In this document: one piece after another, positions 1 to 64,000 of the stretch
Layout: every line of letters starts with the position of its first letter
Numbering within the stretch: position 1 is the first letter of the stretch
DNA from: Eledone cirrhosa
Taxonomy: Eukaryota
Direction of reading: 5' to 3'
Assembly: GCA_964016885.1 (NCBI GenBank)
Contig: OZ024754.1
Location: 2,976,001 to 3,040,000 of the forward strand
Length of the DNA: 64,000 nucleotides
Notes under the pieces: model-generated
What the model saw: only the letters and a program-made list of their open reading frames with translations
What the model was told of the DNA's origin: nothing
The model's database searches: none
Made by a program: the position numbers and the translations under genes

Positions 1-122
1 GCAACAGACAGAACCAAACTGACCAAACCCTGAAGAGTTCCTCTAGACCCTCTTAAGTCTCTCTACTGCCAGAAACATGACTGATGATGAGAAGGGTTGG
101 GTGGAAGAGTTCTTGACTAGCT

Positions 123-497
123 TCACATACACAAACATATATACATACATACATACATACATGTACATACATACATACATACATATATATGTATATATAT
201 ATATATATGCACACACATACATATATACACACATATACATACATGTACATACACGTATATATATACAGAGGGTGTAACAAATCGTCCTTGTATTATATAT
301 ATATATACACACACACAAACATATATACATATATACATACATACACATATACATACATGTACATATATATATATATATATATTCACACATACATATACAC
401 ATTCACACATACCTACACACATAAATGTACATACATACATATATATACACATACATACACATACCTACACATATAAATACACACACATACATATATT
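123..497. repeat. Compound (CA)/(TA)/(CATA) microsatellite
   Basis: Direct reading; source of the spurious ORFs at 43-476. Confidence 0.95.
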
Positions 498-1050
498 AGA
501 CACAAGGCAGCGCTAAAACATTTTTGCAAGTGTCAAAACAACACACAGGAACAACATATTGGATTCTCGTCTTTCCTTGCTCCCTCTCCCCCCTTACATA
601 GTTTACACTCACCCCCAACACCCTTATAATCCCAATTTCCACTCATATATATATACTGCTTATATTTTCTTTAGTCTTCCCCCACCACCTTATCCTAGCC
701 CCTGTCCTATCTTCTCCCTTTCATTGACATCGAGGAACTTCAGAATGGTTAAAAGTTAAAAGAAAACAAAAAACAAAAAAGAATTCCTGAATTTTAAATT
801 GTCAAAGATTTCATTTATTTCTTTTGTTGTGTTTCTTTTAGTTGTTGGTGTTGTTGTTTTCTTTTGTTTAAAAAATTTGATTCTTCTTCCATGTCATGTT
901 CTGAAGAAGAAGGGAGGAAAAAATAGGGGTGTTATTTAGAAAACAGATATCAGTAGTGGTAAGTTTGTATCTAGAGTAAGTGATAGATGTTCTCTCCTTG
1001 TGAGAATGTTCTGGTCTTAGTGGATTCTGTGGTGTACATATATATATATA

Positions 1051-1362
1051 TGGCTTAGTGGTTAGAGCATTGGCCTTGCAATCGAAAGGTTGTGAGTTCA
1101 ATTCTTAGACCGGGTGATGTGTTGTTTCCTTGAGCAAGATACTTTATTTCCCATTGCTCCAGTTTACTCAGCTGTAGAAATGAGATGATAGGGACTGGGG
1201 TCCCTATCATTCCACTGAAAAGTGGTCGTGGAGGTGCCACAGAAAAAAGCACCCAGCACTCACTGTAAATGAGGTTGGTGTTAGGAAGGGCATCCAGCTG
1301 TAGAAATCAATCCCTTGCAAGCAGGGAAAAAGCGGATGTAAAATGATGATGATGATGATGAT
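1051..1362 (+). mobile_element. tRNA-derived SINE with RTE-LINE-like (GAT)n tail
   Basis: A-box TGGCTTAGTGG, B-box GTTCAATTC, tail cccttgcaagcagggaaaaagcggatgtaaaa(tga)n; near-identical copy at 32226-32548. Confidence 0.85.
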
Positions 1363-1380
1363 ATACATACATATATATAT

Positions 1381-1506
1381 ATCATCATCATCATCAACGT
1401 TTTACGTCCGTTCTTCCATGCTAGCATGGGTTAGACGGGTTGTCCTGTTGTGGGCAGTGTCTGGTCGGCTGACCATGTGATGCTCATACAGGAACTGATT
1501 TTCGCT

Positions 1507-1550
<44 letters not shown>

Positions 1551-1740
1551 TCATCACTGTTTTACGTCCATTCTTCCACGCTAGCATGGGTTAGACGGGT
1601 TGTCCTGTTGTGGGCAATGCCAGGTCGGGTGACCTTGGCTTGATTTCTACAGCTGGATGCCCTTCCTAACACCAACCTCATTTACAGTGAGTTCTGGGTG
1701 CTATTTTTTGTCGTGACTCCTCCACGACCACTTGGCAGTG
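1381..1740 (-). mobile_element. Two tandem SINE/RTE 3'-tail fragments separated by (TA)n
   Basis: (cat)n...ttacgtccgttcttccatgctagcatgggttagacggg occurs twice; same tail at 7367, 8618, 12729, 16001, 44270, 48300, 59125 and 62314. Confidence 0.8.
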
Positions 1741-1970
1741 TGAGGGGGTGGGGGCATATTGTCTATATGCTTCATATACATATACACACACACACACACA
1801 CACATACACATATATGTATATATGATGGCTGCAACTTGATTTTAACTAATGCCATTGCTTGAGCATCATGGACATTGCTTCCTAGTCCTGCTAAGGTCTT
1901 GCCTATGGCCAGCAATGACATGCATCATAAAAAAAAAGTCACATCAAGCGATGCCTGTGCTTGAAGCTTT

Positions 1971-2187
1971 TTAACCCTTTAGCATTTAAATTACTCTATA
2001 TTTACTATTGTATTTTCATGGTAAGCACTTTATTTCACATAATTATCTCATAATATTGAATCTATGAGATTTTGATATCATCTATTTTGTGAACAATGCC
2101 ATAACATCATTGTAAGTGTCCAGGTATGGCTGGTTTGAACAGAAAGAGGTAAGGGAATTATGGCCGGTTTAAATGCTAAAGGGTTCA
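1971..2187 (-). mobile_element. piggyBac-type MITE family A (about 215-230 bp)
   Basis: TTAA|CCCTTTAGCATTTAAA ... TTTAAATGCTAAAGGG terminal inverted repeats; about 10 copies in the window. Confidence 0.85.
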
Positions 2188-2270
2188 AGTTGAGGAAAGG
2201 CTTTGCACTGAGCCAATCCCACTCTCTGAACATAGAATATGTGTGTGTGTATATATATACACATATATAT

Positions 2271-2458
2271 GTGTGTGTGTTGTGTCCCCTGAAACTTGCC
2301 GGTTCGACAAAAAAATAAACGGGATCAATAAAATAACTACCAGAGGAGAAAAAAAAACAAGTACTAAGGTTAATATATAGGATCAACTAAATCAGTGTGG
2401 TGCCCCAGCATGGCCACAGTCTGGCTGAAACAGTCAATAGAATAAAAGAATAAAGAAT
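2271..2458 (+). mobile_element. SINE 3' half with (GAATAAAA)n tail
   Basis: gtggtgccccagcatggccacagt...gaataaaagaataaagaat; related minus-strand remnant near 42535-42710. Confidence 0.6.
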
Positions 2459-2799
2459 GTTCTATGAAAATATTGAAGTTAATATAATTTACCACACCAG
2501 AATTAATATGATTTGTAATCTCTTTTGTCATCTATTTTTCCTTCTGGTTGTGATATGCCACTTGAATCAATTCTAGTCCTTCGCTAACACTTTAATATTA
2601 ATAGCCTTTCAAAAACCATTGCTAAATGTACGAGACTTACAGTAACAATCGATGGTGATGGAGTGTCCGCGTTCTTTCACACTTTCCATTTAAAGTTTCA
2701 CCATTAGCTCTGTTAAATTAATTACCTTGTGAATGCTTGGTGAATCAGTCATGAGTTTCACCTGTGAGTATTTATTCTCTACTAGTTGTGCGGATTTTT

Positions 2800-3238
2800 G
2801 AAGACCGGTAATAAAACACTCTGAGATGAGAGAGTCACTCAAGGTAGAGTCGCTACTTCTCCAAATTGAGAGATCACAGCTCTGATACTATGGACATGTC
2901 ATTAGAATGTCTCAGGAGATTAGAGAGTCACTCAAGGTAGAGTCGCTACTTCTCCAAATTGAGAGATCACAGCTCTGATACTATGGACATATTAGAATGT
3001 CTCAGGAGATCAGAGAGTCACTCAAGGTAGAGCTGCTGCTTCTCCAAATTGAGAGATCACAGCTCTGATACTATGGACATATTAAAATATCTCAGGAGAT
3101 CAGAGAGTCACTCAAGGTAGAGCTGCTGCTTCTCTGAATTGAGAGATCACAGCTCCGACACTATGGGCATGTTGTTAGAATGTCTCAGGAAAGAATTGCT
3201 GGGCAGATTGTATGGGCAAAGCCAACTGGCACAGACTA
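2800..3238 (+). mobile_element. RTE-clade LINE fragment (RT C-terminus) with a ~90-bp segment repeated four times in tandem
   Basis: Translates RESLKVESLLLQIERSQL*YYGHVIRMSQE...RIAGQIVWAKPTG, the ERSQLRWxGHxxRM motif of Rex3/Expander-type RTEs; units start near 2830, 2923, 3013 and 3103. Confidence 0.8.
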
Positions 3239-3324
3239 AATATATATATGTGTGAGAGTCTGTGTATAAATATATATATATATATATACATACACACACA
3301 CTCTCACACATGCATGTGTGTGTA

Positions 3325-3545
3325 TTTATCATCGTCATTGATTTTCTGTCCGTTTTTTCCCCCACTTCCAAGCGTTAGACGGGTCCTTTTCGGCACAGAG
3401 TCTCTCCACTTGTCGCGTTTCTTCGTCATCTCCTCTGTGAGTCTCAGCGATATTTTTAGGTCAGCTCTCACCACCTCTGCCCAGGTCTTTCTCAGTCTAC
3501 CTCTACTGCAGATCCCTTCCACTGACATTTCTTCACCCATTGATC
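3325..3545 (-). mobile_element. RTE LINE 3' end
   Basis: VEGICSRGRLRKTWAEVVRADLKISLRLTEEMTKKRDKWR matches the RTE ORF C-terminal motif RGRPxKTW...DRxxWR; followed by a (GAT)-like tail. Confidence 0.85.
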
Positions 3546-3684
<139 letters not shown>

Positions 3685-4327
3685 CTTCTTCAGCAGAGTT
3701 TACACTCGCAAAAAAATATATATGTATATACACACACACACTGTGTGTACCTATACACATATAAACTGTTTTAACACCACTGGCTTCCAATTTTAGACGA
3801 ACATTTTTAATTCCCATCCCTCTCCATTTTGTAATAAACTACCAGATCACCGATTTTGGTAGTTTTACACATCTATTATCTTTTTTTTTTTTTTTTGTAA
3901 TTTTTGTATTTTTTTTGTTTGTTTCAAACCACACTGAGATATTAAGAAGTTTAAAATAGGACCCACTGTTGCATTATTTCTTGTTGTAGAGCAAAACTTG
4001 TTGGCTATCATCAACATTACCATTTGACTATATTTATTGCAAAGAAACATTGCCGGAAGGGTGCTGGCTGCTGCTGCTGCTACTACTACTACTACTACTA
4101 CTATTGCTATTACTACTACTACTACTACTACTATTACTAGTGTTGAAGAATTTAGCCTGTAGAAAGTGAAAATTGGCCAGCTGTATTATTTCCCTTTGTT
4201 GTGTCTCACAACCAAACCAATATAAGAAAAAATTACTAATACAAAACAAGGCAGAAAAACAGGAAAAATAATATAAGTATATGTATGTGTGTGTATATAT
4301 ACATATATATGTGTGTGTGTGTGTATA

Positions 4328-4390
<63 letters not shown>

Positions 4391-4417
4391 GTGTGTGCAA
4401 TGTATGTGTATGTATGC

Positions 4418-4454
<37 letters not shown>

Positions 4455-4852
4455 AGCTAGTAATGCAATAGTTGCCAGTAGTTCAGCAAGCGTCGTTATT
4501 TGTGGATTTACAAATGGAACAGTTAGAAAATCGTACATCCCTGTCAATAATGGGAAATATTTCACTATCTCCATTATTTTACACACTTCCTGTACACACA
4601 TACACTTCGACACATGTATATATGCATACATACACACACATACATGCATGCATTCTTGCACACATACACACACACACAGATGCACACATACATACATGCA
4701 TGCTTACACACACATACACATACACATTCACACATACAGACATACACATACCCACATGCATGCTTTTGCACATACATACCCACCCAGTTTTTTTGGAATC
4801 TGGCTATTATTGATTATAGGGAGACAAATATAAATGAAATGGGGTAGCTATA

Positions 4853-5290
4853 AATATAACAGTTTATCTGGACCTCTACTGTCAATATAACAGTTTATCT
4901 AATTCAGTGGACCTCTTCTGTCAACATAACAGTTTATCTGGACCTCATCTGTCAATATAACAGTTTATCTGGACCTCTACTGTCAATATAAGTTTATCTG
5001 GACTTTTACTGTCAATATAAGTTTATCTGGACTTTTACTGTCAATATAAGTTCATCTGGACCTTTACTGTCAATATAACAGTTTATCTGGACCTTTACTG
5101 TCAATATAACAGTTTATCTGGACCTTTACTGTCAATATAAGTTTATCTGGACCTCTACTGTCAATATAACTGTTTATCTGGACCTCTATTGTCAATATAA
5201 CTGTTTATCTGGACCTCTATTGTCAATATAACAGTTTATCTGAACCTCTACTGTCAATATAACAGTTTATCTGGACCTCTATTGTCAATA
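4853..5290. repeat. Minisatellite, 27-29-bp unit gtttatctggacctctactgtcaatataaca, about 15 copies
   Basis: Direct tandem periodicity. Confidence 0.95.
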
Positions 5291-6082
5291 ATATACCGTC
5301 TTCCTGTGGTAATTTTATCCTCGGTACCACCAACACTGTGTGGCTCAAGGTAGCGACTATATTTGACACAGCTTACCATTTTTATTCATATATTTATTTA
5401 TCCCCCTCCTTTGCCCTCTCCCTCCCTCTGCCATTCCCTACCCCCCTATATTTTATTGTTTATTAAATCAACATAAAATTGTTACTGCAATGTCAAAGTT
5501 GCACTATTTTGTTTTATATAGCTGCTGTTGTTGTTGCTGTTGATTTTTAATTTATCTATTTTATATATATTTAGCTGAATTACATTCTACTGAATAATGC
5601 AGCTACTTTTGTTATTTTTTTAATACTATTTTTTCTAGTACAATAACAGAAATGCTTCTTCTTTTTTTCTCTCTTTTCTTTCCTTGTTTTTGTTTTGTTT
5701 TGTTTTGTTTTGTTTTACCAAGTTTAGCTGTTGCTTTTTGGTGTGGCCATGTCATTCCTAATTATATTTACATTTCTCATTGCCAGAAATATTTCGGAAC
5801 CTTTTGTATATTAATTAGACAAAATACAATAACTTTGTCGCTTGTATCTCACTAATAATAAATGCATTAGAGATCATCGTCATTGAGTTCTTATCTTTTT
5901 TGCTCTGCTTACATTGGCTTAATGGAGTAAGCTTTATAGAAATAATCTTGATCTACTATAATATCAACTATGATGATGATAATCACCCTGCCCACCATCC
6001 TCACCACCACCACCATTTTTATACCAACTAAAGTAATGGCTGTATGGTTAAATTATTATATTATTGACCAGTTGACCTAAGC

Positions 6083-6661
6083 TTAACCCTTTCCGTGCTG
6101 ACCCAACTCTGAACCTCCTCTAATTCTATGAAATAAAATCAGCCATTTTAAATGGTTCCTATTTAAACTAAAAACTTCTAATGTAATTTTGTTATTAAAA
6201 ATCTTTTCATACAAATACCACTTAGTTATTTAATAATAATTTCTAATTTAGGCCCAGTGTCAGTATTTTTGTGGAGAGGGGATGCTAAATTATATCGACT
6301 TCTCCCCCAGTACTTGACTGGTACTTTATTTTATCAACTTTGAAAAGATGAAAAGCAAAATTGACCTTGGCAGGGTTTGAACTGAGAAGATAGAGCCAGA
6401 TAAATACTGCTTCCCATTCTTAAAAATTCTTTGAATATCATTTGAAATATGGTAACAAAAGGGTTAAGCTTTTTGATACCAAATCACCAGAAACTGCTCT
6501 GATTCTATGATACAAAACAGTTTGTTTTAAAGTGGTTATATTTATCTAAATTTCATGTTCCATCACCATGTTAATGAGAAAGTTAGTTGTTCAAATCCTT
6601 GATTATTTTCAAAATCACAGACAGTATCTTTCATGAGAGAAAATGGTAACAAAATGGTTAG
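6083..6661 (+). mobile_element. Two tandem piggyBac-type MITEs of family B sharing a TTAA; the first carries a nested minus-strand SINE (about 6243-6410)
   Basis: ttaacccttt...ggtaacaaaagggttaa, then ttaagctttttgatacc...ggtaacaaaatggtta; homologous to 50622-50878. Confidence 0.7.
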
Positions 6662-7090
6662 GTGATTGTTAACTGGCTCTAGAACTTTCTAGGAGAAAAC
6701 CTACACAATATACATTGGTCATACGTGGTCAAGGTTCAAGATATTTTATAGACTTTACTATGAGTAAAAGAAACAGACAAAAAACACTCTTGGACCCCCC
6801 CCCCCCCCCCCCGTTCCATATTTCACAGTTGCTGTATTTAGCAATAGGAATGTCATTCAGCTATACAAACAGTTTCTCTTCCAGTAGCACCACCACCAAC
6901 AACAACAACAAATAAAACATTAGTTTAAAGCTATGAAACAGTTTTATCTTTTCTTCCTCTTCTAGACTGGGTATTTATACAATCTACAACTTTACTCTTA
7001 TCTTTTCTTCTTTCTCCTCACCACAAAATTTCTAATTAGGTTTTCGATGCTTAACTGTCAGTGTTTTTCAGTAATTAACCTCAATTCTTT

Positions 7091-7142
<52 letters not shown>

Positions 7143-7160
7143 GTGTGTGTGTTTGTTTAT

Positions 7161-7353
7161 ATATTTAATATAGAAAAGCCTTTTACAAGATTAGAACTGT
7201 TTCATTCAAAGGAAATCACCGGCTTTCTTGAGGATTTTCTTCAAATGAAACAGTTCTAGTCCTGTAGAAGCCTTTTCTATATTAAATATCTATACTCTGC
7301 TATATATTGAGCACTTTATTTACTGTGGTTACGCCCAATTGAACTCGGGATAC
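7161..7353 (+). mobile_element. Penelope-like pLTR fragment with fold-back inversion and degenerate hammerhead (family H1)
   Basis: Imperfect inverted repeat 7161-7289; right arm gctttc-TTGAGGA-...-GAAACAG...CTGTA-gaag; homologous to 58949-59108. Confidence 0.7.
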
Positions 7354-7560
7354 GCATATATATATATCATCATCATCAAGTAACGTTTATCTTCCACGCT
7401 AGCATGGGTTAGATGGGTTTGTCCCATTTAGAGGCAAATTGGGCCGGGTGACTCATATAGGAGTGTTTCTGACTGGTTTTCTATGGCTGGATGCCCTTCC
7501 TAACGCCAACCACATTGACAGCATGTGTTGGGTGCTTTTTGCTATATATATGTAATCAAG

Positions 7561-7660
7561 TTTAATATAGAAATGACTTCTACAGGACTAGAACTGTTTC
7601 ATTCAAAATAAATCACCAGGAAAGCACTCTCCTAATGTATTGAGTACCTTACTAACTGTA
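7561..7660. mobile_element. Family H1 insertion with a non-overlapping 5' inversion
   Basis: 7561-7625 is the reverse complement of the ribozyme segment (core CTGGTGA); 7626-7660 is the sense 3' end (actc...gtattgagtacc). Confidence 0.7.
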
Positions 7661-7680
7661 AACTAAAATAAAAACTTAAG

Positions 7681-7909
7681 TTAACCCTTTAACATTTAAA
7701 CTGGCCATATCCGTCCAGAATTCTCTCACCTCTTTCTGTTCAAACCAGCTGTAACTGTCCACTCATACCGATGTTAAGGTATTGTTCGCAAAATAAATGA
7801 TATCAAAATCTCATGGATTCAATATTATGTGAAATAATTATGTGCGTTAAAGCCTTTACCATGAAAATACAACAGTAAATATAGAGTAATGTAAATGCTA
7901 AAGGGCTAA
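7681..7909 (+). mobile_element. piggyBac-type MITE family A
   Basis: ttaaccctttaacatttaaa ... gtaaatgctaaagggctaa. Confidence 0.85.
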
Positions 7910-8201
7910 GCAAAAATATTTTAAATTTAAAGTACTGTGTAGCACCATTTCAAAGCTAAGCGGTAGTATTTTGATGTGCACAGCACCAATACAACAACTG
8001 CACAGTTGCATTGCTTAAAGGTGAGAGTTGGTTGTCAGATAAAAATCCCGACCTGGTGTGGAAGGTCATCGTTGAGTAAATTACTGCTATAACTCGTAGA
8101 ATGTTTCTTATATAATAATTTGTTGCAGTGGCTTTGATAATCTGATTTCTTTTAACATGATTCAACGATAAGATTTCTATTGGTGGAGAAGTTCTACTTG
8201 A

Positions 8202-8430
8202 TTAACCCTTTAATGTTCAAACCGGCCAAAACCGGCCAGAATTCTCTACCCCTTTCTGTTGAAACTGGCTGTAACCGGTCGCTCAAACTGATGTTAAGGT
8301 ATTATTCTCAAAATAAATACTTTTAAAAATCTCATAGATTCAATATTATGTGAGATAATTATGCGAGGTAAAGCCTTTACCATGAAAATATAATAGTATA
8401 TATAGAGTAATGTGAATGCTAAAGGGTTAA
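8202..8430 (+). mobile_element. piggyBac-type MITE family A
   Basis: TTAA at both ends; TIRs ccctttaatg/gctaaaggg. Confidence 0.85.
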
Positions 8431-8949
8431 ATTGATTTCAGTATATTACTGGTATCTATTTATTTATCTTGTCAAGTTGGCCAAGGTTTTGAACTCACAA
8501 GAATAGTTGAGGAAACAAGTGAAGCGTGATATAGCATCTATAGAATATTGCTTCTTGACGGCTTTACTAATATATATATATATATGTGTGTATATATGTA
8601 TGTGTTTGTGTGTGTGTCATCATCATCATCATCATCATCGTTTAACGTCTATCTTCCACGCTAGCATGGGTTTAGACGGGGGTGTGTGTATATATATATG
8701 TGTGTGTATGTGTGTATATATATATGTGTGTGTGTGCATATCTGTGTATACATATGTGTATGTGTGTGTGTAAATACATATATATATCTGTGTGTATATA
8801 TATATATCTGTATATGTATCTGTATGTGTATATATTTATAGGTATATCTATATATATATATACATATCTATGTGTATGTGTGTATGTATATATATATATA
8901 TATATATATTTATAAGTTTATGTATATATGTGTTTTATAATTTTTAGTG

Positions 8950-8980
<31 letters not shown>

Positions 8981-9017
8981 TTATAAGTTTATGTATATAT
9001 GTGTTTTATAATTTTTA

Positions 9018-9069
<52 letters not shown>

Positions 9070-10025
9070 ATATATTTACATATGTATATATACATCTATG
9101 TATGTATAATTTTTACTTTCTTTTGACACAAGGTTGTTTTTGTAATGAAGGAGTGTAGAATATAATGATAATATATAGACTGTATAGCCTATCATTTTCT
9201 ACAATACTGCAATTTAAGAATTTTCTTAAATATATTTACATTTGCTTCCCACAGTTATTGTACGAGTGGATAATTTTGAGACATTTATTTGTTGTTTCTT
9301 GTACTTCTGGAGAAAACGAAAAGAAAAAAAAAATGTTTTTAGAAAACTCTTGTAATTTGACTATAAGTATGTATTACATACACAGCAAAGCTACTCATGA
9401 CTAAACTTAAGATCATTTCCTTCATGAGAGGTAAGGTGTGGTGTAGTGTGGAGTATAGTATAATATAGTGTGGTGTGGTGAGAGCAGCAGGACATTATCT
9501 GAAGCTAGGTTGTAGTAGACATAAGTTAGGTCAGCTAATATTACAAGGAATACTAGAAGTTTCAGCTAGAATGTAATCAGTTCATTGTTCCATTGAGTGT
9601 ATATGACTAGCGCTAGCATGGTAAGATCCTGATATAGATTTACTGATCAATATATATACAAGATGAGTTCCTTTATGCTTGTCATACATATAGCTTAACT
9701 TGCTGCCATTTTAGAATAACTGCAGTTCTTTTAGACCAGCAAATTGAAGTACATCGGTCTTTTTTCTTTTCTTTCTTTTCTCCTTCTTCATCGTCTTCTC
9801 CTCCTCCTCCTCCTTCATCTTCATCTGCTTCGTCTTCTTTGCTTTAGAGGCGAAATGGTTTTCAGCAACTGTGTCTATTAGGAATCTATCTAAATTTACA
9901 CCATCTCTTCATATATTCAATTAAATCTTCACTCTTTATTTGTTATCAACTCAGAAATAGGTTTATAGAACCAGCACAATTCAAGATGTGCAGATTCATC
10001 ACATTTCTATCCTTTTCCAACCTTC

Positions 10026-10056
<31 letters not shown>

Positions 10057-10421
10057 TACATACGTATCCTCATCCTCGTTCGGTTTACCATGTTTCTCTT
10101 CCATGCAGCATCACATTTTTCTACACGGGCATCATATAATCTGCCCTTCACCTGTTGAGAGAATCCTGTTGTTACCACTAGAGGTTATAGCTCCCCCCTA
10201 CTTCCCTCTCCCCCTTTTCCACTGCTAATTAGGTCACCTAGGTATCAGAAGCTCTTGAAATAATTAATTTTATGGGTGTTCTTAACCCTTTAGCATTTGT
10301 TGCTGGTTGAATTTGTATTCTGATATTTTTCTAAATTAATTGTTCTCTATAGTTGCAAGGCATGGCTGTGTGGTTAAGAAGTTCACTTTGGTTTTCAAAT
10401 TCCCCCAAACTGTGTGGTACC

Positions 10422-10590
10422 TTAACCCTTTAACATTTAAACCAGCCATATCCAGCCAGAATTCTCTCACCTCTTTCTGTTCAAGTTGGCCATAACTGGC
10501 CACTCATACTGACATTAATGTATTATTCTCAGAATAACTAATAACATCATCAACATCTCGTAGATTCCATACATGGAGAGTAAAGCAGGT
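10422..10590 (+). mobile_element. Truncated MITE family A inserted after a tRNA-like SINE head (about 10358-10421)
   Basis: ttaaccctttaacatttaaaccagccatatccagccagaattctctcacc... Confidence 0.75.
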
Positions 10591-11452
10591 ACTGGCACAT
10601 GTTGCAGTGCAGTATGTATCCAGTTTGGAATAAGTGGGTACACTGTATTCCTGTGCCGTAAGAAGTTGCACACACACAAGTGTGTGTGACAGGAAGGACA
10701 TCTGGCTGTAAATCATTGCCCCAGAAAGTCTGACCCATGCCAGCATTGAAAATTCAATGTAAAAAGGCTGATGTTGATACTTGATCTGTTCTCATCTATT
10801 GTACTGAAGTAAACCTACTAAACTGAGATCAGTGTACAATGTAACCTCATTACTCAAATACTATTTACTTAGAGGAATGTCTAGCTTGGTAAACCAAAGC
10901 AAGGTTTGAACCTGATACCAGAGTACCATCTTCAGCTTTTTAGAGCTTGTTTTACACCCAATATATAAATCATCACGTGTAAGCATAAATAAGTGTGACA
11001 CTTGACCTCAAATATGTAATTTCACCTCCTTCCACCCTGGCTGTAAGTTTATCTCCTAACACCTGTGATTATGTTAAGGAAAACTACCAACATTCAGCCC
11101 TTCTAGATTACATGGGAACTTGTTTAAAAAGAAATCTGACTGCTAATTACAAACTTCTAAAGCCAGTGTTTTTCTTCTGAACAATTTGTTTACTGTTCAG
11201 TGAGCTGAGAAAATGTTGACTCGTTCATCTGTGCTTATTTTCTTCATTGCTTATATTCTTTCTTGGCTGAAGTTAGCTTTCTATACAAATCTGGTCTCTT
11301 GATCAGATTTTGTTTAATAAATTTTATAATAAAAGTCATCGTCTATCAACTATAATAATATACCATGTGCATTTGTATCATCATCATTTTGTCTGCTTTT
11401 CTATGCTTGCATGGGTTGGATGGGCCTTCTCTAGTACAGCTTCCCTTCACTC

Positions 11453-11503
<51 letters not shown>

Positions 11504-11890
11504 GATGATGATATGCCCTTCTTTAACATTTGCACACATTCACATACTATACAATTTCTATATTAGTCATGTTGCTACAATAAGACATTTGCTTTCCAAT
11601 CACAAGGTCCTGGGTTCTAACCCTACATTTGTCTCCGTATAATACTTATTTCTCCAAAGTTATTAATATATTTAATCCTGTTTGTTATTTGTACATACAT
11701 GTCGAACATTTACGTAATTACATCCTAGAAATAAATGATTAAAATACAATTCTTATCTTTAATCACTTCCACGTGACAGTAATCAACCTAAACTATAGGG
11801 TTTCTCTTATGGAAACCATTGATTTATTAAAATGCAAATTTTCCAGTTTATAATAGATCTGACTAAAATCTATTTTTCTAATTGTTTCAG

Positions 11891-11962
11891 GGATTTACAG
11901 AGTAACAAAATAATGGATATCCATCCCAGTGATTTCAATGGATTTGTTAAATTAAAGAAATT
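11891..11962 (+). CDS. Internal 72-nt coding exon, one leucine-rich repeat (xDLQSNKIMDIHPSDFNGFVKLKK-L) of an LRIG/lambik-like LRR receptor
   Basis: Acceptor ...tctaattgtttcag| and donor |gtaagt; exactly 72 nt, phase 2 at both ends; open frame fits the extracellular LRR consensus LxLxxNxIxxIxxxxFxxLxxLxxL. Confidence 0.93.
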
Positions 11963-12012
11963 GTAAGTATTGGCAGCTTTTTATAAAGTGTATTTCATTG
12001 GCTCTCTCCTGG

Positions 12013-12320
12013 GGTGTGTGTGTGTGTGTTTGTGTGAGTGTATGACAGCTTGTGTGGTGTGTGTGTGTGTGTTTGTGTGAGTGTATGACAGCTTGTGTGT
12101 GTGTGTGTGTGTGTGTTTGTGTGAGTGTATGACAGCTTGTGTGATGTGTGTGTGTGTGTTTGTGTGAGTGTATGACAGCTTGTGTGTGTGTGTGTGTGTG
12201 TTTGTGTGAGTGTATGACAGCTTGTGTGGTGTGTGTGTGTGTGTTTGTGTGAGTGTATGACAGCTTGTGTGATGTGTGTGTGTGTCTGTTTGTATGAGTG
12301 TATGACAGCTTGTGTGTATG
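12013..12320. repeat. (TG)n-spaced minisatellite with core tttgtgtgagtgtatgacagcttgtgtg, starting 50 bp downstream of the first exon
   Basis: Core recurs about 7 times with variable (TG)n. Confidence 0.9.
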
Positions 12321-12728
12321 TTACTGTGATTGTATGTGTATGCTTGTGTGTGTGTGTATATATGTTTGTATGTGAGTGTATGTGACTGCGTGTGTATGTG
12401 TATGCTTGTGTGTGTTCATGTAATTGCTTGTGTGTGTGTCTATGTGTCTGCCTGTGTGTGTGTACTGAGATTGAAGTGACAAAGTATATATTTATTGTCA
12501 AAAACATTATTTATAACCTTTTTCTTGTTTTTATTTTGTTTTTTGTTTGGTATTTACATCATTTCATAAGATTATCTATATAAACAAAACACCTGCTTGG
12601 TTTCTTTTTCAATACCAAAACAATATTTACACATTAAACATTTTTGGTGGTTGGGGAAAATATTACTAAGAGAAAAAAAAAATGTTTTTTTTGTTAAATA
12701 TTTAATATAATATATATATATATTTATA

Positions 12729-13255
12729 TCATCATCGCTAGCATGGGTTAGACAAGTTCTCCGGTTGTGAAATAGGCCAGGTCAGATGACCTTGTCTTGC
12801 TCAAACAGAACTGATCTTGGTTTGGTTTCTACAGCTGGATGCTCTTCCTAATATCAACCACATTTACAGTGTGGACTGGGTGCTTTTTGTTGTGACACCT
12901 ACATGGCCACTTTACAGTGTGGACTGGGTGCTTTTTGTTGTGACACCTACATGGCCACTTTACAGTGTGTATTGGGTGCTTTTTGTTGTGACATCAACAT
13001 GACCACTTTACAGTGTGGACTGGGTGCTTTTTGTTATGACACCAACATGACCACTTTACAGTGTGGACTGGGTGCTTTTTGTTATGACACCAACATGACC
13101 ACTTTACAGTGTGGACTGGGTGCTTTTTTCATGACACCTACACAACCATTTACAGTAAGGAATGGGTACTTTTTGTCGTGACTTCTACACAACCACATTT
13201 ACAGTGTGTACTGGGTGCTTTTTGTTGTGATATCAACACAACTTTACAGTGTAAG
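12729..13255 (-). repeat. SINE whose internal ~48-bp segment is tandemly amplified about 9 times
   Basis: Unit ccactttacagtgtggactgggtgctttttgttgtgacaccaacatga is the reverse complement of SINE body aaaaaagcacccagcactcactgtaaatg (1243-1272). Confidence 0.85.
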
Positions 13256-14989
13256 GTTTGTGTGATCAGAAGTGTGTGTTAGGGTGTGGGAGGTGTATGG
13301 AAGGGGGTATAGTGGTTAAGAGGTGCCTACTAGATATATGCCTATATATATTTATGTATCTATATAATTATATAATGATAATGTATTCTTTTAATTTAAT
13401 GGAAATGTAATCGTGTGCATGTAAATTATGCATCTGTTGTGAGTTGTTGCATCTATTGTAAGATGTTGCATCTGTTGTGAGATGTTGCATAGTTTTGTTG
13501 AAAACTGAGTCATCTGATTTGTGTCACTTGTCTGTTGAAATCTGTAATCAGTTGAGAGGGGAACGATGTTGTTGTTGTTTATTATTTAATTTAAGAGGAA
13601 TCACATCAGTTATTGAAATAGCAGTGAATGGTTTGTATGAGAAATAGAAAGACTGACAGCCCAACAATTCATTAGAATATTTTCATTTTCTTCTTTTCTA
13701 AGGTCCTTATGTTTGTTTACTTGTTTCATTTTTATTTTCCATCTCCCCCTCCCCACCTCCTTGTCTATCATACCTCCCCCCTTTTCTTTCCATATTCCTC
13801 CTCCCTTCTTTACTTTCCATATACCTCTCCTTCCTCCTTTACATTCCATATACCCCTCCTTCCCTTTCTTCCCGATTCTCCCCTCCTTTCCATATCCTCC
13901 CCCCTTTCTTCCCATATTCCTCCTCCCTCCTTTACTTTCCTTCTGATGATGATGATATCTCTCCCCTTTCCTCCTAAATACATAAGAAGCTTCAGTAGTT
14001 AATTGCGAAATGAGAAACATCATCTGTTCCCTCTGGGCCCCTGAACAACACAGCCTACCTACCTACCTACACTGCTATCTCTTCTCTTGTCTCTGTCATC
14101 TTGTCAGTTAACCCAAGATTCTACTCTAATTAAACCCCCAACAAGACAACATTAATATATTATCTCTAGAATCTGTTTAACACCCTCGCCCCTCAAAACA
14201 AAAATCCTTCTCATGTTTTGTGGGGTTTTTTTTTTTACTATCTAATTGTAGTAGGTGTATGTGTTATCGTGCAAATTCCTTCTCCTTCTCTTTCTCCACC
14301 TATCCCCACCCTCTTCTTCACCTCAGAATGTAATCTTAGTGTGAAGAACTATTCAACTTACTTAAAGAATTACAAAAGATGACATTTGAAAGGTGAAAAT
14401 TCTTGTATGATATACTTATACTATAGAATTGTTCCTTAGTGATTTAGTAAATACCTTTTCTTTCTGTTAACCTTGACATTGAAGGAAGTGAAAATGGTGG
14501 GGAATTGGTTTCTTAGATTCTACAGAATTAGGAAACTAGTTTACTTGTTTGATTTCTCTTGTTCCTTGTTTCTTTAATTTGAACTGAGTGTATATATTTT
14601 AGAATAGGTACATATCCCTGCCTATTGTAAAAGGTGACAAAAAGGGGGTTGATAATACCTGGAAGGGCATTATGCCCTTTAAAGCAATGTGTCAAGCTAG
14701 AACAACCTAATGATTAAATCTTCATAGCCTTAAAACGCTTGTTGTGTGTTGTTGCTTATTTCATTGATTTAAATCTGTGTTAAATCTCCAGAGAACTTTC
14801 TCTACAATAAAGATGGAATTGATACGGGAAATTCCAGTAACGTGTTATATCATATTTGTTATTCAATGCCCAAGTTTAATATGTAATTATGTTAACACAT
14901 TAGTACAAATGGTTTGCTTTTTATGCCATAGTCAAACGAAGAAGGACAGTAGTGCCCAGTGGGGGCTTTTTTTTTTTTGTTTTTTAATT

Positions 14990-15351
14990 ATATATTTACT
15001 ATTGTATTTTCACAGTAAAGGCTTTCTCACATAATATTGAATCTACAAGATTAAGATGATGTTATTTATTTTGAGAACAATACCTTATAGTCAGTATGAG
15101 TGGCTGGTTTAAACAGAAAGAGGTGAGAGAATTCTGGCCAGATATGGCTGGTATACATGCTAAAGGGTTAAGGAATTTAGTAATATGACTGTGCTTGTAA
15201 CTAAGTTCATGTTTGCAGTACAACTTAACAAAGAGTTCTTGCATAAAATTATGGTGGGTGGTTTTTCAGATAAATATAAACACTTTAAAATAAACAGCTT
15301 TATATCATAGAACCAGGAAGGTTTCAGTAAGTTTGCAACCAAAAGGGTTAA
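14990..15351 (-). mobile_element. Partial MITE family A (to 15171) followed by a family B end (to 15351)
   Basis: ...catgctaaagggttaa at 15171 and ...aaccaaaagggttaa at 15351. Confidence 0.75.
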
Positions 15352-15842
15352 AGTAATATGATTTTTTTTATAATGAAACAAGGAAGTACATTACAAATGC
15401 AATATGAGGGATTTAGTGTGAACACATTGTAAAAGTAACTAGCTTCCTCCTCTGATATTTATTTTATTTTTATTTTGCTAGGATGGGGTGGGTTTACTTC
15501 AATGCTAAATTTTAAAATATGCGAAGAATTGTTTTTCTGTTTGATATGTAAAACCTCTGTGTGATATCTATAGCTTGGTGATGGAATCGGCATAAATTGT
15601 GCCTAATTAATTTCATGAGAGAGAAAGAGAGAGAAATAAAAGAAACTACTTTTTCTAAGTTCTATCTTGACTATTTGATATGTCTGATATTTTATAGGAT
15701 TTCAATTGAAATAAAAAGAAAAAAGGTTTCAGACTTGTTGAAGTAGACCGCTAAAATAAACAAACAGGAGAAGAGGGGTGGGTGGATAACTTTTGCTGCT
15801 CCATCTGTGTGTTAGTATATATACATACATACAAACACCGAT

Positions 15843-15879
<37 letters not shown>

Positions 15880-15955
15880 CAGAGTGTCCCAAAAATGTAT
15901 ACACACTTCAACAAGCATTCTAATCAGTATGTCTACATTTTTTGGGGACACTATA
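15880..15955. mobile_element. Ultra-short Tc1/mariner-type MITE in (TA)n
   Basis: cagagtgtcccaaaaatgtatac ... gtctacattttttggggacact inverted termini, TA flanks; second copy at 30280-30359 shares the internal acttcaaca(a)gcattctaatca. Confidence 0.7.
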
Positions 15956-15957
15956 TA

Positions 15958-16001
<44 letters not shown>

Positions 16002-16040
16002 ATTATCACCATTTAATGTCTATCTTCCACGCTAGCATGA

Positions 16041-16078
<38 letters not shown>

Positions 16079-16165
16079 TGATAGTTTTTAGGAAACCTTT
16101 ACAGATTGAAATTGTATTAATTAGATTGTTTTATCTGCATATATATATTGTTTTATCTCTCTCTA

Positions 16166-16207
<42 letters not shown>

Positions 16208-18355
16208 AATAATCTGTTATACTGATGTTGTACTGATTAGTCTATTGTAGCTTAAAACTATTGACTATCCAGATTATCTTGACTAACTATGGTAGATATT
16301 AACTCTTCCTCTGCTGAAATAACATTGATTTTATTCCTTTGTTTTGTCAGCATAACCTGACAGTTAAAATGATAGATTTCCCTACAGACTATACAGATAT
16401 AGAGCAGACCTGGGTCTTGTTTTGTACTTGATCTTAAAACTACCTGGTTATAGTGAATAAAATAGACCTCAGCCATAGAGCAGACCTGGGTCTTATTTTA
16501 TGGTATGGTCCCGTAATTCCTGATAGTCGCAGGGGTGTTGTATTGTACTTAACATTAAAACTACTTGGTTATAGTGAATGAAATAGAACTCAGTCGGTTT
16601 CAATGAAGAATTGCCTGTAAACTATAGGTAGGTCTTTGTAATATTTGGGAAATCTTAGTCATGTTACCAGGGCCTAAAATTTGACCACCTATATCCTTGA
16701 GGGACAAATACAAGGGAATAGGTTCTTGGAATGTTGTAATTTCTGTGTAAAGACTTTCTTTTATTAAATGAGGAGTTTTCTATCAGAGAATGAGGCGGTG
16801 AGGTCAGTATTGAGCGGGTTAAGACAAGTGTTATTTTTCTAACCTTACAAGTGAGTGTGTTTCTAGCTCTTTCTTTCATTCTCTTTGTCATTTGGTGAGT
16901 GTGTGTGAGCGTGCACGCGCATGTGTGAGTAGTGTGCGTGAGAGAGAGAGAGAGAGTAGTGTGTGTGTGTTGTTTCTGGATGCTTGAGAACAATCATATG
17001 CGCTTGGTGAAGTTGATATATCAAACAAAACATATGAGTTTTGTTGATTTTATGGCCCATGGGGGAACCAGTCTGATGGAAGAGTTTAGTCACTTACTTT
17101 TTATAGACAAATTGCAAGGACACCATATGTACTACTTCCATGTTGTCTTTTACTTGATATCCTACTAAATATATCTATTTTCTGACATAGCTTGGCTATG
17201 ACTATCTTAGAGAAAGCTGTGTTACTAGTGCTTCATATTCTGTTTTTGTCATATACAAAGCTTGAGATTTTTAACAAAATGAGATCATTTTAGAAGAGTT
17301 TTGACATGCCATTTCCCAGTGTTTTAAACACCATCTTTCCAGCTAAAATAGATCTTAACCTTGTGGCTTGTAGACCCCTTCACAAACCTCTCTATTTTTC
17401 TATTATCTGCCCTCTACCACCCCATCGATATCCATGGCTTTCATTTCTTCCTCCATCACCGTTAGCCATATCTTTCCTGGTCTTTCCCTTCCTCTACTTC
17501 CACATTCATTTCTATCACTCACCTCTCTGTCACTCTCATCCTTCTTCCACACATGACCCAACCATCTCTTTTCCATTTCCCTCCACAACATTTTTCTCTA
17601 GTTCTATTTCCCCTCATCTTCTGCAGTTCATCATCTCAGTCTTTCTCTGTGTTGTATGAGGAGGTCTAAGAGAGTTGGCCCCAAGAAGGCCATCTGGCCA
17701 TAAGACAATACCTCCCCCCAAATAAGTTATTGCCAAACTAAAGGCAATAGCTTATTGAAGTGAAGCTACAACTGAGAATTCAAAGTAGGGTTTTGTGTCA
17801 AGAACTTAATCTTTGACTCACTTCCATAAGACTTTTTCCTGATTATTGATGTTAAAATCATTGCCAACCTGTCTACCCCCCCCCCCCCCCCCCCCACACA
17901 CACACACTTCTCCCCTCCCACCTCTTCCTACCCCCTATCTCTTCACTCCCACCTCTTCCTAACCCCCCATATGTAGTAAATCCTCTCGTTCTATATCCAA
18001 GAAGCTATAATATTGTCTTTTAATGCAAAACTATGGAATATACTTTGATATATTACTTAATGGGATTTCTCTTGTTTTTTGTTCTCTGTGTATTATTGTT
18101 GCTGTTATTGTTACTATTGTAACTACTATTAGTACTATTGTTGTTGTTGTTTATTTGTAGTGTGTAGAGTCTCTCTGAAATGACTAAGGAGGGTATAAAC
18201 TTTATCCCAGCTTAATGGTTTTAACTTTTAATGTTGCTCTGATGTTAGCTCTTGTTTTTATCTCTTCTAATTCCTGACCCATTTCACAAATATAAATATA
18301 CATACATACATACATACATACATACATACATACATCATACATGCACATACATGCA

Positions 18356-18389
<34 letters not shown>

Positions 18390-18630
18390 ATGTGTATGTG
18401 ATTAAAATCCCAATTTGACATTATTGCTTTTGCACCTAACTTAGAAATCATTGTTGTTTTCTAAGTGACATATATCACTAAGTTTCTTATCTACTCTCTC
18501 TATCCCTCTCTCCCCTTCTACCTTCCACTCCCCCCTCTCTCTCTCCCCCTCTACCCCCTGTTCCTGTCTCTCTTAAGACATTTCCAATCACATTTTTCCT
18601 ACTTAGATGTACCAGTCATTAGGATAGAAG

Positions 18631-18668
<38 letters not shown>

Positions 18669-19689
18669 ATATATGTTTGTGCGTGTGTTATTTATTTTAC
18701 ATATTGTTATGTTATCATCTGATGAATCACTTAACCCTTACAATTCCGATAAGCCAGCTTTTGTATTGTCACTCGGTCGCTATCTGTCTCCAATCTCAAT
18801 ACTTCCATGTCCTGTTTAAAATGGAAACCACATTTTAAGACATGTCATCACCACCATCATCATCTACTGGTGATTCTTTGCTGGTTGAATAACATGGATT
18901 CATATCATGATCGATCTTTCTTGTGATCGGTGGTCAGCCATTAGAATGTCAGATAGAATGTTTTGCAGTATTCACTCCGATTCCCCCCTACACAAATCTT
19001 GCTCAGGTCATCTTAACCTTTCATCTTCTCGAGGTACATAAACAAATAGTACCAGTCTAGTTCTGCGGGGGTCGATTCTTCCTCTGTATTTGTCTCTCAC
19101 TGCCCCTTTCTCATTCTCCTTCCTTGGAAGAAATCTGCTACGTTCAGACCCGGAGAGGAGATGAGCAGCTCCATCTGGCTTAAAATGCCCTAGAAACACC
19201 ATATATCACTATGGTGCTCCTATGACTCTGCCAGAAGTTACGGGTTCATTAGTAAAGCTATTTTAACGAACCTTTGTGAGATATTTTCTTGTAAATCATG
19301 ACATGATGTTAAAAATTAATACTGAAAGTGTTGTAGTTTGCTTGAAGCATTGTGGAATAAGAAATACAAATTTAAATAAGATACTATAAACATTTGAATT
19401 AACAAAACCTTTGTTAGATAATTTCTGGTAAATCCTGACAGAATATGAAGAGTTAAAACAACACAGTAGAAGCTATCAATAGAGATCAGCAGATCAATGG
19501 AGGATATGTAGGTCATACATGCTATTATCAAGATGGCATGTCTTCTCAGTCATTACTCACTGACCTGGGGCTACTTAACAACAACAACACTAGTTAGCAA
19601 ATAACTGTTTATTATTGGGAGTGTTGGAAATGGTGTGTGTGCTCCTGGCCCATCTGGAGGTCAGTGGCTCTGCTTCAGTACTGACCCGT

Positions 19690-20175
19690 ATATGGGGACA
19701 TATCAAACCCTTCCTAGCCATGGAAAACGGACATTAAACGATGACCAGTAAGTGGGGACATATCAAACTCTTCCTATCATGAAAAACTGGCATTAAAGGG
19801 CGGTGGATTGCCAGTATGGGTAGAGAGTCAAACACCATGCTTTGCAACATAGAGTTGTGGCCCTTTACGTTTTGAGTTCAAATCCAGCTGAGGTTAACTT
19901 TGCCTTTCATCCTTATGTGATCGATAAAATAAGACACCAGTAATGCACTGGGATAATTAATTGCTGGCCTTGTGCTAAAAGTAGAAACATGATGACGAGT
20001 TTATGGGAACATATCCAGCCCTTCCTCATCGTAGAAAACAGGCCTTAAATGATACCAGTATGTTGGGACATATTCAGCCCTTCCTTGCATGGAAACAGGC
20101 CTTAAATGATACCAGTATGTTGGGACATATTCAGCCCTTCCTAGCATGGAAAACCGACATTAAACGGTGATATGA
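19690..20175 (+). repeat. Tandem ~50-60-bp repeats derived from the RTE/SINE tail, interrupted by a SINE (19798-19988)
   Basis: gggacatattcagcccttcctagcatggaaaa...cattaaa occurs 5 times; insert contains gagttcaaatcc...gcctttcatcc...gataaaataag. Confidence 0.75.
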
Positions 20176-21683
20176 TGATTATATTCTAAGTATATATTTT
20201 CCTTGATTTATATATATCTCTCTCTTTCTTTACCCTGGATACCATATACCTTTGACCCTGTAATGGGCTTTGTCCCTTCATCTCTACTGTAAATATTCCA
20301 GTTTTGCCTCTAATGGATATATTTCGTATAATTGTTCAATTTTTTTCTTATTTTCTCTATTTTCTCTTTACCTTGAAACACCCCAATAAAATAAATAGCT
20401 AATCCTAGAGCCTGTTAGATTCACTTCATTAATTTTCTACCTGGTCAGGGTTGTGCTCCCAACCCCTTCTCCAGCTTGAAGGGAGATAATGTGTTGGGGG
20501 GGGGGGGGGGTGTAGGTGTGTTATTATTTGAAAAGTGTGAAACAGTTTTTTCTTTCTTTCATTTTTTCTTTGCTGGCCGTGGCCTGGACTTTTCTGGATT
20601 AATTGTCTTTGTTGGGTGAAGAGGGCAGAGTAGGGAGCCCTCTACACTTGAGGAGGGCAGACAAGGGTTGTTGGTAGGTGTTGATAGAATGAATAGTGGG
20701 TTACTACAAGGAGTCCTACTACAGGTAATCTTGTTTGAGTTTCACACACACACACACATATATATGTGCATCATCATATAACAGCCATTTTTCTTAGCAG
20801 CAAGCACATACATAGATAGATATATACCTAGGTACATACATACATACATAATTTAATAACCTGCTTTAGACACACACATGTATGTATATGTATGTGTATA
20901 TATATATACACACATGCACATGCATACATGCACACACATACACTCACTCATATACATACATGCACATACACACTCACTCACACATATACATACATACATG
21001 CACATACACACATATATATACACACATGCACATACATACACGCATACACTCACTCATATATACATATATGCACATACACACTCACTCACACACATATACA
21101 TACATACATGCACATACACACATATACATGCAGTCATGTTCTCAGCAGTAGCAATATACACACACACACATGCACACATACACTCACACACACATACATG
21201 CACACGTGCACTCACACACATCTACATACATACATACATGCATACTCACTCACACACATATACATACAAGCGCACACACACATTCACAGACAGGCACACA
21301 TACATCCAATCATGTTCTCAGCAGTAGCAACACACACATACACACACACATATATATATATACATATTCACAAACACATATACATATACATACACAGACC
21401 TCATCAAATTCTCTTCAAAAGCTGTACTGGGCATCAACATGAAATTCAGACAGGTCAGTTAGTTGTCTATCACTCCTTTACCCAACAGCTTCCTCCCAAC
21501 TTCCTGATCCCACTGCAACCCCTACCAAACCCCGCTGCCACCCCTACCCAAACCCCGCTGCCACCCCCACCCTAACCCTACTTTACTTTCATCTTGTTCT
21601 TATTTAAACAGGCTTAGCAGATCCTCAGGTGGCTGGCTGTTGTCTTCCCTCTTTTTCTTTTCATTTCCATGGAAGGTTTACAT

Positions 21684-22022
21684 GTGGTGGTGGTGGTGGT
21701 GGTGGTGGTGGTGGTGATGGTGGTGGTGGTGGTGGTGGTGGTGGTGGTGGTCCTGGTGGTGGTGGTGGTGGTGGTGTTGGTGGTGATGGTGGTGGTGGTG
21801 GTGTTGGTGATACTGGTGGTGGTGGTGGTGGTGGTGGTGGTGGTGATACTGGTGGTGGTGTTGGTGTTGGACTGGTGGTGGTGGTGGTGTTGGTGATACT
21901 AGTGGTGGTGGTGATGGTGTTGGTGATACTGGAGGTGTTGGACTGGTGGTGTTGGTGGTGATTGTGGTGGTGTTGGTGTTGGTTGTGTTGGACTGATGGT
22001 GTTGGTGGTGGTAGTGTTGGTT
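21684..22022. repeat. (GGT)n trinucleotide array
   Basis: Direct reading; explains the poly-G/P/H/V ORFs. Confidence 0.95.
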
Positions 22023-22207
22023 CTTGGTACACATCTACCTCTCTCTCTCTCTCTTTCTCTCTCTTTTTAATTAAAAAGAAATTTCACACCTGATGTTCAA
22101 TCAAGTTTTGGTATGGCGGAATTTCTCAAAGCCTTACGAAAGGAAGAGAGAACGTTTTTAAAAAGAATAAAATAATACACACACATATATATACACACAC
22201 ACACACA

Positions 22208-22239
<32 letters not shown>

Positions 22240-22264
22240 CACACACACACATGCATACATATAT

Positions 22265-22305
<41 letters not shown>

Positions 22306-22619
22306 TATATGTATATATACACACATATATATGTATATATACACACATACTGGCAAATTGCACCCACTCCCACTCAAATAAAAATATCAGGAGGGGGGGA
22401 TTTATTTTTGTCTTTTTAGTGTAGTCTGCATCCTGTCACTTCTAGTTTTAGACAGTGTCCCTGCAACATATTGCTGGTTTAATTGGGTGTAGGGGCGTGT
22501 TGAGGGGGAGGGGGTCTCTTTTTGTGCTTTGCTTATCTCTGTATTTGTTCTGTTGATTGGGGTGGAGGGAGGGAGGGGTCTAAGCAAAGAATGAAAGAAA
22601 CTGTTGTATAGCTTTATGA

Positions 22620-22899
22620 TTAACCCCTTTGATAGAAACCTGATCAAAACTTCCTCTGGTTTTATGAAATAAAACCACCTCCTTTTAAACCGGCCCATAT
22701 CTTGCTAGAATTCTCTCACCTCTTTCTGTTCAAACCAGCTGTAACTAGCCACTCATACTAATGTTAAGGTATTGTTCTTAAAATAAATAACCTCAAAATC
22801 TCATAGATTCAATATTATGTGAAATAATTATGTGAGGTAAAGCCTTTACTGTGAAAATATAATAGTAAATATAGTGTAATGTAAATTCTAAAGGGTTAA
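22620..22899 (+). mobile_element. Chimeric TTAA MITE: family B left end joined to family A body and right end
   Basis: ttaacccctttgatagaaacc...aaaccacctcctttt (B) joins at tttaaa to ccggcccatatc...aaagggttaa (A). Confidence 0.7.
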
Positions 22900-23524
22900 T
22901 GGGTGGCAGCATTGGAGGAAAGAATGCTTTGCAGTATATGTTCACAGCTTTCTGTACTTTGAGTTCAAATCCCACAAAGGTCAACTTTGCATTTCATCCT
23001 TTCGTGGCAGCCTGGTACTGGTGTCTATACTTCCTCTCTCTTTCTCTCTCGGATGTGTTCAGACCTGCAGAGGGATGGGCTCCACCAGGTTTGGATGTCA
23101 GGGGCCTGTCGCTGCAAGTAAAAGAAGAAGGTCCACACTGACCAAGGTATTTCCGCAAGGCCTCCTCTTGAGGGAATTAAATTATACAATTGTTTGTGAT
23201 AAACAACGTCTATGACTGTTTCAACCTGTAATTATTAATAGGCATTTAACTGTCTTTTCGTTATAAAGATATCACTTTGGCCTCCCAACGGATCCATACA
23301 TAAATATAGAAATTAAAGTCTTCCAGATCTTATGTTAAGTTACTATCTTAGCAATGAAATAATTTATAATTTTAGTAAATCCTTCAAAATTCTTCATTAA
23401 TTAATCGAAATAATAGTAAATTCTTCATTAATTAATTGAAATAAGAGTCATGAAAGGATTAACAGAAGCAAACATTTCTTCCCAAGATTTTGTTGTTTTA
23501 ACTACTTGGAGAAACAGTTATGTC

Positions 23525-24370
23525 TGCTACTACTACCACCAGCATTACTACTATTACTACTACTACTATTACCACTGCTACTACTACCATCGCCAGTATT
23601 ATTACTACCTATCCACTACTACTACTACTATCAGCAGCATTACTATCACTACCACTACTTCCACACCACCACCACTACCATCACCGCCACTACTACTACC
23701 ACTATATTACTACCACCACCACCGCCACTACTACTACCAATATTTCCACGCCACCACCACCACCACTACTACTACCACTATTTCCACGCCACCACCACCA
23801 CTACTACTACCACCACTTCTACCACCAACACTATTTCCACACCACCACCACCGCCACTACTACTACCACTATTTCCACACCACCACCACTATATTACTAC
23901 CACTACCACCACCACCACTACTATTTCCACACCACCACCACTATATTACTACCACTACCACCACCACCACCACCACCACCACTACTACCACTATTTCCAC
24001 ACCACCACCACTATATTACTACCACTACCACCACCACCACCACTACTACCACTATTTCCACACCACCACCACTATATTACTACCACTACCACCACCACCA
24101 CCACCACTACTATTTCCACACCACCACCACTATATTACTACCACCACCACCACCACCACTACTACCACTATTTCCACACCACCACCACTATATTACTACC
24201 ACTACCACCACCACCACCACCACTATATTACTACCACTACCACCACCACCACCACCACTACTATTTCCACACCACCACCACTATATTACTACCACCACCA
24301 CCATCACCACTACTACCACTATTTCCACGCCACCGCCACCATATTACCACCACCACCACCACTACTACTG
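23525..24370. repeat. (CCA)/(CTA) array with higher-order unit ctatttccacaccaccaccactatattacta
   Basis: Direct reading; explains the three overlapping long ORFs at 23450-24536. Confidence 0.95.
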
Positions 24371-24608
24371 TATAGCTACTTCACAAGGTTATGATCTTTT
24401 GTTATTTTTAAATCATTTGTTCAATGAATGTTTAATTAAAAACAAAAGGAAAACAACAACAACAACAACAATGGTGATTTATGTGAGGAGGAGGAGGAGG
24501 GGATATAATGATGTGGTTGTTGTTGTTGTTATGTAAACACTATCAGTTTTACCTGAACAAACCCATAGCCAAGAGGAGGAAGCAGTTGAAAATAGGGATA
24601 GATAGATA

Positions 24609-24979
24609 TATTTCTTTATTAGCCACAAGGGCGCACAAGAAAAGGGGACAATACAAAGACATGCCGGGGATTTTACATACAGTCATGTAAAAAATATAAA
24701 AACAAACAATTACAACAATCGAAATCCCCAATAGGGGGGAGGCGCCACAAATGGGTTGTTTAATACCCCGTAGATAGAACAACCCTCAACTCCAGGAGCG
24801 TGTTGTTCAAGTGCCCCTTTCTTCCTTTTTCCCTCTTCCTCAACCTACAGGTTTATATACAGAGAAGGCCCAATCACTCGGGCCATTTTCGCTTCATTCA
24901 CCCACCTTTCAGTAAATTTACTGGGGTGCAGTGCCTCTCTCTCTCTACTCTGATGCTCCTTCTAAAGTGGTACTTAAAG
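24609..24979 (-). mobile_element. 5'-truncated L1/Tx1-type LINE 3' end with 16-bp target-site duplication
   Basis: Minus strand encodes YFKYHFRRSIRVERE/ALHPSKFTERWVNEAKMARVIGPSLYINL* (one frameshift in a GA run), then a 3'UTR ending aataaagaaa; tagggatagatagata duplicated at 24593-24608 and 24980-24995. Confidence 0.75.
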
Positions 24980-24995
24980 TAGGGATAGATAGATA

Positions 24996-26722
24996 GTTAC
25001 TCCATAGGTTGACAGACAGATAGGTAGATAGACAGATAGTCCATAGGTAGATAGATAGTCCATATATAGATAGATAGTCCATATATAGATAGATAATCCA
25101 TAGGTAGATAGATAGTCCATATATAGATAGATAGTCCATATATAGATAGATAGTCTATAGATAGATAGATAGTCCATAGGTAGATAGATAGTCCATATAT
25201 AGATAGATAGTCTATAGATAGATAGATAGTCCATAGGTAGATAGATAGTCCATATATAGATAGATAGTCCATATATAGATAGATAATCCATAGGTAGATA
25301 GATAGTCCATATATAGATAGATAGTCCATATATAGATAGATAGTCTATAGATAGATAGATAGTCCATAGGTAGATAGATAGTCCATATATAGATAGATAG
25401 TCTATAGATAGATAGATAGTCCATAGGTAGATAGATAGTCCATATATAGATAGATAGTCCATATATAGATAGATAATCCATAGGTAGATAGATAGTCCAT
25501 AGATAGATAGATAGTCCATAGGTAGATAGATAGTCCATATATAGATAGATAGTCCATATATAGATAGATAATCCATAGGTAGATAGATAGTCCATAGGTA
25601 GATAGATAGTCCATAGGTAGATAGATAGTCTATAGGTAGATAGATAGTCCATATATAGATAGATAGTCTATAGGTAGATAGATAATCCATATATAGATAG
25701 ATAATCCATATATAGATAGATAATCCATATATAGATAGATAATCCATATATAGATAGATAGTCTATAGGTAGATAGATAATCCATAGATAGATAGATAGT
25801 CTATAGGTAGATAGATAGTCCATAGGTAGATAGATAGTCCATAGGTAGATAGATAATCCATATATAGATAGATAATCCATAGGTAGATAGATAATCCATA
25901 GATAGATAGATAATCTATATATAGATAGATAATCCATAGGTAGATAGATAGATAATCCATAGGTAGATAGATAGATAATCCATAGGTAGATAGATAATCC
26001 ATAGGTAGATAGATAATCCATAGATAGATAGATAGTCCATATATAGATAGATAGTCCATAGGTAGATAGATAATCCATATATAGATAGATAATCCATAGG
26101 TAGATAGATAGATAGTCTATAGGTAGATAGATAATCCATATATAGATAGATAATCCATAGGTAGATAGATAATCCATAGATAGATAGATAATCTATATAT
26201 AGATAGATAGTCTATAGGTAGATAGATAATCCATAGGTAGATAGATAATCCATAGATAGATAGATAATCTATATATAGATAGATAATCCATAGGTAGATA
26301 GATAATCCATAGATAGATAGATAATCTATATATAGATAGATAGTCTATAGGTAGATAGATAATCCATAGGTAGATAGATAATCCATAGATAGATAGATAA
26401 TCTATATATAGATAGATAATCCATAGGTAGATAGATAGATAGTCTATAGGTAGATAGATAATCCATATATAGATAGATAGTCCATAGGTAGATAGATAAT
26501 CCATAGGTAGATAGATAATCCATAGATAGATAGATAATCCATAGGTAGATAGATAATCCATAGGTAGATAGATAATCCATAGGTAGATAGATAATCCATA
26601 GATAGATAGATAGTCCATAGGTAGATAGATAGTCTATAGGTAGATAGATAATCCATAGGTAGATAGATAATCCATAGGTAGATACCCCATAGACTGATAG
26701 ATAGGTAGATAGATACTCCATA
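24996..26722. repeat. 1.7-kb (GATA)-derived minisatellite, 19/23-bp units such as agatagatagtccataggt
   Basis: Direct periodicity; explains the MDYLSIYGL ORFs. Confidence 0.97.
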
Positions 26723-26899
26723 GATTTGGGGTTCCGTGAATAAAAAGTAGAGGAGTATATTTATATTACGACCATATAACAGTATGTATGAGACTTTGTG
26801 TATGTTATTGTAAAAGTCTGGTAGTTATCACTAATTATTGTACCTTTGTCCAGTAACTTGTATCTTTCTTTATCAGACAAGACCAGACATGTTTGAAAA

Positions 26900-26930
<31 letters not shown>

Positions 26931-27061
26931 GTATGTATGTATGTCTGTATGTATGGGGATTTCGTATTTCTAAAGAAATACGGTATGTTTATAAATAAAC
27001 ATTTAGAAAGCCGTAGCTATGCAAAAAACACGGGCGGTGTCCAGCAGAAGCAAGGGGGACA

Positions 27062-27105
27062 ATCGTCGATGCATTTCGAACTGAACTGATCCTCATCAGG
27101 ACAAT
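27062..27105 (-). ncRNA. Minimal type I hammerhead ribozyme motif in a pLTR-like insert (about 26955-27195)
   Basis: Minus strand: AUUGUC-CUGAUGA-GGA(ucaguucag)UUC-GAA-A(UGCA)U-C^GACGAU; 6-bp stem I, intact core, palindromic loop III, AUC cleavage triplet. Confidence 0.85.
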
Positions 27106-27351
27106 CCTTCCCACTCTTGCAACTGCTGGTCCTGAAAACAGGCGAGAATATATAGTTTTATCGTCTGTGTAAATGAGGTGATTAATCTCATTTGCACATG
27201 TATGTGTGTGTGTATGTACATATGTGTGTGTATGTATGTATATGTGTGTATATGTATGTGTGTGTGTGTGTGTAGTAAAATATCGTTGGATGTGAACAAG
27301 GAAAAGAGTGCTCAATAAGGTGTGGAAGCTGATATATATATATATATATAA

Positions 27352-27466
27352 ACATAGGTTACGCATGTTTGTGGAATACTCAGCCACACGTTAATTTCAC
27401 GAGCACGCTGTTCCATTGATCGGATCAACTGGGGCACTCGTCGTCGTCACCGACGGAGTACATTCC

Positions 27467-27467
<1 letters not shown>
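27352..27467 (+). mobile_element. SINE 3' fragment between (TA)n tracts
   Basis: gtggaatactcagccac...gatcggatcaactgg...cgtcgtcgtcaccgacggag; the gtggctgagcattccac motif recurs inverted at 36387. Confidence 0.55.
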
Positions 27468-27534
<67 letters not shown>

Positions 27535-27659
27535 CTATTTTCTTCGCTAAATTTATTATGTAGCTAGAATTGATTAGATTGCTATTTGACCTCCGTTTAT
27601 GTTTTTGTTTGTTTTTAAATAAGTAATCTATTTCACGTGGACAGCTGTTATTAGTGCAA

Positions 27660-27697
<38 letters not shown>

Positions 27698-27850
27698 TGT
27701 TCTAGTCGGGGGTTATCATCATCTCTCTATCTCTCTCTGTCAACACACACACGCACAAATATATAGATATGTGTATATATATATAACCAAAGATTAATAT
27801 GGTTCATTGATTACTCAATGAATATAGTTTTACAATAGATTAAAAGCACT

Positions 27851-28078
27851 CTAACCCTTTAATGTTCAAGCCGGCCAAAACCGGCCAGAATTCTCTACCT
27901 TTCTCTGTTGAAACTGGCTGTTACTGGTCTCTCAAACTAATGTTAAGGTATTGTTCTCAAAATAAATACTTTCAAAATCTCATAGATTCGATATTATGTG
28001 AGATAATTTTGTGAGATAAAGCATTTACGATGAAAATATAATAGTATATATAGAGTAATGTGAATGCTAAAGGGCTAA
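27851..28078 (+). mobile_element. piggyBac-type MITE family A, same subfamily as 8202-8430
   Basis: Shares diagnostic taatgttcaa and gtgaatgct variants with 8202. Confidence 0.85.
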
Positions 28079-28145
28079 AGCACTCTGCCAATACTGGAAT
28101 TGATCCATCAAGACAGTTGAGGTATGTCACACATCAATTCATGTA

Positions 28146-28207
28146 TTTTATCTGACGAGGACGTACTGAAAAAGCAGCACAGTACCTTCGAAATATATAT
28201 AATAAAA
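28146..28207 (+). ncRNA. Minimal type I hammerhead ribozyme motif, sense to the host gene
   Basis: UUUUAU-CUGACGA-GGAcGUACUG(aaaaagcagca)CAGUACcUUC-GAA-AU(AUAU)AU-A^AUAAAA; predicted cleavage after 28201. Confidence 0.85.
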
Positions 28208-28240
28208 CATATATTTTCATTATGTGAACGTCTTCATTAG

Positions 28241-28274
<34 letters not shown>

Positions 28275-28398
28275 GGAAAAAATGAAACGAAATTTCATTT
28301 CTCACGTACATATATATATGTGTGCATGTATGTATGTATATATATATACATACATACTACTGTACGTCTGTATACATATATGTATGTACGTATACATA

Positions 28399-28430
<32 letters not shown>

Positions 28431-28433
<3 letters not shown>

Positions 28434-28731
28434 CGAAGGAAGTGTGGTAAAGAACCAGATGGACCATAACGCACTAGCGTACTCAATACTGAGGTAGAGT
28501 ACTCAATACGTAGTAGAGTGGGTAATAGGAAAATGTTTAACCCCGACGGCAGATCTCAACCCGTTTCGACGGCTATTTCTGGAGTCCAGAAATAGCCGTC
28601 GAAACGGCTTGAGCTCTGCCGTCGGGGTTAAACATTTTCCTATATATATATAACGAAGGAAGTGTGGTAAGGAACTAGGTGGACCATAACGCACTAGAGC
28701 TCAGCCGTCGGGGTCCTGACTCTTTTCCTAT
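28431..28731 (-). mobile_element. Two adjacent (TA)n-inserted family H2 elements; the first has a 59-bp fold-back palindrome (28525-28643)
   Basis: Arms differ at 2 of 59 positions with a 1-nt loop; they contain GAAACGGCT-tgagctc-(A/T)GCCGTC-gggg, the 3' half of a hammerhead; homologous to 30874-31078. Confidence 0.8.
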
Positions 28732-28828
28732 ATATATATATATAAGAACAGATTAAAGTTTAAGCAAAGAATCGCTGCTTTCACCCTTAACGGGATCTTC
28801 TGAAAATAAAAAAAATCGGATTTATTAT

Positions 28829-28879
<51 letters not shown>

Positions 28880-29232
28880 GCATATACATACTGTATATAC
28901 TAGTGAATAAGTCGCACCGTTTTCTACGAAAATATATAAACATCCAGCATGCGACCTATATACGGTGTATGTATGTATGTATGTGTGTGTGTGTGTGTAT
29001 ATATATATGTGTTTGTGTGTATAATGCATTATTAATATATAACATAATATTATACTATTGGTATATATTATATTACATATATGCAGCAGTATATACAGTT
29101 GTATATTATATCATATAAACTAGTCGTGTCAGGTTGTGTTAAATCCCTTTATCAAGCTAACTCTTCTGTGCCATCTCTTTCTCGTATATATATATGTGTG
29201 TGTTCGTATATATATATGTGTTTGTGTGTTCG

Positions 29233-29265
<33 letters not shown>

Positions 29266-29440
29266 TCGTATATATATATATATGTGTGTGTGTTCATATA
29301 CATAGGTGTGTGTGTGTTCGTATATATATATATGTGTGTGTGTGTTCGTTTATATATGTGGGTGTGTGTGTTCATATACATATATGTGTGTGTTCGTATA
29401 TATATGTGTGTGTGTTTGTTTATATGTGTGTGTGTGTGTG

Positions 29441-29489
<49 letters not shown>

Positions 29490-29490
29490 T

Positions 29491-29521
<31 letters not shown>

Positions 29522-30116
29522 CCTTTCCTCTTTCGCTCCTTACCTCTCTTTCTATTTCCTCTGTCTTTCCTTTCCACTCTCATTTCATCTCTCTCTCTCA
29601 TTTCCACACACTCTCTTTCATAATCCGTGTTCACTCCCCCCCCCCCCCCTATCATATTTCCACAGTTACTGACTATATCTCACTATCGTTGACTTTCGTT
29701 GTCCCAATCGAAGTTCAATATTACCATTCGAGTTGAAGCAATCTCCTCTCTTTTCTTTGGTTGGCCCTTGTATTTAGATTATCAGTCCTTTATTTTTAAA
29801 AACGTTTACATGACCCGCTGTGGGGAGTGTTTGCGGGCACCGCCCCCATGACCCTCTCGGGAATAGTTTACGAAGAAGAAAGGAGAAATTCAATTAAAAA
29901 AGAAACTGACATTTTCATTAGTAAATTACTATAAACTACTATTTGAAACATCATTTAACAAAATTTCTCTAAAAAGATTATACTTGTTTCTACTTTAGGC
30001 ACAAGGCCAGCGATTACCCAGTGCATTACTGGTACTTTATTTAGTACTGGTACTATATAAAAAGATTATACTGAAAGCTTTTAATATGTATGTATATATA
30101 TAATGTGTGTGTTCAT

Positions 30117-30251
30117 ATAATTAAGGGACGAAGCTTATCGAATAGAATTAACACAACTTCGTAATCTAATTAAGTCTGTATTATTAAAATTCGAACCTAA
30201 CTAATTAGTGTACACATACGCTAATCAGGGAGGAAGACAACTTCGTGTGGG

Positions 30252-30252
<1 letters not shown>
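30117..30252. mobile_element. (TA)n-inserted repeat, unclassified
   Basis: aagcttatcgaatagaa...taatctaattaagtctgtattattaaaat...gtgtacac shared with 60561-60694. Confidence 0.65.
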
Positions 30253-30283
<31 letters not shown>

Positions 30284-30355
30284 TAGGGTGCTCCCCCCAA
30301 AAAATATATACAAACTTCAACAGCATTCTAATCAAGGTCATTTATGGGGGACACC

Positions 30356-30416
<61 letters not shown>

Positions 30417-30749
30417 TGTTGCATGTATTTTAAATTGAGTTATGCTGTCTTCAGTGTTTGGCAATTTCTAGACAACTCTATCATGGAAACAATTGTTAGA
30501 CTGTAAATAAATCTCCTTGTTTGTACTGTTGACCATGTTATTTTTCACTTTTATATATATATATATATATTCGATATGCCTCATGAAATAATACAGCCAA
30601 TTTTCCACGCAATACATTTAGTTAGCACCCCGAAGAGCTTAATTAGGAATATACTCACTTATTTCCTAATGTTTGTTGAGTGAGTTGGAATTTGGCCGGA
30701 GTATCGCTAAAAACCTTTCTCCGATAATGTATTTATTTATTATATATTA

Positions 30750-30803
<54 letters not shown>

Positions 30804-30873
30804 GTTGTTGACGGACCCAACATATTTATCAATGCCAGTACCGGTTGTATCTCAGCGCACTCAATATATATAT

Positions 30874-31078
30874 ATAGGAACAAGTAGGACCCCGACGGCT
30901 GAGCTCAAGCCGTTTCAACGGCTAATTCTGGACAATTGAGTCCAGAATTAGCCGTCGAAACGGCTTGAGCTCAGCCGTCGGGGTCCTACTTGTTCCTATT
31001 ACCCACTCTACTACCCTAAGTATTGAGTACTTTCGTGCGTTATGGTCCATCTGGTTCCTTACCACATTTCCTTCGTTA
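30874..31078 (+). mobile_element. Family H2 element with a 60-bp fold-back palindrome (30874-30999) in (TA)n
   Basis: Arms differ at 1 of 60 positions, 6-nt loop aattga; sense arm reads TGA-g...c-GAAACGGCTtgagctcAGCCGTC-ggggtc. Confidence 0.8.
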
Positions 31079-31162
31079 TATATATATATATAGTGTTATA
31101 TCATAAAAAAACCGGGGCCAGTTTCAGGCGGGTTGGTAGCTGTATATTCTATGGTCTGTTGC

Positions 31163-31195
<33 letters not shown>

Positions 31196-31580
31196 GTTGG
31201 TCGGCCAGTAACCTGGTTGCCTTCCTTGCCTGACATTTAGCTGAACTACTAAATAAAACATCAGTCAGCTATAGCTGCTACTGAGTCCATTAGTGGTTGA
31301 GAGAGGGGATAGATACCACAGCTTAAACATAGAGTTCCTATACACACACATACGTATATCCCTAGAAAACTGCTTCAATTTGTGAAACAGACTGTAGTAT
31401 ATAAACCCTTACAAAACTGCTTGAATTTGTTGAACAGGCTAGTATACTGTCTCCCCCCCCGAATCCCCTATTATTCACACCATATATATTAGTAAAGTTC
31501 TCCACAGAATCCCCTATTGTTCACAGCATATGTTTTAGTAAAGGTCTCGACAGAATCTCCTATTAATATATGTATCTATT

Positions 31581-31780
31581 GGTGGGCAGTGCTCATCAAA
31601 AAACTTGCCTAGTGGCATAGGGTTATGACCCTTTACGTTCTGAGTTCAAATCCTGCCGAGGCTAACTTTGCTTTTCATCCATATGGGGTTGATAAATAAA
31701 GCACCAGTAATGCAGTGGGGTCGATTTAATCGACTTTCTCCTTCCCCTTCAAATTGTTGGCCTTGTTTCTAAAGTAGAAA
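31581..31780 (+). mobile_element. tRNA-derived SINE (second family, central domain gcttttcatcc...gataaataaagcaccag)
   Basis: B-box GAGTTCAAATC; further copies near 19798, 22901, 32615, 41430 and 57487 (+) and 6243, 29985, 46830, 54330 and 62066 (-). Confidence 0.75.
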
Positions 31781-31817
31781 CAATTATTTTATCATTAGTG
31801 TTTGTGTCAAATAACAT

Positions 31818-32047
31818 TTAACCCTTTAGCATTTAGATTACTCTATATATACTATTGTAATTTTGTGGTAATGGCTTTATTTTACATAATTATCTCACAT
31901 AATATCGAATCTACGAGATTTTGATATTTATTTATTTTGAGAACAATACTTTAACATGAGTATGAGCAGCCACTTATGGCCGGTTTGAACAGAAAAAAGT
32001 GAGAGAATTCTGACCAGATATGGCCGGTTTAAATGCTAAAGGGTTAA
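31818..32047 (-). mobile_element. piggyBac-type MITE family A
   Basis: ttaaccctttagcattta ... taaatgctaaagggttaa, perfect TIRs including TTAA. Confidence 0.9.
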
Positions 32048-32225
32048 TGCTTCTGTTGTTGGGTGGCATAATTCCACTAGGGTCAGCTTTATGGTAGACC
32101 AGGATTTATAGGATCAATAAGAGCCCTGTTTGAACTTCACCTCAATTAAATCTATATATCCTTGTCAGATGTTACATTCTACTAAAATTAGAAATTATTA
32201 TTAATATTATTCACTATTATAAGGA

Positions 32226-32548
32226 GGCACATGGCTTAGTGGTTAGAGCATTGACCTTGCAATCGAAAGGTTGTGAGTTCAATTCTCAGACCAGGTGATG
32301 TGTTGTTTCCTTGAGCAAGACACTTTATTTCACATTGCTCCAGTTTACTCAGCTGTAGAAATGAGATGATAGGACTGGGGTCCATATCATTCCACTGCAA
32401 AGTGGTCGTGGAGGTGCCACGGAAAAAAAGCATCCAGCACTCACTGTAAATGAGGTTGGTCCAGCTGTAGAAATCAAGCCAGAATCAGTTTCCGTCCCAC
32501 CCTTGCAAGCAGGGAAAAGCGGACGTAAAATGATGATGATGATGATGA
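32226..32548 (+). mobile_element. tRNA-derived SINE with RTE-like (GAT)n tail
   Basis: Near-identical to 1051-1362; A and B boxes intact. Confidence 0.85.
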
Positions 32549-32752
32549 TTCCTAAAGTTTTCGAATCTAGTGGCTAATAAAGAAATCATTATTATTATTA
32601 TTATTGAGGGTGATATGGCGCTGGGTTGGCAGTATCGGTAGAGTGACGGGCAGCGTGGTTTTTAGAATATACTCAGACCTTTACACTCTGATTTCAAATC
32701 CCGCTGAGGTTATCTTTGTTTGCCTTTTGTCCTTACGGGAGCAGGGCAAGAG

Positions 32753-33150
32753 AGATGGTGATGGTGTTGGTGAGGTTGGTAATGGTGTTTGTGGTATTGG
32801 TGATGGTGAGGTTGGTGATGGTGTTTGTGGTATTGGTGAGGTCGGTAATGGTAATGGTGATGGTGGTATTGGTGATGGTGGTGATGGTGTTTGTGAGGTT
32901 GGTAATGGTGATATTGGTGATGGTGTTGGTGAGGTTGGTAATGGTGATATTGGTGATGGTGTTGGTGAGGTTGGTAATGGTGATATTGGTGATGGTGTTG
33001 GTGAGGTTGGTAATGGTGATATTGGTGATGGTGTTGGTGAGGTTGGTAATGGTGATGGTGGTATTGGTGATGGTGAGGTTGGTAATGGTGCTGGTGGTAT
33101 TGGCGGTGGTATTGGTAATGGTGTTGGTGAGGTTGGTGATGGTGTTGGTA
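32753..33150. repeat. (GGT/GAT/AAT) array with a 33-bp higher-order unit
   Basis: ggtgaggttggtaatggtgatattggtgatggtgtt repeated. Confidence 0.9.
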
Positions 33151-33403
33151 TTCATACAGTTGGTATCAGTGCTCAAACTGTAGTTAATTGATTATATAGA
33201 TCTCATCACCTTTACCATAGACATGTGACTCTCAGAAAGAAATCAATACTGACAGGAATGGTATAAAACCATCGTACTAAATAAATGATTTACCGTATTT
33301 AGTTTTGTTGCTCTATCTCAGTTTAAAAACAAACAAAAACAACATTATATAAATAACTACTAGTTATATACCGATAGTGGAGGGAGCAGTCACCTCTATT
33401 GAT

Positions 33404-33457
<54 letters not shown>

Positions 33458-33682
33458 TATATATATATATATAGATACATATTTATATTTATATATATAG
33501 ATATATATATAGATATTTATATATACATATACATATTTATATTTATTTATATATATATACATATACATATATATATATACATATTTATATTTATATATAT
33601 ACACACAGATATATATATATATACACATATTTATATATATATACACACAGATATATAAATCTCTCTATACATATATACATAT

Positions 33683-33783
<101 letters not shown>

Positions 33784-34010
33784 CTCTGCTCTTATGCTGT
33801 AGAAATATACTTCGTAAAAAATCAAAACAATAAAAAAAATCAATATTTTGCTAATGATAATTTCTCATTTTTTCTTCTCAATTTTGATAAAAGTATTTTG
33901 AAGCTACTAAATCATTTGGTAAAATATTGTTGAATTTGTTGTGAATTTAAACATTTTAATTTGAACTTTAAACCTTAATATCTTGAGTAGCTGGCTGATA
34001 AATATACCTG

Positions 34011-34042
<32 letters not shown>

Positions 34043-34955
34043 TGTATGTATATATGTGTATGTATGTATGTATGTATATATGTGTATGTATATATCTATA
34101 TGTATCTATCTGTATATATGTATATATCTATATGTATCTATCTGTATATATGTATATATCTATATGTATCTATCTATCTATATATATGTATATATCTATA
34201 TGTATCTATCTATATATATGTATATATCTATATGTATCTATATATACGTATGTATGTATATATATATATAGTTACCAACCCTGGCCAAAAGCAGCTCTGG
34301 TTCTATGAAATAAAACCACCCATTTTAAAGGTTTACAATTTAAATTAAAATCTGCCAACATTATGATCATGGTAAGGATGCTTATGGCCAGTTAAACAAC
34401 AGAAGTAAAAATATATATTCACCGTTTTATCCTAATTGAGGTGCCACAGGTTTGAACTGATTGAAACTGCAGGATAAACCAGGTTTACATACAACACTGA
34501 TCCATAATTAGGTTTTGGACTTTGATGCAATAAAAACTGAACTTGCAATATAAATAGCTGCTAGAGATTAAGAGAAGATAAGGTTTTGGAAAGTGGGGGA
34601 AACAGTGATGTTTATAGTGGCCTTCACAACTGATTCTTCCCTCTTCCATGCCACTAGTTATTATACAGTTATGTTTCTGTGTGTGTATCTGGTTTAGGTG
34701 TAGAATAAGTACACCTGTATCCCTTCCTTCATGTTGTAAGAACTGACTAAAAGGGTTGGTGCTGTAAAACATTGCCTCTAAAAGTACAGTTTAATATCTA
34801 TCTTACAGGCATATATGTAGTTTAGTTTTAGATAAGCTTATCAATAATCTTTTTTATAGCATGATATTGCTGGAAGTTATTTTTTGAAGTCCGTCATGTG
34901 TCATAGATTCAGCATCACTAGTCCAGGACAACATCATATAACGCATCCTTCCATT

Positions 34956-35293
34956 TTAAACTTAACATCCTGTATAGGCAAGAAACTACACTAGCGAGCC
35001 ATTCTTGAAAACTACAAAACAATACTATGATTACATCAGATTAAAAAGTAAAGTCTTAAATAACTGAAAATGTTCACAATGTGCTGTCTATCTCCTCGTA
35101 AAGATACTATAGATATTTCAATTTAACAAACTTGTTTTCTGATATTTTCTGCTAAATTATTACCGGATGTTAAGGGTTAATACTGCAAGTTTTCACAATG
35201 TGCTGTCCCCTAGTAAAGATGCTATAAATATTTCAATTTAACAAACCTGTTTTTAGATATTTTCTACTAAATCATTACAGTATGTTATGGGTG
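34956..35293 (+). mobile_element. TTAA MITE family C (34956-35180) with a tandem duplication of its 3' half
   Basis: cttaacatcctgta ... taccggatgttaagggttaa; other copies near 19310-19450, 44580-45010, 47920-48070 and 63120 (-). Confidence 0.7.
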
Positions 35294-35829
35294 AAGATGG
35301 TAGGGTATGATTTCTGGGAGATTTGGTTCTCGATCTAGTAGCATGTGCAACCACATTGAGATTCTCTTATTGGTGTTGGTAGATATGTTTAGATTCAGAC
35401 CAACCATTATCAAGCAGACAAGCTGCTATTTCTAGTAAGTGTTACCAAGTTTAAGTTTCTTCTTCATTGAATTTAACCTTCCTCCTGTTCTGAGGAAGTT
35501 AAATCTTATCTCTTTAACATAGATATAGATAAATGGCATGTTTAACAGTGATTCATGTTAGTAGTCGTCCATTTTAATGGGAGTCTGACTTGCTGCTACC
35601 TCAACTTACAAACCACAACAAACACAACTCCTTCTTTCCTTCCTTACATACATCCTTACATCTTCTGTAGCCACTTCCTTTGCTCAGCCACCACTTCATA
35701 TGTTACCATGTATTTCTCCTGTTATATCAGCCATCTACCATCTTAGTTTGTATGTCTACACTTTATGTATACCAATCCACTCTCACACGCAGTCACTACT
35801 ACTAACCACTTCCCTATTCACCACCTCTG

Positions 35830-36250
35830 GCTTCTGGTGTCTCTGGTGTCCTTGGTCCTAGGACCACCTCCCTACTCCCCACCATCGGCTTCTGGTGTCC
35901 TTGACCCTAGGATCATCTCCCTACTCACCACCATCGGCCTCTGGTGTCCTTGACCCTAGGATCAGCTTCAGGTATCCTTGACTCTAGGACCACCTCCCTA
36001 CTCACCATCATCAGCTTCATGTGCCCTTGGCCCTAGGACCACTTTGCTACTCACCATCATCAGCTTCTGGTGTCCTTGACCCTAGGATCATCTCCCTACT
36101 CACCACCATTGGCCTCTGGTGTCCTTGGCCCTAGGACCACCTCCCTACTCACCACCATCGGCTTCTGGTGTCCTTGACCCTAGGATCATCTCCCTACTCA
36201 CCACCATCGACCTCTGGTGTCCTTGGCCCTAGGACCACCTCCCTACTCAC
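35830..36250. repeat. 49-bp minisatellite with alternating variants (98-bp higher order)
   Basis: ggccctaggaccacc and gaccctaggatcatc units alternate; period 49 (36121, 36170). Confidence 0.9.
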
Positions 36251-36975
36251 ACCTTGTTATTTGGGACCTGACTACTTCAACCACCAGATGACATATCAAC
36301 TGAGAGCAGTATCAAGATAGACTAAATAATGAGTGTTTCAGTTTGGTTGGTCAATGTAAAGGCCTGCTTATGAAATTTACATGCAAGTGGCTGAGCATTC
36401 CACATACATGTGGGCTCATAACGTGATTTTCAGGGAGATTCAGTATGAAACAGTGTATGACAAGACTCACCCCTTTGAAATTACGGATACAGTCCATCTG
36501 GTGGGCTTCCAAACAGTTTCCATCTACCAAATTTCATTCACAAGGCATGGGTCGACCCCCTCTCTCTCTCTCTCTCTCTGTATACATATCTCTCTCTATC
36601 TCTCTATCATTTACTCTTTCTCTCTCCCTCTCTCTATCCTCAACAGCTCCTCTCCGACATAATTCTGTAATTCCTTACCATCAACCAACACCACTACCAC
36701 CACCACCACCCATCACCACCACCACCCACTGCCATCCACCACCACCACCACCATCCACAGGGTTGTTTATCAACATGTGGTAGCAATGAATTTCCCATTT
36801 GACTTGACAACAGGGTTATAGAGAGAGGAGTGGTGAGAGATGACTTCTCAACTGATTCCTCCCCTTCACTGTTCTTGACCACTCCCTTTCTCTCTCTCTG
36901 GTTCCCCCTCTCACTCTCCACCACACAGAGGCACTGTTGTCACCTACACCCCACTCTTTTGACCAATGGTTAGTC

Positions 36976-37440
36976 ACATACATACACAAACACACTTATA
37001 CATACACAAACACATTTATACATACACAAACACATTTATACATACACATGCATTTATACATACACAAACACATTTATACATACACAAACACATTTATACA
37101 TACACAAACACATGCATTTATACATAGACAAACACATTTATACATACACATGCATTTATACATAGACAAACACATTTATACATACACATGCATTTATACA
37201 TAGACAAACACATTTATACATACACATGCATTTATACATACACAAACACATATATACATACATACATTTATACATACACAAACACATATATACATACATA
37301 GATACATTTATACATACACAAACACATTTATACATACACAAACACATTTATACATACACAAACACATTTATACATACACAAACACATTTATACATACACA
37401 AACACATTTATACATACACAAACACATTTATACATACATA
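36976..37440. repeat. 18/20-bp minisatellite acacaaacacatttatacat
   Basis: Direct periodicity. Confidence 0.93.
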
Positions 37441-37745
37441 TAGATGCATGTCTCTTTTGATCACTGGTCATACACAATTGGCCATACACATACACACACA
37501 TTTACTGTATAAACACATTCAAATATCTCTTTTTGACCTTGTCTGTGGCATCCAACCCTATCAGGGAAAAGGAGTGTTAAATGATGATGGTGGTGATGAT
37601 GATGGTCATTACATGGTAGTCATTACAGACAACCTCTTGACCACTCTCCCCCACCCACACACAACCTCTTGACCACTCTCCCCCAACTACACACACTGCC
37701 CCCCCATACTGCTGTTGGTTATACATATATACAATGACCCCTAGT

Positions 37746-38301
37746 CACACACACATTGGTTGCTGGTCATACACACACACACATTGATTGCTGGTCATAC
37801 ACACACACATTGGTTGCTGGTCATACACACACACATTGATTGCTGGTCATACACACACACACACATTGATTGCTGGTCATACACACACACACACACACAT
37901 TGATTGCTGGTCATACACACACACACACACACATTGATTGCTGGTCATACACACACACATTGGTTGCTGGTCATACACACACACATTGGTTGCTGGTCAT
38001 ACACACACACATTGGTTGCTGGTCATACACACACACATTGGTTGCTGGTCATACACACACACATTGGTTGCTGGTCATACACACACACATTGGTTGCTGG
38101 TCATACACACACACATTGGTTGCTGGTCATACACACACACACATTGGTTGCTGGTCATACACACACACACATTGGTTGCTGGTCATACACACACACATTG
38201 GTTGCTGGTCATACACACACACACATTGGTTGCTGGTCATACACACACACACACATTGGTTGCTGGTCATACACACACACACATTGGTTGCTGGTCATAC
38301 A
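37746..38301. repeat. Minisatellite attggttgctggtcat(ac)n, about 20 copies
   Basis: Constant 16-bp core with variable (AC)n. Confidence 0.95.
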
Positions 38302-38774
38302 GGCTTACATGGAGTCACTCTTGCATGTATATACATTCTTACATACACACATGCATATATACACATACATATATACTCTGTTGTTATACATGCCTACCTC
38401 CCCCCACCCCTTTCATTATCTTCATTGTCCCTATCTCTCCATCTTCCTCTTCATGTCATCTCTCCCTTTTACTCTCTCCCTCCTCATTCTTTCTACCCCT
38501 TCACACTCTCTCTCACTCCCTCTCTACCCCTTCACTATCTCTCCCTCTCCTTCTCTCCCCCTTTCACTATCTCTCTCTCTACTCTACCCCCCCCCACCGT
38601 CTGCCCCTCCCTCTATACTGCCCTATGGACCTCAACAATTTAACAGTGTGTCATTTAGGTAGCAAGGAGGAGAAGGGAGAGGAGATGTTCCAATGAATCA
38701 GCATGTTACTCTCTCTTCTCTCAACTTTGATTGTCTAATCCTTTCACCACCACCACCACCAATCATCATCAATC

Positions 38775-38806
<32 letters not shown>

Positions 38807-38899
38807 CATCACTTGATATGCTTTGTTGCTATTGCTTCCATATACTTCATTATGCCACACCACACCATATTATGCCACAACGCTACACCACTTCATGCC

Positions 38900-39183
38900 A
38901 CATTACACTATATTACATAACACCACACCACACCACACTACACTACACTACACTACACTACACTACATCACACCACACCACACCACACTACACTACACTA
39001 CATCACACCACACTACATCACACTACATCACACCACATCACACCACACCATACTACATCACACCACACCACACCACACCATACTACATTACGCCACACTA
39101 CACCACACCACACTACATTACATCACACCACACTACACCATACTACATCACACCACACCACACCACACTACATCACACCACAC
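38900..39183. repeat. Pentanucleotide (CACAC/CACTA/CATCA)n array
   Basis: Direct reading. Confidence 0.93.
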
Positions 39184-39679
39184 TGCAGATGGTAATTATG
39201 GCAGTGGTGTTTATTGTGCAATGGTGGTGGTGCAATGATGATGATGATGATGATTGCAGTGGTATACCTGGTGGTGTTGACTTCCACTTCTTGTACCTCC
39301 TCTTCTTTCTCCCCCCCCCCCCCCCCACACAATATCTTGTTACATTGGGATATCAAAAGACAATATGAGAAACTGTATTTTTAAAAAAACTAAAACACTA
39401 AAGCTCAGATTTCATGTCAAACTACACCCACCTCAGTTTCAAGGACAACCACCAGGTGGCAGTACTGGCCAGTGAACCACTGCTTGTTTCTGGGGGTGGA
39501 GAGGGTGTGGTAATACTTTGTCTCTTACGGAGGGGGTACTTTACACAAGCTTAGAAACTGCTCTGTTTATCACACACACACACACACGAGATACTCTTTA
39601 CTACACACACACACACACACACAAGACACTCTTTACCACACACACAAGACAGACAATGTCCCATAAGTGAAGTCTTGTG

Positions 39680-39872
39680 GCCCCTTGGTTAGACATGTGA
39701 TCGTGGGTTCGATTCCTGGGTTTCGGCAGAGTGTTGTGTTCATGAGCAAGGTGCTTTGTTTCATGTTGTTTTTCATGACAGGACTGGGGACCCTTATCAG
39801 TAAAACACCTGAGAAACTTCCCCTCAGATACAACCTGAGAGCAGGCCATACAAACCAACATAGGTGTGAACT
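39680..39872 (+). mobile_element. Diverged tRNA-derived SINE
   Basis: B-box GGTTCGATTCC, then gtgttgtgttcatgagcaag...tgacaggactggggaccc; similar at 47287-47480 and 57310-57395. Confidence 0.65.
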
Positions 39873-39953
39873 GTAAATTTCAGTTTTCACTTTTGTCAAG
39901 CATGTTCATCAATTCATCAATATATTTTGGAAAACTTGATTGATTTATGGTAC

Positions 39954-40157
39954 TTAACCCTTTATCATTTACATTACTGTATATTTACTATTATATTTTC
40001 ACAGTAAAGGTTTTACCTTACAAAATTATCTCGCATAATATTTTGATATTATTTATTTTGAGAACAATACCTTAACATAAGTATGAGCAGCCGGTTTGGA
40101 CATAAGGTGGTGAGGGAATTTTGATCGGATACAACCAGTTTAAATGCTAAAGGGTTA
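39954..40157 (-). mobile_element. piggyBac-type MITE family A
   Basis: ttaaccctttatcattta ... taaatgctaaagggtta. Confidence 0.85.
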
Positions 40158-40432
40158 GATTGCTTAGTTCTTTATACTCTGGGACAGAAGTGTTCCTAAA
40201 AAGAACTAATAAGGGGAAATGTGTAAAATGTGAAAATTCCTTGTAACAAATCCATTTCTTCTATGGATTAGTTACCTGGCTAATAATGGATTAGTTACTT
40301 GAATAATAATAAGAATTCATCTGGTTCTTCTTGTGTTTTGTTAATGGCAACATGACCCTCCCAAAGTATAACAATATGTTTCAACTTATGATTTGATATC
40401 AAGAATCTTCCAAAACAAAAGTGTATATACAC

Positions 40433-40510
<78 letters not shown>

Positions 40511-40682
40511 GTGTATATATATATATATATATATATACATGTGCGTGTGTGTATATATATATATATATACACACACATTTATACATATATACTCACTTCC
40601 TTTTAGTAACACATCTAAGAAAAAAGATGAGTAATTGTTTTATTGAATAAGATGATCTCCAAGCAAAATGTGTGTGTGTGTG

Positions 40683-40753
<71 letters not shown>

Positions 40754-41020
40754 ATATATATGTGTAGAGAGAGATAGGAGTCAGAAGGAAGGTTAAGAGT
40801 TTTTTTTAAGTGAATCACCAATATCTTAAGTTTCTGTCTTCTTTTTATTACTTGATCAGCAAGACATTAACTTTTCAAAGCTATTTTACTCGCCCTCTCT
40901 CTCCCCCTGTCTCTGTCAATCACTCTCTCTCTCTCTCTCTCTCCCCCCTCTCTCTCTGTGTCTGTCTATCCCTGTCATCTAATTCTATATATAATTTGTG
41001 TCTTTTCTCTTGTCTTTCAG

Positions 41021-41092
41021 AGATATTAGCAGCAATAAGATTACACATATTAACGAGTCAGTGTTTATTCATTTGCCTAACCTCAAAGAGCT
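41021..41092 (+). CDS. Internal 72-nt coding exon, next LRR ([24 protein letters not shown]) of the same gene
   Basis: Polypyrimidine acceptor tcttttctcttgtctttcag| and donor |gtgagt; 72 nt, phase 2-2; junction with the previous exon gives TT+A = Leu. Confidence 0.94.
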
Positions 41093-41346
41093 GTGAGTAT
41101 CTTTTCATCTTTTGTTGTTGTTGTTGTTGTTGCAGCAGAGGTGTGTTGTTTGTCTGTGTGTGTGTGTATATATATGTATGTATATATGTATATATATATA
41201 TATAGGCATATGTATGTACGTATATATGTATATATATATGTGTGCATATGTATGTATATATATATGCGTATGTATGAATATATATGTGTATGTAAGTATG
41301 TATGAATATATATGTGTATGTAAGTATGTATGTGTATATATATATA

Positions 41347-41384
<38 letters not shown>

Positions 41385-41643
41385 ATAGAATACTGTACTG
41401 TATTCCTTCCATCTTTCTACACTCTGAGTTAAAAACTCGCTGGAGTCAACTTTGCCCTACATCCTTTTGAGGTCAATAAAACAAGTACCAGTCCAATACT
41501 GGGGTTGATTTTTCCTTGTTCTCTCTCTTTCTGCCTCTGGAAGAAATCATCTGTGTTCAAACCCAGAGAGGGGCTGGGCTCTACCAGTTTTAAAAGGCCC
41601 AAGACATAGTGTATGTCGCTACAGCACCCCTACAATTATATCG

Positions 41644-41970
41644 GGGGTTAGTGGTTCATATATACATCAGGGGTTAGTGGTTTATATATACCAGGGGTTA
41701 GTGGTTCATATACACCAGGGGTTAGGGGTTTATATATACCAGGGGTTAGTGGTTTATATATACCAGGGGTTAGTGGTTTATATATACCAGGGTTAGTGGT
41801 TCATATATACCAGGGGTTAGTGGTTTATATATACCAGGGTTAGTGGTTTATATATTCCAGGGGTTAGTGGGTTATATATACCAGGGTTAGTGGTTTATAT
41901 ATTCCAGGGGTTAGTGGGTTATATATACCAGGGTTAGTGGTTTATATATTCCAGGGGTTAGTGGTTAGTG
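41644..41970. repeat. 23-24-bp minisatellite ccaggggttagtggtttatatata, about 14 copies
   Basis: Direct periodicity. Confidence 0.93.
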
Positions 41971-42847
41971 TGTGTGTATGTTTGTCTTTTAGTTACATTT
42001 CCTTAGTAAAATTATAAAATTACAATTATTCTTAGCTGACTTAGCTTATTATATATTTATCAGACATTTTGCTCAACACACTCCTACACACAAGTATTAT
42101 GCAAGTAAAGCATTTATTCTTGCAAAGCAAAAATAATAGATATTAAAACAAACAAACAAATCTTTATTTGTTTTTCCACCCTATCAGCTTTTATTGCCAT
42201 ACATTTTCATTGGCGGAGGTGCTTGAATAAATAAAAAGAAAGTATAAACATCAATTCAACAAATTATCTCCAGCTACATAAGAACTATTTAATGAATTAA
42301 AGTTAATTTCTGTGACACTGATAACAGGGTTAATTATACTAAATGAAGCAGAGACTAGAAATTAACTCGTATTTATGGGCTTAAAACACTTAACTGCTCA
42401 CTTTAAAGCTATTGCTGGTGTAGATGAGAGCAATGAAGGGAGAGTGAGTGAGAAAGATTGGCTAGTTTTTATACCCAACACATAAACTCTGGTTATATCA
42501 CAGAATGGTTTTAGTTAAGCTAGAAATATTCTTCCTTTTATTATCCTTTTACTGGTTTTTGACTGTAGCCTTCAAGAGTTTAATTGATCAAATTTTCTCT
42601 TCTTCCTGTTCCTCAGTACTCATTTTGAAAGTCTGGTGTTAATTTTGTTGGTCTCTGTTTGCTAAGTCAGTAAGTCACAAGACATAAAAATTAACCAACA
42701 TCGTTTTACTAAGAAAGGTATTACACATAGGTATGGTTTAAGTCAGAGTTTGCCAAACTTTTTCAAACGAGGGACCCTTTTTGTTTCATAAACTTTTGAG
42801 GGAGCTCCAATGTCTAATATTGTTGCAAGCTTTCTACGGTCCCTTCA

Positions 42848-43635
42848 GACACTTTGTTTGTCGAGCTTTCTCTGGCTTGATGCCATATCTTGGGGTGCAA
42901 ATCAGTGAACATTAAGGAGATTGTCAAGTCTATAACACAGCTGAGAAGTCCTTCTGACACTTTGTCGAGCTTTCTCTGGCTTGATGCCATATCTTGGGGT
43001 GCAAATCAGTGAACATTAAGGAGATTGTCAAGTCTATAACACAGCTGAGAAGTCCTTCTGACACTTTGTCGAGCTTTCTCTGGCTTGATACCATATCTTG
43101 GGGTGCAAATCAGTGAACATTAAGGAGATTGTCAAGTCTATAACACAGCTGAGAAGTCCTTCTGACACTTTGTCGAGCTTTCTCTGGCTTGATGCCATAT
43201 CTTGGGGTGCAAATCAGTGAACATTAAGGAGATTGTCAAGTCTATAACACAGCTGAGAAGTCCTTCTGACACTTTGTCGAGCTTTCTCTGGCTTGATACC
43301 ATATCTTGGGGTGCAAATCAGTGAACATTAAGGAGATTGTCAAGTCTATAACACAGCTGAGAAGTCCTTCTGACACTTTGTCGAGCTTTCTCTGGCTTGA
43401 TACCATATCTTGGGGTGCAAATCAGTGAACATTAAGGAGATTGTCAAGTCTATAACACAGCTGAGAAGTCCTTCTGACACTTTGTCGAGCTTTCTCTGGC
43501 TTGATACCATATCTTGGGGTGCAAATCAGTGAACATTAAGGAGATTGTCAAGTCTATAACACAGCTGAGAAGTCCTTCTGACACTTTGTCGAGCTTTCTC
43601 TGGCTTGATACCATATCTTGGGGTGCAAATCAGTG
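42848..43635. repeat. 104-bp tandem repeat, about 7.5 nearly identical copies
   Basis: gacactttgtcgagc at 42956, 43060, 43164 and onward; diverged single monomers near 44460-44550 and 48110-48200. Confidence 0.97.
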
Positions 43636-43810
43636 TTTGTTTATATGTTTCCATTCTAACTTCCATTGAAAACAAATGATTTTGGTTCTCTTATTACTCT
43701 TTATTAGACTAAAAAGATTAAATCTGAGAAATGGTTTGGTTTCCCAGGGCAACCACAATAAGTGCACTGTTATTATTTCATTGGTTGATGAGTGAGTATA
43801 TGTATATGTG

Positions 43811-43843
<33 letters not shown>

Positions 43844-43909
43844 ATATGTGTTTGTGTGTATATATGTTTGTGTGTATGTATGTATATACATATATATGTA
43901 TGTTTGTAT

Positions 43910-43948
<39 letters not shown>

Positions 43949-45037
43949 TGTATATATATATGTATGTATGTTTGTATGTATGTGTTTGTGTATGTATATC
44001 TATTTGTGTGTGTTGACGTGTTTGCATTTGTCAGTGTAATCATGTTATTAATGTAATTATTGTGTTATTATTGTATCATATATTATCGTATGTTGTTAGT
44101 GGAAGTTAATTGCTATGTATTAATTATCGTTACTGCTATTATCGGTTTTTCGTTCCTTTAATTTGTAATGCAGTTCACTTTCATGGTGACACTGAATTGT
44201 TTTTAAGTTGCCACCGGCATTATTTGAGCCTAAAATTCCACTCTAACCATCACAATCATCATCATAATCATGATCATCATTTAACACCCATTCTCTCTGC
44301 TAGCAAGGGTTAGACGGGTTGTCACAGACCAAGGCAGTACTTAATCAGGGCTACTGACCTCTTATATGAACTGGGGACTGCATATCACTTACATTCCTAC
44401 GCACACACTCACACGCTCTCTCTCCAGAATGCCTTTACTGCACTTTTGTGATAACAGCGCTATGGAGGCTGTCATGTCTCCGACATAGCCAAAGAGTCCT
44501 GTTGACACTTTGTTTGGCATTGTTTCTCTAATCCGATGCCCTCTCACTAACTGTGGAATGAAACACAGTAATTATAGAGAGACATTTTTGAAAAGTACAA
44601 ACCAACACTATGACTGCATCACATGAAAAAATACTCTTGTACTGTAAATTTTCACAATAATCTGTCCACTAGTAAAGATACTATAAACATTTGTATTAAT
44701 AAACTACATGACACCTACAACAGCAAGTCATTCTTGAAAAGTAAAAAGATTAATATTTTTATGCTAATACTACAAATTTCTACTGTAATCTTTTCACTAG
44801 TTAAGATACTATAAACATTTGAATTAACAAACCACATTAGCAAGACATTCTTGAAAAGTATAAAATAACACTATGGCTGCATCACATGGAAAATTAATCT
44901 TTACAGCAAATTTTCACAAAAATCTGTCCACTAGTAAAGATACTATAAACATTTGAATTAACAAGCCTGTTTTTAAATATTTTCTGCTAAATTGTTACAG
45001 GATGTTAAAAGTATATTTGGTGATATTCCAGAAGTGT

Positions 45038-45690
45038 TTAGCATTGGTAGTAGTAGTACCAAAACTGCTCTCTAAAATGTCAATATATCTTTAGTATTAG
45101 TAGAAGTACCAAAACTGCTCTCTAAAATGTCAATATATCTATAGTATTAGTAGGAGTACCAAAACTGCTCTCTAAAATGTCAATATATCTATAGTATTAG
45201 TAGGAGTACCAAAACTGCTCTCTAAAATGTCAATATAACTTCAGCATTGGTAGGAGTACCAAACTACTCTTTAAAATGTCAATATATCATAAGCATGATA
45301 GTGGTGTCAAAACTGCTCTCTAAAATGCCAATATATTATTAGCATTAATAGTAGTACCAAAACTGCTCTCTAAAATGCCAATATATTATTAGCATTAATA
45401 GTAGTACCAAAACTGCTTTCTAAAATGCCAATATATTATTAGCATTAATAGTAGTACCAAAACTGCTCTCTAAAATGCCAATATATTATTAGCATTAATA
45501 GTAGTACCAAAACTGCTTTCTAAAATGCCAATATATTATTAGCATTAATAGTAGTACCAAAACTGCTTTCTAAAATGCCAATATATTATTAGCATTAATA
45601 GTAGTACCAAAACTGCTTTCTAAAATGCCAATATATTATTAGCATTAATAGTAGTATGAGAACTGCTCTCTAAAATGCCAATCTTCAGCA
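45038..45690. repeat. 50-bp minisatellite agtagtaccaaaactgctctctaaaatgccaatatattattagcattaat, about 13 copies
   Basis: Direct periodicity with a 5'-to-3' variant gradient. Confidence 0.95.
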
Positions 45691-45915
45691 TTCTCAGCTG
45701 TTGTAGCCATGTCATAGTTTAACAGCATTGTGATTGATGAAATTAGGCACAACCATTTGATAAATGACTTTCTCATAATGTTTCTAACCTTCGCTAACCT
45801 ACTGAAATCCATTTTAGGAAGTAGTTCTTAATTTTTATCTCTAACTTATGTAAATGTGATATTTAGTAACTAATATGTTCAAGGTTTTTTTGTTGTTGTT
45901 TTGTTTTGTGTTTCA

Positions 45916-45953
<38 letters not shown>

Positions 45954-48416
45954 TTTTGTTTTCCAACTAATTTGATATACAAATTTATCATTTCTATATG
46001 TCTTCTTTTTTCTTCCCCTTCCAATTAAACTAAATTATGAAATATTCACATTTCACATGATTTATCTAATCTAATATAACAATACTTTAGTTTTACCAGA
46101 ATTTTTATCTTTTTTTAATATATATTTTGTCTAAAATATTATATCGTGTGTCAATAGATTTTTCTGTATTTTTGTTTCTTCTTTCTTTTCTTGTAAATTA
46201 TTTATTTTTGCTATTGTTGTTGCGGTCACAAAATATTGAGATTTATGTATATTATATCAGTATATCCTGCTGGTTTATTAATATCTTAATTCTTACCATG
46301 TAACACTGTTATCATATGACTGTAGGAAGCATATTTACTCCAATTGCTAATAGATGAGAATTTTAGTATCTATCACCGATTGAGTCTCCAAGAATGTTAC
46401 AACGAATGGTTGGCTGGTTACCTACAGGAATTGAACTGTTGTCTGTATTCTTGTGAAGTAACATTAATTATTTGTATGAAGTTCACACCTAAAATATGAG
46501 GGTTTACTGGGGAGGGGAGTAGGATGAATTTTTTTTTGTAGATGATTTCTTTTAACAGTTTTGCTTGTGTGGTCCCATAATTCCTATGGCCATGTGGTCC
46601 CATAACTCCAATGGTCCCCTAACTCCCTTGGTTTCCTAACTCCCGTGGTCCTGTGGTCCCGTAACCCCCGAGGAAGTTGTAGGGGGCGCTGTATTGACAT
46701 ACAACATTTCTAGATCATTTTTAAATCTGGCAAAGCCCATCTCCTCTCCAGGTTTGAATATAGCAGATTTCTTTCAGAGAAAGACAGGAGTCAGAGAATG
46801 GAAGTGAGAAAGAGATATAGGGGAAGAATTGACCCCAGTACTAGACTGGTACTTTTTTATATCGACCTTGAATGGATGAGAGGCAAAGCAGAGTGCCGAA
46901 ACAAATACTGCAAAGCATTCTACCTGACTCTTACAATTCACCACCTTTAACAGTTTTAGCTTCAATTAAATATCTCCCAAACCATTGATCTCTCTTTCTT
47001 TGTCTCTCCATCGTAATTATCATTAAATAGTTTGCAGATTTGATATGACACAGAATTTCAAGTAACCTTGCCTCTTGTTGCTCATGAAATCTTATACAAG
47101 CTTTCACTATGATTCTTGTACAATGATGTATATATACAAAAGGTTATGGCTAGTGGCAGAAATGGCTAACTTTGGTTTCTAAACAATCCAATAAACTATT
47201 GCTACAAGAAATTTAGTCAGTTTGTGATCATGTAGTTACTTTCTAATGAGAAGAATTAGTCAGGACATTCAACTTGCTACTTCCCAGTGTGGTCTGGTGG
47301 TTAGAGTGTTAGACTTATGATTGTATAGTTGTGGGTTCAATTCCTGGATAAAGTGGTACATTTTGTTCTTGAACAAGACACTTCATTTTACATTGCTTTT
47401 CATGATAGGATTGGGGACCCCTATAACCCAAAGAACCTTGCAACCTTGTAGAAGGCCAGCTATATAGGTGGGAGATGTGCCTTTCATTTTTTTTTTTCAT
47501 TAATTGTGCTGCCTTTGCTGTGCTCTGGACCTGATTGAAAAAGGCTTAATCTTTTGTATGGTTTTAACACAACTCTGAATCTCTTGAGTGCTTGTGGCTC
47601 AGTCTATTCTCTTGTAAGCATTCTTCCTGACAAGGGTTCTGGTCAGAGGATGACTTCTTTCCACAAGGTTAGAAGGCCTTGAAAAGGGTCACATGCATTG
47701 CCCTTACTCATCTGACTAAGTTATTTAAAAGAATGCAATAATTTATTTCTATCTTTTCTATTATAACTGAGTTATTTCTACTTATTATCATCGATCAAAT
47801 GTCTATTGGTTTTAGATTCTGTTTAAGAATCTTCTATACAAAGAATTTTCTTTATATATTTTTTGGGATTGTTTTTTTAGCATTTTATTAACTCTAAATG
47901 AAACCACATTAGTACAAAATAGCGTTCTCACTGACTCACATTAAATATAAACTTTTTATTCTCAACTGCAAATTTTTAACAATCTGTCCACTAGTAAAGA
48001 AAAGATACTATAAACATTTGAATTTAGCAAACCTGTTTTTAGATATTTTCTGCTACATCATTGCAAGATTTTCACATTAATCCAATGTAATTTATCATGG
48101 CACCAACACTATGGACGTTCTCATGTATTTGACAAAGCTGAAGTCTCCACGCTGTCCTTTGTTTGGCAAGGTTTTTTTATAGCTGGTTGCCTTCTTATCA
48201 CCAACCAGTTTTAGAGATTGTAGTGGGTCCATTCATCTTGTTAAATGTGCTGTAAATTATCCTTTTACTCCTCAAGTTATTTTACCTTGATATACACTCC
48301 AACCCATGCTAACATGGAAGATGGACGTTAAATGATGATGATGATGATGATACTCTGTTGATGAGCAACTTTCAATTATTTTAAATAAATATTTTTTGTA
48401 TGTTATTTCTTTACAG

Positions 48417-48488
48417 AAAACTTAGTTATAACCACCTCAGTGAAATGCCATACTTTGGAAAGAATTATAGCCTTGAACAACTTCATTT
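48417..48488 (+). CDS. Internal 72-nt coding exon, short LRR (KLSYNHLSEMPYFGKNYSLEQLH-L) of the same gene
   Basis: Acceptor ttatttctttacag| and donor |gtaagt; 72 nt, phase 2-2; junction CT+A = Leu. The NxLxxxPxFG short repeat resembles, from memory, the early LRRs of LRIG1-3/lambik; family assignment about 0.65. Confidence 0.92.
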
Positions 48489-48624
48489 GTAAGTACACAT
48501 GTTGTTACATGTTTTTGCCTTTTTATTCTTACTGTTTATATATTTCTGAAATTTGGAATGCTACATGTCAAGATAATCCTTTTATCTTCATAACTAACTC
48601 TTTTTTACTAATCCTCTATATCAG

Positions 48625-49070
48625 TACTATAACCATGGCTATAGTGATAATATAACCACAGCTATACTATTACTATAACTATGGCTATACTATTACTATA
48701 ACCACATCTATACTATTACTATAATCACATCTATATCAGTTAATAGTACTGTAACTAACACTCTATCACTATAACCACAACTGTACCACTACTATAACCA
48801 CAACAGTACCACTACTATAACCACAACAGTACCACTACTATAACTACAGCTATACCACTACTGTAATGACAGCTATACCTTTACTATAACCAATACTATA
48901 TAACTACAACAGTACCACTACTATAACCACAACAGTATCACCACTATAACTAATACTATACCACTACAGCTGTACCACTACTATAACCACAACAGTACCA
49001 CAACTATACCACCACAACAGTATCACCACTACAGCTGTACCACTACTTTAACTACCCTTCTATCACTATC
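48625..49070. repeat. Degenerate ~23-24-bp (ACT/ACC)-rich minisatellite downstream of the third exon
   Basis: ataaccacaacagtaccactact repeats. Confidence 0.85.
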
Positions 49071-49427
49071 ATACATAATGAGAGTTCCAGACAAATGTCA
49101 TATATAACTAACTAGTGTTGGCAAGGCAAGCCTTGATCTCATCAATTTAAGTCTTCAGTCCATGTTTTCATTAATATCATAATTGGGATGGATCGACTGA
49201 CTGACCTCCGCAATTCTTTGCATTTCTTCTTCCCCTTCATGTCAAATACATAATTGCCAAAATTCTTAAACGGCTCCTGCACATAAAGCAATGTCAGAGA
49301 GGTTAAAGATGAAATGAATGGAGAATGTTGTAAGCTATGATGTAAAGCTATGGGGGTAGTGTGGACATGAAGAGAGAAATACTGTGATAGAAAGATGTGG
49401 GGGGTAGTGTGGACATGAAGAGAGATA

Positions 49428-49806
49428 TTCTAGAAATACTGTGATGTTCTGGAAATACTGTGATGTTCTAGAAATACTGTGGTGTTCTGGAAATACTGTG
49501 GTGTTCTGGAAATATTGTGGTGTTCTGGAAATACTGTGGTGTTCTGGAAATACTGTGGTGTTCTGGAAATACTGTGGTGTTCTGGAAATATTGTGGTGTT
49601 CTAGAAATACTGTGGTGTTCTAGAAATACTGTGGTGTTTTGGAAATACTGTGGTGTTCTGGAAATATTGTGGTGTTCTAGAAATACTGTGGTGTTCTGGA
49701 AATACTGTGATGCTCTAGAAATACTGTGATGCTCTAGAAATACTGTGATGTTCTAGAAATACTGTGATGTTCTAGAAATACTGTGATGTTTTAGAAATAC
49801 TGTGAT
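49428..49806. repeat. 19-bp minisatellite ttctggaaatactgtggtg, about 20 copies
   Basis: Direct periodicity; flanked by repeated gtagtgtggacat. Confidence 0.95.
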
Positions 49807-50621
49807 ATAAAGCTGTGGATGTAGTGTGGACATAACAGAGGTATTACTCTGTTTCCTAGAAATACAGTATTTCAATTCATATACAGTGATCAGTATGTTG
49901 AGTAGCTTTAGTATTGGAATGGTTAATGTCAACGAAACATAAGACTGGAGAAACGAAGGCAAGAATTTCAAGACTAAAACCTGATCATGATATGAGATGA
50001 GATAATTCTATGAAGGAGATGTAGATAGAAGTGAAAGTGGGAAGTGGGAGAATGGCTTCAGGATTGACCACAAAACCTGATGAGCCTGAGTGTTTGAAAA
50101 TTCATTATAATAATATAAATCTTGGCAAAGCAATCAATTTCTGATAGATAGGATTAGTTAGACATGATCATAATTGTTTGTATGTACTTGTAATGAGAGA
50201 AAAAGACGAAGAAGAGTTGAATTGAGAGGTCTAGAGTATGAGTCATTGATTCCGTAATGTATTATTAGAACTAGACTTGCCCTCTCACTTACACAACAGT
50301 AAATTTAAACTTAAACATCCAACATGATTTGATCTGTTATTTTTATCTAATCTCTACTGATGTTCTTACTTACTACACCACTGCCTCTTTGACTTGTTGT
50401 TGTTGATGATGATGTTGATGTTGTTAGTGTTGGTGTTGTTGTTGTTTGCTTATATTAGCAAACTTAAGAAATATTGAGCTGGTCATTTAGATTGATGCGG
50501 TTTATCAAATTTATATATATATATATATAAACTCCAGTTTTTACTGATAAAGTGGAAGTTAATTGATGTTTATTTTCTGAAAATGCTGCATAAATCTCTG
50601 AATTCATTTAAACACATTACA

Positions 50622-50878
50622 TTAACCCTTTTGATACGAAACCACATGAAACCTCTGTTTCTATCATACAAAGCTGTTTGTTTTAAAGTGGTTATATTTA
50701 TCCCCCCAAAAAACCTTCCATCATAATTTTATGTAAATGCCTTTGTTACGTTCCAAACCCCAACTTAATAATGAGAAAACAATTATATTAATTCCCAGCA
50801 AATTTTAGATAATTTTCAAAATTATTTATAAATTAAAAGCAGCATGTTTCATTAGAAATATGGTAACAAAAAGATTAA
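50622..50878 (+). mobile_element. piggyBac-type MITE family B
   Basis: ttaacccttttgatac ... ggtaacaaaaagattaa. Confidence 0.75.
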
Positions 50879-50992
50879 AACTTATTTTCCTCATGTGCAT
50901 TTTATGTTATATACTGTGTATAAATTACACCAGGGGTTGATTCACACTTTCATTTTACATACAGCATTTATAATACACCAGTATATTTTGAT

Positions 50993-51291
50993 TTAACCCT
51001 TTAGTATTTAGTCCGGCTGTATCCAGCCAGAATTCTTTTTCTGTTCAAACGGGCTGTAACCGGTCAGAACTCTCTCACTTTATTCTGTTCAAACTGGCCA
51101 TAACTGGCCAGAATTCTTTCACTTCTTTCTGTTCAAACCAGCCATAACTGGCCGCTTATACCAACATTATCAGGTATTGTTCTCGAAATAAATAAATAAC
51201 ATCATCAAAATCTTGTAGATTCGATATTATGTGAGATAAAGCCTTTACTGGAAAAATACAATAGTAATGTAATGTAAATGCTAAAGGGTTA
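50993..51291 (+). mobile_element. piggyBac-type MITE family A with an internal ~45-bp triplication
   Basis: TIRs present; cagaattct...tctgttcaaac...taac occurs 3 times. Confidence 0.85.
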
Positions 51292-52248
51292 GAGTGGGTG
51301 GGGTGAGTGTATTGTTTTTATTCCTATAAAAAAACGTAATTCTAAGTCTTAGTGAGATATAGTTAGGAGAGTGTAGAGATGTAGCAAGTATGAAGCAAGT
51401 ATTAATAAAGCTTTGGTAGTTTTAGACATGACAGATAACATAGGATTGTGATGGTGCCTAGAAAGATGCTGAATTGCAGACACTTCAAGAGAGAGAAGAA
51501 AAAAATAAGACCAAAAAATAACTTGCACTTGTAGATCATCATTCCCAAATCATAAGCATTCTAAAACTGACTAGTGTGGAGTTATTTCACAGACTAGTCT
51601 ACATACAGAGAAATTCCTCACCAAATTAGCCACAATATTTTTCAAGATCTTTTTCTCCAACTGGGATTTGATTGACCGCTTCTTTTCCATGCTGGTGGCC
51701 TCGGTCCCCGAACTGTTTCATATGCATCCTAACTGAGGAAGAAACCCTATGGGGTGGGGTGGAGTGGCCGATGCAGCGGATGTCGCTGGCTATTCTCCGC
51801 AGCAATGATTTAGTCATTATGTCTGCAGGCTATTTGTGAGAAACTACACTGGTTAAACCAAGATGTAGGGTCTGCGCCTCCACCGTTTCCCCTTAGCTTT
51901 ACTATTTAATATTTTTCTTTCCACCCACTTTTTTTTTTAGTTGCAAACATTATATAATCCATTATAATCTATTTTACTGCCCCTTTGATTCTAAATGAAA
52001 TGGACCCAGGATCAAACACTTGTTGAATTCACCTAATCATAACAGCAACTTCCTTATTTTTCTTAAAAGGCATTTTGCAAAAGAACTTCATGTTTTACTG
52101 TGGTCCTAGTATAGAGAATTCAGTCTTCTGTTTAATCAGCTGGTTCTGTCTCTCTGGGGACTTAGAACTGAAAGGTTAAAAAAAGCCAAATGCATTCAAC
52201 CACTCCCAAACCTGTCATTACTTCAACATTATAGGAATTCTAACATTT

Positions 52249-52425
52249 CCTCTCTTATATATAAATATATATATATAGGTATATATATATAGGTTTTATT
52301 TACAGCTCGAGTTTGGTAAATAAAATAAAAACATAAATTTAAATATTATATATATATATATATATATATAATATTTAAATTTATGTTTTTATTTTATTTA
52401 CCAAACTCGAGCTGTAAATAAAACC

Positions 52426-52467
<42 letters not shown>

Positions 52468-52614
52468 AGAGGTCTTATTTACAGCTCAAGTTTGGTAAAT
52501 GAAATTAAAAAAACTTAAATATTATATATATATATATATATATATATGATATTCAAATTTAAGTTTTTATTTTATTTTATCTTATTTACCAAAGTTGAGC
52601 TGTAAATAAGACCT
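52249..52614. repeat. Two tandem (TA)n-centred palindromes
   Basis: 52291-52426 is a perfect inverted repeat around (TA)n with outer cctctctt/aagagagg; 52470-52614 is an imperfect second copy. Confidence 0.9.
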
Positions 52615-53423
52615 GTAGAACTAATTTAAAATTCTTGAAAAATGCTGCTGGCAACAGTCATGGAAGAAACTTGAACTAAAATAAGAAATTTAAACTAAAA
52701 GACAAATGCTAAATTTTCTTTCAAATCATCTTTTCTTTATCTTGTTTTCACTGAAAATAATAAGAATCTTCTGAAAGTCTAAAGCAACCCCTCTCCCCAC
52801 CCTCTCTCCACAAATCATAATAATAATAAACAAACTGGAGTTAGAAATGGGGAAGGGATGGAACCTTTTTATTTTTATTAATTCTTTATTTTACGTTTTT
52901 CGATTTTTTTTTCTTTTTTTTTTTTTTTCCCCCCAACTGTTTTCCCAGACTGTGTGTGTTAAAGGTGTGTGTGTGTGTGTGTGTCTGTGTGTGTGTGTGC
53001 CATAAATCAGTGACCACCAACAGTAAGCAGTATCACATGTTGAAATGTTGGCACAAAAATCAGCTCATTTTGGGCAACCCTACAGACTACTGTCTGATAT
53101 TGCTTTGATCCCATCCACCTATATCCCTCTCTCCACCTACCTCCACACCTCCTCCACCTACCTCCACACCTCCTCCACCTACCTCCACACACATCCACCC
53201 CTACCTATACACCACCTCCACCCATACTATCTCTCCCTCCAAAGAACATCCATTCTCTCTCTCTCTCTACACACACACACACTCACAGACACATATTCAC
53301 TCACATTCACACACACACCAAATATCTGTCACTACTTCATACCAGTTTCTATTCCTTTTGTCTTTTACTTGGATTGTTTCTTCCTTTCCAACACAAGTTG
53401 GTTACTTCTAATAACTTCAACAC

Positions 53424-53502
<79 letters not shown>

Positions 53503-53915
53503 GTGTGTGTGTATATCTGTCTATCTCTGTTTATCTATCTACCTCTCTTTCTCTCTTCCTCTCCAACTCCACAACCACCCGTCCACCCTCCTCTTTCTTT
53601 TCATTTTCTCAGAATTCCTTTTAAAAGCAATTTCTGTTTTTCCTTATCTTAGCAACTCTTGTGTTCTTGCAAACTTTGAAGTGAATTCTTCGTTTAACTA
53701 CTTACTCTTTCAAATGATAATAATAATAATAATAATAATAACACACAGAAACTATTCCTTTGTACTTGTAAGCTATTCTATCTTTTTCATATTTAAGAGA
53801 TAATTATTCACCGTTCTGTGTTCTATCTTCTATTACATATTCTTTAACAAAACAGTTGTATGTCAAAAGTTCTCTTAATGCTTATGTCTAATCACTGCCC
53901 AGCTTGTCTTTAGAC

Positions 53916-54058
53916 CAGGGTTTCGCGAAACCCCTTTTTTTTTTTGGTTCAGAAACGTTTTTGGGAACCCCAAAGTCTAATACTGTTATATGGTCATAAT
54001 TACCTTTTTTAATGGGACCCCAGACGCTCATTTCTGGGACTCACTTTGGGGGCCTCTG
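53916..54058 (+). mobile_element. hAT (Charlie-like) MITE
   Basis: cagggtttc...tttgggggcctctg termini with 8-bp TSD ctttagac/ctttagag; related fragment at 42744-42850. Confidence 0.65.
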
Positions 54059-54774
54059 CTTTAGAGCAATTGTTGTCTTTCGTATCGGTCTGGAGGAAGA
54101 AGGGGGAGAAAGAGCAAAGCTTACAACCCTTTTTTAGTGCCCCAGAGATCTGGCCTGAAACATTTGGAAGAGTGGGCATACTCCACTAGAGGTAGCAACA
54201 CCCAGGGGATGGTGTTAAACTTGACACAGGATCACTTGACACTACCCCTTGGTTGAATTTGAACATAGAGCTGAACAGATCTGAACAAATACTGCAAGGC
54301 CTCTTGTTCAGGGCTTACTCAATTCCCAAAGTCCACCACACTAGACTGGTACTTTATTTATCAACCATGGAAGGATAAAAGGTAAAGTTGACCTCAACAG
54401 GATTTAAACTTAAAATGTTAGGGGCCAGAATATATACTGTGGGTGGGGATAGGGGTTAATAGAAATATTTACATATTTTATACGCACTCATACACACAAA
54501 CATACATACATACACACAACACACATACACATACACACACACACTCACACTCACACAACATACATACACACACTCAACAACATACACACACTCAACAACA
54601 TACACACACTCAACAACATACACACACTCAACAACATACACACACACAACATACACACACACTCAACACCATACACACACACAACATACACACACACACA
54701 CAACACATTGTACATGACATACAGTGAATTATTTACCTGATTTTGTATCAAGAATCAATCAATACAATTTATAA

Positions 54775-55008
54775 CTCTCTCCCTTTCCCCCTCTCTTCTC
54801 TCTCTCTTTATATCTATCTCTCTTCTCTCTCTTTCTATCTCTTCTATCTCTCCTATCTCTCTCTATCTATCTCTCCTATCTCTCTCTATCTATCTCTCCT
54901 ATCTCTCTCTCTTATCTCTCTCTTCTCTCTCTCTTCTCTCTCTATCTATCTCTTCTCTCTCTATCTATCTCTCTCTCTATCTATCTCTCCTATCTCTCTC
55001 TCTCTCTC
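54775..55008. repeat. (CT)/(TCTA) polypyrimidine array
   Basis: Direct reading. Confidence 0.9.
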
Positions 55009-55521
55009 CAGTGGTTTTCTTTATTTGTTTCATCAGAAAGACAAATCTTCTAAATTGATTAAACTAAAAACCAAAAAGAAAAAAAAAAACAAAACAATAG
55101 AAAACAGAACAAAGAACCAAACAAGACAAGACAAGACTCACACTTAGAACAGTCTGCAATACTATCATAGCCTCCCACCGCCCTACATCAACCCGCCCCC
55201 ACTGCCCTACATAGACCCTACCCCCACCACCCTACATAGACCCACCCCCACCACCTTATATCGACCCTACCCCACCGCCCTACATATACCCTTCCCCGCC
55301 GCCCCACATCGATTGCCGTACCACCGCCCTCCATTAACTCACCCCACATGTCCTCCATCGACCCCCCCCCCCCCACACTATATATATATCCTAACAGTTC
55401 CATTCATTCTAGTTCAGTAGTATACCTGCTCAACATGGCTGCTTTTCACTTGAGAAACCCACTGGAGGATAGTGACAGGGGTGTCACATCTGGGGCTGTG
55501 TCTGAGGTTTTGTCACTCTAG

Positions 55522-56511
55522 CATACATACACATAGATATACATACATACATACATACATACATACACATAGATATACATACACACATAGATATACATAC
55601 ACACATACATACATACACATACACACATACATACATACATACACATAGATACACATACACACATACATACATACATACATACATACATACACATAGATAT
55701 ACATACACACATAGATATACATACACACATAGATATACATACACACATACATACATACACATACATACACACATACATACATACATACACACATACATAC
55801 ATACATACACATAGATATACATACACACATACATACATACATACACATAGATATACATACACACATACATACATACATACACATAGATATACATACACAC
55901 ATACATACATACACATAGATATACATACACACATACATACATACACATAGATGTACATACACACATACATACACTTACATATAGATATATATACACACGT
56001 ACATACATACACTTACATATAGATATATATACACACATACATACACTTACATATATATATACATACACACATACACACGTACATACATACTTACATATAG
56101 ATATACGTACACACATACAGATGTACACTTACATATAGATATACATACAGACGTACATACATACACTTACATATAGATATACATACACATATACAGACGT
56201 GCATACATACATACACTTACATATACATACACATATACAAACGTGCATACATACATACACTTACATATAGATATACATACATACATACATACACTTACAT
56301 ATAGATATACATACAGACATGCATACATGCACTTACATATAGATATACATACACATATACAGACATGCATACACACTACATGCACACACTTACATACATG
56401 TATACATGCACACACATATATACATGCACACATACTCTCACATATATCCATACATGCACACATAACATATACACACATGCATACACACATACAGACATAT
56501 ATGTACATACA

Positions 56512-56544
<33 letters not shown>

Positions 56545-56610
56545 TCATACAGACATGCACACACAATGTTCATACATACATGCACACACACATACACACA
56601 CATGCATGCT
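55522..56610. repeat. Compound (CATA)/(CA) microsatellite
   Basis: Direct reading. Confidence 0.95.
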
Positions 56611-57397
56611 GTATGCTGACATCCAGACATACACCATCTAATTCACTTTATACCTCCAAGACTCCCTGAACCACTTTTCCTATTATATACACCCCACCCC
56701 CTCCCCACCATCTCCCCCTCCCCTCCCCCACCGTCTCCCCATCCCCTCCCCCACCATCTTCCCCTCCACCACCCATCCCATAGGTACTACTTAGTATTAT
56801 AAGTCATTGTTTTCACTTATCTTTGTCTACCATTTTCTTAGGTTCTTTAGTTTTGTTTTGTCTTCTGCTTAAAATCATTTTTGTTCCACTTTCACATGTG
56901 TGTGTGCCTGTATGTTTGTGTGTGTGTGTGCTTGTGTGTTGTTCCCTCTCTATTACTAGTTTCATTACTGTGTATTTCTCACTGTTCTGTGTGTGTGTGT
57001 GTGTGTGTGTGAATGCATGTATGTGTATATTTGAATTCATATTTCTTTTGTGCATGTGAGATATTAATGGGTTCTAGATTCTTTCACGACAAAAGCCAGC
57101 AAATTTGAAAGATTCTAATCCAGTTCTGTTCCTTCTGAGTTGAAATCTCGGCAATGTCTGCCAGAAGTTAGACCAGCAGATAGTAACAGGAATGGAAGAC
57201 CAATCGGAACATGGATTCCCCCCAATACTTTATTTAGCTAGGCATGAAACCGCTCCCTTTTGTTTTTGTTTTTTTGTATACTTATATATGTTACTAGGAC
57301 ACTGGGTTGTCCTATCATGATAGGACTGGGGTCCCAAGACACCTCCAACGAGATATACCTTGGAGGAGGCCAGATAAACCTGCATAGGTGTGAGCTG

Positions 57398-57488
<91 letters not shown>

Positions 57489-58032
57489 GGGTTGGCAGAG
57501 TCATTAGAAGATGAGATAAATTGTTTTGCAGTATTTTTGGTTGTCTGATTCTGGGTTCTAATCCAGTTGAAGTCAACTTCAACTTTCATAATTCTGTGGT
57601 TGATAAAATGGAGTGACTATCAAGCAGGAGTTGGGTTGATTCAAACAACTTTACTCTCTCCTCACTGAAATTGCTGGCTTTAGGTCTACATTAAAACCAT
57701 TTATGTGTGTATACATTATATATATATATATACATATATATGTATTGGTAAACGGAATAGAAAATGCTGACAAATTGTTCACAGTTGAAAAATGGTTTAA
57801 TTAGGAATAAAAGCGTATTAGTGATTGTATGGGTTAGTATTCAGTTGTGGTTTTAAGTTTTTACCGGTTGCGCATTTCTAAATGCTTTTCAAAAATAATT
57901 TTGAGATAGAGTGTCCGTGTTGTTTGCTATGTGTGGGTATGTAAAAGGTAAACAGAAATAACAACACAATTGTTACAGCATATGGAAGGAATATATTAGG
58001 TTAACACTTGAAATAAAATAGCAGGAAGAGGG

Positions 58033-58068
58033 TCTTAATGTTTCGGATGTTAGTCCTTCATCAGAAGA
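58033..58068 (-). ncRNA. Minimal hammerhead-like motif, probably decayed
   Basis: Minus strand UCUU-CUGAUGA-aGGA(cuaaca)UCC-GAA-ACAU-U^AAGA; ACAU is one CpG transition from the palindrome ACGU. Confidence 0.55.
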
Positions 58069-58290
58069 AAGAATGAGAAATAAGATAGATTAAAGGGACG
58101 GGTGGGGTAGAATTGTAAAAAATGTCTAGATAAAAAAAAAAAAATGTATAATATATACACACATATCTCGATTGATATTCTATCTTTTCATTAAGATGTC
58201 TGGATATGTTAGACACAAATAACTTTCTGATATATATATATATATGTCTTATTTCCGGGTATGTCAATATTTATTTATAAAACAAATCTG

Positions 58291-58356
58291 TATTTTATTT
58301 GATGAAAGCGCACCATAATTTGCCTTGGTTGCCTTTGAAATATATATAATAAAATA
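58291..58356 (+). ncRNA. Hammerhead motif related to 28146-28207 with a C3U core change
   Basis: UAUUUUAU-UUGAUGA-irregular stem II-GAA-AU(AUAU)AU-A^AUAAAAUA; 8-bp stem I. Confidence 0.65.
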
Positions 58357-58698
58357 ATTATGGTTTTATAAATAGTTTCCATTTATTAATATATTGAATA
58401 TTTACTCCACTATTCTGTTGAGTGCTTTATATCAGTTATAACATTTTTTAAGCTTGTTGAATCCCAACAAATTAAATATAACCTCTGCACATATATATAT
58501 ATATATATATATTAGAATTGGTGCTCTGAAAGCATACAGTGTATTGCAAAATACACTATATATACATTCATATATATATCGCTATTTCAGAGAACCAATT
58601 CTAATTTTCATTTTCAATTTCTGCTTGACCGGCAACCGCTCTGTATAATCAGTTCCTGATTATTACTAGAATTCTATAAGAATCAAACATTCATGATT

Positions 58699-58788
58699 TT
58701 CAGCAAACAAGGTGGAGTACTTAGCTTTGATAAGTACCAAAAAGTACGAAACAGAGCTCTGTCAGCTTTATCTCCTCTGTTTGCTGAA
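58699..58788 (+). ncRNA. Type I hammerhead ribozyme with a U3-A8 variant core and extended stem I, inside a (TA)n-flanked insert (58511-58885)
   Basis: AGCU-UUGAUAA-GUAC(caaaaa)GUAC-GAA-ACAG(AGCU)CUGU-C^AGCU; distal pairing GGAG/CUCC and UUCAGCAAACA/UGUUUGCUGAA; predicted cleavage after 58763. Confidence 0.85.
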
Positions 58789-58880
58789 CATTTAAAGCAA
58801 GTGAGACTGTCACTACTCTAAAACAATAGCGGAAGGTCTTCAAAATGCTTTTAATTAAGCATGCAGTTTATTGCAAAATA

Positions 58881-58948
<68 letters not shown>

Positions 58949-58953
<5 letters not shown>

Positions 58954-59108
58954 ATAGAAGGAGCTTCTACAGGACTAGTACTGTTTCATTCAGATGAAAT
59001 CTTCAGGAAGAAGATTTCATCTGAATGAAACAGTACTAGTCCTGTAGAAGCTCCTTCTATAAAATAAAAAAATTTTACTCTGCCATGTATTGAGTACCTT
59101 ACTTACTA
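58949..59108 (+). mobile_element. Family H1 element with a perfect 56-bp fold-back palindrome (58949-59065) in (TA)n
   Basis: Arms 58949-59004 and 59010-59065 are exact reverse complements, loop aggaa; sense 3' end tactc...gtattgagtacc. Confidence 0.85.
58964..59010 (-). ncRNA. Type I hammerhead ribozyme motif in the inverted arm of the H1 element
   Basis: Minus strand CUUC-CUGAAGA-uUUC(aucu)GAAu-GAA-ACAG(uACUAGUc)CUGU-A^GAAG; intact core, weak stem II with U-U at 10.1/11.1. Confidence 0.75.
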
Positions 59109-59174
59109 TATATATATATATATATCATCATCATCATCAGCGTTTTATGTCCGTTCTTCCACGCTAGCATGGGT

Positions 59175-59206
<32 letters not shown>

Positions 59207-59648
59207 TGAGAGGTGTTAAATGGTGATATATATGTATAATGTATGTAGAATTATGTGTGAATTCATATATACCCATGTATATGTGTATATATATATATAT
59301 ATTTATATATATTTATGTATGTGCTATTGTTGTTCAAGACATATGGTCCAAGTTGTTTTCAAGCTAATTAATAATATTTTGTTCTTTAGTTTCAAATATT
59401 ATTGTTTTCAAGTTCTCATGCTGCATACAAAGACACATATGTAAATTACGCACACCTGCCTGTGTGTGTGTGCAACGGAACCGCTCTCACTGCACCCACA
59501 CAATGCACATGCTGTGCACTGTGTCACATCATGCTGTCTTCTTTCAACTCCTAGCTAGACTGTTGTTGTGTTGCTTTGAAACATATTGCAGTTTAAAACA
59601 ATCATATGCACACCTGCATGTGTGTGAGTTTGTTGTATTGCATGCATA

Positions 59649-59649
<1 letters not shown>

Positions 59650-59681
<32 letters not shown>

Positions 59682-60121
59682 GCATAGCCATATATATATA
59701 TAACATACACACATACATACGCACATCCACACACACACACACACACACACATATATAGACATATAGCCATACATATATACCATACACATATACACACATG
59801 TCCACACACACACATATATACATATAGCCATACATATATAACATACACATACACATATACATATAGCCATACATATATAACATACACATACACACATATA
59901 TACATATAGCCATACATATATAACATACACATACACATATACATACATATAGCCATACATATATAACATACACATACACACACACATATATACATATAGC
60001 CATACATATATAACATACACATACACACACATACACACACACATGAATGGAAACAAAGTCCTATTCATACATTTTCTTGAGTTCTTTTGTTACTTTATTT
60101 AATTTCAGTTGTATATGTAGG

Positions 60122-60154
<33 letters not shown>

Positions 60155-60211
60155 GTAGCTCTGTGTGTGTATGTATATACATATGTAGCTCTGTATGTGT
60201 ATATTTCTGTG

Positions 60212-60242
<31 letters not shown>

Positions 60243-60335
60243 GTAGGTCTATGTATATATATATATATATATATGTGTGTAGGACTGTGTGTGCATGTAT
60301 AGATCTGTATGTGTGTGTGTGTGAATGTAGGTCTG

Positions 60336-60385
<50 letters not shown>

Positions 60386-60410
60386 GTGTGTATGTGTGTG
60401 TGTGTGTGTT
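59650..60410. repeat. (CA)/(TA)-based minisatellites with cores catatagccatacatatataa and tgtagctctg/tgtaggtctg
   Basis: Direct reading. Confidence 0.9.
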
Positions 60411-60524
60411 CCGTAGAGATTGTTTTGGTATAAGCAGGAGAAAGCTCTCTACATTCGTAGTTTGTAGTTACGATGGAGATCCAGTATAATAATAATTTAT
60501 GTAACATCAACATCTTTATTAATG

Positions 60525-60565
<41 letters not shown>

Positions 60566-60924
60566 TGAATCAAAGCTTATTGAATAGAAAGGACACAACT
60601 TCAGTCGTTTTGTCATTCAATAATCTAATTAAGTCTGTATTATTAAAATGCAAACCCACCCGATTAAAGTGTACACTTATACATTAATCAGTCGAAATGA
60701 TTACCCCAAATCAATTTTCTATCCAATGTTCTTAATTCACCACCTTCTGGTATGTAATAGCATCACTATTTTTTCTCTATTTCTATTATGTATTTTATTG
60801 ATTCTAAGCTTAGACAACTGAGGTAAACATGCTTCATTGATGAGGTCTAACAAGCCTGAGACATGCCTGCTGCTTTTACCATTTGGTTTTAAAGCCAATA
60901 TTCATTCCCGAATACATTGTCTTT

Positions 60925-61142
60925 AAAATAGAAATAAAACCTTTTGCCAGATTTTTGACTAAAGAAATTTTAGCCTGATAGTGGGGTATAGAACCCTCTA
61001 AGGCCTGATAGTGGGGTATAGAACCCTCTAAGAAATGGAAAAGGAAGAGTATTGGTGTACATTCCTTAGAGGGTTCTCACCCCAGTTATCAGGCTAAAAT
61101 TTCTTTAGTCAAAGATACGGTGAAAGCTTCTATTTCTATTTT
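60925..61142. mobile_element. Fold-back/MITE-like element with ~85-bp imperfect arms
   Basis: tttgactaaagaaattttagcctgata...agaaccctctaag versus cttagagggttct...tatcaggctaaaatttctttagtcaaa; 30-bp tandem duplication in the left arm. Confidence 0.75.
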
Positions 61143-63167
61143 CAAACTGGCTTGCTGTTTCAAAACAAACTTGCTTGTCAACATACATTGTCTTTATTTT
61201 TTCAAAAAAATTTACATTAGCTGATATTATTAGAGTTATCTCTCATGTTTTTCTTTTTCTTTTCTTTTTTTTTAATGGTTTTAAATGCAGGAACTTTTGT
61301 GTTCTAATTGTTAGAATAAATTCAGTTAATTGTAGTTTTTCAGCTCTCACTCTGTTATATATGTGAGAATTATACCATATATCTGTGTGTGTATATATGT
61401 GTGTGTGTGTTTCTGCATGATTAAAAGACACATACACACACGCACAGTGCATTAAATCTCTTCCTCTCTCTTCTCCTCTACAACCTCCATGCCTTGCCCT
61501 CAACATGGTTGTGACTCAACAACTTGTACAATTTTCAATGACTATTATTTTTCTACTTTGTCATCTAATCAAATTTCACATTATCTCCATACAGAAATTT
61601 ATATTTTGCTCGGCAGAGCTGTTCACATTCATTAAAATTAATTCCAGTTTGTATTTCCTTCATTGATTGGCAGTCGGTGGCGAGAGAGAACGATGAGGTG
61701 GGAGAAGCTGGTGGGGGGAAAGAGAGCAGTTTGATTTATTTATGTACAAAATTGTTAAACTCACTACCCAGACAAAAACTGACATTCTCTTCTACAAATC
61801 AATGGTATTTATTCTGACTGTATATTTCTTAACTTGTCTTGGAGACTATTTTTGTCATTGACGGAAAATACATTCTCCTATTCAAATTTATTAATTATTT
61901 ATTTTATTTTATTCTTTTTTTCTATTTTTTTTTATATTCTGCTAAGCGTGTTTTTTTTTTAAATTTTATAGTATTTTAGTTTTTTTTTTTAATAATCCAG
62001 TTAGTAGGAGTGAAGTAATGTATCTATAGTAGCTTAGTTCTATGTGGTAGGATATAATGGATTCTAATTTAGGCACAAGGCCAGCAAGTTTATGGTGGAA
62101 GAGGAAGTAGACGATACCAACCTAATTGAGTACTTTACTAGTACTTTATTTTATTGACACCCCGCCCACACACACACAAACCTCACACCAGAAAGATGAA
62201 AGGCAGAACTAACCTCAGTCTACCAATTCTGCCAATCCTAATCGACCACCACCACCACCACTATTGGGATTTCTAAGTTACACACTGAAAGCCAACATAC
62301 ACGCACACATATGTCCAACCCATGCTAGCATGGAAAAGCAAACATAAAGATGATGATGATGATGATACACACACACATACACAAGCACATGTACATATAG
62401 ATATAAATACATGTTTTTGTATATTCTGGTTTGTGTATGTAGCTCATGTGGCCACCATACAGTTGTAATATTTGGTGATTTGCTGTGGTTTGCTGTGGTT
62501 TGCTGTACTAGAAAAGACCTGTCTTCCAGTACAAGCACTATGGTGCTAAAAAAGTAAATGTGGTGAGAGATCAGAGACGAGGGACTACATGGGGTGATGA
62601 GGTCCCTTTTAGACTTCAATGGACGAAACAACCTCTCTAGTGCTGGTGTTATGATAGAAATGCACTCAGTACTCCTTGTAAATTAGGGGACAGAACAAAC
62701 TCAAGGCCACATAGGGTAGAGGGAACATTTTTGGTGTTGACAACCTCTGCTGTGTTGGTGCCACAATAAAATATAATAATGCACACACTCTGTAAAATGG
62801 TCGGCGCTTGAAGAGAGTTACAATCAGAGTTACTCTTCAGTCTTGTCGAGCACTTAACAACTTCTTTAGTGCTGTTGCTTTGATAAAATGTACCCAGTAC
62901 ACACTATAGAGTGCTTGGCATTAGGAAGGGTATAAACAGCTGTTGAAACTATGCCAAAATATGAAATATATGTGTAAGATGTGTTTATTCATCCCCGTCT
63001 TGACTTGGACCGTGACTGCCTGTCCAATGGACATATGATGATGATGATGATTGTGTGTGTGTGTGTGTGTGTGTAAAGATATAGACTTAAATACGAACAG
63101 CTCATTGTAACTGTAATTCACCCTTTAACATCCTATAATGATTTAGCAGAAATTGTCTTCGTAGCTT

Positions 63168-64000
63168 TGTTTGTTAATTCAAATGTTTGTAGTACCTGGT
63201 TTGCTAATTCAAATGTTTATAGTACCTGCTTTGTTAATTCAAATGTTTATAGTACCTGGTTTGTTAAGTCAAATGTTTGTAGTACCTGGTTTGTTAAGTC
63301 AAATGTTTATAGTACCTGGTTTGTTAAGTCAAATGTTTGTAGTACCTGGTTTGTTAAGTCAAATGTTTGTAGTACCTGGTTTGTTAAGTCAAATGTTTAT
63401 AGTACTTGGTTTGTTAAGTCAAATGTTTATAGTACCTGGTTTGTTAAGTCAAATGTTTGTAGTACCTGGTTTGTTAAGTCAAATGTTTGTAGTACCTGGT
63501 TTGTTAAGTCAAATGTTTGTAGTACCTGGTTTGTTAAGTCAAATGTTTGTAGTACCTGGTTTGTTAAGTCAAATGTTTATAGTACCTGGTTTGTTAAGTC
63601 AAATGTTTGTAGTACCTGGTTTGCTAATTCAAATGTTTATAGTACCTGCTTTGTTAATTCAAATGTTTATAGTACCTGGTTTGTTAAGTCAAATGTTTGT
63701 AGTACCTGGTTTGTTAAGTCAAATGTTTGTAGTACCTGGTTTGTTAAGTCAAATGTTTGTAGTACCTGGTTTGTTAAGTCAAATGTTTGTAGTACCTGGT
63801 TTGTTAAGTCAAATGTTTGTAGTACCTGGTTTGTTAAGTCAAATGTTTGTAGTACCTGGTTTGTTAAGTCAAATGTTTGTAGTACCTGGTTTGTTAAGTC
63901 AAATGTTTATAGTACCTGGTTTGTTAAGTCAAATGTTTGTAGTACCTGGTTTGTTAAGTCAAATGTTTGTAGTACCTGGTTTGTTAAGTCAAATGTTTAC
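63168..64000. repeat. 30-bp minisatellite ttgttaagtcaaatgtttgtagtacctggt, about 28 copies, runs off the window; amplified from MITE family C
   Basis: Preceded by the family C terminus ccctttaacatcctataatgatttagcagaaa (63121); unit is the reverse complement of gatactataaacatttgaattaacaaac. Confidence 0.95.

Follow-up and report, generated by a model that had tools for sequence, protein, structure and literature searches.

Truncated 3' ends of Hydra-type Penelope-like elements and a non-coding hammerhead unit as the probable source of a TA-repeat insertion cluster in Eledone cirrhosa

The window analyzed here is a stretch of 64,000 nucleotides (64 kb) of the Eledone cirrhosa genome, whose focal 4.2 kb holds short insertions of five families, named F1, F2, H2, F5, and F4. 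The first of them, a truncated F1 copy (26956-27200, minus strand), covers positions ~29-295 of a non-coding unit of ~339 nt, ends at the family's short end, and carries a complete, canonical-type type I hammerhead (27061-27106, minus strand; core CUGAUGA, loop III UGCA, stem I of 7 bp) with a predicted cut between 27068 and 27067. F2 is represented by two arms: the left one (27786-27850, minus strand) is an inverted piece of an optional 3' tail, matched at 97-100% in 34 loci and seen downstream of F2 copies elsewhere, and the right one (28079-28245, plus strand) is the short end, formed by the final ~165 bp of a Penelope-like element (PLE) of the Hydra type, and runs into (TA)15. The right arm contains the second complete type I hammerhead (28146-28207, plus strand; core CUGACGA, palindromic loop III UAUAUA, stem I of 6 bp), predicted to cut after 28201. 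At the head-to-head junction of the F2 arms lies an unrelated MITE (27855-28074) with copies in other loci; its short terminal inverted repeats contradict the original prediction that no insert has such repeats. We read it as probably piggyBac-like, with CTAA on both sides, the alternative being an 8-bp duplication; elsewhere, TTAA stands beside 4/5 left and 5/11 right ends of this MITE.

As had been predicted, the hammerhead of the three H2 copies is reduced to its 3' part. Copy 1 (28433-28643) consists of head-to-head truncated Hydra-type 3' ends with the hammerhead 3' half only; its tailed arm (28433-28583, minus strand) and short arm (28585-28643, plus strand) are 97% complementary over 59 bp, and its tail hairpin is duplicated (28481-28519, a 20-bp duplication). 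Copy 2 (28653-28731) is a very short pair, made of the tail end on the minus strand and the last ~35 nt of the short arm on the plus strand, a layout that recurs in loci L199, L200, L216, L229, and L231. Copy 3 (30874-31078) joins a short arm (30874-30933, minus strand) to a tailed arm (30940-31078, plus strand), which are 98% complementary over 60 bp, and bears a bulged tail hairpin at 31005-31028. The cluster also includes a stub of F5, the third Hydra-type family (28742-28830), in which an inverted short-end arm (28742-28807, minus strand) with a U4A hammerhead-like variant is fused to the terminal tail bases, and the last ~160 bp of the fifth family, F4 (30575-30736, plus strand), truncated downstream of the family hammerhead and hence without a ribozyme. 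Most cluster pieces in the window lack a complete ribozyme. The microsatellite flanks noted earlier are directly visible in the sequence, and the reported lack of open reading frames (ORFs) applies to the window copies, but not to the families, since longer copies of F2, H2, and F5 have coding frames. Placement of the cluster in one intron found no support: neither a crude splice-site scan nor a Pfam search of two candidate frames revealed a convincing exon.

A descriptor scan of the whole window found two matches, both being the complete hammerheads, compared with a mean of 0.01 in 100 block-wise dinucleotide shuffles, none of which reached two (0/100); the two folds are thus real, and the motif is more frequent in the 64-kb window than in shuffled sequence. 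Covariation points the same way, as F1 subfamilies differ by compensatory pairs in hammerhead stems I and II. Rfam at gathering score yielded no match in the 64-kb window and missed both complete hammerheads; at E ≤5, Hammerhead_1 appeared only at 20 bits, on F4 copy L023, and the other sub-threshold matches were to hairpin-driven miRNA models and one U6. The miRNA resemblance of the fold-backs consists of such sub-threshold matches. Only one of three proposed degenerate cores held up. The core at 28779-28802 is a family-wide variant, CAGAAGA (17,576 exact 34-mer matches), with stem I reduced to 3 bp in the window copy. The core at 29120-29160 is single-copy (its one match being itself), with a fold that has no advantage over shuffles (z -0.67 and -0.07), and that at 30630-30690 is unconserved in relatives and sits downstream of the true hammerhead of the F4 family, which is absent from the window copy.

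The earlier assignment to Penelope-type hammerheads proved right, and the search for copies attached to coding frames succeeded for F2, H2, and F5: all three have parents with RT followed by a C-terminal GIY-YIG domain, in sense upstream of the hammerhead end. For F2 (1401 candidates, best copies 95-97% identical, core intact in 29/30 best-scoring copies), such frames precede the end in L093, L096, and L091, with an inverted 5' copy also in L093. Among long H2 copies, 8/30 continue in sense into the RT/EN frame, and the parent combines the ORF with a full U3-A8 hammerhead. The F5 EN frame is continuous upstream in L286, L305, and L306 (3/30 genome-order copies) and RT occurs in inverted arms (L304, L308); its hammerhead-like fold is found only as a U4A variant with U-U closing. 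SDKT and LRWR motifs were identified in L308 (F5), L166 (H2, inverted 5' piece), and L159 (F2-related), with SDKT also in L158, a CxCx5C linker in L093, L096, L166, L176, and L306, and CxxC and CxH around conserved E and N in L096, L166, and L306; YRDD is present in natural copies. In frames read by eye, the endonuclease lacks CCHH and has one Cys between linker and YIG, in contrast to the Neptune-like frame of L030. For F2, H2, and F5 themselves, the search turned up no fully intact ORF; L158, whose open frame of 750 aa is not recognized by Pfam, belongs to an F2-related subfamily and has one linker Cys changed. These motifs agree with the Hydra-1_Obim protein and with how the Hydra clade is defined, and on motifs and by-eye comparison F2, H2, and F5 appear to be 5'-truncated 3' ends of Hydra-type PLEs.

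F1 differs from these families in its lack of coding capacity, with no ORF and no match to Hydra proteins in 30 loci. It comprises 2954 candidates (1,027 exact 28-mer matches), and its hammerhead surroundings fold with z -3.81 relative to shuffles. Most dispersed F1 copies span 1-1.5 units, typically a full unit with a partial one before it; they have inverted arms and two fixed ends, which are separated by 42 nt. The arms cross the head-to-tail unit junction in at least 16/30 genome-order loci, and a few (L270, L283, L274) extend as far as, or close to, the preceding unit's hammerhead region. Contigs of three runs from one sample showed no differences at the F1 hammerhead site and no empty allele distinguishable from repeats. 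A young Neptune-like family was rejected as the F1 mobilizer, its 3'-end likeness being limited to one 18-nt match in 1/30 loci. Judged by sequence, F1 alone is probably a non-coding, retrozyme-like passenger. F4 has 2713 candidates; among 30 of its loci, most show an upstream CUGAUGA core whose stem II is long, and none contained a linked Hydra frame.

In H2, with 53,660 exact 23-mer matches, two truncated arms form a fold-back; a 75-nt tail is present on one of them and absent from the other. A tailed arm is combined with a short one in 42/43 adjacent head-to-head pairs from 60 genome-order loci (p = 5e-12); because these loci were picked by an exact 23-mer, one arm of each necessarily reaches position -1. 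Paired arms mostly stop (73/86) between -29 and +5 of the stem II anchor, while the core begins at -57, and the whole hammerhead is present in only 18/111 arms. The actual core, UUGANAA, lies 57 nt upstream and has U3 in 44 and A8 in all of 48 distinct copies, N7 being variable. A search for CUGANGA halves within 30 nt of the H2 half gave 34 mixed matches, mostly junction chance. One might suppose that the palindrome moves by itself, either as a fold-back MITE or through copying of an entire hairpin RNA, as there are tens of thousands of near-identical short copies in a narrow size range, the shortest of which retain both ends. This is very improbable: 25/27 parsed central junctions differ, the tail/no-tail polarity is kept where kilobases separate the arms of a long insertion (L196/L197, L210/L211, L234/L235), and the left arm corresponds to the parent's 3' end in reverse complement rather than to the parent's own 5' stem II strand.

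The association with (TA)n is real, with (TA)3 lying within 12 nt of an end in 47/60 background pieces compared with 18% of random placements, and long ends run into TA in 134/139 H2, 24/25 F2, and 33/38 F5 cases. Reinsertion into TA tracts beside earlier inserts, also anticipated, is seen as nesting in L010, L089, and the window itself; an empty-site search, asking whether TA tracts pre-exist, left 14 of 378 candidate cases, most of them self matches or nested inserts. The original prediction went further and proposed unrelated non-autonomous ribozyme retroelements homing to TA tracts and building ribozyme islands. Besides the TA association, this agrees with the overdispersion of family pieces (mean 1.5 per 10 kb, from 60 in 400 kb sampled genome-wide; variance 3.4), and it holds for F1, with its fixed unit, junction-crossing arms, and lack of an ORF, and possibly for F4. 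For F2, H2, and F5 it is largely refuted by their coding parents, and the scarcity of whole hammerheads in H2 arms also speaks against it. Islands are not supported either: another family lies within 300 bp at 5/60 H2, 2/27 F5, and 8/28 F1 loci, compared with 9%, 13%, and 17% in TA-tract-centered controls (p = 0.67, 0.88, and 0.09), and no cross-family head-to-head join passed the filter in L195-L354. Since mixed-family clustering is no greater than around TA tracts generally, a special "ribozyme island" is unneeded, and as an account of the whole cluster this proposal is improbable. Even less credible, indeed extremely so, is selection for local density, for example because the elements control a host transcript as self-cleaving or double-stranded RNAs. 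The focal 4.2 kb does contain 8 pieces and the other 60 kb of the window 1, a count that must be read with the five families having been selected from the focal spot itself, and the complete hammerheads lie on opposite strands, so that one is sense to any transcript. However, the splice-site and Pfam scans found no convincing host exon, 4/40 background 4.2-kb windows reach 4-5 pieces (the best having 5), TA tracts are denser here (5 per kb) than in the background (1.9 per kb), and both hammerheads have a weak palindromic stem III, a type reported in PMC4209133 to need dimers.

The feature shared by F2, H2, and F5 is a bulged hairpin located 4-7 nt beyond each of two insertion ends, with the layout RCUC, stem-loop, 2-nt bulge, GAGY. 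With anchors placed by the analyst, it was found at 8/9 ends tested compared with a 0.2% background; it is present in 34/37 tailed H2 arms and 7/12 tailed F5 copies, and in 0/30 F1 loci. Each family has two fixed 3' ends, and each insertion has one of each, with variable central junctions and TA flanks. We therefore interpret the cluster, at a probability of roughly 85%, as piled-up truncated 3' ends of three protein-coding Hydra-type PLE families together with a single non-coding hammerhead unit; insertion into TA repeats was likely the work of Penelope-type RT-endonuclease proteins. A PLE protein would cut both strands of (TA)n, and each cut end would serve as primer for copying the element RNA from one of its two fixed starts, each set by a bulged hairpin 4-7 nt downstream. 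Copying would mostly be cut short (in H2, where it meets the hammerhead's long stem II), and head-to-head joining of both cDNAs would produce a fold-back containing half-ribozymes. Since the TA tracts on either side could be targeted again, stubs would accumulate. F1 was likely copied in a similar manner, from multimeric or circular RNA, by some Penelope-type enzyme; the stubs themselves are most likely inert. More specifically, we slightly favor a model in which the twin bulged hairpins of the Hydra clade, each 4-7 nt downstream of an RT start, are bound by a protein dimer writing one arm per start into both ends of a cut TA tract, the hairpin serving a telomerase-related RT as a template-positioning element whose conservation extends from this genome to coral and sea cucumber. 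This model would account for the near-absolute rule of one tail and for half-ribozyme fold-backs numbering in the tens of thousands.

The locus itself is ordinary, at ~1.5 such pieces per 10 kb sampled, and (TA)n targeting by hammerhead-bearing Hydra elements has already been published (PMC8557442); the new point is the paired bulged hairpin next to the insertion ends of F2, H2, and F5. Our literature search, with subscription journals, Repbase, and Dfam outside its scope, found nothing on these families or the hairpin. The cluster matters for annotation because the fold-backs mimic MITEs, microRNA precursors, or novel ribozymes, being none of these. The F2, H2, and F5 families provide a large natural data set on PLE integration, which lends itself to direct testing in vitro through the single tail of each insertion, the stall point within the hammerhead, and the hairpin next to each start. 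F1 adds a retrozyme-like RNA with Penelope-signature insertions.

F1 shares with metazoan non-LTR retrozymes (PMC7229834; preprint 10.64898/2026.07.22.740005) the short non-coding unit, the canonical type I hammerhead, and head-to-tail junctions, and mobilization of retrozymes by Penelope-like elements has been proposed there; what sets F1 apart is its dispersal, mostly in 1-1.5 units with inverted arms in place of long arrays. PLE hammerheads (PMC4209133) are likewise type I motifs in pLTRs, mostly in single truncated copies, with opposite-strand pairs, a palindromic helix III, and a U3-A8 covariant core (Schistosoma Cercyon), whereas in the H2 parent stem II is long and stem III consists of 4 bp plus A-U, and most H2 copies lack the 5' half. 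The Hydra clade (PMC8557442), hammerhead-bearing, (TA)n-targeting, and described in octopus too, has in common with our families RT followed by GIY-YIG, the DKT, RW(K/R), CxCx5C linker, CxxC, and CxH motifs (Hydra-1_Obim included), a hammerhead near the 3' end that among our families is canonical in F2, (TA)n insertion, an inverted 5'-truncated copy, and only one tailed end. Tails are longer here (~75-90 nt vs. 30-40), and the 3' UTRs of ~0.9-1.2 kb, the U3-A8 core of H2, and the U4A core of F5 also differ. Six short motifs had no match in the supplement of that paper, in which line breaks may hide one, and by this text comparison F2, H2, and F5 are other families; its main text mentions no hairpin, stem-loop, or "palindrom". 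In Poseidon of Anolis (PAc; PMC11167929), which belongs to another clade, the start falls inside a stem loop that is AC-rich, a conserved twin bulged hairpin is not described in the available text, and insertion in vitro proceeds without a hammerhead. PAc nevertheless resembles our families in having, in vitro, two RT start sites spaced by the length of the tail, cutting and extension of both strands, AT-rich targets, and a predicted dimer.

Exactly two motifs in the 64-kb window at G000:C14:2976001-3040000, which is rich in simple repeats and has a GC content of approximately 34% (genome size 3.0 Gb), matched the type I hammerhead descriptor, one at 27061-27106 on the minus strand and one at 28146-28207 on the plus strand, both with a palindromic loop III. 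This match confirmed the two complete folds of the original prediction, and the motif frequency exceeded that of shuffled sequence, with none of 100 shuffles reaching two; an Rfam search of the window recovered neither hammerhead. The three predicted copies of the H2 family were likewise found, two as fold-backs with arms of 59-60 bp (97-98% complementary) and the third as a short remnant. Two proposed degenerate cores were not upheld: that at 30630-30690 shows no conservation and lies downstream of the true F4 hammerhead, which is absent from the window copy, and that at 29120-29160 is surrounded by a stretch (29095-29185) matching only itself. With this one exception, all inserts are members of high-copy families, as judged by genome-wide counts. 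No intron could be demonstrated around the cluster. Sequence composition and resemblance to published octopus elements suggest that the genome is cephalopod-like. The sequence features are real, and the kind of element is a known one. Additional interspersed repeats occupy positions 27356-27461, 29962-30042, 30285-30338, and 30425-30551 between TA tracts; the last, which may be another Penelope-type end, forms head-to-head arms with an optional extension also at loci L029 and L165. To the left of the cluster, at a distance of 270 bp, is the end of a GATA-rich array (24985-26684) in which a 19-bp unit is repeated approximately 89 times over 1.7 kb.

Judged from the reading frames linked to their copies, F2, H2, and F5 are the ends of three coding elements. 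Several of the 30 best copies of F2 (1401 candidates) have 0.5-1.5 kb of upstream sequence in common, and one extended copy (L093) contains RT and GIY-YIG frames, with the hammerhead and (TA)n 1.2 kb further on and an inverted copy on the 5' side, a layout with which copies L096 and L091 agree. Genome-wide, 31,692 candidates were counted for the RT piece of the F2 parent, and an F2-related copy (L158) has an open frame of 750 aa. F2 has two 3' ends approximately 90 nt apart; in the window, its tail lies inverted at the left and its tail-less end at the right. Exactly at this head-to-head junction, at a CTAA site, lies a very abundant piggyBac-like MITE (27855-28074) with short terminal inverted repeats, flanked by TTAA at other loci. 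For H2 (4267 candidates; 53,660 exact 23-mers genome-wide), longer upstream sequence was found via unpaired arms, and 8 of 30 longer copies run on in sense into an RT/EN frame. Among 30 loci of F5 (17,576 exact 34-mers genome-wide) taken in genome order, an EN frame lies upstream in three and an inverted RT arm in two.

The H2 parent carries a whole hammerhead with the core UUGANAA. When no constraint was placed on the seven core letters in parsing, 48 distinct copies showed U3 in 44, U4 in 48, G5 in 46, A6 in 47, A8 in 48, and A9 in 46, position 7 being variable (A in 33, G in 8, U in 5, and C in 2); the G10.1-C11.1 pair was present in 45 and the GUC triplet in 40. Covariation of U3 with A8 has already been described in Schistosoma PLEs (PMC4209133). 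The sole hammerhead-like fold of F5 under a relaxed core, CAGAAGA, lies approximately 25 nt before the short end, placed as the hammerheads of other families are; stem I has 5 bp, stem II has 3 bp and a closing U-U, and stem III has 3 bp, and the activity of the fold is doubtful because of U4A. At two F5 loci (L298 and L300, at 1501), fold-back junctions turn CAGAAGA into the canonical CUGAAGA; T is present at this point in 4 of the first 100 F5 matches.

Fold-backs were analyzed at the first 60 H2 places on contig C1, in genome order, which comprised 43 adjacent head-to-head pairs (arms in opposite orientation) and 25 single arms. In 42 of the 43 pairs, one arm ending at +49 was joined to one ending at +124, relative to an anchor in stem II (binomial p 5e-12), and the same polarity of tailed and short ends was seen in long insertions with ends 3-5 kb apart. 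The places were chosen by the 23-mer, so one arm per locus was bound to reach -1; in this sample, the stop point falls in the interval from -29 to +5 for 73 of 86 paired arms, the core starting at -57, and the whole ribozyme is kept in 18 of 111 arms. Of the 27 junctions parsable with the pattern, 25 differ, which argues that the fold-back is formed anew at each insertion. At L297/L298 (G000:C1:4182250-4182450), a short H2 arm is joined to F5 arms without TA, either by deletion between neighbouring insertions or by one insertion templated by RNAs of two families.

The originally proposed independent, non-autonomous ribozyme system thus holds for F1 and perhaps F4, but not for F2, H2, and F5, which have coding parents. 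The F1 unit (2954 candidates) is fixed at 336 nt plus a 3-nt linker, and upstream of 30 loci in genome order there was neither shared non-unit sequence nor a Hydra-protein match; at least 16 of the 30 have the unit directly preceded by its own 3' part. F1 has two ends (approximately 293-295 and 334-336), one of each being found in 15 distinct two-armed loci and two long ends in L040, while other inverted pieces end elsewhere. In 44 distinct copies (of 49 parsed, of 60), compensatory pairs occur in stem II of the F1 hammerhead (pair 2, A-U 20 and G-C 16; pair 3, A-U 28 and G-C 15) and in its stem I (pair 5, U-A 25 and C-G 14), mostly from two subfamilies and hence from few events. These features fit a non-coding, retrozyme-like passenger whose RNA, multimeric or circular, would be the template for a Penelope-type enzyme, in line with published proposals (PMC7229834; a 2026 preprint); a search for the F1 mobiliser found none. 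F4 (2713 candidates) has variable 5' ends and a CUGAUGA hammerhead whose stem II is long; at none of 30 loci was a linked frame found within 1.5 kb. Approximately 180 bp from an F1 insertion lies a copy of U6 snRNA whose 5' end is altered, probably a retrocopy (L052:1176-1281, minus; Rfam 83 bits). Copies of F4 and H2 recur with equal scores at 70-180-kb spacing (G000:C20:4.08-4.99 Mb; C27:15.7-16.2 Mb), pointing to large tandem segmental duplications.

The proposed association with (TA)n was borne out in forty evenly placed 10-kb stretches containing 60 pieces of the five families, of which 47 have (TA)3 no more than 12 nt from an end (18% at random) and 22 at both ends (3%). Piece counts were overdispersed, 4 of the 40 stretches reaching 4-5 pieces in 4.2 kb; the focal 4.2-kb region, from which the families were picked, contains eight and the rest of the window one. 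TA tracts number 5 per kb in the focal region versus 1.9 in the background. As to ribozyme islands, some inserts can be seen nested in TA spacers that separate earlier ones, but a different family within 300 bp was no commoner than around any TA tract (a control that includes tracts beside elements), and stacking is sufficiently explained by the shared target.

At AT-rich DNA, the Poseidon protein cleaves and extends each of the two strands, starting at two internal RNA sites whose spacing gives the tail; in vitro, it does not require hammerhead cleavage (PMC11167929). If Hydra elements likewise cut and extended both strands of a TA-rich target from two internal RNA start sites, this would account for the TA flanks, for arms lying head to head, and for the presence of one tail in each insertion; where copying ended early, in H2 likely at stem II, fold-backs with half-ribozymes would be left. 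Self-cleavage of the motifs is predicted from sequence; hammerheads with a weak palindromic stem III are reported as inactive as monomers (PMC4209133), while a coral retrozyme monomer cleaved well (PMC7229834).

Hydra elements are defined by a C-terminal GIY-YIG without CCHH, by DKT, RWK, a CxCx5C linker, CxxC, and CxH, and by hammerheads and (TA)n insertion (Craig et al., 2021, PMC8557442), the supplement including the (TA)n-targeting, hammerhead-bearing Hydra-1_Obim of Octopus bimaculoides. These motifs are present in natural copies of F2, H2, and F5 or close subfamilies, and judged by them the parents would be Hydra-type Penelope-like elements. Pairwise identity among the endonuclease regions of the three families is 30-48%. 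The text of that supplement contains none of six short motifs from the families, so the families may be uncatalogued there and may be new, Repbase and Dfam lying outside this comparison. One Hydra-type ORF (L157, G000:C28:42778000-42786000) is split by a nearly complete non-LTR element that has RT and a restriction-like endonuclease; an Ile-codon run joins the two in frame, giving a 935-aa open frame. A Neptune-like Penelope family (L030:303-1343, minus; L356-L385; 36,890 candidates) is very young, dozens of its copies showing 100% identity across 140 aa of endonuclease. Its 3' UTR is AC-rich and is followed by a minimal CUGAAGA hammerhead.

A paired hairpin (RCTC, at least two more pairs, loop, 2-nt bulge, GAGY) was looked for at nine ends from H2, F5, F2, and an F2 relative; at eight of them it starts 4-7 nt beyond the end, versus 0.2% of random points, and its position suggests a role at insertion ends. 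It is present in 34 of 37 tailed H2 arms, 7 of 12 tailed F5 copies, and none of 30 F1 loci; a second hairpin was seen only in the few copies running past the long end (L250, L166, L116, L162, and L320). Our literature search found no description of it, and the main text of Craig et al. (2021, PMC8557442) mentions no hairpin. By eye, the motif can also be recognized in published Hydra elements, after the hammerhead in Hydra-2_Amil from coral and at two places at the start in Hydra-1_Ajap from sea cucumber.

What the first reader, a model, noticed from the sequence alone, without database searches (positions are those of the whole stretch)
28431..31078. H2 palindromes carry copy-private variants symmetrically in both arms
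Seen: between atagga and ccccgacggc one copy reads aaatgtttaa in both arms (28525-28643), another reads acaagtagga in both arms (30874-30999) and a third reads aaagagtcagga (28697-28731). All inverted arms stop at the same ttcctat, running into (AT)n. Inference: each palindrome is made at insertion from a single template by internal priming on a TAT microhomology with the TA target, or is homogenised by intra-hairpin conversion, rather than being an inherited TIR. The two large copies are also inverted relative to each other about 2.3 kb apart and could pair long-range.
Basis: partly seen in the sequence, partly recalled or inferred. Interest (0 to 1): 0.72.

Follow-up and report, generated by a model that had tools for sequence, protein, structure and literature searches.

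The report
Penelope-like retroelement hairpin stubs in microsatellites
These short DNA hairpins look like truncated ends of a known class of jumping gene, each hairpin made afresh when the copy inserted into an AT microsatellite; the layout is already described, but the junctions hint at how the poorly understood insertion step works.

Summary
Two palindromes (A 28525-28643, C 30874-30999) sort by locus at 7 of 7 informative columns, none by left/right role. The third copy (B) is not a palindrome, so it does not test symmetry. Each unit has two head-to-head arms with fixed outer ends in (TA)n and a private centre. One arm carries a 79-94 nt extension, so this is not a MITE. The sense strand carries the 3' half of a type I hammerhead. 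A second family in the window shows the same layout with the full core. This matches the published inverted, 5'-truncated pseudo-LTR plus tail of Penelope-like elements (PLEs). No reverse transcriptase or full-length copy was found, so membership is structural only. Junctions of six copies fit two primed cDNAs (tail-end and internal start) better than fold-back. One old copy argues against ongoing arm conversion. Not found in the papers read: tail-less ends 17-19 nt past the ribozyme cut site in three unrelated families, and a tail hairpin shared by two. New member of a known kind; interest 0.38.

The parts
28431..28524 (-). Copy A tail (94 nt, including a 15-nt internal duplication); fixed distal end runs into (TA)n 28401-28432
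   Evidence: tandem finder row 28475-28519
28525..28583 (-). Copy A tailed arm (hammerhead-sense on minus strand); carries 2 arm-private changes
28584..28643 (+). Copy A tail-less inverted arm; owns the single central base; ends at the internal site in (TA)n 28641-28652
28601..28623 (+). 3' half of a type I hammerhead in A: GAAA, 5-bp stem III with near-palindromic loop, GUC triplet (predicted cut after 28623)
   Evidence: no Rfam hammerhead hit
28651..28697 (-). Copy B tail-only piece (47 nt), same distal end as A and C
28697..28731 (+). Copy B tail-less arm, starting inside stem III loop; no overlap with its tail piece, so no palindrome
28745..28831 (-). Unit G: neighbouring, unrelated hammerhead-like stub (core one base off consensus, 28759-28805) ending 17 nt past its predicted cut site in (TA)n; about 25 nt at the other end unassigned
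   Evidence: no Rfam hammerhead hit; hammerhead fold is not the minimum-energy fold
30801..30866 (-). TA-flanked piece abutting C that begins with a variant of the tail motif; no other copy in the window
30874..30933 (-). Copy C tail-less inverted arm; 1 arm-private change; ends in (TA)n 30864-30876
30934..30939 (+). Copy C 6-nt centre spacer, probably belonging to the tailed arm (its last 2 bases match the A centre)
   Evidence: assignment is inference
30940..30999 (+). Copy C tailed arm; hammerhead 3' half at 30957-30979 with 6-bp stem III and an 8-nt palindrome spanning the loop and its closing base
31000..31078 (+). Copy C tail (79 nt) with the shared ACTC...TATTGAGTA stem-loop at 31005-31029; ends in (TA)n 31077-31092
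58948..59107 (+). Second family (my label H1), copy D: 57 of 57 perfect palindrome plus about 41-nt tail in (TA)n; complete type I hammerhead motif on the tail-less arm (minus strand 58964-59010)
7161..7330 (+). H1 copy E: old palindrome plus tail; arms diverged at 7 of 57 sites; stem I pairing and near-consensus core on the tailed arm. Tail end approximate
7561..7660 (+). H1 copy F: tail-less arm (minus strand) joined head-to-head to a tail-only piece with no overlap, the counterpart of B. Tail end approximate

Best explanation
A, B and C are three independent, heavily 5'-truncated insertions of the pseudo-LTR (pLTR) end of a Penelope-like retroelement, or of a non-autonomous derivative, into (TA)n microsatellites. 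Inferred steps: (1) The element's GIY-YIG/RT protein, supplied in trans, nicks both strands of (TA)n. (2) One nick primes reverse transcription at the distal end of the tail. The other primes at a fixed internal site about 17-20 nt 3' of the hammerhead cut site. Both use RNA from one source copy, one molecule or two. (3) The two cDNAs grow toward each other on opposite strands and are joined with 0-2 nt of microhomology. If the tailed cDNA runs past the internal site, the result is a palindrome whose arms share the source's variants (A, C, D, E). If it stops inside the tail, there is no palindrome (B, F). The arms then mutate independently. Shown in sequence: layout, fixed outer ends, private centres, locus-sorted variants, hammerhead-like motif. 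Taken from papers: two-strand nicking and two RT start sites bounding the tail (PAc in vitro). Inferred: PLE identity of this family and the two-cDNA joining.
For: Locus-sorted arms: 7 of 7 informative columns in H2; 9 substitution columns by locus and 0 by role in H1 D versus E. Outer ends fixed in 3 of 3 H2 copies at both sites; 6 of 6 centres differ. In 2 of 6 copies (B, F) the pieces do not overlap, the deletion-type inversion typical of L1 twin priming (PMC2837659 passages). In D the 5-nt spacer continues the tail-less arm into the hammerhead core and stem I, and in A the central base belongs to the tail-less arm. A tailed cDNA folding back on itself cannot supply those bases. A relaxed full type I hammerhead scan gave 6 hits against a mean of 0.77 (maximum 2) in 30 shuffles; 3 hits are H1 arms, 1 is unit G, 2 are unrelated. 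Published PLE hallmarks match: adjacent inverted 5'-truncated copy, tail at one end only, (TA)n bias (PMC8557442; PMC3846280); palindromic loop III and hammerhead pairs on opposite strands (PMC4209133); insertion beside earlier copies (PMC6765202). PAc cuts and extends both strands, is predicted to be a dimer, starts RT at two sites that bound the tail and uses uncleaved RNA (PMC11167929).
Against: No RT or GIY-YIG sequence links H2 to a PLE: 0 of 235 non-repetitive frames of 50 aa or more reached a Pfam curated cut-off (244 low-complexity frames not scanned), and protein searches with the two open frames of C gave nothing usable. H2 itself lacks the CUGANGA half and any stem II partner in 3 of 3 copies, and the half motif alone is common (25 hits versus a shuffle mean of 14). 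No Rfam hammerhead model matched H2, D or G. The hammerhead fold is not the minimum-energy fold for D (-1.7 vs -4.8 kcal/mol) or G (-1.2 vs -8.8). The H2 tail (79 nt) is twice the published 30-40 nt. In all 4 palindromes both arms stop within 1-9 nt of each other, and 9 of 10 arms stop 36-45 nt upstream of the cut site. Fold-back gives matching stops for free, whereas twin priming needs an extra shared stop. B and F could be later deletions from palindromes. Only 6 copies were examined.
Confidence: 0.6

Rival explanations
1. Same PLE origin, but the inverted arm is made by self-priming: one cDNA (or an antisense RNA) folds back near the ribozyme's 5' stem, is copied backwards and is captured by the target at the TAT microhomology. 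B and F are then later deletions.
For: Both arms stop at nearly the same template position in 4 of 4 palindromes. Spacers of C and E belong to the tailed arm. Self-priming was proposed for PLE palindromes in PMC3846280. The TAT match is rare in the unit (3 of 139 positions).
Against: The spacer of D, a young copy with 57 of 57 paired, and the centre base of A belong to the tail-less arm. 2 of 6 copies have no overlap. The tail-less end is also fixed in those two (exactly in B, within about 3 nt in F).
Confidence: 0.22
2. The stubs come from another (TA)n-targeting retroelement (SINE or LINE partner) that twin-primes, and the hammerhead half in H2 is chance.
For: No PLE ORF found. H2 lacks the 5' core. 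The half motif occurs about once per 9 kb of strand in shuffles.
Against: H2 shares tail hairpin, layout and cut-site-to-end spacing with H1, which has the full core. No poly(A) or tRNA-like part was noticed on reading the units (no tRNA scan run). Overlapping palindromic arms with a one-sided tail are the published PLE signature.
Confidence: 0.09
3. An inherited palindrome whose arms are homogenised after insertion by intra-hairpin conversion or cruciform repair.
For: It would also give locus-sorted variants. It cannot be excluded for A and C alone.
Against: E's arms have drifted apart as far as from F (7 of 57 versus 6-7 of 54). A and C keep 2 and 1 arm mismatches. The single-copy tails of A and C differ at 6 of 79, similar to the arms' 7 of 60, so source divergence suffices. 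5 of the 7 sorted sites cluster in 8 nt (p about 0.006, window width chosen after looking), which fits source variation in a loop. Centres are all different.
Confidence: 0.06
4. A MITE or other DNA transposon with fixed terminal inverted repeats and TA target.
For: Short, non-coding, inverted repeats, sits in TA runs.
Against: 0 of 7 informative columns sort by side. The repeat is not terminal on the tailed side (79-94 nt extension). The interior is not conserved. B and F have no inverted repeat.
Confidence: 0.03

Closest known systems
Endonuclease-positive Penelope-like elements (Penelope/Poseidon, Neptune, Nematis, Hydra): inverted pLTR plus tail
   Same: Head-to-head inverted 5'-truncated copy, tail on one end only, fixed 3' ends, microsatellite target, type I hammerhead with palindromic loop III (PMC8557442 passages and section 15; PMC3846280 parts 1-4 of 5; PMC4209133 parts 1-2 of 4; PMC8969392 passages).
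   Different: No ORF or tandem pLTR in the window. Units are 80-213 nt. H2 tail is 79 nt rather than 30-40 nt. Stem III is 4-6 bp with a 7-9 nt loop rather than minimal. Clade cannot be assigned.
PAc (Poseidon of Anolis carolinensis) in vitro mechanism, PMC11167929
   Same: Two RT start sites bounding the tail, AT-rich target cut on both strands, uncleaved ribozyme RNA as template (arms here run through the predicted cut site).
   Different: PAc starts about 85-92 nt past the cut site (+111-118 versus cut at +26, my subtraction) at sites not homologous to the target. Here the proximal start is 17-20 nt past it and has a 3-nt match to (TA)n. The parts I read do not propose how the inverted arm forms.
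L1 twin priming / dual priming (PMC2837659 passages)
   Same: Two primings on opposite target strands giving an inverted piece; gap-type copies B and F look the same.
   Different: The L1 internal site varies (recalled) and normally leaves a deletion. Here the internal site is fixed per family and 4 of 6 copies duplicate about 60 nt into a palindrome. No poly(A).
Non-LTR retrozymes (bioRxiv 10.64898/2026.07.22.740005, parts 1-3 of 5)
   Same: Short non-coding PLE-pLTR derivatives with type I hammerheads.
   Different: Retrozymes are direct tandem repeats with complete ribozymes. These units are inverted, single and, in H2, lack the 5' core.

Membership tests
Penelope-like element (EN+) | ORF with telomerase-like RT and GIY-YIG endonuclease | not testable with these tools
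   Units are non-coding stubs. No Pfam hit at curated cut-off in 235 of 479 frames scanned. No eukaryotic genome collection to reach a full-length copy; 0 exact matches in two scans of the prokaryotic genome collection.
Penelope-like element (EN+) | Adjacent inverted, 5'-truncated copy, head-to-head | tested here: met
   3 of 3 H2 and 3 of 3 H1 copies are head-to-head.
Penelope-like element (EN+) | Tail extension at one end only | tested here: met
   H2 79 nt (94 with a duplication), H1 D about 41 nt. H2 is longer than the published 30-40 nt.
Penelope-like element (EN+) | Type I hammerhead in the pLTR | tested here: inconclusive
   H2: 3' half only. H1: full motif in 3 arms, 1 exact and 2 one base off. 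No Rfam hit. Not the minimum-energy fold.
Penelope-like element (EN+) | Partial tandem (direct pLTR) arrangement | tested here: not met
   No direct tandem of a unit in the 6 copies; A and B are adjacent but separated by (TA)n and differ in sequence. The papers read describe tandems as frequent, not universal, and report solo pLTRs.
Penelope-like element (EN+) | Bias for simple AT-rich / (TA)n targets, TSD often unreadable | tested here: met
   6 of 6 H2 outer ends and both D ends are in TA runs. The outer ends of old copies E and F are degenerate.
MITE / DNA transposon | Inverted repeats at both termini, inherited by side | tested here: not met
   The repeat is internal on the tailed side; 0 of 7 columns sort by side.
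Non-LTR retrozyme | Direct tandem units each with a complete type I hammerhead | tested here: not met
   No tandem units; H2 core incomplete.
Catalytically active hammerhead | Self-cleavage at NUH | not testable with these tools
   Needs an in vitro assay.

The most novel reading that the evidence does not exclude
These stubs are a genomic read-out of the unresolved PLE integration step. A dimeric RT-endonuclease primes from both nicked strands of (TA)n on one RNA, one subunit at the tail end and the other at a site measured about 17-20 nt past the hammerhead cut site, beside a tail hairpin conserved across families. Both cDNAs then run about 60 nt to a shared hard stop (the transcript 5' end or the folded ribozyme) and anneal. 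The ribozyme would act as a positioning scaffold for RT rather than, or as well as, a cutter.
Probability: 0.3. Interest if true: 0.7.

Novelty: new member of a known kind. Interest (0 to 1): 0.38.

Why it matters
The layout is textbook for Penelope-like elements, so the finding itself mainly corrects annotation: such units would otherwise be called MITEs or miRNA hairpins (sub-threshold miRNA hits). The value lies in the mechanism. PMC8557442 (section 15) names formation of tandem/inverted structures and microsatellite bias as unresolved. Very short, abundant stubs like these allow a direct count of who owns the spacer, where each arm starts and stops, and whether arms ever come from different source copies. 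That count would separate twin priming from self-priming without new experiments.

Tried and rejected
Rfam: 0 hits at gathering score in the whole window. E-value scans of three stretches listed no hammerhead family, only hairpin-driven or weak hits below gathering scores. Coding link: two frames of the C tailed arm are open for about 48 codons. Word-seeded searches of longer proteins gave 0 of 29 and 0 of 1 candidates at E up to 1 (proteins of similar or shorter length not searched). The exhaustive search with the sense frame gave 1 hit (E 3.3e-05), an unnamed repetitive 564-aa sequence with 0 Pfam families, judged spurious and not used. Pfam on 235 of 479 frames of 50 aa or more: 4 weak hits, all below curated cut-offs, including a telomerase TEN-domain match at 10507-10791 (E 0.006). 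More copies: 0 exact matches for two H2 patterns in the prokaryotic genome collection, as expected for an animal repeat; viral and metagenome collections stayed unchecked. Single-strand RNA folds of the tailed units are no more stable than shuffles (z from -1.67 to 0.50 for 7 of 7). A circularly permuted (type II) hammerhead reading of H2 was rejected because no CUGANGA follows the downstream hairpin. A and C as the two ends of one composite element was rejected: they differ at 7 arm columns and 6 of 79 tail positions, and the 2.2 kb between them holds microsatellites and other repeats with no recognised ORF. The E tail-less arm row used a wrong anchor; the corrected values are. Lunse et al. 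2017 (PMC5785218) was not available. Two supplementary figures of PMC11167929 are images that yielded only labels; they could bear on start-site spacing.

Full report
Observation. The quoted sequence is correct. Copy A has 59-nt arms at 28525-28583 and 28585-28643 (97% complementary); copy C has 60-nt arms at 30874-30933 and 30940-30999 (98%). Both fold far beyond chance (z -19.6 and -23.4; 0 of 200 shuffles each). Of 60 ungapped columns across the four arms, 49 are invariant, 7 sort by locus, 0 by long/short role, 0 crosswise and 4 are private to one arm. A five-arm tree supports the A pair (96/94) but does not resolve the C pair from the partial B arm. Copy B (28651-28731) is not a palindrome (66 of 200 shuffles as stable), so within H2 symmetry rests on two copies. 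blastn finds only these three copies in the window.

Anatomy. Each H2 unit is two head-to-head pieces of one template in (TA)n. One piece ends at a fixed distal site; the other ends 79 nt further in, at TTCCTAT (3 of 3 each). In A and C the distal piece runs through the internal site, giving palindrome plus tail. In B it stops inside the tail, leaving a gap of about 32 template bases. The centres all differ. Fixed outer ends with variable inner ends is the pattern of target-primed reverse transcription (established knowledge), not of a MITE, whose repeats are terminal and inherited by side. The sense strand carries GAAA, a 5-6 bp stem with a palindromic loop and GUC (28601-28623, 30957-30979): the 3' half of a type I hammerhead. 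That half motif is weak alone (25 hits versus a shuffle mean of 14.0, range 7-20, 30 shuffles; 8 of the 25 are arms discussed here), and no Rfam hammerhead model matched.

A second family decides the reading. A hairpin scan found the same layout in an unrelated family, which I label H1: D (58948-59107), E (about 7161-7330) and F (about 7561-7660). A relaxed full hammerhead scan gave 6 hits against a shuffle mean of 0.77 (maximum 2): three H1 arms, unit G at 28759-28805 directly beside B, and two unrelated sites; none is H2. D versus E arms sort by locus at 9 substitution columns and 4 gap columns and by role at 0, with 7 other and 38 invariant. H1 and H2 share a tail stem-loop, ACTC...TATTGAGTA: 6 matches, all in A (2), C, D, E and F, against a mean of 0.035 in 200 shuffles. 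The motif was derived from these copies, so the control shows only that it is rare; the informative fact is that two otherwise dissimilar families share it. Against the ribozyme reading, the hammerhead fold is not the minimum-energy fold of D or G, and Rfam missed both.

Spacing. The (TA)n run begins 17 nt past the predicted cut site in A, C, D and G (three families), 19 nt in B and E, and 29 nt in the degenerate F: 4 of 7 at exactly 17, 6 of 7 at 17-19. Of 59 half motifs in the window, 8 have a TA run 12-25 nt downstream. Four are A, C, D and G; four are overlapping calls at one A/T-run locus (12672) with distances 17-20. Background is 5.5% of positions. At the other end, 9 of 10 arms stop 36-45 nt upstream of the cut site (positions from my reading of the junctions).

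Mechanism. Arms sharing variants is expected if both are copied from one source at insertion. The single-copy tails of A and C differ at 6 of 79 sites, comparable to the arms' 7 of 60, so source divergence is enough. Conversion is disfavoured because E's arms differ at 7 of 57 sites, as much as each differs from F. Two models of formation remain. Fold-back of the tailed cDNA requires the spacer to belong to the tailed arm. That holds in C and E, but in D the spacer continues the tail-less arm into the core and stem I, in A the central base belongs to the tail-less arm, and B and F have no overlap. Two primings, one per nicked strand, fit 6 of 6 copies, but need a shared stop to explain why both arms end within 1-9 nt of each other in 4 of 4 palindromes. 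A transcript 5' end or a stall at the folded ribozyme would do; neither is shown. B and F could also be later deletions. However, PAc initiates at non-homologous sites in vitro.

Long-range pairing and clustering. Co-folding A and C keeps both local hairpins (118 pairs) and pairs only the tails (75 pairs as RNA, 73 as DNA). Other inverted repeat pairs flank the same interval (27959-28079 with 31817-31937), so I treat this as incidental. Three H2 copies within 2.65 kb is mildly clustered even given that 26 of 111 TA runs lie in 27300-31100 (p 0.015); PLEs are reported to insert beside earlier copies (PMC6765202 passages).

Comparison with what is known. An adjacent inverted 5'-truncated copy, a 30-40 bp tail at one end and (TA)n bias are described for PLEs (PMC8557442, 12 passages and section 15; PMC8969392 passages). 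Head-to-head palindromes and a self-priming proposal are in PMC3846280 (parts 1-4 of 5). PLE hammerheads with palindromic loop III, and pairs on opposite strands, are in PMC4209133 (parts 1-2 of 4). Two RT start sites bounding the tail, cutting and extension of both strands, a predicted dimer and use of uncleaved RNA are in PMC11167929 (parts 1-2 of 4; two image supplements gave labels only). L1 twin and dual priming are in PMC2837659 (passages). Retrozymes are direct tandems (bioRxiv 10.64898/2026.07.22.740005, parts 1-3 of 5, supplements not seen). The unit works like a PLE insertion. Membership is met for the inverted copy, tail and target; inconclusive for the ribozyme; untestable for the ORF. 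No direct tandem is present, which the papers treat as frequent rather than required. The host is unknown. Its microsatellite load recalled cephalopod genomes to me (untested); an Octopus vulgaris repeat paper lists active Penelope families and has no mention of ribozyme or palindrome (passages).

Novelty. The structure is known. In nine literature searches and the parts read, I did not find a twin-priming account of PLE inversions, the 17-20 nt spacing or a cross-family tail hairpin. Key subscription papers (Arkhipova 2006, Evgen'ev and Arkhipova 2005, Lunse 2017; seen only in reference lists) were not read and may cover them. With six copies plus G these remain leads. Verdict: new member of a known kind, interest 0.38; the mechanistic reading has probability about 0.3 and would merit 0.7.

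Noticed in passing
window 58948-59107, 7161-7330, 7561-7660: Second hairpin-plus-tail family (H1) with a complete type I hammerhead motif; D is a perfect 57-bp palindrome, E is old, F is a gap-type copy.
   Followed up: yes
window 28745-28831: Third hammerhead-like stub (G) directly beside copy B. It shares with H1 a U on each side of stem II and ends 17 nt past the predicted cut site.
   Followed up: partly
window 31005-31029, 28480-28519, 59077-59096, 7294-7313, 7626-7646: Tail stem-loop shared by H1 and H2, duplicated in copy A; candidate RT-binding or start element.
   Followed up: partly
window 30801-30866, 27280-27330, 27351-27468: Further pieces beside or between TA runs with variants of the tail motif; 27351-27468 partly matches 36351-36410 (77% over 60 nt). 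Possibly tails of other PLE families.
   Followed up: no
window 52249-52617: Nested palindromes centred on (TA)n runs, with arms of about 55-90 nt and no hammerhead half motif in the scan; a different geometry from H1 and H2.
   Followed up: no
window 60922-61145: Diverged inverted repeat (70%) with an internal direct duplication; MITE-like.
   Followed up: no
window 27852-28079 and 31817-32046 (also 1970-2185, 7681-7909, 8202-8431, 22684-22899, 39954-40157, 51088-51291): Interspersed repeat of about 230 nt with at least 8 copies; two inverted copies flank the H2 cluster.
   Followed up: no
window 30940-30946 with 31046-31054: RNA folds pair the 5' end of the tailed arm with a stretch of the tail (5 bp plus an adjacent helix) in both A and C; it coincides with where the arms stop, but may be chance.
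   Followed up: no
window 30935-31078 (+) and 30931-31077 (-): Two frames open for about 48 codons in C, also open in A apart from its duplication; no homologue found.
   Followed up: yes
window 10507-10791 (-): Weak Pfam match to the telomerase TEN domain (E 0.006, below cut-off); treated as chance.
   Followed up: no
window 24985-26684, 42842-43635, 45037-45682, 63165-63999: Long minisatellite arrays (19-nt unit about 89 copies; periods near 104, 50 and 30-60 nt from self-alignment).
   Followed up: no

Follow-up and report, generated by a model that had tools for sequence, protein, structure and literature searches.

A palindromic stub of a Hydra-clade Penelope-like element in Eledone cirrhosa, and evidence that such head-to-head copies probably meet at the capped start of the element RNA

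Why does a perfect palindrome in the genome of Eledone cirrhosa turn back on itself at the core of a hammerhead ribozyme, and what does the position of this turning point tell us about its origin? The locus lies in the window, a stretch of 64,000 nucleotides (assembly GCA_964016885.1, contig OZ024754.1, positions 2,976,001 to 3,040,000). A first-pass annotation had described a fold-back with two mismatch-free, head-to-head copies of the hammerhead segment. This description was confirmed when the window was searched exhaustively for perfect inverted repeats: the arms measure 57 bp (58948-59004 and 59010-59066), with zero mismatches and a 5-nt spacer. In the following, element positions are counted from +1, the inferred RNA start, which in family A, the family of the focal copy, is the first base of stem I. 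The inverted arm (58948..59010, minus strand) comprises +3 to +65, and the forward arm (59010..59066, plus strand) comprises +9 to +65. Both arms meet head to head at 59009/59010, and the 5-nt unpaired centre (59005..59009) is part of the minus arm, the longer one. The inverted arm contains the hammerhead core, stems II and III, and four of the six base pairs of stem I. The earlier assignment of both CUGAAGA and stem I to the minus arm alone was therefore correct for the core (59000..59006, minus strand, read from 59006 to 59000; +7 to +13), but stem I is kept there only in these four pairs. The forward arm starts, as described, with GAAGA and lacks the first two core nucleotides as well as the 5' strand of stem I. 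According to the structure of intact copies, the hammerhead is predicted to cleave the minus strand between 58968 and 58967, that is, after +45.

The forward arm continues into a one-sided tail (59067..59107, plus strand, +66 to +106), which lacks the final 32 nt present in most family A copies. Tails of this type are rare: five of 80 variant tails enter (TA)n at +102 to +106. The outer end of the inverted arm runs into (TA)n, as had been noted before, and corresponds to an inner, AT-rich site at which reverse transcription was presumably primed. The (TA)n target runs extend over 58884..58949 on the left and 59107..59125 on the right; no target duplication was readable in the right flank. Position +1 is gone from both arms, and the extra G found in many other copies (see below) is absent. 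Like the stubs in general, the focal copy has no TATA-like box upstream. It is an ordinary, promoter-less, dead stub of a family A Penelope-like element (PLE).

A 36-nt motif from the family A tail occurs in 1,514 exact copies in the 3.0-Gb genome. Long copies have a GIY-YIG frame upstream, and one locus (L182) is a pLTR-ORF-pLTR tandem with a unit of 4,251 nt. The tail continues into the ORF, whose ATG lies at +184 and which encodes a reverse transcriptase (RT) plus a C-terminal GIY-YIG domain. The corresponding 617-aa open stretch carries RT and EN motifs; a Pfam scan of the stretch itself returned 0 families, and its 34 relatives included many with PF26215 and one with PF00078. The first-pass annotation had placed the palindrome among PLE insertions with an inverted pLTR part, and this placement was borne out by the pLTR tandem, by RT and GIY-YIG in a single ORF, and by the inverted 5' copy with one-sided tail, which was present in 60 of 98 family A elements and 45 of 76 family B entries. 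A MITE or other cut-and-paste element was rejected on the grounds that the ends vary, the tail is one-sided, and the arms continue into an RT element. A non-LTR retrozyme was rejected as well, as its units, each bearing a complete hammerhead, would be repeated head to tail, and no such tandem was present.

Family B, which occurs at 28.5 and 30.9 kb of the window, gave 40,183 tail matches, and family C, a near relative of A, gave 12,119 arm matches. The pLTR, ORF start, and endonuclease of family B were found in locus L221. In locus L103, a Hydra-type endonuclease frame is followed downstream by a further family, H. The palindromes of the window had been attributed to two unrelated families, which did not hold: A and B are related, their proteins being 44% identical across residues 351-567 (family A numbering), and they have a tail motif in common. 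Both carry the Hydra motifs RWR (RWK-like) and DKT. We also found the CxCX5C linker, no CCHH between GIY and YIG, CxxC and CxH around E and N, and insertion into (TA)n. Judged by these motifs, A and B belong to the Hydra clade of C-terminal endonuclease-bearing PLEs, and the family A element is a young Hydra-clade retrotransposon. The Neptune clade was dropped, as both its CX2-5CxxC linker and its CCHH motif are missing. Two other retroelement frames were labelled by their motifs: the upstream part of L185 as a Penelope/Poseidon-like ORF, and L104 (minus strand) as a fragment of a non-LTR RT. The available text on the Hydra clade (PMC8557442) describes the same RWR/DKT and CxCX5C motifs, the absence of CCHH, CxxC/CxH, a hammerhead in the pLTR, and insertion into (TA)n; the match is one of motif description, and the known units are under 3 kb in size, in contrast to 4.25 kb for family A.

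The intact family A hammerhead has a stem I of 6 bp, the core at +7 to +13, a cleavage triplet ending at +45, and a weak stem II. The type I core CUGANGA..GAAA..UH with stems I and III is present in A and C, and stem I of A/C shows compensatory change. The G10.1-C11.1 closure of stem II is found in B; A and C have a U opposite a U and a 3-bp stem at this place. The hammerhead of family B is a U3-A8 variant like the one known from Cercyon. The hammerhead fold of A is not the minimum-energy structure (P 0.0014), and no Rfam hammerhead match appeared among the 150 matches listed, out of 196 for the window, or in further Rfam searches. The arms of B hold no complete ribozyme. The putative B promoter, consisting of a TATA-like box and the start site, lies inside loop II of the U3-A8 hammerhead (L221, 3147-3240, and other native copies). 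Transcripts started in the pLTR would thus lack the 5' half of the ribozyme, which would be complete only in a read-through transcript, at its far end, and could serve there only as a 3'-end cutter.

Three further palindromes had been listed for the window, and all of them exist (7161-7289, 28525-28643, and 30874-30999), with 6, 2, and 1 mismatches, respectively, in the outer 50 pairs. The accompanying statement that the junction lies within a few nucleotides of the core applies only to the two A-type copies. It fails for the two B copies, whose junction falls inside loop II, at a distance of 43-45 nt from the first core nucleotide on its downstream side; the 5' half of the ribozyme is missing from their arms. 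The A-type locus is an older head-to-head stub with tail (7161..7350, plus strand), whose arms are 78.5% alike and whose junction is close to the 5' edge of stem I. Further to the right, an A-type inverted arm is fused directly to a tail fragment (7561..7657). The first family B stub (28430..28643, minus strand) has its tail on the left and its junction at 28584, and is followed by a family B fragment in which a tail end is fused to a short arm (28644..28733). In the second family B stub (30874..31079, plus strand), the forward arm starts from +1 (30939) and is preceded by an untemplated G at 30938.

To locate the junctions more generally, we mapped arm ends in 98 family A elements, taken from the first 100 tail-motif places (first contigs in list order) after tandem repeats had been collapsed; one search that was biased by its query was left out of the counts. 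An inverted arm lay at most 220 nt away in 60 of the 98 elements; 20 forward arms extended past -60, and 16 began downstream of the anchor or lacked it. Of the 121 arm ends between -59 and +26, 89 fell within -1 to +8 (p 9e-60 versus uniform) and eight within -59 to -2; some of the ends recorded at -1 belong to +1 and owe their shift to one reference that carries an A at -1. Breakpoints are thus far from uniformly distributed, with 89 ends lying within 9 nt, and the earlier proposal that cDNA synthesis ends at the junction point was upheld. For family B, we recorded 86 arm ends from 76 entries, a few of them duplicated through overlapping loci: 53 lay within -1 to +8, 71 within -7 to +8, one further upstream, and none at the 5' edge of the ribozyme.

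The distance between hot spot and ribozyme, on the other hand, was specific to the family. In A, the hammerhead core follows the hot spot at a distance of 6 nt; in B, the hot spot lies 43-45 nt downstream of the core start and inside the long loop II (nine native copies); and in H, it lies 67-68 nt upstream of the core (three pairs). Six other hammerhead-bearing repeats, each represented by a single pair, had their junction at about -21 to -80 from the core. These offsets (-6, +45, and -70) speak against the idea that the ribozyme fold causes the junction. Nor did ends pile up at the cleavage site +45/46, with two forward starts at +43/+44 among 100 rows.

The outer ends of family A inverted arms lay mostly in AT-rich sequence at +60 to +76, always at TA/AT microhomology, and tail-bearing arms ended at +138. 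A ruler of constant length, set at 60 nt from the inner priming site, would suit A and B but was rejected because of H, whose arms measure about 170 nt. The junctions themselves showed microhomology or short patches copied from nearby, and gaps and inserts occurred. Microhomology together with locally copied patches is characteristic of polymerase-theta end joining. In family C, about 60 of the first 100 listed arms continue upstream of +1; run-off at +1 is therefore not the sole outcome. In seven of the 80 variant tails, +105/106 is followed immediately by +1/+2 of a second arm, in four of them with a G (two possibly genomic). Such head-to-tail joints from +105/106 to +1 in L281, L282, L283, and L190 likely reflect re-initiation after run-off and a route to partial tandems. 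In L267, L268, L270, and L285, a short (TA)n spacer separates the head-to-head arms, which may represent two insertions into a single run or target sequence captured where the arms meet.

Does the hot spot coincide with an RNA end? We counted by hand the base at -1 in the first 100 listed matches per family, considering arms that start at +1 and are joined to an AT-rich flank. In A/C (first 100 of 368), the base was G in 46 cases, C (the genomic base) in 24, T in 20, and A in 10; five of the 46 are ambiguous. A G at -2 occurred in only five of the 100 (46 versus 5, p 9e-12). One register of family B (first 100 of 271) gave G 61, T 25, A 8, and C 6, six being tandem neighbours. The commoner register (first 100 of 632) gave G 7, T 80, C 12, and A 1; its low count of G is due to the native TA, which blends into the flank, and over both registers about 23% of the arms carry a G. 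The search in family H was run as a prediction: the base just before the hot spot (first 100 of 912) was G in 26, C (genomic) in 16, T in 50, and A in 8 cases, compared with two G at three neighbouring positions (26 versus 2, p 4e-15). As the genomic base at this position is C or T and the flank is (TA)n, the G stems from neither. The first nucleotide is often T or C instead of A, directly after the extra G, which may point to a modified cap-adjacent base; arms with C at +1 had the G in eight of nine cases.

Whole loci illustrate the same feature in 20 examples chosen for it. Both arms carry the G in L267, L268, and L286, the insertion L272 consists of G plus +1 to +138 between (TA)n runs, and the lone inner-primed arms of L273, L274, L276, and L277 carry it, too. 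L144 and L216, which were not chosen in this way, likewise have a G on each arm. Families A and C have a TATA-like box at -29/-30, and B has one at about -27; family H has no clear TATA box at -29. In A/C, the G at -1 could also be explained by snap-back on stem I, which has a C after its 3' strand. However, B and H have no stem I at this place, and arms with a wrong +1 base still carry the G, which is evidence beyond snap-back. In full-length L1 insertions, the extra G at the 5' junction is attributed to capping in the available part of PMC11702581. The untemplated G at the hot spot of A, B, and H would, by the same logic, be the signature of a reverse-transcribed mRNA cap, and the junction very probably marks the start of a capped sense RNA.

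We consider it likely, with a probability of roughly 0.7, that the stub arose when both target strands primed cDNA synthesis in the 5' leader of the capped RNA, followed by run-off and head-to-head joining. Both strands of the cut (TA)n target would prime reverse transcription inside the leader, one starting at +138 (sometimes at +105/106) and the other at the AT-rich site at +60 to +76, and these unequal priming sites would leave a one-sided tail. Both cDNAs would run off the capped RNA end, where the transcriptase would often add a base opposite the cap, the extra G, and often misread the first nucleotide. End joining of the two cDNAs would trim a few bases or add short templated patches; in the focal copy, this would have left one arm beginning at +3/+4 and the other at +9. 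Re-initiation after run-off would make use of a minor start site that lies 32-33 nt short of +138, a distance corresponding to the classical tail length. The ribozyme would sit at the turning point of A only because the A transcript begins at stem I. The accessible text of PMC11167929 reports a comparable activity for the Anolis Poseidon protein in vitro. This protein cuts the target and extends both strands on uncleaved RNA; synthesis begins at two internal sites close to the pLTR-ORF junction, and these sites define the tail. Poseidon belongs to another clade, though, inverted products and read-through of the cap are not covered in that text, and in the elements described here the ORF starts after the tail.

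A single cDNA might likewise run off the capped start, fold back, and copy itself, the new strand annealing at the TA-rich inner site of the other target end. The same hot spot and cap G would result, and junction microhomologies such as the self-complementary AGCT in 10 perfect A palindromes, the TA/AT microhomology at all inner ends, and the longer forward arm in 17 of 32 B pairs (inverted longer in 11, equal in four) are in line with this route. The tail-bearing arm should then always reach further 5', but in family A the inverted arm was longer in 21 pairs and the forward arm in 20, with nine being equal, and the inverted arm is the longer one at the focal locus. Later deletions at palindrome centres could blur this comparison. 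A second RNA-templated run would be needed to explain pairs with a G on each arm and the lone inner-primed arms that carry it. Since either arm can be longer, both can carry the G, and inner arms occur alone, two RNA-templated runs fit better, and we regard folding back as rather unlikely. The first-pass annotation had favoured a stop or template switch at the 5' boundary of the ribozyme, owing to its fold. The A and C hot spot, the first base of stem I, is where such a stop would fall, but offsets of +45 in B, -70 in H, and about -21 to -80 elsewhere are not, no B end lies at the ribozyme edge, a stall gives no untemplated G, and ends do not pile up at the cleavage site. Families B and H largely refute this explanation, which is quite improbable.

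The RNA end at +1 might also result from splicing, trans-splicing, or cleavage rather than initiation. AG stands at +1/+2 in A, B, and C, and the 3' end of a D. virilis intron maps to the 5' end of helix I in the accessible portion of PMC4209133. Yet the arms retain the AG, add one G, and show no constant leader beyond, on which grounds a splice acceptor and a spliced leader were rejected; the H hot spot has no AG, and the hammerhead cleavage sites are 40-125 nt downstream. Processing of this kind is highly improbable. Self-priming on an antisense template, the model in the available text of PMC3846280, accounts for the head-to-head orientation and could make use of the short palindrome AGCT at the A hot spot. 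It is at odds with the added G, whose place 5' of the sense strand and 25-30 nt downstream of a TATA-like box in sense orientation points to sense capped RNA, as well as with a B hot spot that has no palindrome and with junctions containing gaps and inserts, and we attach very little likelihood to it. Perfect palindromes may, finally, be assembly or library fold-back artefacts, and contigs from three runs of one sample covered all bins without any of them spanning the whole focal stretch. Nevertheless, the arms of 60 pairs differ by 46 private versus three shared variants, older copies have arms 78-96% alike, junctions vary, and tails are one-sided. The private variants and the diverged older palindromes indicate that this class of palindromes is genomic, and the chance of an artefact is practically negligible.

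Twin priming of LINE-1 likewise involves internal priming by the second target strand. The segments of an L1 inversion come from different regions of the RNA, whereas both arms described here copy one 5' leader, which gives a palindrome. End joining with microhomology or inserts and a cap-derived extra G are shared with LINE-1, as far as the available text of PMC11702581 goes. Inverted-pLTR insertions with a tail are known from other PLEs (PMC3846280, PMC8557442, and PMC2377424, each in its accessible part), including the inverted 5'-truncated copy, the junction palindrome, the one-sided tail, and the AT-rich target; a putative TATA and initiator in the pLTR of a rotifer element are part of the same literature. 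Unlike those insertions, most copies here comprise the leader alone and stop at one particular base with an extra G, and the tail usually measures 62-78 nt, the 32-33-nt step being only a minor site. In their accessible parts, none of these three papers relates the junction positions to a capped RNA start. PMC3846280 interprets the palindromes at the junctions as products of antisense-template self-priming and leaves the question open, and both it and PMC8557442, in the text available, name the origin of PLE tandem and inverted repeats as open. Paired hammerheads on opposite strands are noted in the accessible portion of PMC4209133. Non-LTR retrozymes (bioRxiv 10.64898/2026.07.22.740005, available part) are likewise short, non-coding, hammerhead-bearing PLE derivatives, but they form head-to-tail tandems bounded by cleavage sites, in contrast to head-to-head stubs bounded by what appear to be cap and priming sites. 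A literature search of incomplete coverage found no paper that ties PLE inversion junctions to the capped start, and the available part of PMC13282606 contains nothing on this relation.

On balance, we lean towards a picture in which PLE head-to-head copies arise by double target priming on capped sense mRNA, most copies in this genome are complete 5' leaders rather than 5'-truncated 3' ends, the B promoter lies in loop II, and tens of thousands of near-perfect hairpins of 50-60 bp are the by-product. If true, the extra G would allow start sites to be read from DNA alone. An untemplated G at a fixed base in three families, whatever the distance to the ribozyme, amounts to genome-scale evidence for a capped sense template and thus argues against the published antisense self-priming model. 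The family thereby provides strong sequence evidence on an open mechanistic question, and the exact RNA ends and priming sites can now be named for use in vitro. The ribozyme is also separated from junction formation, which matches the dispensability of cleavage in vitro (PMC11167929, accessible text).

Scaled from the sampled fractions, a rough extrapolation yields about 900 A and about 24,000 B palindromes in the genome, a possible large source of double-stranded RNA. For the focal copy, the first-pass annotation had suggested that the hairpin would sequester the ribozyme. If the locus is transcribed, this is indeed predicted, with -97.7 kcal/mol for the hairpin versus -2.2 kcal/mol for the ribozyme fold. 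The self-silencing that the annotation derived from this found no support: no TATA-like box precedes the stubs, and a complete ribozyme is missing from the B arms. The description of the insertion as intronic was not supported either: no host exon was detected when 82 of 139 candidate open frames were scanned against Pfam, with two hits below threshold.

Inverted repeats were not confined to these families. In loci L001-L266, which comprise 0.8 Mb of sequence selected around them, we counted 224 inverted repeats with arms of at least 30 bp, 87 of which belong to A/C, 46 to B, and 91 to others, many of the latter from other hammerhead-bearing families. The output of a generic repeat finder on the window was dominated by microsatellites. 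The window also contains a 72-bp perfect palindrome of another repeat family with a TA centre and an adjoining second, related copy (52287-52510). More hammerhead-like motifs from other repeat families lie near (TA)n at 28145-28215 (plus strand), 58040-58070 (minus strand), and 58300-58360 (plus strand). A 19-bp minisatellite array and a 104-bp tandem repeat occupy about 24900-26900 and 42800-43630, respectively.
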